Counted from the whole stretch's first letter, positions 1 to 63,800 are shown. The stretch is 63,800 nucleotides of DNA, filler included, from Actinobacteria bacterium UBA7524 (GCA_002478275.1; 5 parts of 4 records of this genome joined end to end with filler, not necessarily neighbours in it); one strand, 5' to 3'. Numbers and translations: made by a program. The notes: generated by a model not told the origin, from the sequence alone.

Positions 1-22
1 ACCACTTGACGGGACGTGGCCC
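1..22. mobile_element. Probable IS256-family terminal inverted repeat at the contig start
   Basis: ACCACTTGACGGGACGTGGCCC is identical to the first 22 nt of the next contig (2609-2630), then the two diverge. It resembles actinobacterial IS256-type ends as I recall them. Confidence 0.6.
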
Positions 23-79
23 CGCAGCTCTTGAGTACCAACGAGTCCCAAGTAGTCCCAATAGTCACAAGCACTTTCA

Positions 80-105
80 GGATTCGAATTCCCTTGGGGG
101 CACCA
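80..105 (+). mobile_element. att-like copy of a tRNA 3' end (probably tRNA-Glu)
   Basis: GGATTCGAATTCCCTTGGGGGCACCA gives a T-loop, 3' acceptor strand and CCA. No D-arm or anticodon arm lies upstream. It matches the GCCCCC...GGGATTCGAATTCCCTTGGGGG type of tRNA-Glu. Confidence 0.7.
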
Positions 106-263
106 AGATTCTGCATGCAGCAGGCGTGAAATTCCCTGTGGCATGCATAGAATCGGGAACCAAATCCTGCCCTTCTGAGTCCTAGACAGAAGACAAAGCC
201 GCAGCTCAGAGGCCGTGTCAGTCTCATTGCGGCACCTAGAATCCGGAATCGATCATCGGGATC

Positions 264-287
264 GATTTGTCGCCCGATTTGTCGCCC
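264..287 (+). repeat. Tandem 12-bp repeat GATTTGTCGCCC x2 (integrase arm-type-like site)
   Basis: Copies at 264-275 and 276-287; the same sequence recurs at 2491-2508. Confidence 0.75.
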
Positions 288-350
288 AAACCGCATCAAG
301 CATGCCCAGGATGGCCGGCGGCAGCCTCAGGAACGCACGAATAGTGCCGT

Positions 351-398
351 TTGCCTCGCATGATTCCAAAGAGTATTGTGTTTCCTAGTTGGGAAACA
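351..398 (+). promoter_or_regulatory. Putative sigma70 promoter with inverted-repeat operator for the AbiE-like pair
   Basis: TTGCCT (351-356), 17-bp spacer, TATTGT (374-379). Inverted repeat TGTTTCC (379-385) / GGAAACA (392-398). Confidence 0.55.
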
Positions 399-415
399 GA
401 TATGTCGGAGGAAAC

Positions 416-1516
416 ATGGCTGCTGTCAGTAGGGATGATGAGTATCGGGGTCTGGAGCACGCGCTCCGGGAGATTTTCCCTGGTGCGACCGTCGAGGTGA
501 ACCCGAGCCGATCGCGAGGCCATGCACCGGCGGCTGAGGCTGACGTGCACCTCGCCCGCGGGCGCCTTCATCTCCGGGTCGTGTTGCAACACGCGGCCAG
601 CCGGGCTCAGCTGATCGATGCCGTCGAGCTGGCGCGCCTTGCCCCCGCGGACGAAGGATCCTCGATCGCGGTCATCGCTTCGGCGTACCTCAGCCCTGCC
701 AACCAGCAGTTGCTGCGCGATGCGAACGCCGCCTTCATCGACTACGCGGGCAACGCGTGGCTCGTGGCGCCGGGAATCCACATCGATCGGCGCGGCTTCG
801 CCAACCCCGGCAAGGAAGAGCGCGGTCAACGCGACCTGTTCTCCGACAAGGCGTCTCTCGTGCTTCGCACCCTCCTCGTTGCGCGCTCCCCGATGGGCGT
901 GCGTGAGATCGCGAGCACCGTCAGCTCGAAAGACGAGCGGATCCGGCTCACCCCAGGCTATGTGTCCAAGATGGTTGGGGAGCTCGAGAGGCGCGGCTAC
1001 GTGTCCAGGAGCGATGAGAAGATCATGCTTCGCCATGCCGACGAGCTGCTGCGCGACTGGACCTCGGCGTATCGAGGTCGCCGCCGGCCAATCCCGGCAG
1101 GCTACTTCGTCCTCGCGCCGAGCGCCGAAGACCTCCTTCCCCGCATCGCCGAGGCGTTCGACGCCAAGGGTGCCGACTACGTCCTCACGGGTCACGCCGG
1201 TGCGAGCCTCGTCGACCGCTACAGTGTGTTCGACGTCGCAGACGTCTACGTCAGGGAAGTCGACGACGTGGTGTCGGCGCTTGCTGACCTCGGCGCACGG
1301 CGAGTCGAGCGCGGCGGCAACGTCAACATATCGGTGCCCTACTATCGGGAGTCGGCGTTCTACGACCGGCAGATGTCGAAAGGCGGGATCAAAGTGGTCT
1401 CCGATCTCCAGCTCTATCTGGACCTCTACGACTATCCCGTCCGTGGCCGGGAGCAGGCCGAGCACCTCTACGAGCGACGCCTGCGCTCGCTCGTAGAGCG
1501 GGAGGATCGACCGTGA
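416..1516 (+). CDS. Type IV TA AbiEi-family antitoxin / transcriptional regulator
   Basis: GGAGG RBS before ATG 416. Central wHTH (GVREIAS...GYVSKMVGELERRGYV). C-terminal SDLQLYLDLYDYPVRGREQAEHL is typical of this family. Overlaps the downstream nucleotidyltransferase gene. Confidence 0.75.
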   Translation: MAAVSRDDEYRGLEHALREIFPGATVEVNPSRSRGHAPAAEADVHLARGRLHLRVVLQHAASRAQLIDAVELARLAPADEGSSIAVIASAYLSPANQQLLRDANAAFIDYAGNAWLVAPGIHIDRRGFANPGKEERGQRDLFSDKASLVLRTLLVARSPMGVREIASTVSSKDERIRLTPGYVSKMVGELERRGYVSRSDEKIMLRHADELLRDWTSAYRGRRRPIPAGYFVLAPSAEDLLPRIAEAFDAKGADYVLTGHAGASLVDRYSVFDVADVYVREVDDVVSALADLGARRVERGGNVNISVPYYRESAFYDRQMSKGGIKVVSDLQLYLDLYDYPVRGREQAEHLYERRLRSLVEREDRP

Positions 1517-2337
1517 ACCGGCTCGACCCGGTCCTTGCGCGCGGCCTCGCCGCCATCGAGCCCTACCTCGACGTGGTCGTCGTTGCCGGCGGATGGGTGC
1601 CGCACATCTACGAGCTGCTCTACGATGCCACCGCGGCCGGTCGATCGCCTCGAACCCGCGACATCGATCTCGCCGTGCCCCGTTCGGTGCCGGTCAGGAG
1701 CAGGAGCATCGATGACTTGCTCAGGAGTGCCGACTTCCGCTGTGAGTTCCACTCACTGGATTCGCCGCCGGTCACGAAGTACGTCGCGAGGCAGGGTGGT
1801 GACGACATAGAGATCGAGTTCATCACCGACGCGCCGGGCGGGTCCGAGGCCGCGATCATGGTGCAGCCGGATCTCTCGGCTCAGGAGCTGCACTACGTCG
1901 GGCTCCTGCTCGAGAGCCCGTGGCCCGTCGACCTCGCCAGCCTGACCGACGGAGAGGTCGACCTGACGATCCTCGTTCCGAAGCCCGGCGCCTTCGTCTT
2001 CCACAAGTCGCTGGTGTTCAAGAATCGCCGAGACCGGCTCAAAGGGGAGAAGGATCTCTACTATGTCTTCTTCGTTCTGGACGCATTTCCGGAGTGGCGA
2101 GAGGCGATCACCGCGGAACTCGAGCGCCTCGCCGCGCAGAAGCCGGCGTGGTTCAAGAAGAGCCTCAAGAACCTGAACGCGATCTTCGACGAGCCGGAGT
2201 CCAGTGGTTTCGATGCGCTTCTCAACCAGAAGCCGCCCACGGCCTTCCCCGGCCTGAGCGACGAGCAGTTCAGGCAGTATGCCTTCTCGGTGATGTCGGG
2301 ATTGATCGCGACGATGGAATCGGCGGTTGACGGCTAA
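1513..2337 (+). CDS. Nucleotidyltransferase-fold toxin (AbiEii/GSU2403-like)
   Basis: VAGGW...RTRDIDL polymerase-beta motif, HK...R...KGEKDLYY C-terminal motif, GTGA overlap with the antitoxin gene. Confidence 0.75.
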   Translation: MNRLDPVLARGLAAIEPYLDVVVVAGGWVPHIYELLYDATAAGRSPRTRDIDLAVPRSVPVRSRSIDDLLRSADFRCEFHSLDSPPVTKYVARQGGDDIEIEFITDAPGGSEAAIMVQPDLSAQELHYVGLLLESPWPVDLASLTDGEVDLTILVPKPGAFVFHKSLVFKNRRDRLKGEKDLYYVFFVLDAFPEWREAITAELERLAAQKPAWFKKSLKNLNAIFDEPESSGFDALLNQKPPTAFPGLSDEQFRQYAFSVMSGLIATMESAVDG

Positions 2338-2490
2338 CCCGACGGATTGGCGCTGCTCGAGGGCTCGCTACACCTCCGCGGTGCTCTCGGCGGTAAGCCA
2401 TCTCGGGCCCTACGCGGGTCCCGCAAATGAATCACGCTCGCGCTTCATGATGTCGTTAACGACTCATGAGGTCCTTCGCATGACGCCCCG

Positions 2491-2508
2491 GATTTGTCGC
2501 CCGATTTG
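2491..2508 (+). repeat. Second copy of the GATTTGTCGCCC tandem repeat, cut by the contig end
   Basis: GATTTGTCGCCCGATTTG is identical to 264-281. Confidence 0.75.
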
Positions 2509-2608
2509 NNNNNNNNNNNNNNNNNNNNNNNNNNNNNNNNNNNNNNNNNNNNTTAATTAATTAANNNNNNNNNNNNNNNNNNNNNNNNNNNNNNNNNNNN
2601 NNNNNNNN

Positions 2609-2630
2609 ACCACTTGACGGGACGTGGCCC
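2609..2630. mobile_element. Probable IS256-family terminal inverted repeat at the contig start
   Basis: Identical to 1-22. Confidence 0.6.
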
Positions 2631-2814
2631 GTGCTCTCCTCTTGGGTCAGGGCTTTTCCGGGGTGTCGGGTTCCGAGATTGTTGCTTGGGCCCCGATACC
2701 CATGCGGTCGACTGCTCAGTTCGCATCCTGTTGCGCAACAGTGAACGCTGCTTGGCAGACGAGGGGGCCAGACGCTAGTCTCATCTGCGCGGGGAACGCG
2801 ACAGGACAGGTGCC

Positions 2815-3252
2815 ATGTCATACGCAGAGCTCGGCAACAGCCCCCGCGCGTCGACCGAGGCAGTCGCGCGCTCCATGCGAGGCAATCGAAAGCGTGACAC
2901 GAAGCCTGAGCGGCAGTTGAGAGCGCACCTCCGTGCAGCCGGCATCAAAGGCTACAGGCTCAACTGGGCCAAGGCGACGGGTACCCCCGACATCGCCTTC
3001 CCAGGCAAGAAGGTGGCCGTGTTCGTCAACGGGTGCTACTGGCATCGCTGCCCTCAGTGCCAGCTACCCCTCCCAAGGTCGCACACCGAGTTCTGGAAGG
3101 CGAAGTTCGAGATCAATGTGCGCCGAGATGCAGCGGTGGTGGCTGCGCTTCAGGAGGAGGGCTGGACAGTCATCACGGCCTGGGAATGTGCGATTCGCAC
3201 TCGTGTGGACGAGGTAGTAGCCGAGATCAAGGGCGCGTTGTTGGCCAGATAG
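2815..3252 (+). CDS. vsr: Very short patch repair endonuclease
   Basis: RSMRGNRKRDTKPE, GTPDIAF, AVFVNGCYWH, FWKAKFEINVRRD, GWTVITAWEC. Confidence 0.92.
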   Translation: MSYAELGNSPRASTEAVARSMRGNRKRDTKPERQLRAHLRAAGIKGYRLNWAKATGTPDIAFPGKKVAVFVNGCYWHRCPQCQLPLPRSHTEFWKAKFEINVRRDAAVVAALQEEGWTVITAWECAIRTRVDEVVAEIKGALLAR

Positions 3253-3331
3253 AAGGCAGGATGTGGCCTCGGGACGCGTCAGAGCGGGGTGCTATCCTAG
3301 GCAATGTGCGCCATAACCCGGGGGGACACCA

Positions 3332-5458
3332 ATGCTGCTGCCGGACATCGACCTGCGAATGAGCTATGACTCGGGGGAGCTTGGTGTCGATGTCGTCCGC
3401 GATTTCTATGTGCCCGCGCTGTCAGTAGCCAAGTCGTATGACCGACTAGCGGGGTTCTTCTCATCCACCTCTCTCGCCGTCGCTGCACGTGGGATTGCGG
3501 GACTCCTGGCTAATGACGGGAAGATGCGCCTGGCCACCAGCCCAAGGCTGACGCCCGAGGATGTGCCCATCATCGAGTCGATTTGCCGAGGTGAAGAACC
3601 CGACGCACAGACTCTGACCGATCTGCTGCGACGCGGTCTACAGGAGGATCTAGGCGACGAGATTGCGAAGAACCATGTCCGGGCCTTGGGGTGGATGTTG
3701 TCGAACGACCGCCTTGAGGTGCGGATTGTGAAGCCTACTCCGAAGAGCGGGTTCGAGGGTCTCTTCCATATGAAGGTTGGTTTGATCTGGGACTCAGCCG
3801 GCCGTGCGGTCGCATTCGATGGTTCGCTCAACGAGTCGCTATCGGGCTGGTATCGAAATATCGAGCGGTTCTCCGTGTTCGCGAATTGGCGGGGCGAAGA
3901 GGCTCGCGTAGAAGACGTGCTCCGAACGTTCGTGCGCTACTGGGAGAGCCCTGGACCTTCGGCGCGGACATGGAGACTCCCGGATGCAGTGGCCGAGCAG
4001 CTCATTCAGCTGGCGCCCCGAGACGTGGACGAGCTCGATCTCGGCTACGCGGACCGAGGTGTCGCGGCGGTGCCTGGGTTCACTCCGCAAGAATCGCCCG
4101 CCCATTTCCCTGAGCTCCGATGGTACCAAGAGGAAGCCATCTCGGCCTGGGAAGAGAACGGCTGTCGCGGGATGCTTGAGATGGCCACCGGTACCGGGAA
4201 GACCCTGGCGGCCCTTACCGCCGCCAAGCGGTTAGCCGGTCGGAGCAAGAGACTACTCGTGGTGATTGCTGTCCCCCAGAACCATCTGGCCGAGCAGTGG
4301 ACTGACGACGTGTTGCCCATGTTCCCTGACAGCAGGATTGTTCAGGCGGGCAGCGACTTCTCCGGCTGGAAGAGCAGGCTACTCAGTGCGGTGGCCGCGC
4401 TTGCCGCAGGAGGGAGTGGAGATGTCGCCGTGTGCATTGCAGTCCACAAGACCGCCGGACTCGAGGGCTTCTCCGATGTGGTCAATCGTGCCGCTGCTGC
4501 CGGCTGTCAGACTCTGCTTATTGCGGACGAAGCGCACGATTTGGGCGCCGAGAGGATTGGCGCTGCTCTCCTCGACTGCTACCAGCACAGACTTGGTCTC
4601 AGCGCGACGCCGGAGAGGTTCTATGATTCGTCTGGCACCGCACGGCTCATGGACTACTTTGGCGGTGTCGTCTTCAAGTTCGGACTGCCGGAAGCGCTTG
4701 CCGAGGGCGTCCTGACTCCCTATGAGTACCACTGCACGTTCGTTCAGCTGAACGAGGATGAGCTCGCCGAGTATCGTGAGCTTACAAGCAGGGCCGCTCG
4801 AGCCGCCTTCGCGACGCGCCGCGATGGTGGTGCGGGAGCTAGCCAGGCTGAGGAGCGCTTCTTGCAGCAACGTGCCGCGGTTGTGAAGAAGGCTGCTAGT
4901 AAGATTGACGCATTCTACGCACTCTTGGAGCTCTTGGGAGAACGCCTCCAACACTGCATCGTCTACTGCCTTGACACTGATCAGATGTCGCTTGTGGATG
5001 AGGTCCTGGACGCGCGTCACATCGTCTACCGACACTTCACGGGAGACGAGAGCAAGCCGGACCGATCGAGGATCCTGGGCAGCTTCGAAAACGGCGACAC
5101 TAAGGTCCTCGTGGCCATGAAGTGCCTGGACCAGGGCGTTGACGTCCGAGAGGCTCGAACAGGCATCATCCTTGCCAGTTCCACAAACCCGCGCGAGTCC
5201 ATCCAGCGGCGTGGGAGACTGCTGCGGCTGCACAAGGACAAGGAACGTGCGCACATCTATGATCTCATTGTCTCCCCAGACCTCGAACGTATCGATGACC
5301 CAGTTCTGAGGCAGGTCGAACTGAGACTATTCCTCAAGGAGCTCCGGCGGCTTGAGGAGTTTGCTGCAAGCGCGATGAACGCCGCCGAGTGCTACGCACA
5401 GGTGGCTGACGAGCTAGCACGGCTGGAGACGCCAGGCGACGCAGTCCTATACGACTAG
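3332..5458 (+). CDS. PLD-nuclease + SF2 DEAH helicase (PbeA / dnd-associated restriction enzyme-like)
   Basis: N-terminal FYVPALS...YDRLAGFFSS; PLD motif HMK...D...GSLNES; Walker A MATGTGKT; DEAH; LGLSATP; QRRGRLLR. Confidence 0.85.
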   Translation: MLLPDIDLRMSYDSGELGVDVVRDFYVPALSVAKSYDRLAGFFSSTSLAVAARGIAGLLANDGKMRLATSPRLTPEDVPIIESICRGEEPDAQTLTDLLRRGLQEDLGDEIAKNHVRALGWMLSNDRLEVRIVKPTPKSGFEGLFHMKVGLIWDSAGRAVAFDGSLNESLSGWYRNIERFSVFANWRGEEARVEDVLRTFVRYWESPGPSARTWRLPDAVAEQLIQLAPRDVDELDLGYADRGVAAVPGFTPQESPAHFPELRWYQEEAISAWEENGCRGMLEMATGTGKTLAALTAAKRLAGRSKRLLVVIAVPQNHLAEQWTDDVLPMFPDSRIVQAGSDFSGWKSRLLSAVAALAAGGSGDVAVCIAVHKTAGLEGFSDVVNRAAAAGCQTLLIADEAHDLGAERIGAALLDCYQHRLGLSATPERFYDSSGTARLMDYFGGVVFKFGLPEALAEGVLTPYEYHCTFVQLNEDELAEYRELTSRAARAAFATRRDGGAGASQAEERFLQQRAAVVKKAASKIDAFYALLELLGERLQHCIVYCLDTDQMSLVDEVLDARHIVYRHFTGDESKPDRSRILGSFENGDTKVLVAMKCLDQGVDVREARTGIILASSTNPRESIQRRGRLLRLHKDKERAHIYDLIVSPDLERIDDPVLRQVELRLFLKELRRLEEFAASAMNAAECYAQVADELARLETPGDAVLYD

Positions 5459-5467
5459 GAGGCAGAA

Positions 5468-5650
5468 TTGTCGAACAAGATTGCCGACAAGCTTGATGCA
5501 GTGGTGGACAACGAGGCCGTCCGGGCCGCGCTGCAAGACATCTTCCTGTTTGAAGTCGATCAAGGGCAGGGCGGCATCCAGTACAAGAAGGAGTATCGCG
5601 CAGTCCTCGAGCGCAGTCGCAAACACGGCCAGGAAGCGGGCGAGGAGTAG
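5468..5650 (+). CDS. Small helical protein of CxC-ATPase modules (PbeB-like)
   Basis: 60 aa with AGGAGG RBS. Fills the helicase-ATPase gap, and its TAG abuts the ATPase ATG. Confidence 0.7.
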   Translation: MSNKIADKLDAVVDNEAVRAALQDIFLFEVDQGQGGIQYKKEYRAVLERSRKHGQEAGEE

Positions 5651-7663
5651 ATGCGCATCGTCAAGATTGAGGTGGAGAACTATCGACAGTACCGGGATCA
5701 AGTCTTCGACTTTGCGTCCGGACAGAACGTGTCCGTAATCGTAGGAAGAATCGGGAGCGGGAAGACAAACCTCCTGAACGCCCTCACCTGGTGTCTGTAT
5801 GGCAAGGAGCACTTTGCGGGCGGTGACATGGAGGTGCAGCAGCGAGGGCGGTCTCGCGCCGATGATGGCCCCCGAAACGGCCTGCCGCTCCTCAACGTCG
5901 GCCCTCTTGACAGGGACCTCAAGCCCGGACTGTACGAGACCAAAGTCGAAATCACGCTGGAGCTCGAGGCCGGCGCTCGTGCAATCGTGTCGAGACGCCA
6001 GAACTTCATCGTCAAGGACGACAATGATGTCACTCCCGATGGCGACTCACGATTGACCGTCATGTACAAACGCGACGGTGCAGGATACGACGATCTTGCA
6101 GAGCCACAACACTGGGTGAACAAGCATCTGCCCGAGCGAGTCCGGCCGTATTTCGTGCTAAACACCGAGCGTCTGCAGCAGTTCTTCCATCAGGGCGCCG
6201 AGGCCTCAAGGGTCAAGAACGCGATTCTCGAAATCGCGCAGATTGACGTGCTCGCCACGATGCGCGATCGATTGAACGCAGTCAGAAGTGACTACTACCA
6301 ATCCGCGGGAAGCGGAGGGGGCGACGAGCTCCTGGTGCGGCTTCAAGGGGATCGGGCGAGGCTTGAAGAACGAATCGCTGGCAAGAACGAGGACTTGAGG
6401 CGTCAAGCCGAAGCCTTGGAGCGCCACGAGCATGACATCGCCGAGATTCTCGACGAAATCGGCGACATGGAGGAAGCAGCTACCCTTGTCAGGGAACATG
6501 AGGACAAGGAGGACGAGCTCGAGAGGGTTGTGAAGGACCTCGAGGGAGCGGAGCTTGAGCTCCGAAAGCAGTCCGCTCTCGATGCGCCTGCGGTCCTTGG
6601 ATTGCCGATGCTTGAGCGATTCCTGCAATACGTGGACACGGCAATCGAGGCCGGTAGGTGGCCAGCGCCCGTGCATCCCGGCTACGTTCGCAAGCTCATT
6701 AGTGAGAGCCGCTGCATGTGCGGATGCGAGTTGGATGACGAGAGGCGCGCTCGTCTCGAGCAGATTGCCAGGGACGGCGAGCAATCACCGAACCGAGTAC
6801 TGATGGAGATGCAAAGACCCGCGGCGGTTCTGAAGTCGCGTGCGGAGAGCTACCGCCAGCGCATCGGCCCGACTCAATCACGCATGGCCGATCTCAACAC
6901 GCGCGGTACAAGGCTTCGGCAGCGGCTTGACGCGATTCAAAGCGATCTGGACCGCCTGGGCGTGAAGGACCGAGACTTCGACTTGAAGAAGGAACGATGG
7001 TCCATGGCGCACAAGGGGAAGGAAAGCGCCCTTACCGCCATCGCCTTGCTGGGCAAGGAAGTCGAAGGGCTGGAGACACAGCTCGCTGAGACCACGAAGA
7101 ACCTGAAGCTGCAGTTGGCGAAGGACGAGGGGAAGCGCGAACTCGCCCGCATGGTCGCATTCACCGAGGAGTGCATAACCGCAGTTGACCGGGCCTACAC
7201 GGAACTCATCACGGAGACGCGCGAGGAAGTCTCGTCCGCCCTAAACGACTCATTCCTCAAGATGATTGAGGAGACCAAGGGCCGTACATTCACCAGTGCC
7301 GCAATTGATGCCAACTACCGTGTATCCATCACTGCTGCCTCGCGTTTCGATGCGGCGGAGAATCTTGGGGGTGGCGAGGATGTGTGTCTTGCGCTCTCCT
7401 TCAGCCAAGCACTCGGCAGGGTATCCGGATTCGAGCTGCCGCTCATACTCGACAGCCCCTTCGTGAAACTGGACCCAGAGGCGATGTCAGTGGTGATGCG
7501 TACGATGCTCGACAATCTCTCGGGACGTCAGATGATCCTGCTCATGAAGACCCAGGAGTATAACTCCGGGGTCCAGGATGTGCTCAGAGACCACGGTGTC
7601 TCAGACGCGCTCAGACTGGAATTCGATGAGCAGACACAGTCGACATCTGTGATAGGAGCGTGA
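5651..7663 (+). CDS. SMC/Rad50-like ABC ATPase with CxC hook (DndD/PbeC-like)
   Basis: ENYRQY, Walker A GRIGSGKT, long coiled coil with central CMCG, signature LGGGE, Walker B LILDSPF. Confidence 0.85.
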   Translation: MRIVKIEVENYRQYRDQVFDFASGQNVSVIVGRIGSGKTNLLNALTWCLYGKEHFAGGDMEVQQRGRSRADDGPRNGLPLLNVGPLDRDLKPGLYETKVEITLELEAGARAIVSRRQNFIVKDDNDVTPDGDSRLTVMYKRDGAGYDDLAEPQHWVNKHLPERVRPYFVLNTERLQQFFHQGAEASRVKNAILEIAQIDVLATMRDRLNAVRSDYYQSAGSGGGDELLVRLQGDRARLEERIAGKNEDLRRQAEALERHEHDIAEILDEIGDMEEAATLVREHEDKEDELERVVKDLEGAELELRKQSALDAPAVLGLPMLERFLQYVDTAIEAGRWPAPVHPGYVRKLISESRCMCGCELDDERRARLEQIARDGEQSPNRVLMEMQRPAAVLKSRAESYRQRIGPTQSRMADLNTRGTRLRQRLDAIQSDLDRLGVKDRDFDLKKERWSMAHKGKESALTAIALLGKEVEGLETQLAETTKNLKLQLAKDEGKRELARMVAFTEECITAVDRAYTELITETREEVSSALNDSFLKMIEETKGRTFTSAAIDANYRVSITAASRFDAAENLGGGEDVCLALSFSQALGRVSGFELPLILDSPFVKLDPEAMSVVMRTMLDNLSGRQMILLMKTQEYNSGVQDVLRDHGVSDALRLEFDEQTQSTSVIGA

Positions 7664-7667
7664 GGAC

Positions 7668-8081
7668 GTGGAGGCGGTGCGCGAAACACTCAACGTCGAG
7701 AACGACCCCGACCGCAGACCAGAGTACGACCGTCTTCGCAATGCACTCGGCGGTGTGGAGACCAAGGTCTCGTTTCTCATCTCCATGATGTACGGCTTCC
7801 AGAACCGATCGCGTATGCCCTTGAAGAAGAAGATCAGCTACGTAAGGATTTCCTACCTCAACGAGGAGGATCGCTGCCTCGTCGCCGCGGTTGCCCTCGA
7901 GTCCGGGCTGACTGAGGACACGTTCTCATGGAACGAGGCGTTCGAAATTGCGGAGGAGTACGCGCGGGGCGGAATCGCGCTCCTGCGCAATCGCCTTGAA
8001 GATATCCACGAGTTTGAGAACTCCTTCCCGCTCGAGATTCTGGCGCAGTCGCCAGAATCCGTGGCGACGAACGAGGCGTAG
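7668..8081 (+). CDS. DndE-like / phosphorothioation-associated protein 4-like (PbeD-like)
   Basis: 137 aa directly after the ATPase, with the AEEYARGGI motif characteristic of the family. Confidence 0.7.
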   Translation: MEAVRETLNVENDPDRRPEYDRLRNALGGVETKVSFLISMMYGFQNRSRMPLKKKISYVRISYLNEEDRCLVAAVALESGLTEDTFSWNEAFEIAEEYARGGIALLRNRLEDIHEFENSFPLEILAQSPESVATNEA

Positions 8082-8084
8082 CAG

Positions 8085-9293
8085 ATGGCCCTCGTGCTGC
8101 TGGTACAACCGCCTTTCCCAACGGCGCGCAAGAGTCTGAACCACAAAGACTTCCTTCCCGTTGGGCTCCTCAAGCTTGCTGCCTGGCGGCGGGCGATGGG
8201 TGATGATGTTCAGCTGTCGTTGGGCTGCGTCAGGTGTAGTGGAACGCCTGATGAGATATACGTCACCTCCTTGTTCACCTACTGGTCACAAGTGGTTGCG
8301 GATACCGTGGCGGAGTGTCGATCGAAATACCCGGGAGCGCACATAACGGTCGGCGGGATTTACGCTTCGCTACAGCCCGAACACTGCGCTGCAAAGACAT
8401 GTTGCGATGAGGTCCATGTTGGCGTCCATGCTGAAGCCGACGGGTTCGCACCTGAGTACTCGCTGGTCGACACAGACTTCCAAATCGTACATGCATCCAG
8501 AGGTTGTGTTCGGCGATGCAGGTTCTGTGGCACCTACGAGATTGAACCAGACTACGTGCCCAAGAAGTCGATTGCCCACGAGGTGGTCAAGAACCATCTG
8601 GTCTTCTACGACAACAACTTGCTCGCAAACCCAAACATCGAGGATCTTCTGGGCGAGGTTGCGCAAATGCGAGTAGGCGGACGCGTGGTGACATGCGAAA
8701 GCCAGAGCGGGATTGATGGCAGACTGCTACTCGAGAAGCCAGCGTTGGCGTCCGTGCTTAAGCAGGCACGCTTCCGCAGCGTACGAATCGCGTGGGACGG
8801 GCCAGTCAGGCAGAGCGACAGCATCAACGAGCAGCTGCAGATTCTCGTCCACGCTGGCTTCCCGCGGAAGGAACTCCAGATCTTCATGCTGTACAACCAC
8901 GATATGAGTCCCGAGAGCATCTTCGAGAAAGTCGAGCAATGCTTCCAGTGGGGGGTCCAGGTATCCGACTGCCGCTACCGGCCGCTTGACCTCTTCCACG
9001 ACGGCTACTTGCCGCAAGCAGTGTCTCAGGACGACTCAGAATACTACCTCCATGAGGGTTGGACAGATGCTGATGTGCGGGGCGTCAGGAGGGCCGTCCG
9101 AGCGAACAACATCTGCGTCCGGTACGTGATACCGCGAGAGAGATACGCTCGAGAGCTCGAGGGGCTGAGCTTTCGGGATAAGCGGCGAATTGCCACCTCG
9201 CTTGGGATTCCGGGGTCGAGGTACTCGTCTCAGGAGCTTGATCGGATCAACGCTCACTGGCTTGAACGTCGCGCACCATCCAGTGGCTCCTAG
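8085..9293 (+). CDS. Cobalamin-binding-domain radical SAM protein
   Basis: N-terminal VLLVQPP...PVGLLKLAA...TSLFT...VGGIYAS B12-binding-like domain; SRGCVRRCRFC (CxxxCxxC); DNNLL. Confidence 0.85.
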   Translation: MALVLLVQPPFPTARKSLNHKDFLPVGLLKLAAWRRAMGDDVQLSLGCVRCSGTPDEIYVTSLFTYWSQVVADTVAECRSKYPGAHITVGGIYASLQPEHCAAKTCCDEVHVGVHAEADGFAPEYSLVDTDFQIVHASRGCVRRCRFCGTYEIEPDYVPKKSIAHEVVKNHLVFYDNNLLANPNIEDLLGEVAQMRVGGRVVTCESQSGIDGRLLLEKPALASVLKQARFRSVRIAWDGPVRQSDSINEQLQILVHAGFPRKELQIFMLYNHDMSPESIFEKVEQCFQWGVQVSDCRYRPLDLFHDGYLPQAVSQDDSEYYLHEGWTDADVRGVRRAVRANNICVRYVIPRERYARELEGLSFRDKRRIATSLGIPGSRYSSQELDRINAHWLERRAPSSGS

Positions 9294-9308
9294 GTTGAGT
9301 GCCTACTG

Positions 9309-11807
9309 ATGCCGTTCATGCTCAAGCAATTCCCTCGCCCGGGATACGCAATCGTCGCGCGGGCCCTTGCGCCGTATCTCCAGCATGACAACGCCCACGT
9401 GTGGCGCGAATCAGGTCATCGATGGTCACGGTGCTCACAGTTGGATGCGTCAGTCTGGTCTGCTGTAAGCCCCCAGGTCGCAACCCGACTAGCGAGCGTT
9501 GCCACGCAGCGGGCCCAGAGCCTGGTGTATCTACCGCCACCCGATCTTGCCGAGATGACCGTCGGAGACCTTGCCGCTGACGGTTGCGATGTGCTGGTTG
9601 TATCGAAGGGAACCTACGGTGCTCTCCAGCGCGCGGGTGTCATCGTGTCCGGGGATGCCTTCTACTCGCTCACACTGTCGAGGTTGTTCCGGGTGCCTGG
9701 ATTCGGAGGCAAGGCACTGCTCGATCTGGCCGCTTCCCTCGAGACACCCCGGCCCGTGCTGTTTGCTGCCCCCGAGAACCCCCGACCCGTGCCGTCCGCC
9801 GCCCGGCGAGTCCCGCGGGTGACTCGCTCGAATCCGTACGTCGAAACCTTCGGGACTCTCCAGATAGCTCAGGACAGCTTCCCTCGTCCCGGACAGGCCA
9901 TCGTGCCGAGAGTCCTGCAATCGGTCTTCACGCCCGGATTCCGCATCGACCCTGAGTCGCCCACTTGGGATTCGGCGACCCGGGTTGAGCAGTCCCGGAC
10001 GGCGGAATCAGCCGCTCGACGTCTTCTGGCCGAGATGAATCCACCTCGGCCGCCGCTCGCCGATGTCCGTCTGAGCCAAGTCGGTCGGCTCGAGGGACGC
10101 CGACTCACCCTGACCAGGCGCACTGTGAATGCGCTTGGTCGCGCCGGTCTCCTCACGGAGGAGGAGGGATTGGCCGACGCAACGCTGGGCCAGGTCTGGG
10201 GAGTGAAGGGCCTTGGCCCGCGCTCCATCCTTGACTTACTCACGAGCCTGGAGCTTGAGTCCGCGGACCAGCCAGTCGATGATGCCATGCTGTACCAAGC
10301 GTCACCCTGCCGCGACCCCCTCACGAGACGAGCAGCGCGCATTGACGCTGCTCTCGAAGCGTCGGGACAGTCATGCTTCGACCCCAAGGTGACGCGTGGG
10401 CCATCCGGCGAGTTCGTGGCATTCGTCAGAGCGGCGGCTTCCTCGGCGAGGAACGCCGAGATTGCCCTCTCCAGATTCGGATGGCAGGAGGAGTCTACTC
10501 AAACCCTGGAACAGCTGGCACAACGCTTCGGGTTGACGCGCGAGCGGGTTCGGCAAATCGTGACCAAGGTTCAACAAACTGCAGCCGCTCTGGCAGAAAG
10601 AGTGGGCACCCCGCACCTCGACGCGGTTCTCGCTCGGATTGAAGTGGCTGGCGGCGTCAACTCCGCGGAGCTAGATGCCAGGCTGCGCGAGGAGGGTCTG
10701 CTAGAAGCGCCGTGCTGTGCGAGAGACATCGCGCTCATTGCTCGCTGGCTTGGTAAGCCGACAGAAGCCTCCGAGCGCCTCATAGAATCGTCCTCGGCCC
10801 GGGACAACGAGAGGGCGAGTCACGACACGAGGCTCGATCAGGCCATTCGCCGCGTTGCTCGGCGATACGGGGCGGTCCGACTTGACTACTTGTGGACGTT
10901 GCTCGAACAGCAGGATGTTGGGGGACATGTCGAGGCTCTACGAGAGGAGCTGCGCCAACGGTATGGGGCGGAGCCTCTGGATGGAGAAGGTAGCTGGTGC
11001 TGGACGGCCCATTGCGAGGTCGCTACGACCACGCTGGGCAACAGTATGCGCAAGGCCCTGTCGGTGGCTGCCGACCTTTCGCTGGTGGAGCTGCATAAGG
11101 CCGCATCGAAGAACCCGCGCTTGAATGACCGACTGCCTCCGTTCGAGGTCTTCGTTGAGATGTGCAAGCGCACATCCTGGCTCGTAGTCCAGGGACATCA
11201 GGTATGCGCCAAGACACCAATCAGTCCTGAGGTCGTGATGGAGGGAGATGAGCTTGCGATAGTGCGTTTGCTGTTGACGTACGGCCCTGTTCTCCCAGTC
11301 CATGACCTCTGGACACTCGCCTCTTCCGATGGCATGGGCAAGGTCAGCTTCTGGATGTGGCTGCGGAACTCTCCGGCCATCTCGCGCGTCGGCCCCTCCT
11401 TGTACGCGCTGGTTGGGGCGGAGATCCTGGCGACGGACCTTGTTCGTCTCGACGAGCAGACGCGGCCGAAAAGTGCGACCGTCATGAGGGAGTGGGGGCG
11501 GACCCCCGCCTCATCCTGGGCAAGCTACAGGTTGAGCGGGCCGGCGATCCGCACTGGGCGGCTGAGAATCCCGACTCCCATTAGGGGCAATCTTTGCGAG
11601 CGATACGATGTCCAGGTCGATGAAGGCCACGCTGAAGCACTCTTCGTTGGTGAAGGCACCGAGTTCCGCGGACTCACTCACCACTTCCGCCGGCTGGGCG
11701 CACGACCCGGCGACTGGCTTCTGATTGTCATCGGAGGCAGGGCGGCCCGACTGATTCTAGGAGATGAAGCCGCGATTCGGGCGGAGTGTGGACGGCTGTC
11801 CTGCTAG
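9309..11807 (+). CDS. Protein with two RNAP alphaCTD-like HhH modules and a sigma70 region 4 HTH
   Basis: LFRVPGFGGKALLDL and VWGVKGLGPRSILDL; RFG...TLEQLAQRFGLTRERVRQI. Confidence 0.7.
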   Translation: MPFMLKQFPRPGYAIVARALAPYLQHDNAHVWRESGHRWSRCSQLDASVWSAVSPQVATRLASVATQRAQSLVYLPPPDLAEMTVGDLAADGCDVLVVSKGTYGALQRAGVIVSGDAFYSLTLSRLFRVPGFGGKALLDLAASLETPRPVLFAAPENPRPVPSAARRVPRVTRSNPYVETFGTLQIAQDSFPRPGQAIVPRVLQSVFTPGFRIDPESPTWDSATRVEQSRTAESAARRLLAEMNPPRPPLADVRLSQVGRLEGRRLTLTRRTVNALGRAGLLTEEEGLADATLGQVWGVKGLGPRSILDLLTSLELESADQPVDDAMLYQASPCRDPLTRRAARIDAALEASGQSCFDPKVTRGPSGEFVAFVRAAASSARNAEIALSRFGWQEESTQTLEQLAQRFGLTRERVRQIVTKVQQTAAALAERVGTPHLDAVLARIEVAGGVNSAELDARLREEGLLEAPCCARDIALIARWLGKPTEASERLIESSSARDNERASHDTRLDQAIRRVARRYGAVRLDYLWTLLEQQDVGGHVEALREELRQRYGAEPLDGEGSWCWTAHCEVATTTLGNSMRKALSVAADLSLVELHKAASKNPRLNDRLPPFEVFVEMCKRTSWLVVQGHQVCAKTPISPEVVMEGDELAIVRLLLTYGPVLPVHDLWTLASSDGMGKVSFWMWLRNSPAISRVGPSLYALVGAEILATDLVRLDEQTRPKSATVMREWGRTPASSWASYRLSGPAIRTGRLRIPTPIRGNLCERYDVQVDEGHAEALFVGEGTEFRGLTHHFRRLGARPGDWLLIVIGGRAARLILGDEAAIRAECGRLSC

Positions 11808-11844
11808 GGTCGGTCCGCCATCCAGCGTATCCAGCTTCCAGAAG

Positions 11845-11979
11845 TTACTGGCTGGGGGTGTCAGACGGCAAGGTGCCGCCGAGTGCCCGCTCAATTGCCG
11901 CCGCCGTCTCCTGCAAGTTGGGCAGGACGTGACCGTACGTATCGAGCGTGATTCCCACGTTCGAGTGCCCGAGTCGCTC
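11845..11979 (-). pseudogene. Tyrosine integrase C-terminal remnant
   Basis: Manual translation ERLGHSNVGITLDTYGHVLPNLQETAAAIERAL contains the LGH...TY catalytic box. The rest of the gene is absent. Confidence 0.8.
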
Positions 11980-12019
11980 ACAAGGTCCCGTGGGGTCCGT
12001 CGGTTGCACGCTCGCCTGC

Positions 12020-12474
12020 CTAGGGCGTCGGAGCCATCGCTGACGCCTTCCACTCCGGTCTCCGAATCGACGCGATTGTGGAGCTGCGTGTAGACAGCTC
12101 CGAGATCTTCACGACGTCACCGGTGCGCGGTGCATGAACATACTTGCCGCCGCCGATGTACATGCCGACGTGGTGGACGTGTCCCGCTTCCCAGAAGATC
12201 ATGTCGCCGGGCTGGATCTGCGACAAGCTGACGCCCGTGCCGAGGGTGTTCCACATGGAGGAGGTCGTGCCGCGAGCGGTGAAGCTCGTGTAGCGCCACA
12301 TGATCCAGTCCGCGAGACCGGAACAGTCGAACGTGTCCGGGCCGGTTGCTCCCCACACGTACGGACAGCCGAGGACGGACAGGGCAAGCCGCACCGGCGG
12401 AAAGTTGACGGCGACGCCTGACTTGTCGAGCTCGCCCAGTACCTCAGGGGTGAGTGCCGTCGCACCGGGGCCAC
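12020..12474 (-). pseudogene. NlpC/P60 (C40) peptidase C-terminal part, interrupted by an IS end
   Basis: PYVWGATGPDTFDCSGL...PGDMIFW...HVGMYIG. The frame stays open up to the IS end at 12475. Confidence 0.75.
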
Positions 12475-12546
12475 TGTAGCCGACGATGTGAAACTGACCC
12501 TCTACTGACGATTTGAAATTGACCCCCCCTGCACGGCAGGGACACG
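12475..12546. mobile_element. IS21-family terminus
   Basis: Starts TGT; tandem internal repeats GACGATGTGAAACTGACCC (12482-12500) and GACGATTTGAAATTGACCC (12507-12525); the contig ends here. Confidence 0.75.
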
Positions 12547-12646
12547 NNNNNNNNNNNNNNNNNNNNNNNNNNNNNNNNNNNNNNNNNNNNTTAATTAATT
12601 AANNNNNNNNNNNNNNNNNNNNNNNNNNNNNNNNNNNNNNNNNNNN

Positions 12647-13528
12647 GCTCTCCGTCGTCCCGAAGCCGTCGGCATCGAGCATCTTGACCGCGATGATCGA
12701 GACATCCCAGTTGACACCCGTCACCCCGAGGCCGTTGTCCCCCACCCCCCCGATCGTGCCCGCACAGTGTGTCCCGTGTCCCTGGTCGTCCATGGGGTTC
12801 CCGTTGCCGGCTACCGCATTCCAGCCGTGGACATCATCGATGTATCCATTGCCATCGTCATCGATCCCGTTACCGGGGATCTCCCCCGGGTTCGTCCAGA
12901 TGTTCGCGGCCAGATCGGGATGATCCCAGTCCACTCCCGTGTCGATGACCGCGACCTTCACATCCGCTAGTCCCGTAGACAGGTCCCACGCCTCGGGAGC
13001 ATCGATGTCGGAGTCCTCCACACGGTCATCCGGGCCGTTGAGGCCGGTGTTGTGAAGGCCCCACAGCTCATCAAAGCGCGTGTCATCCGGGAGTCCGGCG
13101 ATCCGCTTGATGTAGTTCGGCTGGGCGTAGAGGACGTCCGGCATCGCTTCGTACGCCTTGATGGCCTGCTCCACGCTCACGCCCTTGTCGAGCTTGGCTA
13201 CCTGCAGACCCTTGACCGACTCGAACGTCCGCTTGCGCTTCGCGCCTACCTTGGCATGAGCCGCCGACGTCGAGGCAGCAGCGAGCCCCCGCTTGAAGCG
13301 GACGATGACCTCGCCCTCGACGTGGCTCCCACGCTCGCCGGACGCGAACGCGCCGCCCTCGGTCCAGGACACATGGCTTCGGGTCTGGATCGGTCTCTGG
13401 CGTGGCACGGATCCCGAGGTGGCACGACCCGGCTCCTCACCAGCGGCAACCGTCACGCCCGGCCACATCGTCGCAGCCAGGATGAATGTCACGATCGAAC
13501 AGAGAGCTCGTCTGGATCCGACACCCAT
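12647..13528 (-). CDS. Secreted S8 subtilisin-like serine peptidase (3' partial)
   Basis: Signal peptide, propeptide, VAVIDTG, GHGTHCAGTIG; runs into the contig end. Confidence 0.9.
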
Positions 13529-13690
13529 CGCGGCTTCTTTCCTCGGCACGCCTTCGTTGCATCAGCATGCGGTCCTGCACGTGCTTACACAGTGAGTCCG
13601 ACCAGGAGGCCAAGTCAACACGAACGTTCGAGAGAGAGCGCCCAACGGGTATGCTCTCGGCAAGACGACGCCCGGACTAGGAGGATACCG

Positions 13691-14389
13691 ATGCCGAAGA
13701 CCTCCGAACCTGTGCCCGACCTTACTGCCGAGGAACGCCGCAGACTCGCACCTGTCTACGCCGAGCGCATGGCTGAAGCCTACGGCGATCCGCGACCAGC
13801 GTTGCGCTACCGCGACGCCTACGAACTACTCGTCGCCGTCATCCTGTCTGCCCAGACGACCGACGAGGCCGTCAACAAGGCGACCCCGGCGCTGTTCGAG
13901 CGCTACCCCGACCCGGCGGCCATGGCGGGAGCGGACCAGGAAGACGTTGAAGAACTCGTGCATTCACTGGGGTTCTTCCGCCAGAAGTCGCGAAACATCA
14001 TCGCGGCGGCGCGCATGATCGTCGCCGAGTACGACGGCCACGTGCCCGACACGATGGAGGACCTGGTCCGGCTGCCCGGCGTTGCGCGTAAAACCGCGAA
14101 CATCGTACTGGGCAATGCGTTCGACAAGGTCGTCGGCATCGCGGTCGACACGCACGTCTTCAGACTCGCGCGACGATTCGGGCTGTCGACCGAGCACGAT
14201 CCAGACAAGGTCGAGCGCGACCTCTTAGAGCTGTTCGAGCCCGAGCATTGGCACAGGGTCAACTACGACATGATCACGCACGGCAGGCAGGTCTGTGATG
14301 CCAAGCGGCCCGTCTGCGGAGCATGCTTCCTGTCCGACATCTGTCCCAGCGCGTTCAAGCTCAAGGGCTGGCGCGAGAGCGCCGACTGA
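13691..14389 (+). CDS. nth: Endonuclease III
   Basis: LVAVILSAQTTD, LPGVARKTAN, VDTHV, C-x6-C-x2-C-x5-C Fe-S motif; GGAGG RBS. Confidence 0.95.
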   Translation: MPKTSEPVPDLTAEERRRLAPVYAERMAEAYGDPRPALRYRDAYELLVAVILSAQTTDEAVNKATPALFERYPDPAAMAGADQEDVEELVHSLGFFRQKSRNIIAAARMIVAEYDGHVPDTMEDLVRLPGVARKTANIVLGNAFDKVVGIAVDTHVFRLARRFGLSTEHDPDKVERDLLELFEPEHWHRVNYDMITHGRQVCDAKRPVCGACFLSDICPSAFKLKGWRESAD

Positions 14390-14421
14390 AGCGCGGGGAG
14401 ACACGATGCGCGAACGCGGCG

Positions 14422-14987
14422 TCAGCCGATCGGCGCACCACCCATCGCGATGAACGCTGCGATCCATGCGATCATGGCGACGATGACGGCCGCACCCGCG
14501 ACCGCCCATGNNNNNNNNNNNNNNNNNNNNNNNNNNNNNNNNNNNNNNNNNNNNNNNNNNNNNNNNNNNNNNNNNNNNNNNNNNNNNNNNNNNNNNNNNN
14601 NNNNNNNNNNNNNNNNNNNNNNNNNNNNNNNNNNNNNNNNNNNNNNNNNNNNNNNNNNNNNNNNNNNNNNNNNNNNNNNNNNNNNNNNNNNNNGGTCGCG
14701 CCGCCCATCGCCGCACCGATCACGATCGTCCAGGGACCGAGCACGGCAGGACCCCTGAGCATGTTGTCCACGAACACCCACGCCGGCAGGAAGAAGACGC
14801 CCCACCACTGCCCGTGTGCCACGCCCCAGATCGGCGGTAGCAGGAACGCGCCCCAGTTGAAGCGCGGGCACTCGATCCGCACGAGGTCGCCTGATTCGCA
14901 CGAGGCTGTGGAGTCCGGGGTCATGGTGGGTTCCTCGGCAGTGGCCTGCGCCTCGATGTCATGCCTCACTTCGCGGTCCTCGCTCAT
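14422..14987 (-). CDS. Hypothetical membrane protein (spans a gap)
   Basis: RFNWGAFLLPPIWGVAHGQW and hydrophobic segments on both sides of the N-run; ATGA overlap with the upstream gene. Confidence 0.65.
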
Positions 14988-15739
14988 CCCAGCACCCCCG
15001 CAAGCACGGCGGCCACGACGATGGCAGGCAGCATGTTGCCGACGGGCAGACGTTTGATGCCGACCAGGTCCAGGCCGATCGCCAGTATCAGCGCCCCGCC
15101 CGAAGCGCGGATCGCGTCGATGACGGCAGGGGTGAACAGGGGCTCGAAGGCGACCGCACCCGCGGCGATCGATCCCTGGATCACAGCCACCGGGATGACC
15201 GAAAGTCCGACTCCCGCGCCGAGCGTGGTGGCCAGCGCTATCGATGCGATGCCGTCGAGAAGCGACTTGAGGTACAGGAGCGTCGGGTCGCCCAGTCCGT
15301 CCTGCAGCGAGCCCAGCACCGTCATCGCGCCGACGCAGAAGAGCAGCGAGGCGGTCACGAAGCCTTCGACCAGCGTGTGCCCCTTCTCCCCCGGTTCGGT
15401 CGCGCGGCCCGGCGCCAGTATCGGAGAGCGGACGGCCAGCGATTGCAGCTTCTTGCCGAAGCGCTCAAGCCAGTACTCGATGCGCATAGCCTCGCCGAGG
15501 AGAGAACCGACGGCAAGCGACCCGACGAGCACAAGAGCCGCGTAATCACCGAGGTGACTCTCGCCAAGACCGGCAACCCCGCCGATGCTCATGCCCGCCC
15601 CGATCACGAAGGTGGCGAGCCCGATCCCGGAAAACGCGATCTGGCGAAACCGCTCTGAGATGAGCCGCCCGAAGACCAACCCCACGCCGGTACCGGCCAG
15701 GATGGCGACCACGTTGACTATCACTCCCGCTCCGCGCAT
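14984..15739 (-). CDS. DUF554 family membrane protein
   Basis: GVIVNVVAILAG, EGFVTASLLFCVGAM, LYLKSLLDG, GNMLPA. Confidence 0.9.
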   Translation of the reverse strand: MRGAGVIVNVVAILAGTGVGLVFGRLISERFRQIAFSGIGLATFVIGAGMSIGGVAGLGESHLGDYAALVLVGSLAVGSLLGEAMRIEYWLERFGKKLQSLAVRSPILAPGRATEPGEKGHTLVEGFVTASLLFCVGAMTVLGSLQDGLGDPTLLYLKSLLDGIASIALATTLGAGVGLSVIPVAVIQGSIAAGAVAFEPLFTPAVIDAIRASGGALILAIGLDLVGIKRLPVGNMLPAIVVAAVLAGVLG

Positions 15740-15906
15740 CTCACTCCTCGTCTTGTAACCAGATGTCCGCCAGTTCACGCGTGATGCTGTTACCGCCGGG
15801 CGGGACNNNNNNNNNNNNNNNNNNNNNNNNNNNNNNNNNNNNNNNNNNNNTTAATTAATTAANNNNNNNNNNNNNNNNNNNNNNNNNNNNNNNNNNNNNN
15901 NNNNNN

Positions 15907-16497
15907 CTCATCTCCACCCCCAACCGCTCGGCCCTCGACCCCCGCACCGAGCGTTCGTCCCAGTCCACTCCTCCGCACCGCGATCGACAACGGTAGGCCC
16001 ATACCATACACCACGACCGCCTGCCCGATACAGACGGTGACAAACCCGAACGCGTACATGGCCGGCCAGCTGCCTTCAAGATCGAGCCCGAGCACAGGGA
16101 TCTTATAGAGCCCCAGTCCGGCCAAGATGAAGGGCAGGTATGCCGGGACGATAACCGCATTGCTCAGCACCGGACCCGCGAGAGCGAGCACCGGACGCTC
16201 GCGCATCCGCCACGTCCAGGCGACACCGATCAGTGTAGCCACCGAACCGAACACCATGTCGAGTAGACCGATCGGCCCGACCTGGGTCAGCATGAATCCG
16301 TTCGCCACCGCGGTGCCGATCGTCAGCCCAGGGAGGGCCGCCGGGGTGACGAGCGCGAGCACCGTGAGGCTCTCGCTGACACGGAGTTGTATCGGCCCCC
16401 AGCCCAGGTATCCCAAAAACTGCACCGCGACAAGCGTGAATACCGCATAGAGCGCGGCGATCACTCCCGCTTGCGCGATGTAGGTCGAGCGTCGCAC
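15907..16497 (-). CDS. queT: QueT family (queuosine precursor) transporter, 3' end at the contig edge
   Basis: AGVIAALY...GPIQLRVSESL...GLTIGTAVAN...DMVFGS. Confidence 0.85.
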
Positions 16498-16588
16498 GTG
16501 TCTTGTCCCCCTCGGTCAGGCTGGTTCAGGGATTCTAGCAGGGCGACAGCCTCTGCGTCATCATCACGACAGCCACCCGGATCGGAGG

Positions 16589-18715
16589 TCACGCGGGCAG
16601 CTGCGGTTCGTCGCCCCGGGGCGTCATGAGCCCTGTTGCACCTGCCAGTGCCCTGCGGTCCATCGCTTCCAGGAAACTGTCCACGACGCCGGGGTCGAAC
16701 TGAGTGCCCGCTCCCGACCGCAGTTCCGCCTTGGCCTGCGTGAAGGACAACCGCTTCTGATAGGGACTCTCCGACGTCATCGCGTCGAAAGCGTCGGCCA
16801 CCGCCAGGATGCGCGCAAGCAGCGGGATGTCCTCTCCTGCAAGTTGCATCGGATAGCCGGTCCCGTCCCAGTTCTCGTGATGGTGCATGATCACGGGGGC
16901 GATGGCGTTGAGGAAGTCTATCTGCTCGACGATGTTCGCTCCGATCTGAGCGTGGAGTTTCACGCGCTCTCTTTCTTCGGGGGTCAATTTCGACGGCTTG
17001 AGCAGGATCTCCTCGGCGACGCCGGTCTTGCCGATGTCGTGGAGCAGGCCCGCGAACCTCAGGAGTTCGACTTCTTCGAACGGCAGGCCCATCTGCTCGC
17101 CGGTCGCCATCGCGTAGTCCATCACGCGGTCCGCGTGACCCGGTGAGGCGTGTTCTGTCGCGTCGAGGGTCGCCGAGAGCGCCGCGATGGTCTTCATCAG
17201 GTCATCTCTCGTGCGGACGAACACGGCCGCGCGCTCAAGCGCAAGCGCGGTGTGCTGGCCCAGGCCCTCGAGCAACCGGCGGTCGTCGCTGTCGAACAGG
17301 CCTTCACCGCACCCGGCGATGAACGCATATCCGACCACGTTGCCCTGTACCATCAATTCGGACGCCATGACATTCCACTCAGGACACGCATCGGTCTGCG
17401 CAAGGTCGCCACGGTGCGTCACGAAGCGTACGGACTCGAAGGGGTCCGTGGCAACATCACGGCCGGCGGCCTCGGCGAGTATCGCTTCCACGTCCGACTG
17501 GGACACGTCGGCACAGAGCACCACGGTCGCATGGTCCCTGCCCCAACCCGTAAGCACGAGGCCGCCCACATCGATGTCGAAGGCCTTCTCCAACAGACTC
17601 GACGCCAGCTGGAGTACTTCTTCGATGTCCGCGGAGATCCCAAGCGTGTTCGCGATCCCTCCGAGCTGGATCAGCTCGTACATCCTCCGCTCGGTCGCCT
17701 CATGCTTTCGGGCATTGGATATGACGGCTGCGGCGAATTGCGCGTACTGCTCGATGAGAAGCAGATCGGCTCCGGACAGCCTGCGCCCAGGGTCTGAGAT
17801 ATTGAGATTGATCACGCCGAGAGTCTCTCCGCCGTGAACCAGGGGTACGCTCAACGAGGTCGCGATGTCTCGACCCGGCGCCAGTGAATGCTCGAGCATC
17901 GGATCGGCCGAGCCACTCACGAGCACGCCTCTGCCGGTCAAGGCCACCCGTCCGGCGATGCCCTCGCCGAGACGTACCATACGTCCCCGCGCCTTGCTGA
18001 CAGCCGGCCCTCGAGGTGCGACCACCTCAAGCAGGTCGGTGCCCGGTCTGGACAACATGAGCGAACCACTGTCGGCGCAGACGATGGACATGCCGCGCTC
18101 AAGCACCGCTTCCAGAAGATCCGGACCCATGCCGCGCCGCTCTATGAAAGCCCGGCTTGCGCCGACGAACACTTCGAGTTCACGAGTTCGAGTCTGCCAT
18201 GTCCGGTCATCGCATTCACGCCTGAGTGTCTCCTCGGCGCTGATGCGGGCAAGGTCCACGAGCGCCTCGATCTCGCGTCGCGGCAGGACTGGGATGCTTC
18301 GCACGATGCGCCTGGCTTCAGACTCGACCACTCCTTTGGCCAGGAGACGCTCGAAGAGCCGCTTGCGTTCCCTGGTCGAGGAGACGAATCCTCCGACGAC
18401 GAGCGTTGCCACTTGATGGTCCTGATGAGTGATGGGGGCCACGTAGCAGCTCAGCCCGGCGCGACAGCCGATCTGGATCGAACCCGCCGCAAGATCGGGG
18501 AGCGGGTCGTCGAAGCAGGCTGCTGGAGCGGTCGCGGATTCGGAGACTGCGAGCTGACAGTAGCTGCAGTGCCCCGCAGTTTCGATCACGGAGCACGTCC
18601 CGAGTCCCATGACAGAGACAGCAAGACCCGTGGCATCGAACAACGCATCCATGCCTTCACGCCAGGCCTTGCCTTTGAAAGCCGCTGCCAGGGTCTGCTG
18701 GTCGAGGTCCACCAT
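16589..18715 (-). CDS. PocR-GAF-GAF-HD-GYP cyclic dinucleotide phosphodiesterase
   Basis: PocR-like N-terminus (CRAGL...API), GEGIAGRVA GAF, LHDIGK, HHENWDGTGYP. Confidence 0.88.
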   Translation of the reverse strand: MVDLDQQTLAAAFKGKAWREGMDALFDATGLAVSVMGLGTCSVIETAGHCSYCQLAVSESATAPAACFDDPLPDLAAGSIQIGCRAGLSCYVAPITHQDHQVATLVVGGFVSSTRERKRLFERLLAKGVVESEARRIVRSIPVLPRREIEALVDLARISAEETLRRECDDRTWQTRTRELEVFVGASRAFIERRGMGPDLLEAVLERGMSIVCADSGSLMLSRPGTDLLEVVAPRGPAVSKARGRMVRLGEGIAGRVALTGRGVLVSGSADPMLEHSLAPGRDIATSLSVPLVHGGETLGVINLNISDPGRRLSGADLLLIEQYAQFAAAVISNARKHEATERRMYELIQLGGIANTLGISADIEEVLQLASSLLEKAFDIDVGGLVLTGWGRDHATVVLCADVSQSDVEAILAEAAGRDVATDPFESVRFVTHRGDLAQTDACPEWNVMASELMVQGNVVGYAFIAGCGEGLFDSDDRRLLEGLGQHTALALERAAVFVRTRDDLMKTIAALSATLDATEHASPGHADRVMDYAMATGEQMGLPFEEVELLRFAGLLHDIGKTGVAEEILLKPSKLTPEERERVKLHAQIGANIVEQIDFLNAIAPVIMHHHENWDGTGYPMQLAGEDIPLLARILAVADAFDAMTSESPYQKRLSFTQAKAELRSGAGTQFDPGVVDSFLEAMDRRALAGATGLMTPRGDEPQLPA

Positions 18716-18785
18716 ACCTCCCGTACAGGCAAAACATCTGTACGGACTATCGGCAGCGAGCGCCGTGCGCTTGAATCACCTGCGC

Positions 18786-20249
18786 TCAGACGCGGCCGCG
18801 AGGGAGCTTGATGGTGAACACCGAACCCACTCCCACAGTGCTCTCGACCTCGATGCTTCCTCCGGCAGCATCGATGATCGCGCGGGCAATCGGAAGCCCC
18901 AGCCCGAAGCCGGTCTTCTCCGACCGCGAGATGTCAGAACGGTAGAATCGCTCGAAGATACTCTGTATGTCCTGTTGCGGGATTCCCTCACCGGTATCTG
19001 CGACCTCGATCATCACCATGTCGCGGCGACGGCGCGTCTTGAGCGACACCATTCCGGCACGGGTGTATTTCGCCGCATTGTCGACGAGTATCGCCACCGC
19101 GTCCTCGATGCGATCAGGGTCTCCGACCATGATGAGCTGACCTTCGTCAGGACCGACGAACTCCAGCCCCTTGGACATGTAACGAGTCGCTGCGGCGGCC
19201 AGCGTCTGCCGACACCTGGCATTCAAATCGAACCTCACGTTGGTGAAGGTCAGTGCGCGCTCGTCGCGTACAAGGGCGAGCAGATCGCTGCATAGGCGCG
19301 CCATCCTGCGCGATTCCCGGTCAATCGCGTCGATGGCCTCATTCCTGACCTCCTGATCGTCAGCGCCCCATGCGCGCAAGATGTTGGTGTACCCCCGGAT
19401 ACCCGCGACCGGTGTGGCAAGCTCGTGGGAAGCATCGGCGATGAAACGCGTCTGCGCCTCGGACTTCCGGCGCAAGCGGTCGATCAACCCGTTGAGGGCA
19501 CGGGCGAGGTCCCCGATCTCATGCTCGGCCTCGTCAGGCAGGTGGACGTTGAGTTGGCCGGCATCGACGGACTCCGCTGCGCGACGCAGGTCGTCGATGA
19601 GCTTCAGTACCCAACCCATGCTCGCCTGCATCATGATGACCATGATCGACATCGCTGAGACCGCAAGCACGGTCATGGGCGTGCGAATCGCGTCAATGAC
19701 CTGCTCCTCGCGCTCCGGGACGTACGTCACGTCCATCACGCCGACCTCACCCGCCGGTAGCCCGACGTGCAGGTGGACGATCTGCATCGGCAGAACCGCA
19801 GGTCCCAGCAGCCCTCGCAGGGGATTGACGTCTTCGCGCGACACCCTCACGACTTCATTCTGGTGCAGGGCCTGCTCCCTGCCGGGAACCGCGCCCTCAA
19901 CAAGCGCCTCCTCGGAACTCGCCCATACGAGTTCAAGCTCGCTGTCGTATATGGCCAGCTGCGGCTCGGACGACGTGCGTCCGGTATAGATGAGGTCGAG
20001 ACGGCCCGCGATCTCCGAAAGAGCCGACGAGCCGGACGCGTCCTCTCCGAGCTCGCCTTCCACCGCACGAACCTGAAGTTCGACGATGTTCTGTGAGACT
20101 CCGACGAACTGGTCGACGCGCTCTCGCGCTACGGAGACCATGCCGTCGGAGACCACGATGTAGGTCGTCAGTGAGATGCCGCCCACGGTCAGTACCGCGA
20201 ACAGCACCGACACGAGCAGCAGCCACGTCCTCAGAGAGGAGCGGCGCAC
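18786..20249 (-). CDS. HAMP sensor histidine kinase
   Basis: Two TM helices, HAMP, ASHELATP H-box, DNAAKY, DTGEGI, GFGLGL. Confidence 0.93.
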   Translation of the reverse strand: MRRSSLRTWLLLVSVLFAVLTVGGISLTTYIVVSDGMVSVARERVDQFVGVSQNIVELQVRAVEGELGEDASGSSALSEIAGRLDLIYTGRTSSEPQLAIYDSELELVWASSEEALVEGAVPGREQALHQNEVVRVSREDVNPLRGLLGPAVLPMQIVHLHVGLPAGEVGVMDVTYVPEREEQVIDAIRTPMTVLAVSAMSIMVIMMQASMGWVLKLIDDLRRAAESVDAGQLNVHLPDEAEHEIGDLARALNGLIDRLRRKSEAQTRFIADASHELATPVAGIRGYTNILRAWGADDQEVRNEAIDAIDRESRRMARLCSDLLALVRDERALTFTNVRFDLNARCRQTLAAAATRYMSKGLEFVGPDEGQLIMVGDPDRIEDAVAILVDNAAKYTRAGMVSLKTRRRRDMVMIEVADTGEGIPQQDIQSIFERFYRSDISRSEKTGFGLGLPIARAIIDAAGGSIEVESTVGVGSVFTIKLPRGRV

Positions 20250-20253
20250 GCTA

Positions 20254-20934
20254 TCAGCCCCTCGCGAAGAAGTACCCGACGCCCCGGATCGTCTGGATGA
20301 TGGTGTTGTCCTTGTCGCCTATCTTGTTGCGAAGGTGGCAGACGAACACCTCGATCACGTTACTGTCGGTGGCGTGTTGGCCACCCCAGACGGCCTTGAG
20401 TATCTCGTCACGCGAGATGACCCTACCCGAATTCGCGACGAGGTAGCTCAGCAGATCGTACTCCTTGGCGGTCAGCTCGAGCGGTTGCCCGTCTGCGGTC
20501 GCGCGCCGGGAATCGGGGTCGAGCACGATCCCCGAGGCTTCATACTGACTGGTCCCCCGGGACTGGTCCACCCGTTTGAGCAGAGCCCTGACCCGGGAAA
20601 GCAGCTCGGGGATCTCGAACGGTTTGCGCAAATAGTCATCAGCACCGGCCTCGAAACCGGATACTAAGTCATGCGTCTCAGCGCGGGCGGTCAGCATGAG
20701 GATGGGAACGTGGCTTCCGTTCTCCCGCAACCTCTCCGCGACCTCCATACCCGTGATCTTGGGCAGCATCAGATCGAGGATGATCAGGTCCGGCTCCTTC
20801 TCTTCCACTGCAGCGAGCGCCGACTCTCCATCCGCAACCTTCTTCACGGAGTAGCCAGCATGGGCCAGCTCGAGTTCGACGAAGCGAGCGATCGTCGCGT
20901 CATCTTCCACGATGAGTATGTCTGCTTTGCTCAT
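20254..20934 (-). CDS. OmpR-family response regulator
   Basis: ILIVEDD, LDLMLP, LMLTAR, GADDYLRKPF, IQTIRGVGY. Confidence 0.95.
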   Translation of the reverse strand: MSKADILIVEDDATIARFVELELAHAGYSVKKVADGESALAAVEEKEPDLIILDLMLPKITGMEVAERLRENGSHVPILMLTARAETHDLVSGFEAGADDYLRKPFEIPELLSRVRALLKRVDQSRGTSQYEASGIVLDPDSRRATADGQPLELTAKEYDLLSYLVANSGRVISRDEILKAVWGGQHATDSNVIEVFVCHLRNKIGDKDNTIIQTIRGVGYFFARG

Positions 20935-21016
20935 GCATTCCTCCACAGCCGGTCGCCACCCGGTTCGTCCCTTGATGAAAGCATACCGCACGAAAGCCGT
21001 TTGGGGGTGTCTTTGG

Positions 21017-22589
21017 TCAGCCGAGAAGCATCTCGGCGATCTGCACCGCATTCAATGCCGCGCCCTTGCGAAGCTGGTCCGCCACAACCCACATCGATAT
21101 CCCGTGCGGCACCGTGGCGTCTACGCGCACTCTTCCCACGTAGGTGTCGTCGGTGCCCTCCAGCATCGCCGGCATCGGGTATTGCGCCTGACTCGGATCG
21201 TCCAGCAACCGGATCCCCGGTGCCTGGCGCAGGGCCTCCACCGCGTCATCGACCTTCACTGCCGAGGAGAACTCGACGTCGATCGCCTCGCTATGGCACC
21301 TGAGCACCGGCACACGCACACACGTCGCGTGCACGGCAAGGTCGGGCGCGTGCATGATCTTCTTGGTTTCGACCACCATCTTCCATTCCTCTTTCGTCGA
21401 ACCGTCTTCGNNNNNNNNNNNNNNNNNNNNNNNNNNNNNNNNNNNNNNNNNNNNNNNNNNNNNNNNNNNNNNNNNNNNNNNNNNNNNNNNNNNNNNNNNN
21501 NNNNNNNNNNNNNNNNNNNNNNNNNNNNNNNNNNNNNNNNNNNNNNNNNNNNNNNNNNNNNNNNNNNNNNNNNNNNNNNNNNNNNNNNNNNNNNNNNNNN
21601 NNNNNNNNNNATATGGGGAATGCAGTTGAAGGCTATGCGATGTGCGAACTCGGAGACTGTGAGCTCTTCGCCATCCAGGAACTGCTTGGACTGCGCGTAC
21701 AGCTCGTCCATGGCAGCCTGCCCGGCGCCGCTCGCAGCCTGGTAGGTCGCCACCACCACTCTCCTGATCGGTGCGAGGTCGTGCAGCGGTTTGAGCGCGA
21801 CCACCATCTGGATCGTCGAGNNNNNNNNNNNNNNNNNNNNNNNNNNNNNNNNNNNNNNNNNNNNNNNNNNNNNNNNNNNNNNNNNNNNNNNNNNNNNNNN
21901 NNNNNNNNNNNNNNNNNNNNNNNNNNNNNNNNNNNNNNNNNNNNNNNNNNNNNNNNNNNNNNNNNNNNNNNNNNNNNNNNNNNNNNNNNNNNNNNACCAT
22001 CTGGATCGTCGAGCAATTCGGGTTCGCGATCACTCCCTGGTGAGCGAGTATGTCTTGCGGATTGACCTCGGGCACCACGAGAGGAACGTCGTCTTCCATG
22101 CGAAAGGCCGAGGAATTATCGATCATCACCGCACCTGCGGACACGACCTGATCGCGGAACTGCTTGCTTATCGACGCCCCCGCGCTGAACAACGCGATAT
22201 CCACNNNNNNNNNNNNNNNNNNNNNNNNNNNNNNNNNNNNNNNNNNNNNNNNNNNNNNNNNNNNNNNNNNNNNNNNNNNNNNNNNNNNNNNNNNNNNNNN
22301 NNNNNNNNNNNNNNNNNNNNNNNNNNNNNNNNNNNNNNNNNNNNNNNNNNNNNNNNNAGAACAACGCGATATCCACATCGGCGAAGCTCTCGGGCCGCAT
22401 CTCCTCGACCACCAATTCCGACTCGCCGAACGGCAAGCGTCTTCCTGCCGAACGCGATGAAGCCAGCGCCCTGACTTCGGATGCGGGGAATCCACGCTGA
22501 TCCAGAACGGCGAGCATCTCGGCTCCGACCGCCCCGGTGGCACCGGCCACGGCGACCACTGGTCGCTCGGGCATCTTACTCCACCCCAT
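21017..22589 (-). CDS. asd: Aspartate-semialdehyde dehydrogenase (interrupted by assembly gaps)
   Basis: [54 protein letters not shown]. Confidence 0.95.
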
Positions 22590-22590
22590 C

Positions 22591-24012
22591 CTACTCACCA
22601 CCGGAACCGGCGGGAGCGGACACCGCCGCTACCTGATCGCCAGCCAGTCCGAAACCCTCGTGCAGCGCGCGCACCGCGGTTTCGACCTGATCGAGCGCGA
22701 TGACGCACGAGATCCTGATCGAAGACGTGGAGATCATATCGATGTTGACGCCCGCCCCGGCAAGCGTCGTGAACATCTTGGCTGCAACTCCCGGATGCGT
22801 CTTCATACCGGCGCCCACCAGCGAGACCTTGGCGATATGCTCGTCGACCAGCCACGTCCTCGCGCCCAACCGGTCGGCTACCTCCTGCGTGGCCCGCCGT
22901 GCACGAGCCAGGTCCTCACTCGGCACCGTGAAGGAGATGTCGNNNNNNNNNNNNNNNNNNNNNNNNNNNNNNNNNNNNNNNNNNNNNNNNNNNNNNNNNN
23001 NNNNNNNNNNNNNNNNNNNNNNNNNNNNNNNNNNNNNNNNNNNNNNNNNNNNNNNNNNNNNNNNNNNNNNNNNNNNNNNNNNNNNNNNNNNNNNNNNNNN
23101 NNNNNNNNNNNNNNNNTCCGAGACGTTCTGGATGATCATATCGACGTTCACGTTCTCCTCGGCAAGACGCGCGAACACCGTTGCGGCCACGCCCGGCGTG
23201 TCAGGCACATCACGCACCGTCACTTTGGCCTCGGTGACATCGTGAGTGACGCCTGAGATCATCGCCTGCTCCATGGACTCATCGCCCTCCTTGACGATCG
23301 TGCCCTGTTTGTCATTGAAACTCGAACGGCAGTGAAGCACCACGCCGTGATTGCGTGCGAACTCGACGCTTCGGACCTGAAGGATACGTGCGCCTGTCGA
23401 AGCCATCTCAAGCATCTCCTCGTACGAGATGACATCGATCTTGCGCGCATCACGGACGATGCGCGGATCTGCGGTGTAGACACCGTCCACGTCGGTGAAT
23501 ATCTCGCAGACATCTGCCTGGATACCCGCAGCGATGGCAACGGCGGTCGTATCGGAGCCACCTCGCCCCAGCGTGGTGATCTGGCCATCGATGGTCACGC
23601 CCTGGAAGCCAGCGACGATGACGATCCGGCCTTCATCCAGGGCCTGGATGACCCTCTCGGCGCGCACCTCCTGGATTCTGGCCTTGGTGTGTCCCGCATC
23701 GGTGAGGATGCCGACCTGGTGGCCCGTGAACGAGATGGCCTCATGCCCAAGTTCGTGCACGGCCATGGCGAGCAGCGCGATTGTGACCTGCTCACCCGTG
23801 GCGAGCAGCATGTCCATCTCACGCTCGGTCGGGTCCGAGGAGACCTCGGCGGCAAGCGCCAGTAGCTCGTCGGTCACATCACCCATGGCGGACACGACGG
23901 CAACGACCTGGTCGCCCGAATCCCTGCGTGCGACCAAGCGCTTCGCCACGGCCATGATGCGTTCGGGGTTCCCAACCGAAGTCCCGCCGAACTTGGTGAC
24001 GACGAGCGCCAT
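22591..24012 (-). CDS. lysC: Aspartate kinase (assembly gap inside)
   Basis: VTKFGGTSV, TTLGRGGSDTTA, DVDGVYTADP, two ACT domains. Confidence 0.95.
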   Translation of the reverse strand: MALVVTKFGGTSVGNPERIMAVAKRLVARRDSGDQVVAVVSAMGDVTDELLALAAEVSSDPTEREMDMLLATGEQVTIALLAMAVHELGHEAISFTGHQVGILTDAGHTKARIQEVRAERVIQALDEGRIVIVAGFQGVTIDGQITTLGRGGSDTTAVAIAAGIQADVCEIFTDVDGVYTADPRIVRDARKIDVISYEEMLEMASTGARILQVRSVEFARNHGVVLHCRSSFNDKQGTIVKEGDESMEQAMISGVTHDVTEAKVTVRDVPDTPGVAATVFARLAEENVNVDMIIQNVSXXXXXXXXXXXXXXXXXXXXXXXXXXXXXXXXXXXXXXXXXXXXXXXXXXXXXXXXXXXDISFTVPSEDLARARRATQEVADRLGARTWLVDEHIAKVSLVGAGMKTHPGVAAKMFTTLAGAGVNIDMISTSSIRISCVIALDQVETAVRALHEGFGLAGDQVAAVSAPAGSGGE

Positions 24013-24105
24013 CGTATCCCTCCATCCGATCGACCCGGGACCGCTCGGCCGCCAAGCCTGAGCGCGTGCGCCATAGTTTAACACCGTCAACTGTCTTGAG
24101 CTCCA

Positions 24106-26682
24106 CTACCTGCGACAGAAGCCCAGTGCTTCGGCCATGCCCTGCATACGGGTGGAGAGCCCGGCAAGAGCATCGGCGTAGAAGTGGTCGACGAGCGACG
24201 CACCCGATGCCTCGCTCATGGCCCGATCGACATGATGCAGAATGGCCCGCATCTCGTCATCGGTACACTCGCCTGGTCCATTGGCGACCAGCGACACCTT
24301 CCCCTGGGCGACTCGAACCGGCAGGCCATCGGCCACGAATCTCTGATTCAGCTCCTCTTCCACGTTGGATGCGAGGCGCGGACCGGAAAGTCTGCGGAAG
24401 CTCGTGATCATCCCCTCGATCAGCGCAACGAAGATCGCTTGAGCCTCCTCCTCGCACGGAGACTCCTGATCGATCGCACCCGGTATCCCCGTGGAGTCCG
24501 TCTCCGCGAGCGCCTCGACGAACGCTTCCACGACTCGAGGATCGAAATGCGATCCCGCACAGGCATGAAGCTCGTTGACAGCCCCCTCGATGGTCCGGCC
24601 TGCGCGGTAAGGCCTGTCCGACACCATGGCCTCGAAGGCATCTGCGGCGGTGAGTATCCGGGCAAGCAACGGGATCTCCTCGCCCCGCAACCCTGCTGGA
24701 TAACCTCGTCCGTCCCATCGCTCATGATGATGACGTACGACCGGTGTGATGAGCCAAGGAAACCCGACGGGCTTGAGTATGTTTGCGCCGATCAGAGGAT
24801 GGTGGCGCATCTGGCCCATCTCCTCGTCGGACAGCTTGCCGGGTTTGAGCAGGATCTCCTCCTTGATCCCGATCTTGCCGATGTCGTGAAGGTAGGCCGC
24901 CATCTCCAAAGCCGTGCGCTGGTCCTGCGATAGGCCCATCTTCTCTGCGATCATCACGGCGTAGATGGCCACCCGCTCCGAATGACCTCTCGTGTACGGG
25001 TCCTTCGCGTCGACAGCAGCCGCCAGGGAGCGAACGGTGGCCAGGTAGGCCTCCTGAAGGCTTGAGAACAGATCTATGTTACCTATGGCGATAGTCACAT
25101 GGTTCGCGATCGTCGAGAGCAGGCGAACGTCATCACCAGTGAAGCGGACCTTGTGGTTCGTCGAGCCCACGGTGACGGCTCCAAGCACCCCTTCGGCTGA
25201 GACGAGGGGTACACACAGCGCAGCCGGAGCCCCGGTCAGGGCGTCGACCTGATCGGCAACCTGGCTACTCGATGGGTTGAAGATCAGGGGGCGACCCTCT
25301 CGGATCACCCATTCCGCCATCGAAGATCGCAGACCCTCGCTGTCGGGGCGCGGAGCGTCGCCGGCCCTCCAGGCACGCAACTCGAGCCGGCCCGTGTCCT
25401 TGTCCTGCACGGTCACATAACCGAGGTCGACGCCGAAGATCCGCAAGACCGAGTCGAGGACTGACTCGAGGAGCACGTCCATCTCCAGCGTCGAGCCCAG
25501 AGCACGACTCATCTCGTAGAGCGTCGCCAACTCCAAGACCTTCTTGGTCAATGTCTCGCTGCGCTCGCTCAGGGACTCGGTCATCCCATTGAAGGTCTTG
25601 GTGAGTTCAGCGATCTCGCTGGCGCCCTTCACAGGTATCCGGATACTGAAGTCCCCATCAGCGATCCTCTGTGCTCCGGTACTCAGCTCTTCCAATGGTG
25701 CCGAGACCCTGAAGGCCACCCAGAACCCAAGGCCCGCCAGGATGAGCACTCCAACGAGAGAACCCGCTGTGACTATCTCCATCGCCGTCAGTCGCGCCCT
25801 GTCGCTCGCGACCTGTGAGACGAGCGTGACCAGATAGCCCTCGCTGCGCCCAGCGTCCCCGCCCAGTGTCAGCCTGTCCGCTGCCACGCGATAGTTGATA
25901 TTGCCCGAAGTCAGAGTAGCCCAGCCCGGACCATCCGAGATCCCACTCAAGGCGGCTACCACCTCCGGTGACCTACGCTCGAGCGCCCTGCCAAGCGGGA
26001 CGGAGGACTCCGACCGTCCCCCACCGTCATGCTCACGAGTATCCTCGACTTCAGCCTTCGCGATGAGGACACGATCGGCATCGTATACGGCGAACGCATC
26101 CCCGCTCGCTCCAGTGGCCAGAGATTCGAGCATCTCGTTGTCGATCACTCGCGCCAGGCGCAGAAGGTAGACGACTCCATCGACCTCCAGGGCCCTCGTC
26201 ACCGATAGGGCGAGGCGTCCATCCACCGTGGGCAGAACGGAGCGCCACGCTGTGGGCTTGGTCCCGATCACCTGTGCCCCGCCGGCCCTGTAGTCATCGA
26301 TCGCCTCGATGGGAAGGCCCTCCGACACGAAGACAGTCCCGTCGTCGCGCAGGATCTCGATCCGGTCCAGCCCGGTCGCGACCGTCGCCTGGGACAGAAC
26401 ACCGGAAGCCAGACTCTTGTCCAGAGTCCTCAATGAGTCCGTCACGCGAGGATCATCTACGATGAGATCGGTCGTACGCATCATGTCCTGTGCGCTGGCC
26501 GCGAAGCGTGACTGGGTGTACTCCAGGGCAGTCTGCGCGTGCTGGTCCACCCAGCCGCGGGTCAACGCGGAGATGAAGTAGACGGCGACCAGGTTCGCCG
26601 AAAACCCCACCACGACGATGGCGATGAGCATGGGCCACACGATCTGACCATACAGACGCCTGCCGAACACATGGCGGAGCAT
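24106..26682 (-). CDS. Membrane sensor-HAMP-GAF-HD-GYP phosphodiesterase
   Basis: TM-sensor-TM, HAMP, GAF, DAKDPYTRGHSERV, HDIGK, HHERWDGRGYP. Confidence 0.9.
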   Translation of the reverse strand: MLRHVFGRRLYGQIVWPMLIAIVVVGFSANLVAVYFISALTRGWVDQHAQTALEYTQSRFAASAQDMMRTTDLIVDDPRVTDSLRTLDKSLASGVLSQATVATGLDRIEILRDDGTVFVSEGLPIEAIDDYRAGGAQVIGTKPTAWRSVLPTVDGRLALSVTRALEVDGVVYLLRLARVIDNEMLESLATGASGDAFAVYDADRVLIAKAEVEDTREHDGGGRSESSVPLGRALERRSPEVVAALSGISDGPGWATLTSGNINYRVAADRLTLGGDAGRSEGYLVTLVSQVASDRARLTAMEIVTAGSLVGVLILAGLGFWVAFRVSAPLEELSTGAQRIADGDFSIRIPVKGASEIAELTKTFNGMTESLSERSETLTKKVLELATLYEMSRALGSTLEMDVLLESVLDSVLRIFGVDLGYVTVQDKDTGRLELRAWRAGDAPRPDSEGLRSSMAEWVIREGRPLIFNPSSSQVADQVDALTGAPAALCVPLVSAEGVLGAVTVGSTNHKVRFTGDDVRLLSTIANHVTIAIGNIDLFSSLQEAYLATVRSLAAAVDAKDPYTRGHSERVAIYAVMIAEKMGLSQDQRTALEMAAYLHDIGKIGIKEEILLKPGKLSDEEMGQMRHHPLIGANILKPVGFPWLITPVVRHHHERWDGRGYPAGLRGEEIPLLARILTAADAFEAMVSDRPYRAGRTIEGAVNELHACAGSHFDPRVVEAFVEALAETDSTGIPGAIDQESPCEEEAQAIFVALIEGMITSFRRLSGPRLASNVEEELNQRFVADGLPVRVAQGKVSLVANGPGECTDDEMRAILHHVDRAMSEASGASLVDHFYADALAGLSTRMQGMAEALGFCRR

Positions 26683-26806
26683 CTACTCACCCGTTCCAGT
26701 AATCAAGCTCTCCGACGTAACCGCCGCTCTGCGCCTTGGTCTGCCCCAAGGTCTCGAGACCGTCGCGACAAGCCCGATTCTAACATCGGAGCAGTCCCGA
26801 GATGAC

Positions 26807-26842
26807 AAAACGGACCCCGGAGCACATTCGCTCCGGGGTCCG
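26807..26842 (-). terminator. Intrinsic terminator of the por operon
   Basis: Perfect 13-bp stem CGGACCCCGGAGC / GCTCCGGGGTCCG, followed on the minus strand by TTTTG. Confidence 0.8.
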
Positions 26843-26868
26843 GTGATGATGCTACAGCCTACGGGGCG

Positions 26869-27816
26869 TCACTTCTCGCCGCAGCGCCCCAAGACATACT
26901 CCCAATACGCATCGACGTCGTCCTGTATCTCGGCAAGAAGTTCTGCGTTGTCTTCGCTGAGCAGGTGCTTGAATCGTCCCTGCACCTTGAAGAACTCCTC
27001 GACCGGCTTACGCCCCGTCTTGATCAGTGCTTTGCTCGGGTTGGAGAGCTTCCACTGGCCGTCCTCGACCTCGAACAGCGGCCAGTAACCGGTCTGAACG
27101 GCCAGCTTGGCATGCTCGACGGACTTGTTGTACGCGCTGCGCCAACCACGGGGGCAGGTAGCGAGCACGTTGATGAAAGCAGGACCCTCGACCGCGAACG
27201 CCTTCTCGGCCTTGTCAGTCAGGTCCTTCCAGTGGCTGATGGATGCCTGTGCAGCGTAGGGCACACCATGTGCCGCGATGATCGATGTGAGGTCCTTGCG
27301 CTTCTGGATCTTGCCCTGCTGCGCCTTGCCGACCTCCGCGGTAGTGGCCCAGGCGCCCTTCGGGGTCGCCGAGGAGCGCTGGATACCGGTGTTCATGTAC
27401 GCCCCGTTGTCGTAGCAGACGTAGACCATGTCGTGCCCGCGCTCCATGGCGCCGGAAAGCGACTGCAGGCCGATGTCGTACGTGCCGCCATCGCCGCCGA
27501 ACGCCACGAACTTCATCTTCTTGTCGGCAGGTATCTTGCCGGCGGCCTTAAGACCATTGAACGCAGCCTCAACACCGGAGATAGTGGCGGCCGAGTTCTC
27601 GAACGCGTTGTGGATGAACGACGTCTTCCACGACGAGTACGGATAGATGGTCGTCGAGACCTCCAGGCATCCCGTGGCACACCCTGCCACCACCGGATCG
27701 ACGCCGGCACCCAGGAGTATCTGGCGCACGGCGATGGAAGCGCCGCATCCGGCGCACAAGCGGTGACCGCCCTCAAGACGGTCCTCGCGGTGACTCAGTT
27801 CACGAAGCGTTGCCAT
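26869..27816 (-). CDS. porB: Pyruvate:ferredoxin oxidoreductase beta subunit
   Basis: GHRLCAGCG, GGDGGTYDIG, DNGAYMNTGIQRS. Confidence 0.93.
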   Translation of the reverse strand: MATLRELSHREDRLEGGHRLCAGCGASIAVRQILLGAGVDPVVAGCATGCLEVSTTIYPYSSWKTSFIHNAFENSAATISGVEAAFNGLKAAGKIPADKKMKFVAFGGDGGTYDIGLQSLSGAMERGHDMVYVCYDNGAYMNTGIQRSSATPKGAWATTAEVGKAQQGKIQKRKDLTSIIAAHGVPYAAQASISHWKDLTDKAEKAFAVEGPAFINVLATCPRGWRSAYNKSVEHAKLAVQTGYWPLFEVEDGQWKLSNPSKALIKTGRKPVEEFFKVQGRFKHLLSEDNAELLAEIQDDVDAYWEYVLGRCGEK

Positions 27817-27828
27817 GTGACCTCCCTC

Positions 27829-29016
27829 CTACCGTGATCCGAGGTAACGGAGCCCGGCGCTCTGAGCTGCACCGGACGCGATGTCGGACAGGTCTGTGTA
27901 CACCTGATGCATGAGCTCAAGCTGCACGTCGCTGCCGCCCAGCCCGTAGATGTAGTTGACGACGGGGACGCGAGCTTCCAGATCGTACAGGGCGCTTCGG
28001 ACCTCAAGGTACAGTGGTCCGCCCTCGGCACCGAAAGACTCGGAGCGATCCAGGACCGCCACCGCTTTCATGCCCTTGAGCGCCTCCGCGATCTCGCGGG
28101 CAGGGAAAGGCCTGAAGCAGCGAACCTTGACGACGCCGGCCTTGATGCCTTCGGTCCTCATCTGCTTGGCCACATACCTTGCGTTACCCGCCGAGGAGCC
28201 GATGACGACGATCGCCACGTCGGCATCGTCCATCATGTCCGTCTCGACAAGTCCGAACGGACGCCCGGAGATCTCGGCGAACTCGGCGCCAACGCGCTCT
28301 ACGACCGCCTTGGAGCGGTCGATCGCGTTTCGTTGCGACCTCTTGAACTCGAAGTACGGTCCACCGAGACCGGCGAAGTTGCCGTGGCTTACCGGGTTCT
28401 CGTCGTCGAGCAGCGGGCTATCCGGCTCGTACTGACCGACGAAGCCCTTCACGGTCTCGTCATCGAGCAGATCGACCCTGTCGATGGAGTGAGTCGTGAT
28501 GAAACCGTCCAAGCAGGTCATCGCAGGCAGGAGGACCTCGGAATCCTCGGCGACCTTGAGCGAGATCAGCGTGTTGTCGTACGCCTCCTGTGCGGTTTCG
28601 GCGAACAGGATGATCCAACCCGCATCCCGCGCACCCATGATGTCGCTATGATCGCAGTGGATGTTGATCGGGGCGGAGAGTGCGCGGTTCGCGTTGGCCA
28701 TGACGATCGGCAGACGCATGCCCGAAGCGATATAGAGCTCCTCCCACATCAGAGCCAGGCCCTGTGCAGAGGTCGCCGTCATCACCCTGGCACCTGCGGC
28801 CGATGCACCGATGCACGCACTCATCGCGGAATGCTCGGATTCCACGGTGACGTACTCGGTGTGCACCCGGCCCTGCGCGACGAACTTAGCGAACTCCTCG
28901 ACCATGGTCGTTTGTGGCGTGATCGGATACGCAGCCACGACGTCGGGGGCGCACTGGCGCATGGCTTCGGCAACTACGAGGTTGCCCGTGGTGGCTAGTG
29001 TCTTGTGCTCTGGCAT
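27829..29016 (-). CDS. porA: Pyruvate:ferredoxin oxidoreductase alpha subunit
   Basis: AAYPITPQT, VESEHSAMS, NRALSAPINIHCDH. Confidence 0.93.
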   Translation of the reverse strand: MPEHKTLATTGNLVVAEAMRQCAPDVVAAYPITPQTTMVEEFAKFVAQGRVHTEYVTVESEHSAMSACIGASAAGARVMTATSAQGLALMWEELYIASGMRLPIVMANANRALSAPINIHCDHSDIMGARDAGWIILFAETAQEAYDNTLISLKVAEDSEVLLPAMTCLDGFITTHSIDRVDLLDDETVKGFVGQYEPDSPLLDDENPVSHGNFAGLGGPYFEFKRSQRNAIDRSKAVVERVGAEFAEISGRPFGLVETDMMDDADVAIVVIGSSAGNARYVAKQMRTEGIKAGVVKVRCFRPFPAREIAEALKGMKAVAVLDRSESFGAEGGPLYLEVRSALYDLEARVPVVNYIYGLGGSDVQLELMHQVYTDLSDIASGAAQSAGLRYLGSR

Positions 29017-29020
29017 AGCG

Positions 29021-29347
29021 CTACTTCACCTCCGAGATGTCGCAGCCTTCAGGAACCATGGTGATGGCCTCGACCGGGCATTCGTTGGCGCAGATGCCAC
29101 AGCCCTTGCAGTGATCCAGGTTGACCCATTCATCAGCCAGTTTCTCGTCCTGGACGGCAATCGCCGAGTCCGGGCAGAATATCCAGCAGATAAGGCAGTT
29201 GGTGCAGGTCTCGACGTTGCGCCACGGCCTGTCGCTACGCCAGCCGCCAGTGACGTAGTCGCACGAATTGCCCGCCTGCGGGATCATCGCGCCACGAGGG
29301 AACTCCTCGGCCTTCCAGGTGTTCATCTTCGAGATGTCCCATCTCAT
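29021..29347 (-). CDS. porD: Pyruvate:ferredoxin oxidoreductase delta subunit (2x4Fe-4S)
   Basis: TGGWRS, CTNCLICWIFCP, CKGCGICANECP. Confidence 0.92.
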   Translation of the reverse strand: MRWDISKMNTWKAEEFPRGAMIPQAGNSCDYVTGGWRSDRPWRNVETCTNCLICWIFCPDSAIAVQDEKLADEWVNLDHCKGCGICANECPVEAITMVPEGCDISEVK

Positions 29348-29919
29348 CCTACGGTCACCTCCTGAAACGCCCTGTCGACCGAGGCGAAGTTCGCATCGAT
29401 CATCTCCTGGCCGAACTTCTTACCGAGGTTCTTGGCGAGGAGGTCCTTGAACACTTCGATGTCGATGACGTCGGTGGTCTTGATGAGCGCACCGACCATC
29501 GGCGTATTGGGGATGTCACGCTTGATGGTATCCAGCGCGATGCCCGACGCGTCGACGCATGCGACGCGCACGCCATCGCCGACCTTCAACGCCGCACGCA
29601 CCTGATCGGGAGGCGTGCAGGTGTTGATGATGATGACGCCATCGTCCACAAGCCCTTCGGCGACGTCGACCACATCGATCAGCGAGTCGTCGAGCACTAC
29701 CACGACATTCGGGTTCTCGATGTTGCAGTGGATCTCGATCGGTTCGGCGCTGATGCGCGTGAACGCCTTGATCGGCGCGCCCATCCGCTCGGGACCGTAC
29801 TCCGGCATCGCCTGCATGTACTGATCGGCCGCCAACGCGGTCTCGGCCACGACCTTCGCCGCGGTGACCGCGCCCTGGCCGGCACGCGCATGCCAACGGA
29901 TCTCCGTCAGCTGCTGCAT
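29344..29919 (-). CDS. porC: Pyruvate:ferredoxin oxidoreductase gamma subunit
   Basis: EIRWHARAGQGAVTA, YGPERMGAP, PNTPMVGA. Confidence 0.9.
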   Translation of the reverse strand: MQQLTEIRWHARAGQGAVTAAKVVAETALAADQYMQAMPEYGPERMGAPIKAFTRISAEPIEIHCNIENPNVVVVLDDSLIDVVDVAEGLVDDGVIIINTCTPPDQVRAALKVGDGVRVACVDASGIALDTIKRDIPNTPMVGALIKTTDVIDIEVFKDLLAKNLGKKFGQEMIDANFASVDRAFQEVTVG

Positions 29920-30126
29920 CTTCACACCCCTTTCTCGTCCGTCGCATCGCTGCGACACGTCGTCACTGCGATAGCGGGTGCCCGTCCTGCGGCGGGAACC
30001 CACCGAGCGACAGGTCACAATAGGATAGCGGCGCGCCCGGTGAACGGCGCGCCTGCGCCTGTAGACGGTCGCAGACGGCTGTCAGCAATCGGTGAACGGT
30101 AGCAAGATACTGGAAATCTCGACCTG

Positions 30127-30717
30127 TTACATGTCTCTCCGGGCCTCAAGAGCCCTGCCGAGCGTCACCTCGTCCGCATACTCCAGGTCGCCTCCCACCG
30201 GCAATCCCGAAGCGATGCGGGTGACCCTGATGCCGAGCGGCTTGATCAGTCGCGCGAGATACAGAGCTGTCGTCTCGCCTTCGACATTGGGGTTGGTCGC
30301 GATGAGCACCTCGGTGACCTCACCAAGTCGCGCGAGCAGCTCCTGGATCCTGAGTTGCTCGGGCCCTATTCCGTCTATCGGGGAGATAGCGCCCTGCAAG
30401 ACGTGATACCTGCCGCGGAATTCGCCTGTCTTCTCGATCGCTACGACATCTCTGGGCTCCTCGACGACACACAGGAACGAACCGTCCCGCTCGGGGTCAG
30501 CGCAGATCGCGCAGACCTCCCCTTCCGCGAAGTTGAAGCAGCTCGGGCAGAAGTGGATGGAGCGCTTCACCTCTACGATGGCCGCGGCAAGGTTCTCGGC
30601 CTGCTGCGTCTCGGAGCGGAGGATGTGGTATGCGAGGCGCTGAGCCGACTTCGGACCCACTCCAGGTAGACGCTCGAGCTCGTCGAGCAGCCTGGCTATG
30701 GGGGCTGCGTAGCGCAC
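30127..30717 (-). CDS. recR: Recombination mediator RecR
   Basis: [14 protein letters not shown]4 zinc finger, toprim domain, GGDLEYAD. Confidence 0.97.
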
Positions 30718-30718
30718 G

Positions 30719-31033
30719 CTACATCAGGCCGGGGATGTTCAGGCCACCGGTAACCGCTGCCATCTTGCGGCTCGCCAGTTCCTGCGCCTGACGCGCTGCC
30801 TCGTTCACTGCGGCGACCACCATGTCCTCGAGCATGCCGATGTCGTCCGGATCCACCGCGGCGGGATCGATCATGACACGCTCGACCGCCTGCTCCCCGG
30901 TCATGACGACCTTGACCATGCCGCCGCCGACCGAGGCCTCGACCCTCTCCTCGGCGAGTTCGGCTTGCACGCGGGCCATGTCCTGCTGCATCTTCTGGGC
31001 CTGCTTCATCATGTTGCCCATGTTCGGCTTCAT
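30719..31033 (-). CDS. ybaB: YbaB/EbfC nucleoid-associated protein
   Basis: MMKQAQKMQ...GGGMVKV...[10 protein letters not shown]; conserved position between dnaX and recR. Confidence 0.95.
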
Positions 31034-31034
31034 C

Positions 31035-32876
31035 TCAGGTCTCGTCTCCTTCGTTCTCGACGTGGTGTGGGTGTTCGGCGATTATCTCAGCACCGAGCTC
31101 GGCCATGAGCATACGCTCCACTTCCGCTTCGTCCACCTCGGATTCCGACGGCGTGTCAATGGGTGCGGTCGACTCCTCCGCCGCAGGAACGGGCACATCG
31201 ACATGACGCGGCGGATCGGGCGCCGGGACCGGCTGCACCGACCCCCGGCCCAGCTGGTATCTGACGGGCGGCGTCGAGCCGAGTACGCGCGTCAGTGCGG
31301 CTAGCAACAGCTGGCGCGTCTCCGAGTCGGAAGCGAGCCGGTCCATTGTGAACTTCTGGTCGGCCGGGAACTCGATGACGAGAGTGTCGCCGCCCGCATC
31401 GATATCGACTTCCGTGTTAGCGAAGATGTGAGCTCTGGAGGACTTGACGCGCTTGATCTCGGCGATGACCGCAGGCCATGCCCGCTTGATGTGCCCGCGG
31501 TCAAGCGGACCTGTGGGCGAGGTGCTTTCGATGACGACCGGCTCGTCGGTGACGGTCGCTGCTGGCTTGGATGCAGCCGTGGCTGGCTCCGGGTCGGTTC
31601 CTCGGGCAGGGCCAGGCGCTTTGTCCGCTCGCTCTGCCTTCGACTCCGCCGCAGCTGAGGGGGTATGCGCGGTGTCGGGTGCGGGCGCGGGTGCAGGTAC
31701 GGCAGGTGCGACGGGCCGGGCCTCTACCGCCACGCCGGTTTCAAGCGCCTCGATCCGCTCGGCCAGAGCCTCGAGCGTCAGGTCCCCGTCGGGTCGCGCC
31801 ATGCGGGTGAGTGCGACCTCGAGCGTCAGCCGGGGATCACTCGACCACCGTATCTCACCGGCCAACTCGCCGAGGAGATCGAGCACCCTCGCAAGCCTCT
31901 CCGTGCCGAACGCGGACGCCTGGCTCGTGAGCCGCGCGAGCTGATCGTGTGTGGTGTCCACGATCCCTTGTGCGTCACCTACCACCGACGTAACGTACAG
32001 GTCGCGCACGTGTCCGGTGAAGTCGCGGACGAACTCGGTCATATCGGTGCCACCCTCGGCCAGACGCGCGACGAAACCGAACGCCGCCGCGATGTCACGC
32101 CGCACGACGATGTCCGCCAGCTCGAACAGAAGCGCGACATCCACCTCGCCGAGAAGCCCTTCGACATCATCGAGCGCGATGTTCTTCCCTGTGAACGCGG
32201 AGAGCTGCTCGAGGGTCGTGATCGCATCGCGCATCCCGCCGGCTGCGTGCTTGGCGATCAGCGTCAGCGCACCCTCTGCGACCGCGATACCTTCGTTGGT
32301 GCAGATGTGCGACAGGCGATCGACCAGGTCTTCGACGCCTATCCTGTGGAAGTCGAACCGCTGACATCGTGAGTGGATGGTCTCCGGCACTTTATGCGGG
32401 TGTGTCGTACACAGCACGAACACCGTGCGCTCCGGCGGTTCCTCGATGCTCTTGAGCAACGCGTTGAACGAGTGTGTCGAAAGCATGTGCACTTCGTCGA
32501 TGATGTAGACCTTCCAGGTACCCCTGGTGGGAGCGTACTTCAGCCGACTGATGATCTCCTCGCGCACGATCTCCACCTGCGTGCGCGATGCGGCGTCGAG
32601 TTCGTAGACGTCAGGATGGCGCCCTTCGGCGATATCGATGCAATCCTGACAACCGACGTCCGGGTCCGGGGTAGGGCCCTTCTCGCAGTTCAAAGCTTTT
32701 GCGAGGATACGCGCGGTCGTCGTCTTGCCGGTGCCTCTCGGTCCGGTGAAGAGATACGCGTGAGCGACCGTGCCCTCTCCAACGGCGTTGCGCAGCGTCT
32801 GGGTGACGTGACGCTGGCCGACGACATCGTCGAAACTCTGGGGCCGGTACGTACGGTACAAAGACTGATGAGCCAC
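31035..32876 (-). CDS. dnaX: DNA polymerase III subunits gamma/tau
   Basis: LYRTYRPQSF, GPRGTGKTT, IIDEVHML, TIHSRCQ. Confidence 0.97.
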   Translation of the reverse strand: MAHQSLYRTYRPQSFDDVVGQRHVTQTLRNAVGEGTVAHAYLFTGPRGTGKTTTARILAKALNCEKGPTPDPDVGCQDCIDIAEGRHPDVYELDAASRTQVEIVREEIISRLKYAPTRGTWKVYIIDEVHMLSTHSFNALLKSIEEPPERTVFVLCTTHPHKVPETIHSRCQRFDFHRIGVEDLVDRLSHICTNEGIAVAEGALTLIAKHAAGGMRDAITTLEQLSAFTGKNIALDDVEGLLGEVDVALLFELADIVVRRDIAAAFGFVARLAEGGTDMTEFVRDFTGHVRDLYVTSVVGDAQGIVDTTHDQLARLTSQASAFGTERLARVLDLLGELAGEIRWSSDPRLTLEVALTRMARPDGDLTLEALAERIEALETGVAVEARPVAPAVPAPAPAPDTAHTPSAAAESKAERADKAPGPARGTDPEPATAASKPAATVTDEPVVIESTSPTGPLDRGHIKRAWPAVIAEIKRVKSSRAHIFANTEVDIDAGGDTLVIEFPADQKFTMDRLASDSETRQLLLAALTRVLGSTPPVRYQLGRGSVQPVPAPDPPRHVDVPVPAAEESTAPIDTPSESEVDEAEVERMLMAELGAEIIAEHPHHVENEGDET

Positions 32877-32953
32877 GTGGGTCCTCCGCGAACGAGGGTC
32901 TCGACACCGCAGTATACCCGCTCGCCACGACATCGGGTCCGGTCAACGCGAAG

Positions 32954-33062
32954 ATGCTCCCGAGTGGGTCCCGGACACCCGGTAGAGGCCGCTTATGGCT
33001 GCTTCCTTCCGGACCTGACCAGGTTCACGACGTGCCGCCGTCCGAGACCCGCTCGAGAGCAT
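32954..33062 (-). ncRNA. ffs: Signal recognition particle RNA (small, 4.5S type)
   Basis: GTCAGGTCCGGAAGGAAGCAGC domain IV, long complementary termini, upstream of dnaX, TATACT -10 at 33074-33079. Confidence 0.95.
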
Positions 33063-33207
33063 CATGAACCGACAGTATAGCGCGTGAGTCACCTTCGTGG
33101 ACCGTCAGAGAAGCGCCATACCGGGAACATTCATCAGTACGAACGAACACACCGCGGAGCCACTCAGCTCCGCGCGATGCATCTGCACCCGACGTAAGGA
33201 GGCGGAG

Positions 33208-34350
33208 ATGACCGACACCCTCGATCGCGAAACCTTGACCGAGATCGCCCGCCACGAGGGATGGCCTGCGATCTCGATCCATATGAGCACCCATCGCGCC
33301 GGCCCCGACGTACAGCAGGACCCCATCCGTTTCAAGAACCTCCTCAAGACCGCCGAGGAGACACTTCACGAATCGATGAGGGCACCGGACATCGCGAAGC
33401 TACTGGCACCAGCGTACGATCTCCTCGGCGATACGGCCTTCTGGCGAGGGAGCACCGAGGGGCTTGCCGTGTTCGTCGGCACGGACGACTTCCGTGTCTT
33501 CCGTCTGGACGTCGAAGTGCCGGAAAGCGTGATGGTGGCGGAGCGTTTCTCCATCCGGCCGGTCCTGCCTGCCCTGGGCGTCGACGAGCGCTTCTACGTG
33601 CTGGCGCTGAGCAAGAAGTGCGTGCGGCTTCTCGAAGGCACTCGCCACGAGGTCCACGAACTCGACCTGACGGGGGCTCCGCAGAGTCTGGCAGACGCGC
33701 TGAAGTACGACGAATACCAACGCCAGGTGCAGTTCCACTCCGGGACACCAGCAGGAGCTGCCGGTGGTAAGCGAGCTGCGATGTTCCACGGGCATGGAGG
33801 CGTCCCCGACGTCGAGAAGTCCAACCTCCTGCGCTACTTCCGCCTGATTGACCGGGGGATGCACGAGCTGCTCCGGGATGAGGACGCCCCTCTGTTGCTC
33901 GCCGGGGTCGACTACCTCATGCCTCTGTACAAGGAGGCGAGCTCCTACGCGAACCTGGTGGACGTGTCGATGGCGGGAAACCCGGACGAACTCACGCCGG
34001 CTGAACTGCACGCCGAGGCGCGCAAGCTGCTCGAACCGCTTTTCCGAGCCGAACTGACGCGGGACCTGGAGAAGCTTGAGGCCCTGCTGGGCACAGGCGC
34101 CGCCTCCCGCACGCTGACGGACATCCTTCCCGCAGCGCACGAAGGCCGCGTCGATGTCCTGTTCGTCTCTCCGCAGCGAACGGACTGGGGCACCTACGAT
34201 GCGGAAACCCGGGTCGTGACACTCAACGGGGGTGAGAGGTCTGCAGGCGCACGGGACCTGTTCGATCTCGCAGCGGCGCAGACCCTGCTCCATGGCGGCA
34301 CCATCCACGCGACGGATGAACCACCGATATCCGCGATCTTCAGATACTGA
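33208..34350 (+). CDS. Bacterial archaeo-eukaryotic release factor-like protein (baeRF3/7 type)
   Basis: SIHMSTHRAG...QDPIRFKNLL, GLAVF, FYVLALS, PLLLAG, GRVDVL, AIFRY; AAGGAGG RBS. Confidence 0.75.
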   Translation: MTDTLDRETLTEIARHEGWPAISIHMSTHRAGPDVQQDPIRFKNLLKTAEETLHESMRAPDIAKLLAPAYDLLGDTAFWRGSTEGLAVFVGTDDFRVFRLDVEVPESVMVAERFSIRPVLPALGVDERFYVLALSKKCVRLLEGTRHEVHELDLTGAPQSLADALKYDEYQRQVQFHSGTPAGAAGGKRAAMFHGHGGVPDVEKSNLLRYFRLIDRGMHELLRDEDAPLLLAGVDYLMPLYKEASSYANLVDVSMAGNPDELTPAELHAEARKLLEPLFRAELTRDLEKLEALLGTGAASRTLTDILPAAHEGRVDVLFVSPQRTDWGTYDAETRVVTLNGGERSAGARDLFDLAAAQTLLHGGTIHATDEPPISAIFRY

Positions 34351-34428
34351 TACCTGCTGTAACCCCTCGCCCGTGCCTGCAGTGACGTTCGCAGACCTGC
34401 AGCTGAGCAGGACGATAAGGAGGAAGAC

Positions 34429-34833
34429 GTGACCAAGTACCTTGCCCTCTACGGACTGACGGCGGTCGTGTTCTTCGCCATCGACTTCGTATGGCTGAGC
34501 CTGGCCACGAGCCGCATCTACGCGCCCTACATCGGAGACCTGCTCCTGGAACGCCCCAACTTGCCCGTCGCTGCGGCCTTCTATCTTCTCTACGTCATCG
34601 GCGTCCTGGTGCTGGCGTCACTGCCGGGCTATGAGAAGTCCTCACTCGCGGACGCCGTCATGCGAGGAGCGATCTTCGGGTTACTCGCGTATGGTACCTA
34701 CGACCTGACGAACCTCGCGACGCTCAAGGGCTGGGCGTGGCAGGTCTCAGCGATTGACATGGTGTGGGGCATGACACTCACAGGCACCGTCGCCGCGGCG
34801 GGGTACTGGATCGCCCGCTTGCTGAACGTCTAA
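34429..34833 (+). CDS. DUF2177 family membrane protein
   Basis: AIDFVWL, AYGTYDLTNLATLKGW, DMVWG. Confidence 0.9.
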   Translation: MTKYLALYGLTAVVFFAIDFVWLSLATSRIYAPYIGDLLLERPNLPVAAAFYLLYVIGVLVLASLPGYEKSSLADAVMRGAIFGLLAYGTYDLTNLATLKGWAWQVSAIDMVWGMTLTGTVAAAGYWIARLLNV

Positions 34834-34868
34834 CGGCTGGCGGTAGAGAGCCTCAGGCAGGGGGCGGC

Positions 34869-35714
34869 TCAGGCAAGCGCCGTCAGGATGACGGCGATCA
34901 AAGCGAAGGCCACACCCGCACCCTGCAAGGGGCGCAACCGTTCGCTCAGGAACACGCGGGCAAGCACGATCACCACCACGGGGAAGAGCGATCCGAGTAC
35001 CGAGGCCACCGCAAGGGGCCCGAGCCTGATAGCGCTGAGCATGGTGACGTTGGCCACCGACTCAAGGACACCGGCGCCCAAAGCGGGAACGCGTGCGGCC
35101 GGGTCGAGTCTGAGAGAGCGGCACGTCACCAGCGAGAGTACGCCGAGCACGGTTGCTGACGTCACGCGAGCGACCAGCAAGGGCAGAAGCCCGCTTTCGG
35201 GGGACGTGAACGAGAAAGATACGAACCCCGACGCAAACCCCAGGCCAGCGATCATCGAGTACAGGACCGCCATCGGGGTCATCTTTCGGCCCTCGTCCTC
35301 GACGCCCGGGGCGAGGGACACGATGATGGTCGCCAGGACGGCCAACGACAACCCTGCCAGCCCCTTCGGCCCCACCTGCGTACCGCGAGCCAGGTCCCAG
35401 ACGGCAGGCAGGGATCCGGCCAGTGCGGCGGTGAGAGGCGCCACCACGCTCATGCGTCCGGCAGCCAGAGCGGCGTACAGGAATGTGACCCCGAGTCCGC
35501 CGGACAGGCCCGCCGCGACCCCCCACCTGATGTCAGCCCCGCTATAGGCCGACATGGGGAAGACCGCCAGGGCGAGCGAGAACAGGACGACGCCGACGAC
35601 GTGCGCCCGAGCGGTCACCTTCACCGCACTGTCACGGCGACTCGCGATACCCCCGAGATAGTCCGAGGTACCGAAGAGCAAGGATGTGACGGTCGCGAGT
35701 GCTACGGTCAACAC
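34869..35714 (-). CDS. EamA/DMT family transporter
   Basis: About 10 TM helices, FGTSDYLGG, GRMSVVAP, ARVFLSERL; start approximate. Confidence 0.88.
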   Translation of the reverse strand: MLTVALATVTSLLFGTSDYLGGIASRRDSAVKVTARAHVVGVVLFSLALAVFPMSAYSGADIRWGVAAGLSGGLGVTFLYAALAAGRMSVVAPLTAALAGSLPAVWDLARGTQVGPKGLAGLSLAVLATIIVSLAPGVEDEGRKMTPMAVLYSMIAGLGFASGFVSFSFTSPESGLLPLLVARVTSATVLGVLSLVTCRSLRLDPAARVPALGAGVLESVANVTMLSAIRLGPLAVASVLGSLFPVVVIVLARVFLSERLRPLQGAGVAFALIAVILTALA

Positions 35715-35786
35715 CAGGAATCTCCCTCTGTCGACCACTCATCGTAGCGCACTCGACGCACCTGGGAGTTCGTACGCATGCGTCCC

Positions 35787-37752
35787 TCAGGCTCTGCCGG
35801 CCTTCTTGCGGTCCTTCTCGTTGAGAAGCCGCTTGCGCAGGCGCACGCTTGAAGGCGTCACCTCGACAAGCTCATCGTCCTCGATGTACTCAAGCGCCTC
35901 TTCGAGCGTGAACGCGATCGGCGGTGCGAGCTGGATGCCCTTGTCCGAACCCGCCGCTCGCATGTTGGTCAGCTGCTTGGCCTTCGCAACGTTGACTACA
36001 AGGTCGTTGTCCTTGGCGTGCTCGCCCACGATCATGCCTTCGTAGCACATCTCGCCGGGGCCGACGAACAGCTTACCCCGCGTCTGCAGCGCATCGAGCG
36101 CGTAGGCGACGGACTTGTCGGTCGACATGGCAATGAGTGAACCAGCGACCCTCCCGCCGATCTCGCCGCGGAACGGACCATACTCGCTGAAGTGGTGGAA
36201 CAGTGTCGCCTCGCCCCGTGTGGCGTTCAGTATCCGGGTGCGTAGCCCCATGACGCCACGGCTGGGGATCATGAACTCGAGGTGCACGTGCCGGTCACGT
36301 TGCACCATGTCCTTCATCTCGCCGCCCGCAGAGCCGAAGATCTCGATGACCTTGCCGGCATAATCGCTTGGAACATCGACGACCGCCTGCTCGATGGGCT
36401 CGAGCGTCGTGCCGCCCTCCTTCTTCAAGATGACACGGGGGCGACCGACCTGGAACTCGTACCCTTCGCGACGCATCGTCTCCATGAGTACGGACAGGTG
36501 AAGCACTCCTCGGCCGGCCACTTCCACGCCGTCACGGCCCTCGGTCTCGGTGATGCGCATCGAGATGTTGGACTCCGCCTCTTTGAAGAGTCGTTCCTTG
36601 ATCTGACGGGCGCCGACTATCGAACCTTCACGACCCACAAGCGGGCTCGTATTGGCGGAGAAGACCACTGACATCGTGGGTTCCTCTACGTGGATCGGGT
36701 CGAGCTGGACCGGCTCGATGCGGCAGGTGAACATGTCGCCGATGTCGGCGTCGTCAACGCCCACCACCGCGCAGATGTCACCAGCGTGCGCCTCGGCGGC
36801 CTCGACACGGCCAAGCGCCTCGAACGTGAAGAGTTGCTTGACGGTTGCCTGGTATCGGCTCCCGTCGTTCTTGACGACCAGTATCCTCTCGCCGTCATGC
36901 ATCGTCCCGGAGAAGATCCGGCCGATACCGATACGACCCACGTAGTCCGAGTAGTCGATCGTGCAGACCTGCATCGCGACCGCGCCTTCGATATCGACGT
37001 CGGGGGCGGGGATGTGTTCCAGGATCGCATCGAGCAGCGGCGCCATGTCTTCGTTGGTGTCATCGGGTTCGGTGCGAGCGTATCCGTTGACCGCGCTCGT
37101 ATAGACGATCGGGAAGTCCAGCTGCTCGTCATCTGCGCCGAGCTCGACCATCAGGTCGAACACGTCGCCGATCACCTCATGTGGGCGCGCGCCGGGACGA
37201 TCGATCTTGTTGACGACGACCATCGGCTTGAGCCCGTGCTCGAGCGCATGGCGCAGCACGAAGCGAGTCTGCGGCATCGGCCCCTCGAACGCGTCGACGA
37301 TAAGCAGACAGCCGTCGGCCATCTTGAGCACGCGTTCGACCTCGCCTCCGAAGTCCGCGTGTCCGGGGGTGTCGATCACGTTGATCTTCGTATCCTTCCA
37401 GCGGATCGAGATGTTCTTGGCGAGTATGGTGATGCCCCGTTCGCGTTCCTGGTCGTTCGAATCGAGGACGCGTTCGGCGACCTGCTGGTTGTCGCGGAAG
37501 ACATGCGTGGTCTGCAGCAGACGGTCGACGAGCGTCGTCTTGCCGTGGTCGANNNNNNNNNNNNNNNNNNNNNNNNNNNNNNNNNNNNNNNNNNNNNNNN
37601 NNNNNNNNNNNNNNNNNNNNNNNNNNNNNNNNNNNNNNNNNNNNNNNNNNNNNNNNNNNNNNNNNNNNNNNNNNNNNNNNNNNNNNNNNNNNNNNNNNNN
37701 NNNNNTCGACGTGGGCGATGATGGCGATATTGCGAATGTCGTTGACACGCAT
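35787..37752 (-). CDS. typA: Translational GTPase TypA/BipA (assembly gap near the 5' end)
   Basis: [47 protein letters not shown]. Confidence 0.97.
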
Positions 37753-37911
37753 GGTGGGCTTCCAGTCTCGCGGTCGTGCCGTGGTCCGGCCGGACGGGGT
37801 AGCCTACCACGTCCGGCACGCAACGAGTAGGGTAACGATTCCGTGACGCGGCGATTCAGGCACGAACGAATCCGGGTAACTACCACGTAGTCGTCCATTA
37901 GGAGGGCACAC

Positions 37912-38796
37912 ATGAAGCGGTCCCGGCATTCGCGCGCGATTCACGGCCTGCTCGCTCTCGTCACGCTCATACTCGTGTTCGGGGGCGTACTCGCATGCGC
38001 GCGCCCGTCAGCTCCGGTGCCGGAACCCACACCGGCGCCCGTGCCCGAGCCAACGGTCACACCTGAACCTGCCGAGGAGACCCTCGACGTGCCTGTATGT
38101 CTGGTTCGCGAGGAGAGGCTCGGCATGTCGACACGCACGGTGACCTTCACCGAAGCAGTCGCAGCAGAGGCGATGCGTCAGCTCCTCCAGGGCGCTACAG
38201 CCGAGGAGATCGAGGCCGGGCTCCACAGCGAGATACCTGCGGGAACGTCTCTCCTCGGCGTTGAGATCGATTCGGGCGTCGCGACGGTGGACCTTTCGAA
38301 GGAATTCGAGTCGGGGGGCGGGTCGTTGTCGATGCAGCTACGCGTCGCCCAGGTGGTCTACACGCTCACTGCGTTCCCGACAGTGGATAGTGTCGCGTTC
38401 AAGATCGACGGTCAGCAAGTCGAAGCGATCGGTGGTGAAGGCGTCATGGTGTCCCCATCGGTTTCCCGGGCGGACTTCGCCGACAACACCGTACCGCCGA
38501 TCTTCCTGGAAGAACCGACGCCCTGGCGTGACGTCACGAGTCCCCTGCGGATCAGTGGACTGTCGAACACGTTCGAGGCGACAGTGCTCTACGAGGTCGT
38601 CGACCCATCGGGCCGCATCGTGGCTGAGGGCTTCACCACGGCCAGCGCGGGATCGGGTGAATGGGGCACATTCGAGGAGACGATCGAGTACGAGATCCGC
38701 TATGACGGGGTCGGAGCACTGATCGTCTTCGAGGAATCAGCCCAGGACGGGTCGCGCGTCAACCTCGTCGAGATACCACTTCGCATGCGACAGTAA
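37912..38796 (+). CDS. GerMN + Gmad2 (Ig-like) lipoprotein
   Basis: Lipobox VLAC, Pro-rich linker, ATVDLSKEF...QVVYTLT, SNTFEATV...WGTF. Confidence 0.85.
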   Translation: MKRSRHSRAIHGLLALVTLILVFGGVLACARPSAPVPEPTPAPVPEPTVTPEPAEETLDVPVCLVREERLGMSTRTVTFTEAVAAEAMRQLLQGATAEEIEAGLHSEIPAGTSLLGVEIDSGVATVDLSKEFESGGGSLSMQLRVAQVVYTLTAFPTVDSVAFKIDGQQVEAIGGEGVMVSPSVSRADFADNTVPPIFLEEPTPWRDVTSPLRISGLSNTFEATVLYEVVDPSGRIVAEGFTTASAGSGEWGTFEETIEYEIRYDGVGALIVFEESAQDGSRVNLVEIPLRMRQ

Positions 38797-38815
38797 TCTG
38801 GGCGGCAACAGCCGA

Positions 38816-39679
38816 CTAACCGGCAGAGGCGGTACGGTCTTTGCGCAGCCTCCATAGAAGCGCTGCCACCGCCGTCAGCAGAAGAAAGCCCATCACCGCG
38901 AGGATGATCTCTCGCGAGCCAAGGTCGAGGGAGGAGTCATCGACCGGTCCCGGGGGCGTGGCGGACGGGGTCACGGTGGCCGGAGGCGTCTGGGTGGTCA
39001 CCGCCCCGCCCTGTTGCTCGACCAACTCGGGAGCCGGGCCTCCCACCATGTCGGCGCGAAGGGAGAGCGACTGACCGGCGGCGACAGGCGAGGTCTCGAC
39101 CGAGTAGAGGACGCCTGAACCGGAACGAACGTCGACATCCAGCGCGGGCTCGGTGTTCTCAAGGTGCAGATCGGTCGGTACGATCACGGCGATGCGTGCC
39201 CTGTCGATCGCGCCTACGGCAGGCCAATGAAGGTCGAGTCTGATGAAGGTCTGTTGCGGGACTATCATGCCCTCGGGTGCGACGAGCTCGAATTGCACGA
39301 TGTTCGAGCGGTTCATCGTGAACGTTGCCTTGTCGTACTCCTCGCCCTCCTCCATGTCGAGCTGGACCATGGGGTCTTGCGAGGGGTCGCCGCCGAGTAG
39401 TTCCCCGGCCCAGATGATCTTCGAACCCTTCGGCAAGGACATCGCTGCCTGGAAGGGAAGCGTCATACCCTGACGTGCCTGGGCGGTGATGACATAGGTC
39501 GGCTCCTTGCCGGGCGCAAGATCGTGGATCGTCACGCCCACGACCTCCCACACGTCCTCGGGCCCTGAGGCTCCCGCGACCGAAGGTACGACTGTGGCCA
39601 AGATGAGAGCGAACGCAGCCAGGAACAGGCGTGCCTGTCGGAATCCCGAAAGCGGTCCATGCGCACAGTTCAAGGTCAT
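38816..39679 (-). CDS. Hypothetical exported protein with a C-terminal membrane anchor
   Basis: GGAGG RBS, signal peptide, Pro/Thr linker, TM helix and basic tail. Confidence 0.7.
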   Translation of the reverse strand: MTLNCAHGPLSGFRQARLFLAAFALILATVVPSVAGASGPEDVWEVVGVTIHDLAPGKEPTYVITAQARQGMTLPFQAAMSLPKGSKIIWAGELLGGDPSQDPMVQLDMEEGEEYDKATFTMNRSNIVQFELVAPEGMIVPQQTFIRLDLHWPAVGAIDRARIAVIVPTDLHLENTEPALDVDVRSGSGVLYSVETSPVAAGQSLSLRADMVGGPAPELVEQQGGAVTTQTPPATVTPSATPPGPVDDSSLDLGSREIILAVMGFLLLTAVAALLWRLRKDRTASAG

Positions 39680-39779
39680 CGAATCCTCCGGACTGAAGCG
39701 GACTACCGGCTGGGTATGCCGGGAACGGACTTCGTGAACAGGATAACGCATTTCTCGGGTCTCGCGAACCTCGTTCGTA

Positions 39780-40580
39780 TCAGCGTGCGACCCCGAGCAG
39801 TATGACGACGTCTTCACCGCGCTCAACGCGCTCTCCCGCTCGCGGCCACTGATCGTAGACGCGGCCTACACTGTCGGCTTTGGGCTGGTAAGTGGCCTTG
39901 GCAACCAGCCCCGCCTGACTAAGCCGTGCCTGCGCATCCCGCTCCGTCATCCCTAGGGTGGAAGGCACGGTCACCAGTATCGCCGGCCCTCTGCCCAACG
40001 ATACGACGATGGAGACCGGCGAACCTACGGACAAGCGCGTGCCTGCGGCGGGGTTCTGCGACATGACTTTGTCCGGAGGGAACGTGTCACTGTGACGTTC
40101 GGTGATGACCGGGTAGTACCCGACACGGTCAAGCGTGCTCAGAGCCGAGCTGCGCGACTTGCCGGCCAGCTCCGGCACCACGGGCATGGTGTCCTCGCTA
40201 CTGAAGTCGGGAGCGGCCTGTTCACCCAGGGGCGTGACATCGAGCCTGACGACGGTACCGCCAGGCGCCTCGGTACCGGCCTCGGGATCCTGCCCGACGA
40301 CCGTATCGGGACGTCCGCCGGACGCGTCATCGACTACCACGTCGGCCTCGAAGCCCAGTCGCTGCACGAGTGCGATGGCATCCAGCCGCGTCATTCCCAC
40401 GACATCAGGCACTTCGGCCGTGAACCCCGCGCCGCCGTCAGCGACCTGTCCCGAACGACTGCCATCCCAGTAATTCCACAGCAGCCACAACACAAGCAGG
40501 ATGATCACCGCAAACAGCAAGCCGTACCAGGTCTTCTTGTGTGAACTGCTCTGTTCGGGCTCGAAGGCTTCTTGTTCCAT
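39780..40580 (-). CDS. Membrane-anchored protein with three PASTA domains
   Basis: TM helix, then repeats VPDVVG...QDPEAG, VPELAG...QNPAAG, VPSTLG...QWPRAG. Confidence 0.88.
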   Translation of the reverse strand: MEQEAFEPEQSSSHKKTWYGLLFAVIILLVLWLLWNYWDGSRSGQVADGGAGFTAEVPDVVGMTRLDAIALVQRLGFEADVVVDDASGGRPDTVVGQDPEAGTEAPGGTVVRLDVTPLGEQAAPDFSSEDTMPVVPELAGKSRSSALSTLDRVGYYPVITERHSDTFPPDKVMSQNPAAGTRLSVGSPVSIVVSLGRGPAILVTVPSTLGMTERDAQARLSQAGLVAKATYQPKADSVGRVYDQWPRAGERVERGEDVVILLGVAR

Positions 40581-40740
40581 CGCGTCCCGCCAATCGCTGG
40601 TCCTCGACCCTGACAAACCTCGCTACCGCACTCACTAGGATAACCCCAATCGGGTCTGGTTCGGAAACCTCCCGCACCCGCAAGAGGGGCCCTCGCTTGG
40701 AGGACCCCTCTCACATCCCTGTCACACCGGGAACTGAAGG

Positions 40741-41649
40741 CTATTTCTTGCCGACGAGAGTTCTCAGCGTCGTGCCCATCAGATCCATGAAGTTCGCGAA
40801 GAAGTACTCGAATCGACCCATCTCGTCCTTCGAACCGCTTGGCTCATAGTGCGCATCGTAGTCACCGCCCGCCACACGCATGGAGATCTCCTCCATGCCG
40901 GCGGTCATACGATTGAGGCGCTTGATGACCAGTGTCTGGATCATGCCGGCGATCAGCACGATTGCAACCGCGATGGTAGCCAGGAACACCCACAGCGTAT
41001 TCATCATCATCTCTTTGGCGTGATCCGCGTCCCAGGTGATGTCGTCGAGCGCATAGACGAGGGCCACGGGGGACCCAGCGGCATCGGTCAGCGGGAATAC
41101 CGCATGTGTACGGCTGATTCCCTCGTCGTTCCAGGCGACACCCCAGTACGCCCCATCATCGCCCACCGAATCGTGACACATACGTGAACACGCTCCGTTT
41201 TCCACCCCGACGATTCGGCCGATATCAGGCACAGATGACGCAGCCAGCTCGAGGCGCATGAAGTCAGCCACTTCGGAACCGGTGACCGCGACGAGCACGT
41301 TCGTGTCCCGCTCGCTCCAGTTGTTCGGAAGCCCTCGTTCGCCGAGCATGTCGGTGTAGGTATCCTCGTCCAGTGAGTCCTTCTCCACCAACAGGCCGTA
41401 GTCCGCTCCGGTCACCGATTTCATAGCCGACAGAAGTTCCTCGGCCTCCTCGGGCGAGTAGACATCCAGGTCCTCGTGCTCTATGACGTGACTCAATGTG
41501 GCCTTGCCCAGGGTGACGGTGCGTTCAGCGACCACCTCGACATCGACGACGTAGGCCTGGTGGAGGAATACCATCATCACTACAGCCCCTAGCAGGTTCA
41601 CTGCGATGATGCCTCCGAGAATCTTCCAGCGTATCGAGATGTTCTTCAT
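40741..41649 (-). CDS. Membrane sensor with a HAMP domain and no output domain
   Basis: TM-extracellular-TM, HAMP (GDYDA...DEMGRF), then ends. The extracellular part has CSRMCH. Confidence 0.75.
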   Translation of the reverse strand: MKNISIRWKILGGIIAVNLLGAVVMMVFLHQAYVVDVEVVAERTVTLGKATLSHVIEHEDLDVYSPEEAEELLSAMKSVTGADYGLLVEKDSLDEDTYTDMLGERGLPNNWSERDTNVLVAVTGSEVADFMRLELAASSVPDIGRIVGVENGACSRMCHDSVGDDGAYWGVAWNDEGISRTHAVFPLTDAAGSPVALVYALDDITWDADHAKEMMMNTLWVFLATIAVAIVLIAGMIQTLVIKRLNRMTAGMEEISMRVAGGDYDAHYEPSGSKDEMGRFEYFFANFMDLMGTTLRTLVGKK

Positions 41650-42955
41650 CGGTCGTCCTCCCTAGACGTAGCCCCGTTTGTAGACTTCACCTTCACCTCA
41701 TGGCAATTCAAACACACGACACCCGGTTCTTCTTCAGGACAAGCTTCCTCTTGACCTGAAGTGCCCTGCTTGTTCGGTGCAGGCTTGGATGCGGGTGGCT
41801 TATCCGGTACGGGCGCGCTCGTAGCCGGTGCGGACTCGATCGTCGGCTCGCCTGGCTCGACGACGTCGGTGTCTTTCGAAGACGGCGTACTGGTCGCATC
41901 GAAGGATTCCGTCCCGCTCTCCTTCTTGACCTTGGGCGCATCGGCCGTCATATGAAGCTCGATGCTCACGTCGAACGCCGGATCGGGTATGCAGGCCGGC
42001 GTCGGCGATGCGACCGCGTCGGGGCCGTCCAGCAAGCCACTCCAGTGACACGCGATGCAACGGCGGTCGCCGCCTGCTACGGCGGCAGTCACTGCAGGGA
42101 GACCGGCGTACGTACCGTTGCCCGGGTCTGAAGTGTTGTTGTGGCAGACCCGGCATACACTGCCTGACGTACCTTCCATGGTGCCAACCGACCAGCTGGA
42201 AGCGTGCTGTACCACCAGATCGGTCGCGTGACACACGCCGAGGCAACCCCGATTCTCACCAAAGCCGTAAGTGACGCCTCCGACGGTGCCTGTGAGATCG
42301 GCAGAGTGCTCGACGAAGTGCTCGGTGGCACTGAAGAGACGGTGACACGCATTCGCGTCCGACGGGCCACCGCAGCTGTTGCGTTGCAGGCCGGTCGCCG
42401 TGTGGCATCCCCAGATGAAACAGCCAACGGCACGGTGCACCGTGCTGAGGTCGGCCGTGTGATGGCAGCCTGAGGTGTTACATGTGCCCGGCACAGGATC
42501 CCCGGTCAGGGCAAGCTCGATGCCTGCGTGCGCCACAGGCATCCCGAGATGGTAGTTCCCGCTGGTNNNNNNNNNNNNNNNNNNNNNNNNNNNNNNNNNN
42601 NNNNNNNNNNNNNNNNNNNNNNNNNNNNNNNNNNNNNNNNNNNNNNNNNNNNNNNNNNNNNNNNNNNNNNNNNNNNNNNNNNNNNNNNNNNNNNNNNNNN
42701 NNNNNNNNNNNNNNNNNNNNNNNNNNNNNNNNNNNNNNNNNNNNNNNNNNNNNNNNNNNNNNNNNNNNNNNNNNNNNNNNNNNNNNNNNNNNNNNNNNNN
42801 NNNNNNNNNNNNNNNNNNNNNNNNNNNNNNNNNNNTGGCAGCCGGCGATGTAGCAGCCTTTGTTCTGGTGCAGAGTCCTGATGTCTACCGTGGCATGACA
42901 GCCGGCGCGTACGCATGAACCGGGTACGGGGCTGTCGAAGCGGTTGATCTCGATA
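41646..42955 (-). CDS. Multiheme c-type cytochrome (5' partial, gapped)
   Basis: CRVCH, CIACH and CLNCH plus several CX3-8CH motifs on both sides of the gap. Confidence 0.75.
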
Positions 42956-43056
42956 NNNNNNNNNNNNNNNNNNNNNNNNNNNNNNNNNNNNNNNNNNNNT
43001 TAATTAATTAANNNNNNNNNNNNNNNNNNNNNNNNNNNNNNNNNNNNNNNNNNNNG

Positions 43057-44526
43057 GACAAGATGGCTGACCGTAGCTCGTCGATCTGCTCGTGGGACAC
43101 CGGCTACGTTAAGGTGCGAAACACTTTTGCACGCCAAGCGATTCCGATGGCTTGGGACTACGCTGAGGCGAATGCCTTCAGCTCCTCGACCGGCAACTTC
43201 ACAGGGGCGACCGAATGGATTGCAGAGGTACTCCATTCAGCCGTTCCGGCCACACAAGGCTTCGCCCGCCAACTCGACGCCACCGCCGCCATCGACGACA
43301 TCGACCATCCGCTCATCTCCACCGACCCGCCGTACTACGACAACATCGGCTACGCCGACCTCGCGGACTTCTTCTACGTGTGGCTGCGCCGCTCGCTCGG
43401 CTCGGTGTACCCGCAGCTCATGAGCACGCTGCTCGTCCCCAAATCGCAAGAGCTCGTCGCCACGCCGTACCGCTTCGACGGCGACAAGCGCAAGGCGCAG
43501 GAGTTCTTCGAGCACGGCCTCGGTCAGGCGTTCGAGCGCATGCGCAACGCGCACGACGCCCGCTTCCCGCTCACCGTCTACTACGCCTTCAAGCAGGCCG
43601 AAAGCGAGGACGGTGATACGGGCGCGGCTTCGACCGGCTGGGAGACGATGCTCGAAGGGCTCATCCGCGCTGGCTTCTCGGTGCTCGGCACCTGGCCGAT
43701 GCGAAGCGAGCTCTCGAACCGGCCCGTTGCCTCGGGCACCAACGCCCTCGCGTCCTCGATCGTCCTCGTCTGTCGCCCGCGCGCGAAAGACGCCCCGCTC
43801 GCCACCCGCGGCGAGTTCCTCAGGCGACTGCGCGACACGCTGCCTGCGGCGCTGCGCGCGCTCCAGCACGGCAGCATCGCCCCGGTCGACCTTGCGCAGG
43901 CCGCCATCGGGCCGGGCATGGCGGTCTTCTCGGCGTACTCCAAGGTCGTCGAGTCCGACGGCAGCCGCATGAGCGTCCGCACGGCGCTCGGCCTCATCAA
44001 CACCGTCCTCGACGAGGTGCTCTCCGAGCAGGAGGGCGAGTTCGACCCGGCGAGCCGGTGGGCGATCGCGTGGTTCGAGCAGTCCGGCTACGAGAGCGGC
44101 GCCTACGGGGTGGCGGAGGTGCTCGCCAAGGCCAAGGCGATCTCGGTCGAGGCGCTGGCGGCCGACGGCTTCGTGGAAGCGGCCGCGGGCAAGGTGCGCC
44201 TGCTTCGGCGCGACGAGCTTTCCGCGGGCTGGGACCCGGCCACCGACAAGCACCTCACCGTGTGGGAGATCACGCAGTACCTCGTCAAAGCGCTCGAGGA
44301 GCAGGGTGAGGCGGCGGCCGCACAACTGTTGCACGCCGTGGGTCCGTCGCTCGGCGAGACCGCGCGCGACCTCGCGTACCGGCTGTACGCGCTCTGCGAG
44401 CGGAAAGGCTGGGCGAAAGACGCGATGCCCTACAACGCGCTCGTCGTGGCGTGGCCGGAGCTCGTGCGGCTCGCGGCGAGCCAGAGCAACGCCGGCCCCG
44501 CGCAGGCGACGCTGGAGTTCTCGTGA
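43057..44526 (+). CDS. DUF1156-family adenine-specific DNA methyltransferase (5' partial)
   Basis: FARQAIPMAWDYAE, TDPPYYDNI, TNALASSIVLVCR. Confidence 0.9.
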   Translation, partial: DKMADRSSSICSWDTGYVKVRNTFARQAIPMAWDYAEANAFSSSTGNFTGATEWIAEVLHSAVPATQGFARQLDATAAIDDIDHPLISTDPPYYDNIGYADLADFFYVWLRRSLGSVYPQLMSTLLVPKSQELVATPYRFDGDKRKAQEFFEHGLGQAFERMRNAHDARFPLTVYYAFKQAESEDGDTGAASTGWETMLEGLIRAGFSVLGTWPMRSELSNRPVASGTNALASSIVLVCRPRAKDAPLATRGEFLRRLRDTLPAALRALQHGSIAPVDLAQAAIGPGMAVFSAYSKVVESDGSRMSVRTALGLINTVLDEVLSEQEGEFDPASRWAIAWFEQSGYESGAYGVAEVLAKAKAISVEALAADGFVEAAAGKVRLLRRDELSAGWDPATDKHLTVWEITQYLVKALEEQGEAAAAQLLHAVGPSLGETARDLAYRLYALCERKGWAKDAMPYNALVVAWPELVRLAASQSNAGPAQATLEFS

Positions 44527-44553
44527 GCGATTCGCTGTCACTGGGAGCGGGTA

Positions 44554-44582
44554 TTGTACCGATGGTAGCATGGTGCTACCGT
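44554..44582 (+). promoter_or_regulatory. Promoter with palindromic operator for the TAC module
   Basis: TTGTAC (44554-59), 17-bp spacer, extended -10 TG-C-TACCGT (hexamer 44577-82). Overlapped by GGTAGCA-TGG-TGCTACC (44564-80). Confidence 0.6.
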
Positions 44583-44604
44583 TATCGAGCGCGGTGCGCG
44601 TGAG

Positions 44605-44907
44605 ATGCCTCGCTACGACCCACAGGTGGTGGCGCGGCTCGCGCGCGACGGGAAGGTGATCGCGACCAAGCGGGTCACGCAGTGGCTGATGAACCACGAC
44701 TACGACGTGAAGGAGACGCTCGTCGAGGTGCTGACGTCGCTGGAGTCGGCAGGGCGGTTCCACAAGTCCTGCGAGCTTCTGAACGACGAGACCGCGGACA
44801 TCTACGTGGTGACGCTCGATGACGAGTGGTACGTCAAGTTCTGGGTCGACGAGGACCAGCTGGTCGTGGACGTGTGGTCGTGTTGCTGGGACGGAGCCGT
44901 GCACTAG
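44605..44907 (+). CDS. MqsR-family toxin (RelE-fold RNase)
   Basis: 100 aa, MPRYD...FHKS...ADIY...WYVKF; toxin-first order before an MqsA-like gene. Confidence 0.75.
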   Translation: MPRYDPQVVARLARDGKVIATKRVTQWLMNHDYDVKETLVEVLTSLESAGRFHKSCELLNDETADIYVVTLDDEWYVKFWVDEDQLVVDVWSCCWDGAVH

Positions 44908-44931
44908 CGGCTGAAGAGAGGCGAGGAAGCG

Positions 44932-45468
44932 GTGTATCCCAAGAAGTGTGCCGAGTGCGGCGGTGAGGTGCGGGTCTCGGTCGAGCCCGTAGTCGTCGAC
45001 GTCCGCGGCGAGCAGGTAAGCGTGCCCGGCATCGAGCATGGGCGCTGTTCGGCGTGCGGTGAGGAGTACCTGTCGCTCGATGCCGCCGAGGCGCTGCAGA
45101 GAGAGGCAGTGCGCCGCTCGAAAGCCGCGCGCGGGCTCATGTCGCCGGAGGAGATCCGTACGCTGCGGCACTCGCTGTCGCTCTCGCAGGCGGCCTTCGA
45201 GAAGTTGCTGGGCGTCGGACCCAAGACGGTCGTGCGCTGGGAGAAGGGCACGGTGTTCCAGAGTGCGACGGCCGATAGGCTCATGCGGCTCATCGCCGTC
45301 GAGCCGGGATTGGTCGACCTGCTGCAGGGCGACGCGCTCTACGCGGTCGCGGGCACGTGTGGCGTAAGCCGGGTCGCCGAGCACCTGAGCGGTGAGTGGC
45401 ACAGCCGTCCCATCAAGCGAGGCCACCTGAGGCTGGTGAAACGAGATGACAACGCCGCTGCAGCTTGA
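44932..45468 (+). CDS. MqsA-family antitoxin with a C-terminal extension
   Basis: CAECG...CSACG zinc ribbon; HTH LSQAAFEKLLGVGPKTVVRWEKG; ~45-aa tail. Confidence 0.88.
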   Translation: MYPKKCAECGGEVRVSVEPVVVDVRGEQVSVPGIEHGRCSACGEEYLSLDAAEALQREAVRRSKAARGLMSPEEIRTLRHSLSLSQAAFEKLLGVGPKTVVRWEKGTVFQSATADRLMRLIAVEPGLVDLLQGDALYAVAGTCGVSRVAEHLSGEWHSRPIKRGHLRLVKRDDNAAAA

Positions 45469-45877
45469 TGCCTACTGCATCGACCGCTTCGAGGTCACCG
45501 CGCTTTCGGGCTTCAAGGCCGGGCGCGGTGCTATCGCCGTCGAGGTCGACGTCGACCCGCAGCACCTCACGAAGGTCGACGACCCGTATTCGCACCAGGT
45601 CGTCCTCGACGTGAGGTTCAAGCCGGCTGCGTCCGGCTCGGCGCCCTACAAGGGCCGCATCGTCGGGCGCGGCTTCTTCCGCATCACCGAGGAGCTCGAC
45701 GAGGCCGCCGTCGCGCGCTACGTGCTGGTCAACGGCTCGGCGATCCTGCTCGGACTGTTGCGGGCGCACGTGGCGCAGACCACCGCGCTGTCCCGGTGGG
45801 GGCAGTTCCTCATCCCGCCGGTGAACCTCATCGAAGCGTTCAAGAACAAGGCGACACTCGCGGGGGAGGACGAGTAG
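45446..45877 (+). CDS. SecB-like chaperone of a toxin-antitoxin-chaperone system
   Basis: PLQLDAY..., GFF, NGSAILLGLLRAHVAQTT, FLIPPVNL; third gene after the TA pair. Confidence 0.8.
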   Translation: MTTPLQLDAYCIDRFEVTALSGFKAGRGAIAVEVDVDPQHLTKVDDPYSHQVVLDVRFKPAASGSAPYKGRIVGRGFFRITEELDEAAVARYVLVNGSAILLGLLRAHVAQTTALSRWGQFLIPPVNLIEAFKNKATLAGEDE

Positions 45878-48800
45878 ATGGCGCTCAGCAATCGCGATCG
45901 CGTGGGCAAGGGCCTTGACCTGCTCGCCCAAGGGCTTCGGCCCTTCTTCATGCGCGAGATGCACGCAGCGCTCGGTGACTCCTGGGCCGAGCAGGCCGCC
46001 GCCGGTGCTAAGGAGGGTTCGTCGGCGGCGGAGTTCCGCGACGTCTACGTGCTGCTCAAGGCCATGTGGGACTACTGGCACCAGGTGTTCGGCAAGGTGC
46101 TCGGGCACACGGAACGCACGCTCGTGAGCGAGCTTCGCGACGTACGCAACCGCTGGGCGCACAACGAGCCCTTCTCGGCGGATGACGCGTACCGCGCGCT
46201 CGACAGCATGCACCGCCTGCTGCTCGCCGTCTCGGCGCAAGAAGCGGTCGAGGCCGATCACATGAAGCAGGAGCTGCTGCGCATCCGCTTCGCCGAGTCC
46301 GCGAAGAAGGAGATAAAGCGCGCCGCGCAGACGGCGCTCGAGGGCATGCCGATGGCGGGTCTCAAGTTGTGGCGCATGGTCATCAAGCCGCACGACGACG
46401 TGAGCTCGGGCCGCTACCAGACGGCGGAGTTTGCGGCCGACCTCGGGCAGGTGCACCGCGGCGAGGGCAGCGACGAGTACCGCGAGCCTCGGGAGTTCTT
46501 CCGCCGCACCTACATGACCGAGGGCCTGCGCTCGCTGCTCGTACGCGCGCTCAAGCGCCTCGCCGACACCGGCGGCGACCCGGTCATCGAGCTGCAGACC
46601 AACTTCGGCGGCGGCAAGACCCACTCGCTGCTCGCCCTCTACCACCTCGTCTCAGGCGTCGATCCGGCGACGCTTCTCGGGGCCGACGTGGTGCTCAAGG
46701 ACGCGGGCCTCTCCGCGCTCCCGAAGGTCAACCGCGCCGTGCTCGTGGGCACCGCGATCTCGCCGGGTCAGCCGGACGTGAAGGCCGACGGCACCGAGGT
46801 GTGCACGCTCTGGGGCGAGATGGCCTGGCAGCTCGGCGGGGCCGAGGGCTACGCGATCGTCGCCGAGGCGGACCGCACCGGCACGAACCCCGGAACGAAG
46901 CTCAACGACCTGCTGCGTACGTACTCGCCGTGCATGGTGCTCATCGACGAGTGGGTCGCCTACGCGCGCCAGCTCTACGCGAACAGTGAGCTTCCGGCCG
47001 GCACGTTCGACACGCACTTCACGTTCGCCCAAGCGCTCACCGAGGCAGCTGCGGCCGTCCCGGGCGCGCTGCTCGTGGTGAGCATCCCGGCAAGCGACAA
47101 GGTCCGCGCGGTCCAGGGCGCCACCGGCGACGTGAGCGCGATCGAGATCGGCGGCGAAGGCGGCGTCGAGGCGCTGCGCCGCCTGAAGGCGGTCGTCGAG
47201 CGCGTGGCCGCCCAGTGGCAGCCGGCCAGCGCTGATGAGGCGTACGAGATCGTACGGCGCCGCCTGTTCGAGGAGATGACCGACCCCGACGCGTCTGCCG
47301 CGCGCGACGCGGTCATCGAGGCGTTCATGAACCTCTACCGTTCGCAGACGGGGGACTTCCCCGGTGAGTGCCGTGAAGCGGAGTACCGGCGGCGCCTCGA
47401 GGCGGCCTACCCGATCCACCCCGAGGTGTTCCAGCGCCTCTACGAGGACTGGTCCACGCTCGAGCGCTTCCAGCGCACCCGCGGCGTGCTGCGCCTCATG
47501 GCGGCCGTCATCCACGCGCTGTGGGTCCGCGAGGACGCGTCGCTGCTCATCCTGCCCGGCACGATCCCCATCGACGATGCGGACGTGCGCTTCGAGCTCA
47601 CGCGCTACGTCGAAGACACCTGGAAGCCGGTCATCGAGCGTGACGTCGACGGCCCAGCCTCGCTTCCTGTCGCACTCGACAAGGAAAACCCCAACCTCGG
47701 ACGGTACTCCGCGGCGCGGCGGGTCGCGCGCACGGTGTACATGGGCTCGGCGCCCACGGCGGCAACGACGCACCCGGGACTCGAGGACAAGCGCATCAAG
47801 CTCGGGTGCACGCAACCGGGCGAGACGCCGGCGGTGTTCGGCGACGCGTTGCGGCACCTCTCCGACAAGGCGACGCACCTCTACACGGACGGCTCCCGCT
47901 ACTGGTTCGCCACGCAGCCGAGCGTCACACGGCTCGCGCAGGAGCGCGCCGAGCAACTGCCCGAGGCCGACGTCCACGCCGAGATGGTCAAGTTCGTGCG
48001 TGCCGAGTGCGCGCAGCGATCGGACTTCTGCGCCGTGCACGTCGCGCCCGACTCGCCCGGTGATGTGCCCGACGAGGATGAGGTGCGCCTCGTCGTCCTC
48101 GGGCCGCGCTACCCGCACTCGCCCAAGGTGCAGCTCTCGGAGGCGACGAAGCGCGCGCAGGAGATCCTTGAGAGCAAGGGCTCAGCACCGCGCCGGTTCC
48201 GCAACATGGTCGTATTCCTCGCGCCCGACCGCACGGCGCTCGATGCGCTCGAGTCCGCGGTGCGGATGACGATGGCGTGGGACTCGATCGTGCGTGACTC
48301 CGGCGCGCTCAACCTCGACGCTTTCCAGAGCAGCCAGGCGATCAGCAAGTTGCAGCAGGCGAAGGAGGCCGCACAGCACCGGGTGTACGAGACGTACCAG
48401 TGGGTCATCGTGCCCTCGCAGCCCGACCCGCAGGGCGGCACCGAGTGGCGCCAGGTCAAGGCCGCCACACAAGGCCAGCTGCCGGAGCGCGCGGCGCGCA
48501 AGCTCAAGCACGAGGAGCAGCTGCTCACCGAGTGGGCAGGCGTGCTGCTCCGGCACCAGATGGACCGCATCCCGCTGTGGCCGCAAGGTGCAGGCCACAT
48601 CCAGGTCAAGGCGCTGTGGGAGCTCTTCGCGCAGTACCTGTACCTGCCGCGGCTCAAGGACATGGGTGTGCTGAGCGGCGCGATCCAGTCCGGCGTCATG
48701 GACACCGCCTGGCAACAGGACACGTTCGCCTACGCGGAGGCCTACGACGAGGCGAGCGGGCGCTACCAGGGTCTCAGGTGTGGCCAGATGACGAGCGTGC

Positions 48801-49192
48801 ACGCCACAGGGCTCGTCGTGCATCCGGACCACGCCGTCGGGGCAGATCCGCCGGTCGAGCCTGCGCCGCTCGGTCCGGGTGCCGGTCCGGGTGCCGGTCC
48901 GGGTGCCGAGCCGGAGCCAGGGGCGCCCCCGACACCCCCGGGTCCTGTGGAGTACCGACCGAAGCGCTTCTTCGGCGTCGTCACCGTCGACCCCGAGCGG
49001 CTCGGGCGAGATGCGGGGCTGATCGCCCAGGAGATCGTCGGCCATCTGCAGGCGCTGCCTGGCGCGAAGGTCACCGTCCAGCTCGAGATCGCTGCGGAGC
49101 TGCCTGACGGAGCACCGGAGAACGTGGTGCGGACGGTGTCTGAGAACGCGCGGACGCTCAAGTTCGAGCAGCAGGGGTTCGAAGAAGAGTAA
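45878..49192 (+). CDS. Swt1-like HEPN + DUF499 AAA+ ATPase
   Basis: RNRWAH (Rx4H), EFAADL, TNFGGGKTH, VLIDE, YPIHPE, FQRTRGVLR, VSENARTLKF. Confidence 0.9.
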   Translation: MALSNRDRVGKGLDLLAQGLRPFFMREMHAALGDSWAEQAAAGAKEGSSAAEFRDVYVLLKAMWDYWHQVFGKVLGHTERTLVSELRDVRNRWAHNEPFSADDAYRALDSMHRLLLAVSAQEAVEADHMKQELLRIRFAESAKKEIKRAAQTALEGMPMAGLKLWRMVIKPHDDVSSGRYQTAEFAADLGQVHRGEGSDEYREPREFFRRTYMTEGLRSLLVRALKRLADTGGDPVIELQTNFGGGKTHSLLALYHLVSGVDPATLLGADVVLKDAGLSALPKVNRAVLVGTAISPGQPDVKADGTEVCTLWGEMAWQLGGAEGYAIVAEADRTGTNPGTKLNDLLRTYSPCMVLIDEWVAYARQLYANSELPAGTFDTHFTFAQALTEAAAAVPGALLVVSIPASDKVRAVQGATGDVSAIEIGGEGGVEALRRLKAVVERVAAQWQPASADEAYEIVRRRLFEEMTDPDASAARDAVIEAFMNLYRSQTGDFPGECREAEYRRRLEAAYPIHPEVFQRLYEDWSTLERFQRTRGVLRLMAAVIHALWVREDASLLILPGTIPIDDADVRFELTRYVEDTWKPVIERDVDGPASLPVALDKENPNLGRYSAARRVARTVYMGSAPTAATTHPGLEDKRIKLGCTQPGETPAVFGDALRHLSDKATHLYTDGSRYWFATQPSVTRLAQERAEQLPEADVHAEMVKFVRAECAQRSDFCAVHVAPDSPGDVPDEDEVRLVVLGPRYPHSPKVQLSEATKRAQEILESKGSAPRRFRNMVVFLAPDRTALDALESAVRMTMAWDSIVRDSGALNLDAFQSSQAISKLQQAKEAAQHRVYETYQWVIVPSQPDPQGGTEWRQVKAATQGQLPERAARKLKHEEQLLTEWAGVLLRHQMDRIPLWPQGAGHIQVKALWELFAQYLYLPRLKDMGVLSGAIQSGVMDTAWQQDTFAYAEAYDEASGRYQGLRCGQMTSVHATGLVVHPDHAVGADPPVEPAPLGPGAGPGAGPGAEPEPGAPPTPPGPVEYRPKRFFGVVTVDPERLGRDAGLIAQEIVGHLQALPGAKVTVQLEIAAELPDGAPENVVRTVSENARTLKFEQQGFEEE
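48871..48907 (+). repeat. In-frame 12-bp tandem repeat x3 (GPGA linker)
   Basis: CGGTCCGGGTGC at 48871, 48883 and 48895. Confidence 0.9.
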
Positions 49193-49313
49193 GTGACGTC
49201 CCGGCGGAGCCAGAGACTGGAGCGGGCGGCGCCATGCGTCACCCGCTCATCTCACGTGACCGTGGGCGGCTGTGACCTGTAGGGCTGAGAATCCGGGTGA
49301 TGCAGGGTGTGTG

Positions 49314-52300
49314 ATGGCTAGCGACGAGACTGTCAAGGTCCTGCTGCGTTATCCCTTCGTGGGGGAGATCCGTCGGGTGACTGATCGTGGGTTTGGGTTC
49401 GTCACCACATCGCGAGGCGAGTACTTCATCCATCTGCGCGATCATTCGGGTCAGCGGCTTGACACGATGGAGGGCCTTGAAGGTAAGCTCTGCGCCTTCG
49501 TGGTCGGTGGGCACCCGTTCCGGTGGGCAGAACAGAGACCTGACTGGAACCGGGCTGTTGTCGAATGGCGGCTCCTGAACGACTTCGATGGTCCCGAGAC
49601 AACCGAGGAATTCGAAGCTCGGAGGGCCGACGAACTCGCAGCCCTGGATATGGCGGGCCTGCGGGAAGTCCTGTCTGCTAGGTGGTACGTCAAGCAGTGG
49701 CGCAAGAGGACTGGATCGAACCCGCAGGCCATCCTCAAGGCGGACTCAGTTCTTGACGCGTGTCTGTCCGAGAGGTTGTCACTCGCCGCGGACGCCGAGG
49801 AACTCATACAGCTGCTTGCGGCGATTTGCGAATCGCCTTGGTACTGCGTTCGTGAAGAGGGCAGGGCCGCTGTCTGTGAGCGCTTCTTCAATCCATCAGC
49901 GTGGTCTGCGAGCGTATTCGTCGCGCGGGGCCCACTGAAGTCATTCCAGGGCTACGCCACTCTGGAGCCTTACTGCGGGGAGACCCTGCAGGGATACGTG
50001 CACAAGGCGAAGGTGGTCGCGATTGACATCGAGAGCGACGGCGAGACCATCTTCGAATTCGGGTGGCGTAATGCGCTTGGGAAAGGGGCGTACCGCTCCC
50101 AGGAAGGACTCAGCGTCGAAGAGTTGCGCGCTGCGGTGGACGAGTGCTTAGCCGGACAGCCCGAACCGTGCATCGTGGGCCATAACCTCTTCGCCTGGGA
50201 CTGGCCGATACTGCAGAAGCGCGAGGCTTCTCTCCCGGAGTCATCGGCGCTGTGGGACACACTCATCGCTTCATGGATTCTGGAACCTTGGCGCGATTCG
50301 CACGCCTTGGTTGTGGCGGAAGGGGCTCACACTGCTGACGCTGATGCCGCGGCATGCTATGAGCTATTCGAACGCCAGATCGAGTCGTTGGGCGACTGCT
50401 TGGACGGGAAGCCCGCGGCAACGGTAGAGCTGGTTGAGCGCATCTACGAGAACCCCCAGCTGCTCTCCGCGATCGGCGACCGGCACTACCCGACCGGCCT
50501 GGTTGAGGCGCTGCCCGGGGCTACTGTCTTTCCATCATGCAGGGCGGCTGAATTCGCATGGCAACGAGGCTGTCGTGTGCATCTGTTGGCCCCAGAGAAC
50601 AAGCTCGCGGATCCCATCCTCGGCCCGGACTGCTGCCGCGCGGTCGCTGAGCGCGAGTCGTCCATCTCCGCAAAGGCCGTCACCGCTGTCGTGACGGATG
50701 CGCGGTCCCAGGACGTCTATGTTCGTCTCTCAGACATTCCTGTCTGGCTCGTTGATGACAACCTCAGGGCGTTGTTGAGAGGGGCGCACGAGGGGAGAGA
50801 GACGGACGACGCCGGTGACGCGGTCGCCATCTACCTCGCGGAAGACCTGTTCAGCCTCTCAGAGGACGAAGTCGATCGACTCTTCGGCGACGGCATACTG
50901 GCAGTCTCTCACGCTCAAGACGTGGCCTTGGCGTGGCAGGAGGCCCGTTGCCGGAGGCTCACTGAGGTAGACGTACGTGCCGAGTTTCCAGGTGTGGCAG
51001 AGGGCCGTAGTGGCCGTGCTCTCCTTCCAGTGAGACGCCCAGATGGGGATACGGCGTGGCTGCTGCATGTTCCTCCCGGTCTGAATGCCGACTCCGCATC
51101 TTGGTTCCTGCTGCCTTCGGTGCCACCATGGTTGCGGATCGAATCCTCGCCTAACCCGCCGGAGGCGATCTCTCTCGCCCGGATTCCGCGTTGGCGCGAC
51201 GGCGATGCCCTCCGCCTCGATGTCGACAGACTCTTCGTGTCTCCCGACACAGCGAATCGCCCGCTCTATCTGGCAGACCTGACCCATTGCATCCTGAGCC
51301 TTCTGCGCAGTCGTCCGGAAGATGAGATTCTGGTCGTTGGGGTGCGATGGCCTGAAGAAGCCGCTCAGCTTCAGAGGAATCTGGCGCAACTGGGGGTGTC
51401 TGCGGAACACCCAGGGACTCCGCTTCGCAGGCTCGAGAGCATCTGCGGGAAGGGCATGCGCGTTCTCGTCTGTGCAAGAGACGAACTTCCGAAGTACGTC
51501 GAGGCAGCAATCCGGCTCGGTAGGGACATCCAAGTGGCTCTTGACGAGGTCCCGCTGCACGAGTGGTACGCGATTCACAACGCGCCGACTGCTCCGAGGC
51601 CGAACCAGGAGGACGCGGACCTCCCAGATCCGGCTTCCGAAGACGAAGAGCGCGAGGGGTCGCCTGATGGCGACACGGAACACAGCGTAGGCATCCAAGC
51701 GGTTCTTCGGGGACGCGATATCAGGGTTCTGACGGATTCGTTCCTACAAGGTTGGCTCGAGCGATTGGGAATGTCGGCTTCAGCCGGAGTGAAGCCGTGC
51801 CTGATACTTGATGCACGGATTGCGCTCCATGACGCCGCAAGGGCCACACGGATTCAGCGGGAAGACATCCCGTTCTACTCGCTCGAGGAATTGCTTGATG
51901 AAGACGTCCTCCGGGTGTTCTACGACATCTGCTATCCGAGGCGTGAAGCTCAAGAGGCCGCCAATGACTACGAGTCGTACAGAGCATTCCTGCAAGAAGC
52001 GTGGGGTTACGATGACTTCCGGCCGGGTACGCAGAAGCCGGCCATAGAGAAGCTCATCCAAACCAATCACGACATGCTACTTCGGCTGCCCACGGGCGGC
52101 GGCAAGTCGATAGTCTTCCACCTGCCCGCTCTTCTCCGTTCGAACTACTCGGGGCGGCTGACGGTCGTCATCACTCCGCTTCGCGCGCTCATGCGGGATC
52201 AAGTCGAGGGGTTGTGGAGGAGGCACTTCACCGAGTCCGTTGACTACCTCAGCGGCGGCCGAGATGCATGGTTGAACCATGAGGTCTACCAAGGCGTTCT

Positions 52301-55300
52301 CGATGGGCGCATACGACTGGTGTTCGTGGCTCCCGAGCGCTTCCGTGTGCCTCGTTTCACCGAGGCGCTCGAGAGGCGACGACGCATGGACGGCGGCCTA
52401 GAGTTCGTGGTCTTCGATGAGGCCCACTGCATCAGTGAATGGGGTTTTGAGTTCCGTCCAGACTACCTGTACGCCGCCGACTACGTAGCGAACTGGTTCA
52501 AGAAGAAGGACCTCCCGGGTAACCCTCATAGGCTGTTGCTCACATCCGCAACCGTGACGCAGAGGAACAGGGTCGACTTGGAGCGGGAGCTCGCCTTGGG
52601 TAAGCCCGGTGACTACGATGATCTTCCGGAGGACATGCCCCATCCGATCCAGTCGTTCATCACCCTCGAGTCCTTCGACCTCGACGAGGACGAGGACGTA
52701 CTCGACGGTGAGAAGTTCGAGAAGATCTGCGAGATACTCGGTGAACTCGACCTGGAGAAGAGCGCGGCTCTCGTGTTCGTTCGTCGCCGCAAGGACTGTC
52801 ATCTGATAAGTGAAGCGTTGAACGCCAGGGCCGCGCAGCCGGATTCCGGCTTGGCCGCCCTCCGTGCATTGCCCTTCCATGCAGGGCTACCGGAAGCCGT
52901 CAAGACGGAGGCTTGTGATCTGCTCCATGACAGGAATGTCAATGTGCTGGTGTGCACCAAAGCCTTTGGGATGGGCATGGACATCCCTCACCTGCACGCG
53001 TGCATACATCACCGTCCGCCGACATTCATTGAAGACTACCTTCAGGAGGTAGGCAGAATCGGTCGGGACGAAGAAGAGCGGCTGCGGGTGGGCCGCGAAC
53101 TCGTCACGGCATCGCTCCTGTACAACCAGAAGGACATAGAAAGGAACCTCGGGCTTCTCCATAGCAAGTCAGTGATGCCTCCGGACCTTCAGGACTTCTT
53201 CGACTACTGTCGCGAGAACAGCGTCTTTTTCGGGGCGGTCGGAAAGTCGCTTTGCCTGGTTCCCGCGAAGGTTCGCATAAGCGAGGCGAAATCATTTGAT
53301 GAGAACCAGGTCTCCACCTGTCTTTTCTGGCTCGAGCGCATGGGTGTGCTGCGGATAGAAGGCCGCAACCCGCCATTCCTCGATCTCACGCTCGACGTAT
53401 CGCGCTTGCACAGTCACGCGAAGGGAACCAGCCACGCCTCACGAATCGCCGCGGTACTTCTGGATCTCGTCACGGAGAGCCATGGCGTTGTGAAGGATCT
53501 GGCCGGCGTGACGACCCAGGACGCCGCTCTACCCCAGATGGAGTCCGTGTTCGCGCGCGTGACCAAGGGTCTCTTGCGAGGCGTACTCGCGCTCATCCCG
53601 CCGTCGACGAGTTTCGAGGCGCTGGCCCAGAATCACTCGGGCCGACTTGCGGCAACCACGTATGGGTGGCCACGTGGGCACGAGACAGTAGAGGTCAGTC
53701 TCTCGATGTCGGAACTGATGTCGGGCTGCGGCGGCATCGGCATGGATGACCTCTTCGCGGGATTGTTCGAGCTCTGCAAAGCAGATGTCCTCTCCGTGCG
53801 CAAGAATCTCACGATACTGCCGAACGGGCTTCCAAGTGGCGATGAGTTCTTCGGTCTCCTGGAGACTGCGGTTCAGAGACTGCTCGAGCCAACAGGCGAG
53901 AAGGTTGAGTACCTCGACCGCAAGGCTCTTGAGTCTGAGCTGCAGGAGTACTACCGGCAGGTTCTCATTCGGGAGTATCGAGCGGATGGCAGAGCGGACG
54001 GACGCGTGGCTCTCTCGCACGTGGAGACACTCCGGCTCAAGAGTGAGGTACGCCGGGCTATCAGCACTTCACTGAAGTTGCTTCGTTACGCGGGTGTGGA
54101 ACTCCGCGAGCGCCTTTCCGAGTCCGGTGTTCCCCAATACGCTCGGTTCGTTGCCGAGTCGCGTCAGGCCTCGGCGGTCAGCTCAGCGTCAGAGAGCATG
54201 AATACGATGCGGCAGCTGCTGGGCTACTTGTCCTCTGTAGAAGCGAAGTCAAGCGTGGCTTCGGGGGGCGCCTTCGAGGTAGGCCTGACCGACATCATCG
54301 ATGCGCTCGGTGGCGATATCCGGATTGGTCGCCTCAAAGAGATCATCAAGCTCGTGGAGACCGCGGGGTTCTATGGTGTTGAAGGCGAGTTTGATGGCTG
54401 GGTGAGTTTGGTCACTCTCAACACTCAAGAGCAGCTGCCGCCCCCCGCTGACGACTCCGATGGAGTCGACGCGGTCCAGCGTGTCTACGTGGAGATGAGG
54501 GAGAAGCACAGGCTGCAGGTTCTTCGTGCTCACGCGATGGTGCTGCTCTCCGTGATGCCTGCGGAGAACCGGAGGGAGTACATCGATCGCTACTTCGAGA
54601 GCGAGTCTGCTGACGACCTAGAGCGGCTGCTCGAGGATACCGTCGGGGATGTTGATGATGAGGTCATCGCCGATAATCGCCTGCTGCAGGGCTTGTTGAG
54701 TCAAGTTCGGCAAGAGCGCTTCACCGAAGAGCTCGAGCGGCTGAACGATAGACAGCGGGCTGTCTGCACCGCCCCGTTCAATCAGACCCTCCTGGTCAAT
54801 GCAGGCCCAGGCTCTGGTAAGACTCACCTGCTCATGATGCGTTGCGCGCATCTCATTCACAGCCAGGGCGTCTCTCCGTCTGAGATTCTCGTCTTGGCGT
54901 TCAACAGGGCAGTGGTCTACGAGATCCGCGATCGAATCCGCGGGCTCTTCCGTGCTCTCGGCTATGGCAGCTACGCGAACCGGTTGGATGTGACGACGTT
55001 CCACAGCTTCGCGCTACGCAATCAACGGGACACCGAACTCTACGAAGAAGATGCCATCGGCGAAGCCGTGCACAGATTCGCGGACAAGATGAAATCAGAT
55101 GACGTCTTTGCCGCTGCTATTGGTAGTAGGTACAAGGCTGTGCTCGTGGACGAGTTCCAAGACATGAATGAGGACTTCTACGACGTCGTGAAGACCCTCT
55201 TTTCCACATGCCGCGGCGGCGGGATGGTGATTGGCGACGACGACCAGGACATTCTCACCTGGAACCGCCGCGACTGGCAGAGGAAGCACGGGAGGGACTG

Positions 55301-56576
55301 CCCTCTCGACGCGACTCACTACTTCTCCGATTTCAGACAGACGCTACAGCCAGTCGAACACCATCTCACGCTCAACTACCGGTCGGTCTCGGAGATTGTC
55401 AAGCGTGCGAACGGCATGATCCAGAGGGCTGCTGACCAGGTCGGGTTCAGCCGGGTGAAGGCGGGAGTCGAACTGGCAGCGTCAAGGCCCGACGACGGCA
55501 TTGTCCAGATGCCGTTCGATTCAGGCGATTCTCTTGCGCTGGTGGCCCAGTCGCTCGGATCCGGCGAGAGCGTGGCCGTCTTGTGCCGCTCCAACAGAGA
55601 GTGCCGGCAACACTACGAGGAGTTGGTTCAGGCCGAAGGGTTGCCAAGAGAGAGAATCGAGCTGCTGGGATCAGAGGACTTCCCTCTCTATCAGCTGAGA
55701 CACTGTGGTGCGCTCCTGGACATCTGTCGTACGCGCAAGGACCATGACTTCGTCGAGTCCTACGCATGGGAGGAGCTCATCGCGGAGTTCGCTGAGCAGG
55801 ATCTTGCGGATCGGGAAGAGGGCCTGGCCTATCTCGACATGCTCTACGCCTTACTCAGAGAGGAGGCCGGACGTCCTCGAGTGCGCGACTTGCGGTCGTT
55901 CATGGGCGAGATGCGGGGCTCGGACATTGAGCGGCTCAAAGCCAAGGCTGGCCTTGGCGAGATGGAGCGCAAGCTGACCATCGCCACAATTCATAAGGTC
56001 AAAGGTCTTGAATATGACACCGTGCTGATCGTGCCCTCAGTTGAGGGCTTCCCATTCTCGGGAGGTAACGGTCAGCAGCCCGGCGCAATCGACGCGGCCG
56101 AGGAGGCAAGGCTCTACTACGTGGCGATGACACGAGCTCGCAGCCGGCTGTACGGAGGATGGGCAGATCGCGAGAATGCTTGGTGGCGACGTCGTGCGTA
56201 CGCGGGAGCGGAAGATGCGCGGAGATTCCATCTCAGGGGGTCACCAAAGGAGTGCTTCGTGTCGTGGCCGGGCCAACGGGATCAGGTCCGCGGGGGTCTG
56301 CAGAGCTACATCGGGCGACACGTGCGCCTGGGGGATCCTCTCGAACTGCGGGGAGGCGCGCTCTTGCATGACGGCCGGCCCGTCGGCCGCTTGTCGAGTT
56401 CTGCGACGACATCGCTACAGCAGGCGAACGCGAAGCCACAGCTGCGCGTGTCCAATGTGATTCGATACACGTGTGGGAACTACTTCAGAGAGCACAACGC
56501 GCAGTTCTGGGAGAACCTCGACGATGCGGTCAAGCGTCAGGGATGGTTCTACCTGGTTCTTGCAGAAGAGGCCTGA
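49314..56576 (+). CDS. Giant fusion: cold-shock/OB + DEDDh exonuclease + RecQ helicase + UvrD helicase
   Basis: RGFGFV/YFIH; DIE...GHN...D...HTADAD; LPTGGGKS/DEAH/AFGMGMD/QEVGRIGRD; AGPGSGKT/DEFQD/GDDDQDI/TIHKVKGLE/YVAMTRA. Confidence 0.88.
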   Translation: MASDETVKVLLRYPFVGEIRRVTDRGFGFVTTSRGEYFIHLRDHSGQRLDTMEGLEGKLCAFVVGGHPFRWAEQRPDWNRAVVEWRLLNDFDGPETTEEFEARRADELAALDMAGLREVLSARWYVKQWRKRTGSNPQAILKADSVLDACLSERLSLAADAEELIQLLAAICESPWYCVREEGRAAVCERFFNPSAWSASVFVARGPLKSFQGYATLEPYCGETLQGYVHKAKVVAIDIESDGETIFEFGWRNALGKGAYRSQEGLSVEELRAAVDECLAGQPEPCIVGHNLFAWDWPILQKREASLPESSALWDTLIASWILEPWRDSHALVVAEGAHTADADAAACYELFERQIESLGDCLDGKPAATVELVERIYENPQLLSAIGDRHYPTGLVEALPGATVFPSCRAAEFAWQRGCRVHLLAPENKLADPILGPDCCRAVAERESSISAKAVTAVVTDARSQDVYVRLSDIPVWLVDDNLRALLRGAHEGRETDDAGDAVAIYLAEDLFSLSEDEVDRLFGDGILAVSHAQDVALAWQEARCRRLTEVDVRAEFPGVAEGRSGRALLPVRRPDGDTAWLLHVPPGLNADSASWFLLPSVPPWLRIESSPNPPEAISLARIPRWRDGDALRLDVDRLFVSPDTANRPLYLADLTHCILSLLRSRPEDEILVVGVRWPEEAAQLQRNLAQLGVSAEHPGTPLRRLESICGKGMRVLVCARDELPKYVEAAIRLGRDIQVALDEVPLHEWYAIHNAPTAPRPNQEDADLPDPASEDEEREGSPDGDTEHSVGIQAVLRGRDIRVLTDSFLQGWLERLGMSASAGVKPCLILDARIALHDAARATRIQREDIPFYSLEELLDEDVLRVFYDICYPRREAQEAANDYESYRAFLQEAWGYDDFRPGTQKPAIEKLIQTNHDMLLRLPTGGGKSIVFHLPALLRSNYSGRLTVVITPLRALMRDQVEGLWRRHFTESVDYLSGGRDAWLNHEVYQGVLDGRIRLVFVAPERFRVPRFTEALERRRRMDGGLEFVVFDEAHCISEWGFEFRPDYLYAADYVANWFKKKDLPGNPHRLLLTSATVTQRNRVDLERELALGKPGDYDDLPEDMPHPIQSFITLESFDLDEDEDVLDGEKFEKICEILGELDLEKSAALVFVRRRKDCHLISEALNARAAQPDSGLAALRALPFHAGLPEAVKTEACDLLHDRNVNVLVCTKAFGMGMDIPHLHACIHHRPPTFIEDYLQEVGRIGRDEEERLRVGRELVTASLLYNQKDIERNLGLLHSKSVMPPDLQDFFDYCRENSVFFGAVGKSLCLVPAKVRISEAKSFDENQVSTCLFWLERMGVLRIEGRNPPFLDLTLDVSRLHSHAKGTSHASRIAAVLLDLVTESHGVVKDLAGVTTQDAALPQMESVFARVTKGLLRGVLALIPPSTSFEALAQNHSGRLAATTYGWPRGHETVEVSLSMSELMSGCGGIGMDDLFAGLFELCKADVLSVRKNLTILPNGLPSGDEFFGLLETAVQRLLEPTGEKVEYLDRKALESELQEYYRQVLIREYRADGRADGRVALSHVETLRLKSEVRRAISTSLKLLRYAGVELRERLSESGVPQYARFVAESRQASAVSSASESMNTMRQLLGYLSSVEAKSSVASGGAFEVGLTDIIDALGGDIRIGRLKEIIKLVETAGFYGVEGEFDGWVSLVTLNTQEQLPPPADDSDGVDAVQRVYVEMREKHRLQVLRAHAMVLLSVMPAENRREYIDRYFESESADDLERLLEDTVGDVDDEVIADNRLLQGLLSQVRQERFTEELERLNDRQRAVCTAPFNQTLLVNAGPGSGKTHLLMMRCAHLIHSQGVSPSEILVLAFNRAVVYEIRDRIRGLFRALGYGSYANRLDVTTFHSFALRNQRDTELYEEDAIGEAVHRFADKMKSDDVFAAAIGSRYKAVLVDEFQDMNEDFYDVVKTLFSTCRGGGMVIGDDDQDILTWNRRDWQRKHGRDCPLDATHYFSDFRQTLQPVEHHLTLNYRSVSEIVKRANGMIQRAADQVGFSRVKAGVELAASRPDDGIVQMPFDSGDSLALVAQSLGSGESVAVLCRSNRECRQHYEELVQAEGLPRERIELLGSEDFPLYQLRHCGALLDICRTRKDHDFVESYAWEELIAEFAEQDLADREEGLAYLDMLYALLREEAGRPRVRDLRSFMGEMRGSDIERLKAKAGLGEMERKLTIATIHKVKGLEYDTVLIVPSVEGFPFSGGNGQQPGAIDAAEEARLYYVAMTRARSRLYGGWADRENAWWRRRAYAGAEDARRFHLRGSPKECFVSWPGQRDQVRGGLQSYIGRHVRLGDPLELRGGALLHDGRPVGRLSSSATTSLQQANAKPQLRVSNVIRYTCGNYFREHNAQFWENLDDAVKRQGWFYLVLAEEA

Positions 56577-56638
56577 TCCCCGCCCCCTAGAACCCCGCCG
56601 CTGCGAGGACGCTCTCCGCCTCCGGGCTCGCTCCGCGT

Positions 56639-56895
56639 TGTGAGGGTCCCAACTTCGGTTGACGCGAGTCACGATGCCATCTTCTCACGAAGCACTTCGT
56701 AGCGTGTCTTTCTTCCGAGCCCCGTGCGGTCGTTCCACGTTGTAGAACTCCTCCCAGACGACGAGCTTCTTCCTGAGATCGACGTCGTCGGTGTAGTCGA
56801 GCAGCTGGTGGAACTCGAGCTTGTCGGTCACATGCGAGCGTTCGACCTTGCCGTTGAGGTTGGGGCCCGCCGGCTTGATGAACACGTGCCTGTGC
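56639..56895 (-). mobile_element. IS481-family remnant (transposase C-terminus and terminal repeat)
   Basis: IKPAGPNLNGKVERSH...WEEFYNVERPHG, a frameshift before YEVLREKMAS*, and a TGT-starting end at 56639. Confidence 0.8.
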
Positions 56896-56955
56896 GTGCG
56901 TCCGCGCCTTGAGGGGAACAATCGCCACAGTATAGGCCCCGGGGGAAGGACCACT

Positions 56956-58068
56956 GTGCTTCACCGGAGAAGCGTTCCGGGCGTACTTGCTGTCGCTGCG
57001 CTGATGACGCTGCTTGTCGCAGCGGGCTCGGGATGTGACGGAGGAGGGGTCCTCTCTCTCGGCGTGCCTGAGGGCACGAATCCGTCTGGCGAGAAGGTGT
57101 CGCTTGCGCTTGACGAGGCGAACGCCGAGACGAAGGCGATCTCATCGGAGGAAGGCGCTGCGTTCGCGACTTCGAGCGCTGAAGGCACCGCTGCGGTGAT
57201 CATCATGCCAGGGACCTTCCCGGACGGTACGCAGGTCACCTTCACCCCGCTCGCGGACACGGGGCAGGCGGGTTCGCTTCCCGGGTTCGACATCAGTGCC
57301 GAAGACGGCGCTCAGCCCTCACTACCGGTGTTCGTCGTGTTCGAGGTCGCGACTGCGATTCCGGATGACCAGACGATCGTGGCATACGGCGAGGACTCGG
57401 CCGAAGGCGTGATGCTCTACACAGACCGCTCTTCTGAAGATGGCGCGAACTACCTGTTCGCCGAGGTCACGCACCTCACGGTGTACCGAGTGGATCAGGT
57501 CCCGCCCAATCGCCCGAAGCCAAAGGACAAGAACAACGGCTATCAGAGCGGTTTCAAGCAGTGGGCCATCAAGGTCAACGACACCCTGGCGGTCGATGAC
57601 GGCATGTGGGTCGGCGAGTTGGCGCTCGAAATGGACGTGCGCAGCCCCGCCGGCGACATCATGGGACCGTACAATGGCCAGGGCACCTACGACGCCAACG
57701 TCGAGATGAGCTCGGACGTGGGGGTCCTTGCCGGGAGTGCGACGGGTGCGTGGGACGGGCCGATGAACTTCTCCAAGTGCAGCGTGAAGAAGTTCCATTA
57801 CAGCTACACGCCGACCGAGGGGGGCATCAAGCCCGGCCTCGGCTTCTGGCTGGCGGCGGAAGGCGACTTCACCGCCAAGGAGGTCGCCCCGTTCGAGATC
57901 TCCTTGGAGGGTCTCGATGGCGGCGGCACCGCGGACCTGAGCCCGTTCGCTCCCGGCGTCGTGCCGATGACCTTGTTCATCTCCGAGAGCGGCGCCACAG
58001 TAGAGATGGCGGGGCACCAGTTCAAGGGTTTCGTGATCGGCACGCTTGCGGAAGAGCCGTCGGAATAG
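56956..58068 (+). CDS. Hypothetical lipoprotein
   Basis: GGAAGGA RBS, GTG start, hydrophobic signal ending GSGC, beta-rich body. Confidence 0.7.
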   Translation: MLHRRSVPGVLAVAALMTLLVAAGSGCDGGGVLSLGVPEGTNPSGEKVSLALDEANAETKAISSEEGAAFATSSAEGTAAVIIMPGTFPDGTQVTFTPLADTGQAGSLPGFDISAEDGAQPSLPVFVVFEVATAIPDDQTIVAYGEDSAEGVMLYTDRSSEDGANYLFAEVTHLTVYRVDQVPPNRPKPKDKNNGYQSGFKQWAIKVNDTLAVDDGMWVGELALEMDVRSPAGDIMGPYNGQGTYDANVEMSSDVGVLAGSATGAWDGPMNFSKCSVKKFHYSYTPTEGGIKPGLGFWLAAEGDFTAKEVAPFEISLEGLDGGGTADLSPFAPGVVPMTLFISESGATVEMAGHQFKGFVIGTLAEEPSE

Positions 58069-58186
58069 GCGCCGAGCCTACGCCCGGACCCGACCGCGAT
58101 GGTGCGGGAGGGATGTGCTCGGCGTAAGGGGTGACGGGGTCGGATCGTACGGCCGCGGACAGGTCGCGGCATCGGAAGGAGCTGAG

Positions 58187-58651
58187 ATGGCCACGCTCGA
58201 GCACGCGCAGGAGTTGCTCGAGACCGGGAAGCGAAAGGCCGGTCTGAAGGAGTTGTGCGAGGTGGCCGACGACTACCGCTCTCGGCCCGCGTACTACACG
58301 CCGTGCGAGACGGCGGAGCTGTTCATCCAGCTCGCGTACGAGATCCGGTTCGACCGCAAGAGCGGGATGTCGTACTTCGGCAAGAAGGCCGCTGAAGCGG
58401 CCTCGCTCATGGGGGAGGCCAAGACCCTTCTCGAAGCGTCGGGAGAGCGCGTCGACCATCCCACGTGGGGCCACTGGTACAGCGTGGCGCGTCGGTTCGC
58501 ACTCACCGACGGAGACCACCTGCAGGCGGCAGCCATCGTCGGCGACCAGATCAAGGCGCTGCTTGCGTCAGGTGATGCGGACCCGGAGGCGATCGAGCGG
58601 CTGCGCGAGTTGAAGCGACGTGACGAGAACCCTCCGTTAGCGCGGCCATAG
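58187..58651 (+). CDS. Hypothetical helical protein
   Basis: AAGGAG RBS before ATG 58187; codon usage typical of the region. Confidence 0.6.
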   Translation: MATLEHAQELLETGKRKAGLKELCEVADDYRSRPAYYTPCETAELFIQLAYEIRFDRKSGMSYFGKKAAEAASLMGEAKTLLEASGERVDHPTWGHWYSVARRFALTDGDHLQAAAIVGDQIKALLASGDADPEAIERLRELKRRDENPPLARP

Positions 58652-58804
58652 AGACGCGCGGCGGCCTGCGTCGCCTGCGCCAGACCGTTGTGTCTGCGGC
58701 AGCTTCCGACCGTCGAAGCTTTCTGACCTGCCGACCGGCGTGGACCACATCGGCTGGCTCGTTTGGGGAACAATCTGCCCGTCGCGCATCGGAGGCGGGG
58801 AGTG

Positions 58805-61673
58805 ATGGTCCGGCAGTCGGGGCCACGGAGTGCGAGGGCGGAGGCCGGCTCTGCTGTTGCGGGGCCGGCCCGGGAAGGCGCAGCCCCGTATTGGTCGCTG
58901 CCTCACGAGGCGGTGGCGAGCGCGCTGGGCTCCGGCGAGGTCGGTCTTTCGGCCGATGAAGCGCGTCGGCGACTCGCCGCGAACGGTCCGAACTCGCTTC
59001 CCGTGCATCGTGGAGCACGGGGATTGCGGCTCTTCATCGCCCAGTTCACGAGCCCCATCGTGCTCATACTCATCGGAGCAACGGTCGTCTCGCTCCTGCT
59101 CGGCGACGTCATCGACGCCCTCATCATCCTCGGCATCATCGCTGCCAGCGGTACTCTCGGGTTCTGGCAGGAGCACAGCGCGGGAAGGGCCGTCGACGCG
59201 CTCACGTCGCAGGTGCAGCCCATGACGCACGTGCTGCGTGATGGGCTGGACACGGAGATCCCCACCGACCAGCTGGTCGTCGGCGACGTCGTGCTGCTGA
59301 CTCCCGGCAGCGTCGTGCCAGCGGACTGCCGCGTGCTGACATCGACAGGGCTGCTGGTCGATGAGTCCGTGCTCACCGGTGAGTCGTACCCGGTGGCCAA
59401 GAACGGTGAGGCGGTCGCACAGGACGCGCCGCTGTCCGCCAGAACGAGTGCGGTGTTCATGGGGACGCACGTGCTGACGGGGACCGGTTCGGCACTGGTG
59501 GTCCAGACCGCGACCGCGTCCGAGTTCGGACGGCTCTCAGCCGAGTTGCGCGGGCGCGACGTGACCACCAGCTTCGAGCGTGGCGCAACCAGCTTCGGCA
59601 TGATGCTCGTCCGCGCGATGACGGTGCTTGTGGCCGCCGTGCTGCTGCANNNNNNNNNNNNNNNNNNNNNNNNNNNNNNNNNNNNNNNNNNNNNNNNNNN
59701 NNNNNNNNNNNNNNCCGCCCGCGGCGTCGGCGCCGCCGCCGCGTCCCCGCGAAGCTCGTCGCCAGCGGCGCCATCGTGGCCGCCGTGCTGCTGATCAACC
59801 TTGCGCTGCACCGGCCGCTGCTGGATGCGCTCCTGTTCTCGCTGGCGCTGGCCGTCGGCCTGACCCCTCAGCTGCTGCCGGCGATCGTTGCCGTGAGCCT
59901 CTCCAAGGGCGCGCAGATGATGGCCGCCGAGAAGGTCATCGTCCGGCGTCTGGACGCGATAGAGGACTTCGGCTCGATGACCGTGCTGTGCACCGACAAG
60001 ACCGGNNNNNNNNNNNNNNNNNNNNNNNNNNNNNNNNNNNNNNNNNNNNNNNNNNNNNNNNNNNNNNNNNNNNNNNNNNNNNNNNNNNNNNNNNNNNNNN
60101 NNNNNNNNNNNNNNNNNNNNNNNNNNNNNNNNNNNNNNNCGACAAGACCGGCACGCTGACGGAGGGTTCGGTGCGGCTTGATGCCGCACTCGACCTCACC
60201 GGGGCCGCGAGCGACACGGTCCTCAGGCTTGCGTGGCTGAACGCCTCACTGCAGCGCGGCTTTCCCAACCCGCTCGATCTCGCGATCACCGGGGCGGCGG
60301 GCATTCGCGACCAGGCCGAGCTGCTCGGCGAGGTTCCCTACGACTTCCAGCGCAAGCGTCTGAGTGTGTTGGTGCGCGACCGGGGCGAGGCCGTGCTGAT
60401 CACCAAAGGCGCTTTCGATCGTGTCGCCGATGTCTGTGTCAGCGCTGAGATGGCGGACAGCACGGTACCCCTGTCCGTCGTGCTGCCCGAGGTCGAGCGC
60501 CTGATCGAGGAGCTGACGAGTCGCGGTCTGCGCGTGCTCGGAGTGGCCACCAAGGCGCTTGGGGACGAGGCCGCGGTGACCGAGGCTGACGAGTCGGGGA
60601 TGGTCTTGCGGGGCCTGCTGTCCTTTGCCGACCCGCCGAAGGACACCGCGGCGCAGGCTGTGTCCGAGCTGCGTGAACTTGGCGTCTCTGTCGTGATGAT
60701 CACGGGAGACAGTCGACTGGCGGCTCGGCACACTGCCGCCGCGGTCGGCCTGCCTGTCGATGATGTGCTCACCGGCGACGAGATCAGCCGGCTGTCAGAC
60801 GAGTCGCTGCGCGACGCTGTCAGGAAGACCCGGGTGTGCGCCGAGGTCGAGCCGCTGCAGAAGGAGCGGATCGTGCGGGCGCTCAGCATGGCAGGCGAGA
60901 GCGTCGGGTTCCTCGGCGACGGCATCAACGACGCGGCGGCGCTGCACGCGGCAGACATCGGGATCTCGGTCGACACCGCCGTCGAGGTCGCCCAGCAAGC
61001 GGCTTCCATCGTGCTGCTCGACAAGAGCCTCGGCGTCGTCGCCGACGGCATGCGCCTGGGCCGCAGGACGTTCGCCAACACGCTCAAGTACGTGCGCGTC
61101 ACCATCAGCGCGAACTTCGGCAACGTCCTCAGCATGGCCGCCGCATCCGCCTTCCTGCCCTTCCTGCCCCTGCTGCCGACGCAGATCCTGTTGCTCAACT
61201 TCATGTCCGACATCCCCGCGCTGACCATATCGACCGATGCGGTGGATCCGGAGCAGACGCTCGCGCCCGAGAGGTGGGATATTCGGGAGATCCGGCGGTT
61301 CATGGTCTCGTTCGGCCTTCTGTCCTCGCTCTTCGACATCATGACGTTCGCCGTGCTGCACTTAGGGTTCCGGGCGCAGGCCGGTCTGTTCCGCAGCGGA
61401 TGGTTCGTGGAGTCGACGGTCACCGAACTCGCCGCGATGCTCGTGTTGCGCACGATGAGGAGGTTCCACCAGAGCCGGCCGAGCAGGGCGTTGGCCATGT
61501 CGAGCCTGGGCGTTCTGATCGTCACGGTGGCGCTTCCGTACTCGCCTTTGGCCAAACCGCTCGGTCTCGTGCCTGTCCCGGTTCTGATGCTGCTCGCGCT
61601 CGGTGCGCTCACCGCACTGTATGTGCTGTCGAACGAGATGCTCAAGGACAGGTTCTACCGTCCTCGTGGGTGA
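58805..61673 (+). CDS. mgtA: Magnesium-translocating P-type ATPase (gapped; start approximate)
   Basis: LTGES, AVGLTPQLLP, DKTGT, PYDFQRKR, FLGDGINDA, SANFGN, SGWFVES. Confidence 0.85.
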
Positions 61674-61828
61674 CGAGCGCGGGTCCTCGGCGCGCGCGCG
61701 GGCGTGACCCGGGGCAACACAAGAGCAACCGCAGCTCAGCGCCATCTTCACCATACGCGCGTCGCGAGGGAGTAGCCTGCGTAGCGGTGTTCCGATAGGG
61801 GCGCGGAATGCGGTGGGAGGTGAGTCGC

Positions 61829-61975
61829 ATGAGCAAGCGCACGGCACTGATGGTCGCCGTCGGCGCGGTGGTGTTCCTCGTGTTCGCAACTGTCTCGTTC
61901 GCCCACGCCGCCGACCAGCTGCGGATCCAGGACCAGCTGCGCGACCGGCTGCAGGACGGCAGTTGCTGCCTGTAG
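61829..61975 (+). CDS. Small secreted peptide (48 aa), not in the ORF track
   Basis: GGAGG RBS; MSKRTALMVAVGAVVFLVFATVSFAHA-ADQLRIQDQLRDRLQDGSCCL. Confidence 0.7.
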   Translation: MSKRTALMVAVGAVVFLVFATVSFAHAADQLRIQDQLRDRLQDGSCCL

Positions 61976-62508
61976 GTGGCGGCAGGAGGAGTAGGACGGG
62001 CGCTTGTGGGAGTCCCCGCGGGCGCCCGTCTCATCTGTCTGTGGTGGATCCATCCGTTCACCAAGCCATTGTTACTATCCGATACAATGTGGGTATACGC
62101 CACACATTGCTTGCCGAATCTGAAGGCGGGTGGCCGTGGCGGAAGCTCCTACACGCGATGACGGGGCCGCGTACGTGCGCGCAGAGCGAGTGATAGCGCT
62201 CGCTCGTCCGTCGGTGCGACCGCCGCGCGACCGCCTCGGCGACCAAGCCGGCGACCAACCTGACGAACAGTGTCTCACCGCTGATGTGTGGCGCTTGATG
62301 CCGATGACCCCCCGGGCCAGCTCCTTACGCTGGATGCCGGGGGTTCTTCGTGTCGGGGAGCGTAGTCCGCCTGCGCCGTGACCCGCCATCACCCGTGCGG
62401 CCCCGCGACGATGCGCGTGGCGGCTCCACGAACCATCACGAGGGCCCGACGGGCGCGGCACCTGTGCCGGCGAGTCGGGGACGCATGCGACAGGAGAGGT
62501 GAGGGAGT

Positions 62509-63800
62509 GTGAAAGCGCACGCGCGTCGTCTCATGGCATTGGCGATCGCGGTCGTCCTTCTCGCGGGCTCGAGTGCCGGAGTCGCGGCAGCGGGGCCGAC
62601 CGAGAAGGGCCGGATCGCCCGCCTGAAAGAGTACTACGCCGACAAGATGGAGAAGGCGAGAGAGCGCCAGGACCGGGTGGTGACTCAGGCGGACAGGGAC
62701 GTGGCGGCCTCCAACCTTGCGAAGAAGCTGGAGGAGCTGGGGTTGCCGTCTGACGCGGGACCCGAGGAGTACTTCGCGGCGATGGGCATGACCATGCCGG
62801 GACCGGGAGATGTTCCCGACTACTCGGGCATGACGCCCAACTGGGCGTACACGCCGCCGCTTCGGAAGTTCGTCGACGGACTGCCGGGGCTCGGGCCTGA
62901 GAACGCGAACAACCTCGGCCAGTACCTGTCGGTGGCGAAACCGGACACGGTCACGTACCCCGGGTCCGATTACTACGAGATCGAGCTCCGCGAGTACACG
63001 GAGCAGATGCATTCGGACCTGCCGCCCACCACGTTGCGCGGCTACGTGCAGGTCAACTACGGCACGGATGCCGAGGGCAACAACACGCTCGCGCCGGACC
63101 CGATCCACTACCTCGGGCCGACGATCATCGCTTCCAAGGACCGCCCGGTCCGCATCAAGTTCACCAACAAGCTCCCCACGGGCGAGGACGGCGACCTGTT
63201 CATCCCGGTCGACACCTCGGTGATGGGCGCGGGCATGGGGCCGCTCATGGAGGACGTGCCCGAGGGGATGCCGGTGAACTACTCCGAGAACCGGGCCACG
63301 CTGCACCTGCACGGCGGGCGCAGCCCGTGGATCAGTGACGGAACGCCGCATCAGTGGATCACGCCCGCGGGGGAGAACACGCCGTACCCGAAGGGTGTCA
63401 GTGTCGTCAACGTTCCCGACATGCCTGATCCCGGCGACGGGTCGATGACCTTCTATTACACCAACCAGCAGAGCGCCCGCCTGATGTTCTATCACGACCA
63501 CTCGTACGGCATCACGCGTCTCAACGTGTACGCGGGCGAGGCCTCCGGCTACATCCTTCAGGACGAGACCGAGCTCGACCTGCTCGCCAGGGGACTGATC
63601 CCCGAGGACCAGGTCCCGCTCATCATCCAGGACAAGACTTTCGTGGACGCCGCTACCATCGGGCAGACGGACCCCACATGGCAGTGGGGTACGGGTCCCG
63701 TTGTCGACGGCTATCCGGCACCGAAGACCGGTGACTTGTGGCTGCCACACGTCTACATGCCGGCGCAGAACCCCTACGACATCAGCGGCTACAACGCGAT
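62509..63800 (+). CDS. Secreted multicopper oxidase (3' partial; not in the ORF track)
   Basis: Manual translation gives a signal peptide, LRKFVDGLPGLG, TLHLHGG and LMFYHDH copper motifs; open to the window end. Confidence 0.88.
   Translation, partial: MKAHARRLMALAIAVVLLAGSSAGVAAAGPTEKGRIARLKEYYADKMEKARERQDRVVTQADRDVAASNLAKKLEELGLPSDAGPEEYFAAMGMTMPGPGDVPDYSGMTPNWAYTPPLRKFVDGLPGLGPENANNLGQYLSVAKPDTVTYPGSDYYEIELREYTEQMHSDLPPTTLRGYVQVNYGTDAEGNNTLAPDPIHYLGPTIIASKDRPVRIKFTNKLPTGEDGDLFIPVDTSVMGAGMGPLMEDVPEGMPVNYSENRATLHLHGGRSPWISDGTPHQWITPAGENTPYPKGVSVVNVPDMPDPGDGSMTFYYTNQQSARLMFYHDHSYGITRLNVYAGEASGYILQDETELDLLARGLIPEDQVPLIIQDKTFVDAATIGQTDPTWQWGTGPVVDGYPAPKTGDLWLPHVYMPAQNPYDISGYNA

Follow-up and report, generated by a model that had tools for sequence, protein, structure and literature searches.

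The question raised by this locus is what a radical SAM enzyme does at the end of a gene set laid out like a Pbe-type restriction module, and whether it could be the component that marks the DNA of the host. The locus lies in a stretch of 63,800 nucleotides, filler included, from Actinobacteria bacterium UBA7524 (GCA_002478275.1), here called the window, in which contigs C7, C8 and C11 and parts of C10 of this metagenome-assembled genome are strung together with N spacers. Contig C8 (9,938 bp, window positions 2609-12546) is taken up entirely by the module and, since the window was put together from separate contigs, the presence or absence of a gene "on this contig" carries little weight. Positions 3332-9293 are interpreted here, with moderate confidence and jointly with the marking role discussed below, as a five-gene restriction-type defence operon composed of a PbeABCD/CxC-ATPase core and the radical SAM gene.

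The ORF coordinates confirm the arrangement described in the first-pass annotation: seven co-oriented genes, all on the + strand, separated from vsr to the last ORF (832 aa) by successive gaps of 79, 9, 0, 4, 3 and 15 nt, those from the helicase onward being only 0-15 nt, with the ATG of the radical SAM gene 3 nt past the preceding stop. The PbeABCD layout that had been proposed for the helicase, the small protein, the ATPase and the DndE-like protein is also supported, by PADLOC (a check that had been suggested, and that returned PbeA at 1.7e-201 and PbeC at 2.9e-73), by motifs, by TIGR04062 matches of relatives and by Foldseek. pbeA (3332-5458, + strand) codes for a fusion of an HKD (PLD-type) nuclease with an SF2 helicase, which matches PADLOC model PDLC02707 over residues 3-687 and contains HxK at 146, GTGKT at 287, DEAH at 399 and ResIII and Helicase_C domains; its match to TIGR04095 (9.8e-118) is under the family cut-off. 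PbeA is the presumed restriction effector. The next gene (5468-5650, +, TTG start) encodes a 60-aa protein considered PbeB-like from its position between PbeA and PbeC. It matched no family model in Pfam, PADLOC and TIGRFAM-type searches, a homologue is found at the same position in locus L005 (phmmer 1e-10), and other Pbe loci have small ORFs of 60-87 aa at this point.

pbeC (5651-7663, +) codes for a CxC coiled-coil ABC ATPase of 670 residues (PADLOC PDLC02723), with a Walker A motif at 32 and a centrally placed C-M-C-G-C motif at 355-359; it matches the DndD model TIGR03185 at 9.3e-27, under the cut-off. pbeD (7668-8081, +) codes for a DndE-like double ribbon-helix-helix DNA-binding protein of 137 aa. 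Alone, this protein reaches TIGR04062 at 1e-3 only, and 15 of its 17 aligned relatives match the same model (best 4.8e-11, all under the cut-off). Its AF2 model (pLDDT 87.6) contains two strand-helix-helix repeats and a long C-terminal helix, and the ten best rows of a Foldseek search against the PDB are all DndE, with weak E-values (0.014-0.22), the best being 7x4e (E 1.4e-2, prob 1.00, TMt 0.60).

The fifth gene (8085-9293, +) encodes a 402-aa radical SAM enzyme whose N-terminal domain is Rossmann-like (B12-binding-like). Recognised by its CxxxCxxC motif and its fold, the enzyme is a member of a large, uncharacterised defence-associated family of about 2,600 representatives. The motif, at residues 141-148, opens a partial TIM barrel; it is present in 99 of 101 family representatives of at least 330 aa and, together with C286 and C296, two cysteines in the C-terminal part, is invariant in 25 aligned homologues. 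The N-terminal domain has no conserved cysteine in this alignment, and hence no MiaB-type auxiliary cluster. At the sequence level, the protein matches Radical_SAM (2.6e-4) and the B12-binding family PF02310 (1.7e-3) below the gathering scores, about one in three of the homologues listed carries a precomputed PF02310 match, and a search against solved structures gave no match (best E 0.11). The AF2 model (pLDDT 85.5) matches AprD4 (Z 25.3), MgmA (21.9), MiaB/MtaB (about 21) and TsrM (20.3), its barrel matches many radical SAM structures (Z 9-25), and CysS and TokK, which extend methyl groups iteratively, are among its structural neighbours. The protein had been described as a B12 radical SAM enzyme; the structural matches uphold the radical SAM fold and an N-terminal domain of the cobalamin-binding type, and make the use of cobalamin at most putative: PF02310 stays below threshold, and the best structural match, AprD4, which also has a Rossmann-like N-terminal domain, works without cobalamin. 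The same two-domain architecture is found in AprD4, in class B B12-dependent methylases (MgmA, TsrM, CysS, TokK and OxsB) and in methylthiotransferases (MiaB, MtaB and RimO), but the genes around this enzyme point to defence rather than to biosynthesis or tRNA modification. AprD4 acts on a small molecule and MgmA on a protein, which counts against DNA as the substrate.

Downstream of the operon, the 832-aa protein (9309-11807, +) contains alpha-CTD-like repeats and a sigma-70 region 4 HTH near 380-425 (Sigma70_r4 4.7e-5), its C-terminal half having no assigned domain, and matches to MzaA (3.3e-7) and RpoS (8.6e-8) are both confined to residues 379-421. Only two homologues were found, with 28% and 26% identity, one of them carrying precomputed PF03118 (alpha-CTD) and PF04545, in agreement with the alphaCTD/sigma4 identity given to it at first. 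An orthologue is the next gene after the radical SAM gene in L005, and in G041 and G252 large Sigma70_r4 proteins adjoin Pbe modules that lack a radical SAM gene; this protein accompanies Pbe modules rather than the radical SAM enzyme. We treat it as a fast-evolving accessory factor, either a regulator or a sensor, that goes with the Pbe modules of this lineage.

Upstream, the gene at 2815-3252 (+) codes for a very-short-patch repair endonuclease, Vsr, as annotated, its TIGR00632 match (107.6 bits) exceeding the curated cut-off of 97.85 (PADLOC Vsr, 1.9e-21). It had been counted as a gene of the module, an assignment that finds no support, vsr being absent beside the module in L005, L064 and G002. 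The left end of C8 is a 21-nt IS terminal repeat (2609-2629, no strand assigned), and next to it lies an 8-bp target-site duplication (2630-2637, no strand assigned). This terminus is found at six contig ends and its partner terminus at four, and reverse-complementing the 8-mer that follows the C8 terminus gives the 8-mer found next to the partner terminus at the left end of contig C6; contig ends C34/C29 and C55/C38 match likewise, over 9 bp and 8 bp, respectively. The duplication joins C8 to C6, and the IS is inserted between a dcm gene on C6 and vsr. IS256 elements make target duplications of 8-9 bp, and the terminal repeats and 8-9 bp duplications found at the contig break make IS256 a candidate assignment only; PF00872 (Transposase_mut) has no match in the binned genome and the IS body is absent from the assembly.

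Directly upstream of vsr and co-oriented with it, contig C6 carries a C5 methylase (PF00145 2.1e-52; PADLOC MTase_II 1.7e-143) that lies 24 nt from the target duplication, together with a Sau3AI-like nuclease. The nuclease, a 522-aa protein upstream of the methylase, has a weak PADLOC match (REase_II 1.6e-9) and matches Sau3AI in the PDB at 8e-4 over residues 366-480 (Sau3AI/MutH-like). Before the insertion, Dcm, vsr and pbeA-D were all in the same orientation, and 209 nt (24 + 8 + 177) separated the stop codon of Dcm from the ATG of vsr. The absence of Dcm from the contig, on which the first reading had relied, is therefore an artefact, because C8 is only 9.9 kb long and ends on the left in an IS terminus with a target duplication that matches C6. 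A Dcm just across the IS break had been named in advance as evidence against the radical SAM enzyme as marker; there is indeed one, but it is paired with its own Sau3AI/MutH-like nuclease. Since this nuclease lies directly upstream of Dcm, the two proteins and Vsr look like, from their sequences, a complete and separate type II restriction-modification system next to the module, and vsr is read here as part of that system, cut off from it by the IS insertion. A C5 methylase across the IS, taken together with the known pairing of CxC systems with C5 methylases, counts against the radical SAM enzyme as marker.

The genome neighbourhoods of the radical SAM family were surveyed in the 80 top-scoring loci out of 158 confirmed in genomes, a non-random set in which many loci are related. 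Automatic context labels in these 80 loci were GHKL in 44, Pbe in 17, DISARM-like in seven, SNF2 in three, DndB-HEPN in one and none in eight; L028, labelled Pbe, is really a GHKL locus, and L021 additionally has DndB-HEPN. The linkage to Pbe-type modules is thus recurrent, as had been predicted (16 of the best 80 of 158 loci, plus G002 in a phylum sample), and spans Coriobacteriia, Methanobacteriaceae, Hadarchaeota and Phycisphaerae. A search for recurrent neighbours of the homologues, also suggested earlier, found a co-oriented partner gene immediately upstream, with the radical SAM gene last, in 59 of the same best 80 loci; the gap in those 59 has a median of 1 nt and is at most 60 nt in 54. 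The order DndE-like gene then radical SAM gene is seen again in distant phyla as well as in Archaea, the two genes overlapping or lying 0-60 nt apart. Identified partners include HATPase_c_3, DrmA (1.7e-91), DrmB (6.3e-30), DrmC (4.9e-14), DrmE_C (1.2e-15), SNF2 and DndB/DpdB (1.6e-27) proteins, and in a quick tree of the family the Pbe label changes at least six times across starred branches, suggesting repeated re-association and not a single inherited operon. Some of these islands are flanked by housekeeping genes (e.g., L064 and L067). Orphan copies make up eight of the 80 loci, to which L094 and L095 are added, close relatives with 62-63% identity whose neighbours are SLFN-type helicase/AIPR or NurA-like genes. 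That these two relatives have no Pbe module counts against the marking role.

Whether the family excludes Dcm and dnd genes had been raised as a further check. A DNA methylase was found within 8 kb of the radical SAM gene in 14 of the 80 loci by local HMMs for four MTase classes, built from few sequences and liable to miss some, and in none of the seven DISARM-like loci by the same few-sequence HMMs. None of the 92 flanking proteins searched with Pfam contains a DNA methylase domain, a C5 methylase is found within the locus in only two of the 80, and a pair of MutH-like nuclease and Dcm adjoins the radical SAM gene in L050 and L072. In sibling modules, the modification slot has varied contents. 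Among eight full-length PbeA loci in a sample of 401 genomes of the phylum, an N6_N4 methylase is present in two (one, with MTaX1, on contig C54 of the same genome), SspABCD-like genes in two (G252 and G052), a DndB-domain protein in one, the radical SAM family in two (C8 and G002), and a distant radical SAM homologue upstream of PbeA in one (A1 profile 2.6e-15, with its own CxxxCxxC). DndC was not found in the genome, which is 83% complete, and the 9.9-kb contig C8 has no cysteine desulfurase, PAPS-reductase-like, DndC-like or MTaX1 gene.

Phages carry the family as well. In all nine IMG/VR loci the radical SAM gene is found without a nuclease or ATPase partner, and these loci also bear terminase, primase, exonuclease and HNH genes. 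C5 methylases are present in viral loci L087, L089 and L093 (confirmed by PHROGs), five of the nine have Dcm-like matches a few genes away from the radical SAM gene, and in L085 a DndE-like gene (5e-33) is directly upstream of it. Two methylase fusions were found among the 150 representatives examined: P0238, a complete C5 DNA methylase (M.HaeIII 2.8e-29, residues 26-351) fused to a domain of the radical SAM family, and P0266, a radical SAM protein with C5-methylase C-terminal motifs. The fused proteins form a distant sister branch, at about 1e-40 to the family profile. A complex of the radical SAM enzyme with the DndE-like protein was predicted with a score of 0.50 (runs 0.57, 0.50 and 0.50; best of three controls, 0.01), a weak pass, with at least 74% of contacts in common between runs and a partner pLDDT of at least 78. 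Of 157 solved complexes, 116 passed the mark, as did two of 215 mismatched pairs, and passing scores of 0.60 or lower came from only 18 of the 157 solved complexes and from both passing mismatches, counts that hold only roughly here because our own alignments were used for the prediction.

Recurrence beside restriction-type modules, presence in phages and fusion to DNA methyltransferases argue that the radical SAM enzyme probably writes a DNA mark, and it is proposed, with moderate confidence, as the candidate self-modification component of the Pbe operon. The suggestion made at first, that it stands in for the usual self-marking enzyme, fits the contents of the slot in sibling modules, the methylase-less DISARM-like operons, the phage copies and the C5-methylase fusions. 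In this model, the enzyme would write, by means of a 5'-deoxyadenosyl radical, a mark of a hitherto unknown kind on the DNA of the host, the sites would be chosen by the DndE-like protein, perhaps helped by the PbeC clamp, and PbeA would cut DNA that lacks the mark. In sibling modules, an N4/N6 methylase with MTaX1 or the SspABCD phosphorothioation genes stand in the same slot. GHKL-ATPase, DISARM-like, SNF2-helicase and DndB-HEPN modules have taken up the radical SAM family as their final gene, and phages have acquired it in the way they acquire methylases.

The Dcm across the IS opens two other readings. The radical SAM enzyme could be a second-step enzyme that converts the 5-methylcytosine made by a C5 methylase (here this Dcm) into a hypermodified base, as part of a two-enzyme self-mark, which would be consistent with the P0238 and P0266 fusions, with the Dcm upstream of the module, with the MutH-like nuclease and Dcm pairs of L050 and L072, with the Dcm-like genes of the five viral loci and with CysS and TokK as structural neighbours. 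We consider it unlikely, because the C5 methylase is so rare in the genome loci (two of the best 80 of 158), the fusions come from the distant branch, and the Dcm of this locus comes with a Sau3AI-like nuclease and a Vsr of its own. This Dcm could also be the enzyme that really provides the self-mark of the Pbe module, the radical SAM enzyme having some other, accessory role. CxC systems are described as often linked to C5 or N4 methylases in the available text of PMC10853773, and Dcm, vsr and pbeA-D were co-oriented before the insertion, at the short distance given above; nevertheless, the restriction-type nuclease directly upstream of Dcm and the lack of an adjoining Dcm or vsr in L005, G002 and L064, the full modules most closely related to this one, make this rather unlikely.

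Other explanations place the substrate elsewhere. As the terminal gene of its operon, and with a small-molecule dehydratase (AprD4) as its best fold match, the radical SAM enzyme could be an effector or small-molecule enzyme, making a viperin-like antiviral nucleotide analogue or causing radical damage to invading DNA; radical SAM enzymes with a part in defence are known, among them prokaryotic viperins and, according to the available text of 10.1101/2025.09.30.679545, Ophion. Such a role seems rather improbable for an enzyme that phages bear among their own DNA-metabolism genes, that has relatives fused to a DNA methylase, that occurs as orphan copies (eight of the 80, plus L094 and L095) and whose partner modules each have a nuclease or helicase effector already. 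It could instead modify or mature a protein of the system, such as the small or the DndE-like protein, or act as an Fe-S redox switch: the protein methylase MgmA is its second-best fold match and the DndE-like contact is weakly predicted, but the partner proteins are completely different among the five module types, and phage and orphan copies lack them, so that this is quite improbable. Finally, the radical SAM gene could lie next to the module by chance and be functionally unrelated to it, given a single 9.9-kb contig of a metagenome-assembled genome and the mixtures of unrelated genes found in defence islands; the order DndE-like gene then radical SAM gene in distant phyla and Archaea, and the co-oriented upstream gene in 59 of the 80 loci, make this very improbable.

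The marking role proposed for the radical SAM enzyme can be compared with known systems. In the available text of PMC6459918 (Xiong et al. 2019) and PMC10853773, PbeABCD/CxC systems share with this locus the order of HKD-SF2 helicase, small protein, CxC coiled-coil ABC ATPase and cognate DndE-like protein, and the partners described (DndCDEA, C5/N4 cytosine methylases and MTaX1; PMC10853773) contrast with the terminal radical SAM gene of this locus; in the accessible part of that literature, radical SAM is mentioned only with regard to DndC (PMC10853773). CxC/Pbe systems lacking any linked modification gene are already described there (PMC10853773), and a missing methylase is therefore no proof that the radical SAM enzyme is the marker. 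Dnd/Ssp systems likewise have non-methyl DNA marks made by Fe-S/SAM-related chemistry, a DndE-type binder and restriction partners, including Pbe, that read the mark, but their modification enzymes belong to a family unrelated to this one. DISARM is composed of DrmA, DrmB and DrmC with either DrmE and DrmMII or DrmD and DrmMI, and in its canonical form includes a methylase. L044, L058, L067, L075 and L081 have homologues of DrmA, DrmB and DrmC and a large fourth protein, with DrmE_C in two loci, but differ in having the radical SAM gene at the position expected for the methylase.

A precedent for a radical SAM enzyme acting on DNA bases in a phage-host conflict is gp53 of phage M6, according to the available text of PMC8989533, although it belongs to an SPL-like isomerase family without a Rossmann-like N-terminal domain and takes part in thymidine hypermodification, is only phage-encoded, uses a pre-installed hypermodification as substrate and lies outside cellular restriction modules. 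If the proposal is true, a Pbe-type module uses a radical SAM enzyme as its self-marker in place of a methylase or of phosphorothioation genes.

The metagenome-assembled genome (MAG) is composed of 60 contigs (1.81 Mb, 83% complete), from which the window takes C7, C8, two parts of C10 (1-3160 and 67161-94209) and C11, with N runs at the joints (2509-2608, 12547-12646, 15807-15906 and 42956-43055). Each joint consists of 44 N, a 12-nt spacer and a further 44 N, and the remaining N runs, which fall within genes, stand for withheld bases. C8 (9,938 bp) lies entirely inside the window (2609-12546). Because the window joins separate contigs and the finding takes up all of C8, the absence of a gene "on this contig" is a weak argument. 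ORF calling on C8 gave seven genes on the plus strand: vsr (2815-3252), pbeA (3332-5458), a 60-aa ORF (5468-5650), pbeC (5651-7663), a DndE-like gene (7668-8081), the radical SAM gene (rSAM, 8085-9293) and a gene for a sigma-70 region 4 protein (sigma4, 9309-11807). The first-pass annotation of these genes was borne out: they are co-oriented and tightly spaced from the helicase on (gaps of 9, 0, 4, 3 and 15 nt), and the vsr match passes the cut-off of the curated Vsr family. The helicase is PbeA (PADLOC 1.7e-201), with HxK, GTGKT and DEAH motifs, and the ATPase is PbeC (PADLOC 2.9e-73), in which a Walker A motif is accompanied by a C-M-C-G-C hook (residues 355-359). The ORF of 137 aa encodes a divergent DndE/PbeD: TIGR04062 is matched by 15 of 17 relatives, the AF2 model contains two strand-helix-helix repeats and DndE occupies all of the ten top PDB rows, at weak E-values. 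The 402-aa protein has the CxxxCxxC motif of radical SAM enzymes at 141-148 and a confident two-domain model (pLDDT 85.5), and the 832-aa ORF contains a sigma-70 region 4 HTH, the alpha-CTD being present in one of its two homologues. None of the rSAM, the small protein and the DndE-like protein is represented by a PADLOC model. Scanning C8 against shuffled sequences revealed no excess of promoters (2 sites, 1.8 expected) or terminators (3 against 5.8). With a GC content of 61.1% (genome 63.5%), C8 lies at the 7th percentile among 10-kb windows, a weak sign of foreign origin.

The rSAM belongs to a large family: a word-index search identified 1,811 proteins (E <=1e-3), and an exhaustive profile search 2,610 representatives at 50% identity with E 1e-3 or better (1,271 at 1e-10 or better). 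Carriers include methanogens, candidate phyla and their phages, and bacterial and archaeal members share about 50% identity; within the phylum it is rare (4 of 401 sampled genomes). C141, C145, C148, C286, C296 and several further motifs are invariant in the aligned homologues. The profile found nothing significant among PDB sequences (best E 0.11), and the best structural match of the model is AprD4 (Z 25.3, rmsd 2.9, 324 residues aligned), followed by MgmA, MtaB/MiaB, TsrM, RimO, CysS, OxsB and TokK, a fold class that mixes cobalamin-dependent methylases, tRNA methylthiotransferases and AprD4. AprD4 is not known to use cobalamin. Because cobalamin users and AprD4 share this fold class, the earlier label of "B12 enzyme" is kept here as a hypothesis. 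Some members contain an intein (precomputed PF14528 and PF14890 on the representative P0127), and in other members a long insert splits the match into two stretches (within the group P0127, P0230, P0237, P0254 and P0276). As longer fused relatives, the word-index search yielded nothing beyond a beta-helix fusion that may be a gene-call artefact and a copy with an intein. By eye, the N-terminal part of P0259 seemed methylase-like and the C-terminal part of P0217 ParB-like; neither has a PDB or local-HMM match and they were not counted.

Of 158 confirmed genome loci, the best 80, which are top-scoring and partly related, were used to define genomic contexts by ORF calling and neighbour clustering. 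In these 80, rSAM nearly always closes a defence-type operon, and in 59 a co-oriented partner gene lies directly upstream (median gap 1 nt). Linkage to the Pbe module, which the first-pass annotation had left to be tested, recurs in 16 of the 80; the automatic label gave 17, one of which (L028) is really a GHKL locus. On a quick rSAM tree the Pbe label changes at least six times across well-supported branches, and the gene has therefore been repeatedly re-combined with Pbe-type modules. Other neighbours among the same 80 are a GHKL ATPase of ~500 aa (44 loci, often with an unassigned ~330-aa protein), DrmA-DrmB-DrmC with a large fourth protein (7), a SNF2 helicase set (3) and a DndB/DpdB-HEPN protein (2, L021 and L065), and 8 have no recognised partner. 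The commonest home, with 44 of the 80, is a set of 2-3 genes made up of the HATPase_c_3 GHKL ATPase, the ~330-aa protein (clusters c5 and c6, mutually related) and rSAM, as in L013 (2899-6464), L023 and L030 (range L007-L084), and it has no PADLOC system model. In Methanobrevibacter, a single rSAM lies between two Pbe modules (L045, L070), NUDIX genes (cluster c16) recur in L045, L049, L059 and L070, and L045 contains a DpnI-like gene (cluster c7).

The core of the system is the known Pbe/CxC one, to which a new radical SAM partner is recurrently joined; our best reading of this partner, with about an even chance of being correct, is that it places a mark on DNA for the module. This role is suggested by exchanges in one slot of the Pbe locus, scarcity of methylases, phage copies, fusions to methylases and a predicted complex with the DndE-like protein. 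PbeA-family matches occur in 55 of the 401 genomes of the phylum sample (a tally that includes the unpublished genome G318, on which nothing else here depends), and full-length PbeA in eight places, which contain an N6_N4 methylase (2), SspABCD-like genes (2), a DndB-domain protein (1), the present rSAM (2) or a distant rSAM homologue upstream of PbeA (1). With thin local HMMs of four classes, a methylase was found within 8 kb of rSAM in 14 of the best 80 of 158 loci and in none of the seven DISARM-like loci, and no DNA methylase domain was found among 92 flanking proteins. The family has its own PHROG (phrog_9298) and occurs on nine IMG/VR contigs without any nuclease or ATPase partner; these contigs also hold terminase, primase, exonuclease, HNH and C5 methylase genes, and on one of them a DndE-like gene directly precedes rSAM. 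In one relative the family domain is joined to a complete C5 DNA methylase, and in another to C-terminal methylase motifs. For the rSAM/DndE-like complex, the prediction passes weakly (score 0.50, best control 0.01). Phage M6 provides the one published precedent for action of a radical SAM enzyme on DNA bases (PMC8989533). Counting against a marker, the best fold match, AprD4, works on a small molecule, the nearest rSAM relatives (L094, L095) have no Pbe genes, and, according to PMC10853773, there are CxC systems to which no modification gene is linked.

Termini of 21 nt, of two related types, lie at ten contig ends of the MAG. At the left border of C8, the 8-mer behind the terminus is the exact reverse complement of the one next to the partner terminus on the left side of C6. 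Two other pairs of ends match likewise (C34/C29 over 9 bp, C55/C38 over 8 bp), so that three of four partner-type ends are paired. Because these duplications match and the chance of even one matching 8-mer is ~4e-4 (24 possible pairs at 4^-8 each), one IS copy must separate C8 from C6 in reversed orientation. On C6 lies a gene for a C5 cytosine methylase of 452 aa (PF00145 2.1e-52; PADLOC MTase_II 1.7e-143), in the same orientation as vsr and with its stop 24 nt from the duplication, preceded by a Sau3AI/MutH-like protein of 522 aa (REase_II 1.6e-9, Sau3AI 8e-4). The junction and the C6 genes point to a Sau3AI-like nuclease and a Dcm that once preceded vsr, so that the original order was Sau3AI-like nuclease, Dcm, (IS), vsr, pbeABCD, rSAM and sigma4. 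The claim that no Dcm accompanies the module thus fails: one lies on C6 just across the IS, which is formally the very finding that the first-pass annotation had named as telling against its proposal. DndC was not found in the 83%-complete genome. Dcm as a neighbour across the IS, together with the fusions to C5 methylases in the family, leaves room for a two-step model, in which rSAM would elaborate 5-methylcytosine. Nuclease, Dcm and Vsr, however, look like a self-sufficient type II RM set, and the module's closest full relatives (L005, G002 and L064) were found with neither Dcm nor vsr alongside.

The IS256 transposase domain (PF00872) has no match in the binned genome, in which the IS is represented by terminal repeats and 8-9 bp duplications. 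No bridge across the IS was found in public runs, the contig of the likely source run starting 7 nt before the start of C8, and a second public study gave identical fragments only, with no IS-bridging sequence. A second repeat family ends at least nine contigs of the genome with a common ~22-nt run, and the right end of C8 has 22 nt in common with that of C25. Breaks in the MAG fall mainly at mobile-element copies.

The sigma4 protein shares 28% identity with its orthologue, against 71% for the adjacent rSAM (a common contig is inferred from an equal length, 8,246 bp), and diverges fast. Large Sigma70_r4 proteins flank Pbe modules without rSAM in the genomes G041 and G252; proteins of this kind beside Pbe modules at L132 (5917-9525) and L136 (174-2477) have 1,202 and 767 aa; in L005, a Sigma70_r1_1 protein of 189 aa (4460-5029) is located upstream of PbeA. 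Proteins made of RNA-polymerase-like pieces recur next to Pbe modules (L005, L132, L136). A comparison of the 832-aa protein with the 767-aa Sigma70_r4 protein of G252 was discarded, since only the HTH is common. The sigma4 protein is regarded here as an accessory of Pbe modules; the idea that it mimics RNA polymerase parts as a decoy is speculative.

Other defence-like genes are present in the genome. C54 contains a second, divergent Pbe module (L133, 10809-16684) with an N6_N4 methylase, MTaX1, PbeA (3e-92 to the C8 PbeA) and an SMC_N/AAA_23 ATPase, and it is one of the two methylase-containing places in the phylum sample. The NlpC/P60 gene that follows it is nearly identical to a truncated copy at 12020-12394 of the window, and the two cassettes may represent one hotspot in two strains or paralogous islands. 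C7 (2.5 kb), which begins with the IS terminus of C8, encodes an AbiEi-like antitoxin (PF09952) and, after it, an NTP_transf_8 nucleotidyltransferase (389-2337), a pair that looks like an AbiE-type system. On C11 (45878-56576), a HEPN_Swt1 and DUF499 protein (1,104 aa) precedes one of 2,434 aa that contains DEAD and UvrD helicase modules; lying among unassigned ORFs, the two make up another defence-like cluster. A bacterial eRF1-like protein (baeRF family 7/3, 33097-34350) adjoins housekeeping genes.

Restriction-type immunity uses methylation, phosphorothioation and 7-deazaguanine as self-marks. A wider and more tentative proposal, to which we give somewhat less than an even chance, is that one rSAM family writes a radical-chemistry DNA mark by which at least five restriction machines of different architecture (Pbe/CxC, DISARM-like, GHKL-ATPase, SNF2-helicase and DndB-HEPN) recognise "self" in Bacteria and Archaea, mostly anaerobes, that phages captured the enzyme as a disguise, and that this would be a third kind of RM mark beside methylation and phosphorothioation. 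Full-text searches revealed no account of the family in the company of Pbe, DISARM-like or GHKL modules; the supplementary neighbourhood tables of PMC10853773, or its reference 24 (an earlier ABC-ATPase survey), may list the association. If true, a radical SAM marker would bring a chemistry new to self-marking and, probably, a natural DNA modification that is also new, and it could account for the escape from autoimmunity of many "methylase-less" modules of the Pbe, DISARM-like and GHKL types. Because the family is large and spans methanogens, candidate phyla and phages, such a mark would matter for phage-host conflict and for the epigenomics of anaerobes that are uncultured, and it might yield new DNA-modifying enzymes as tools.
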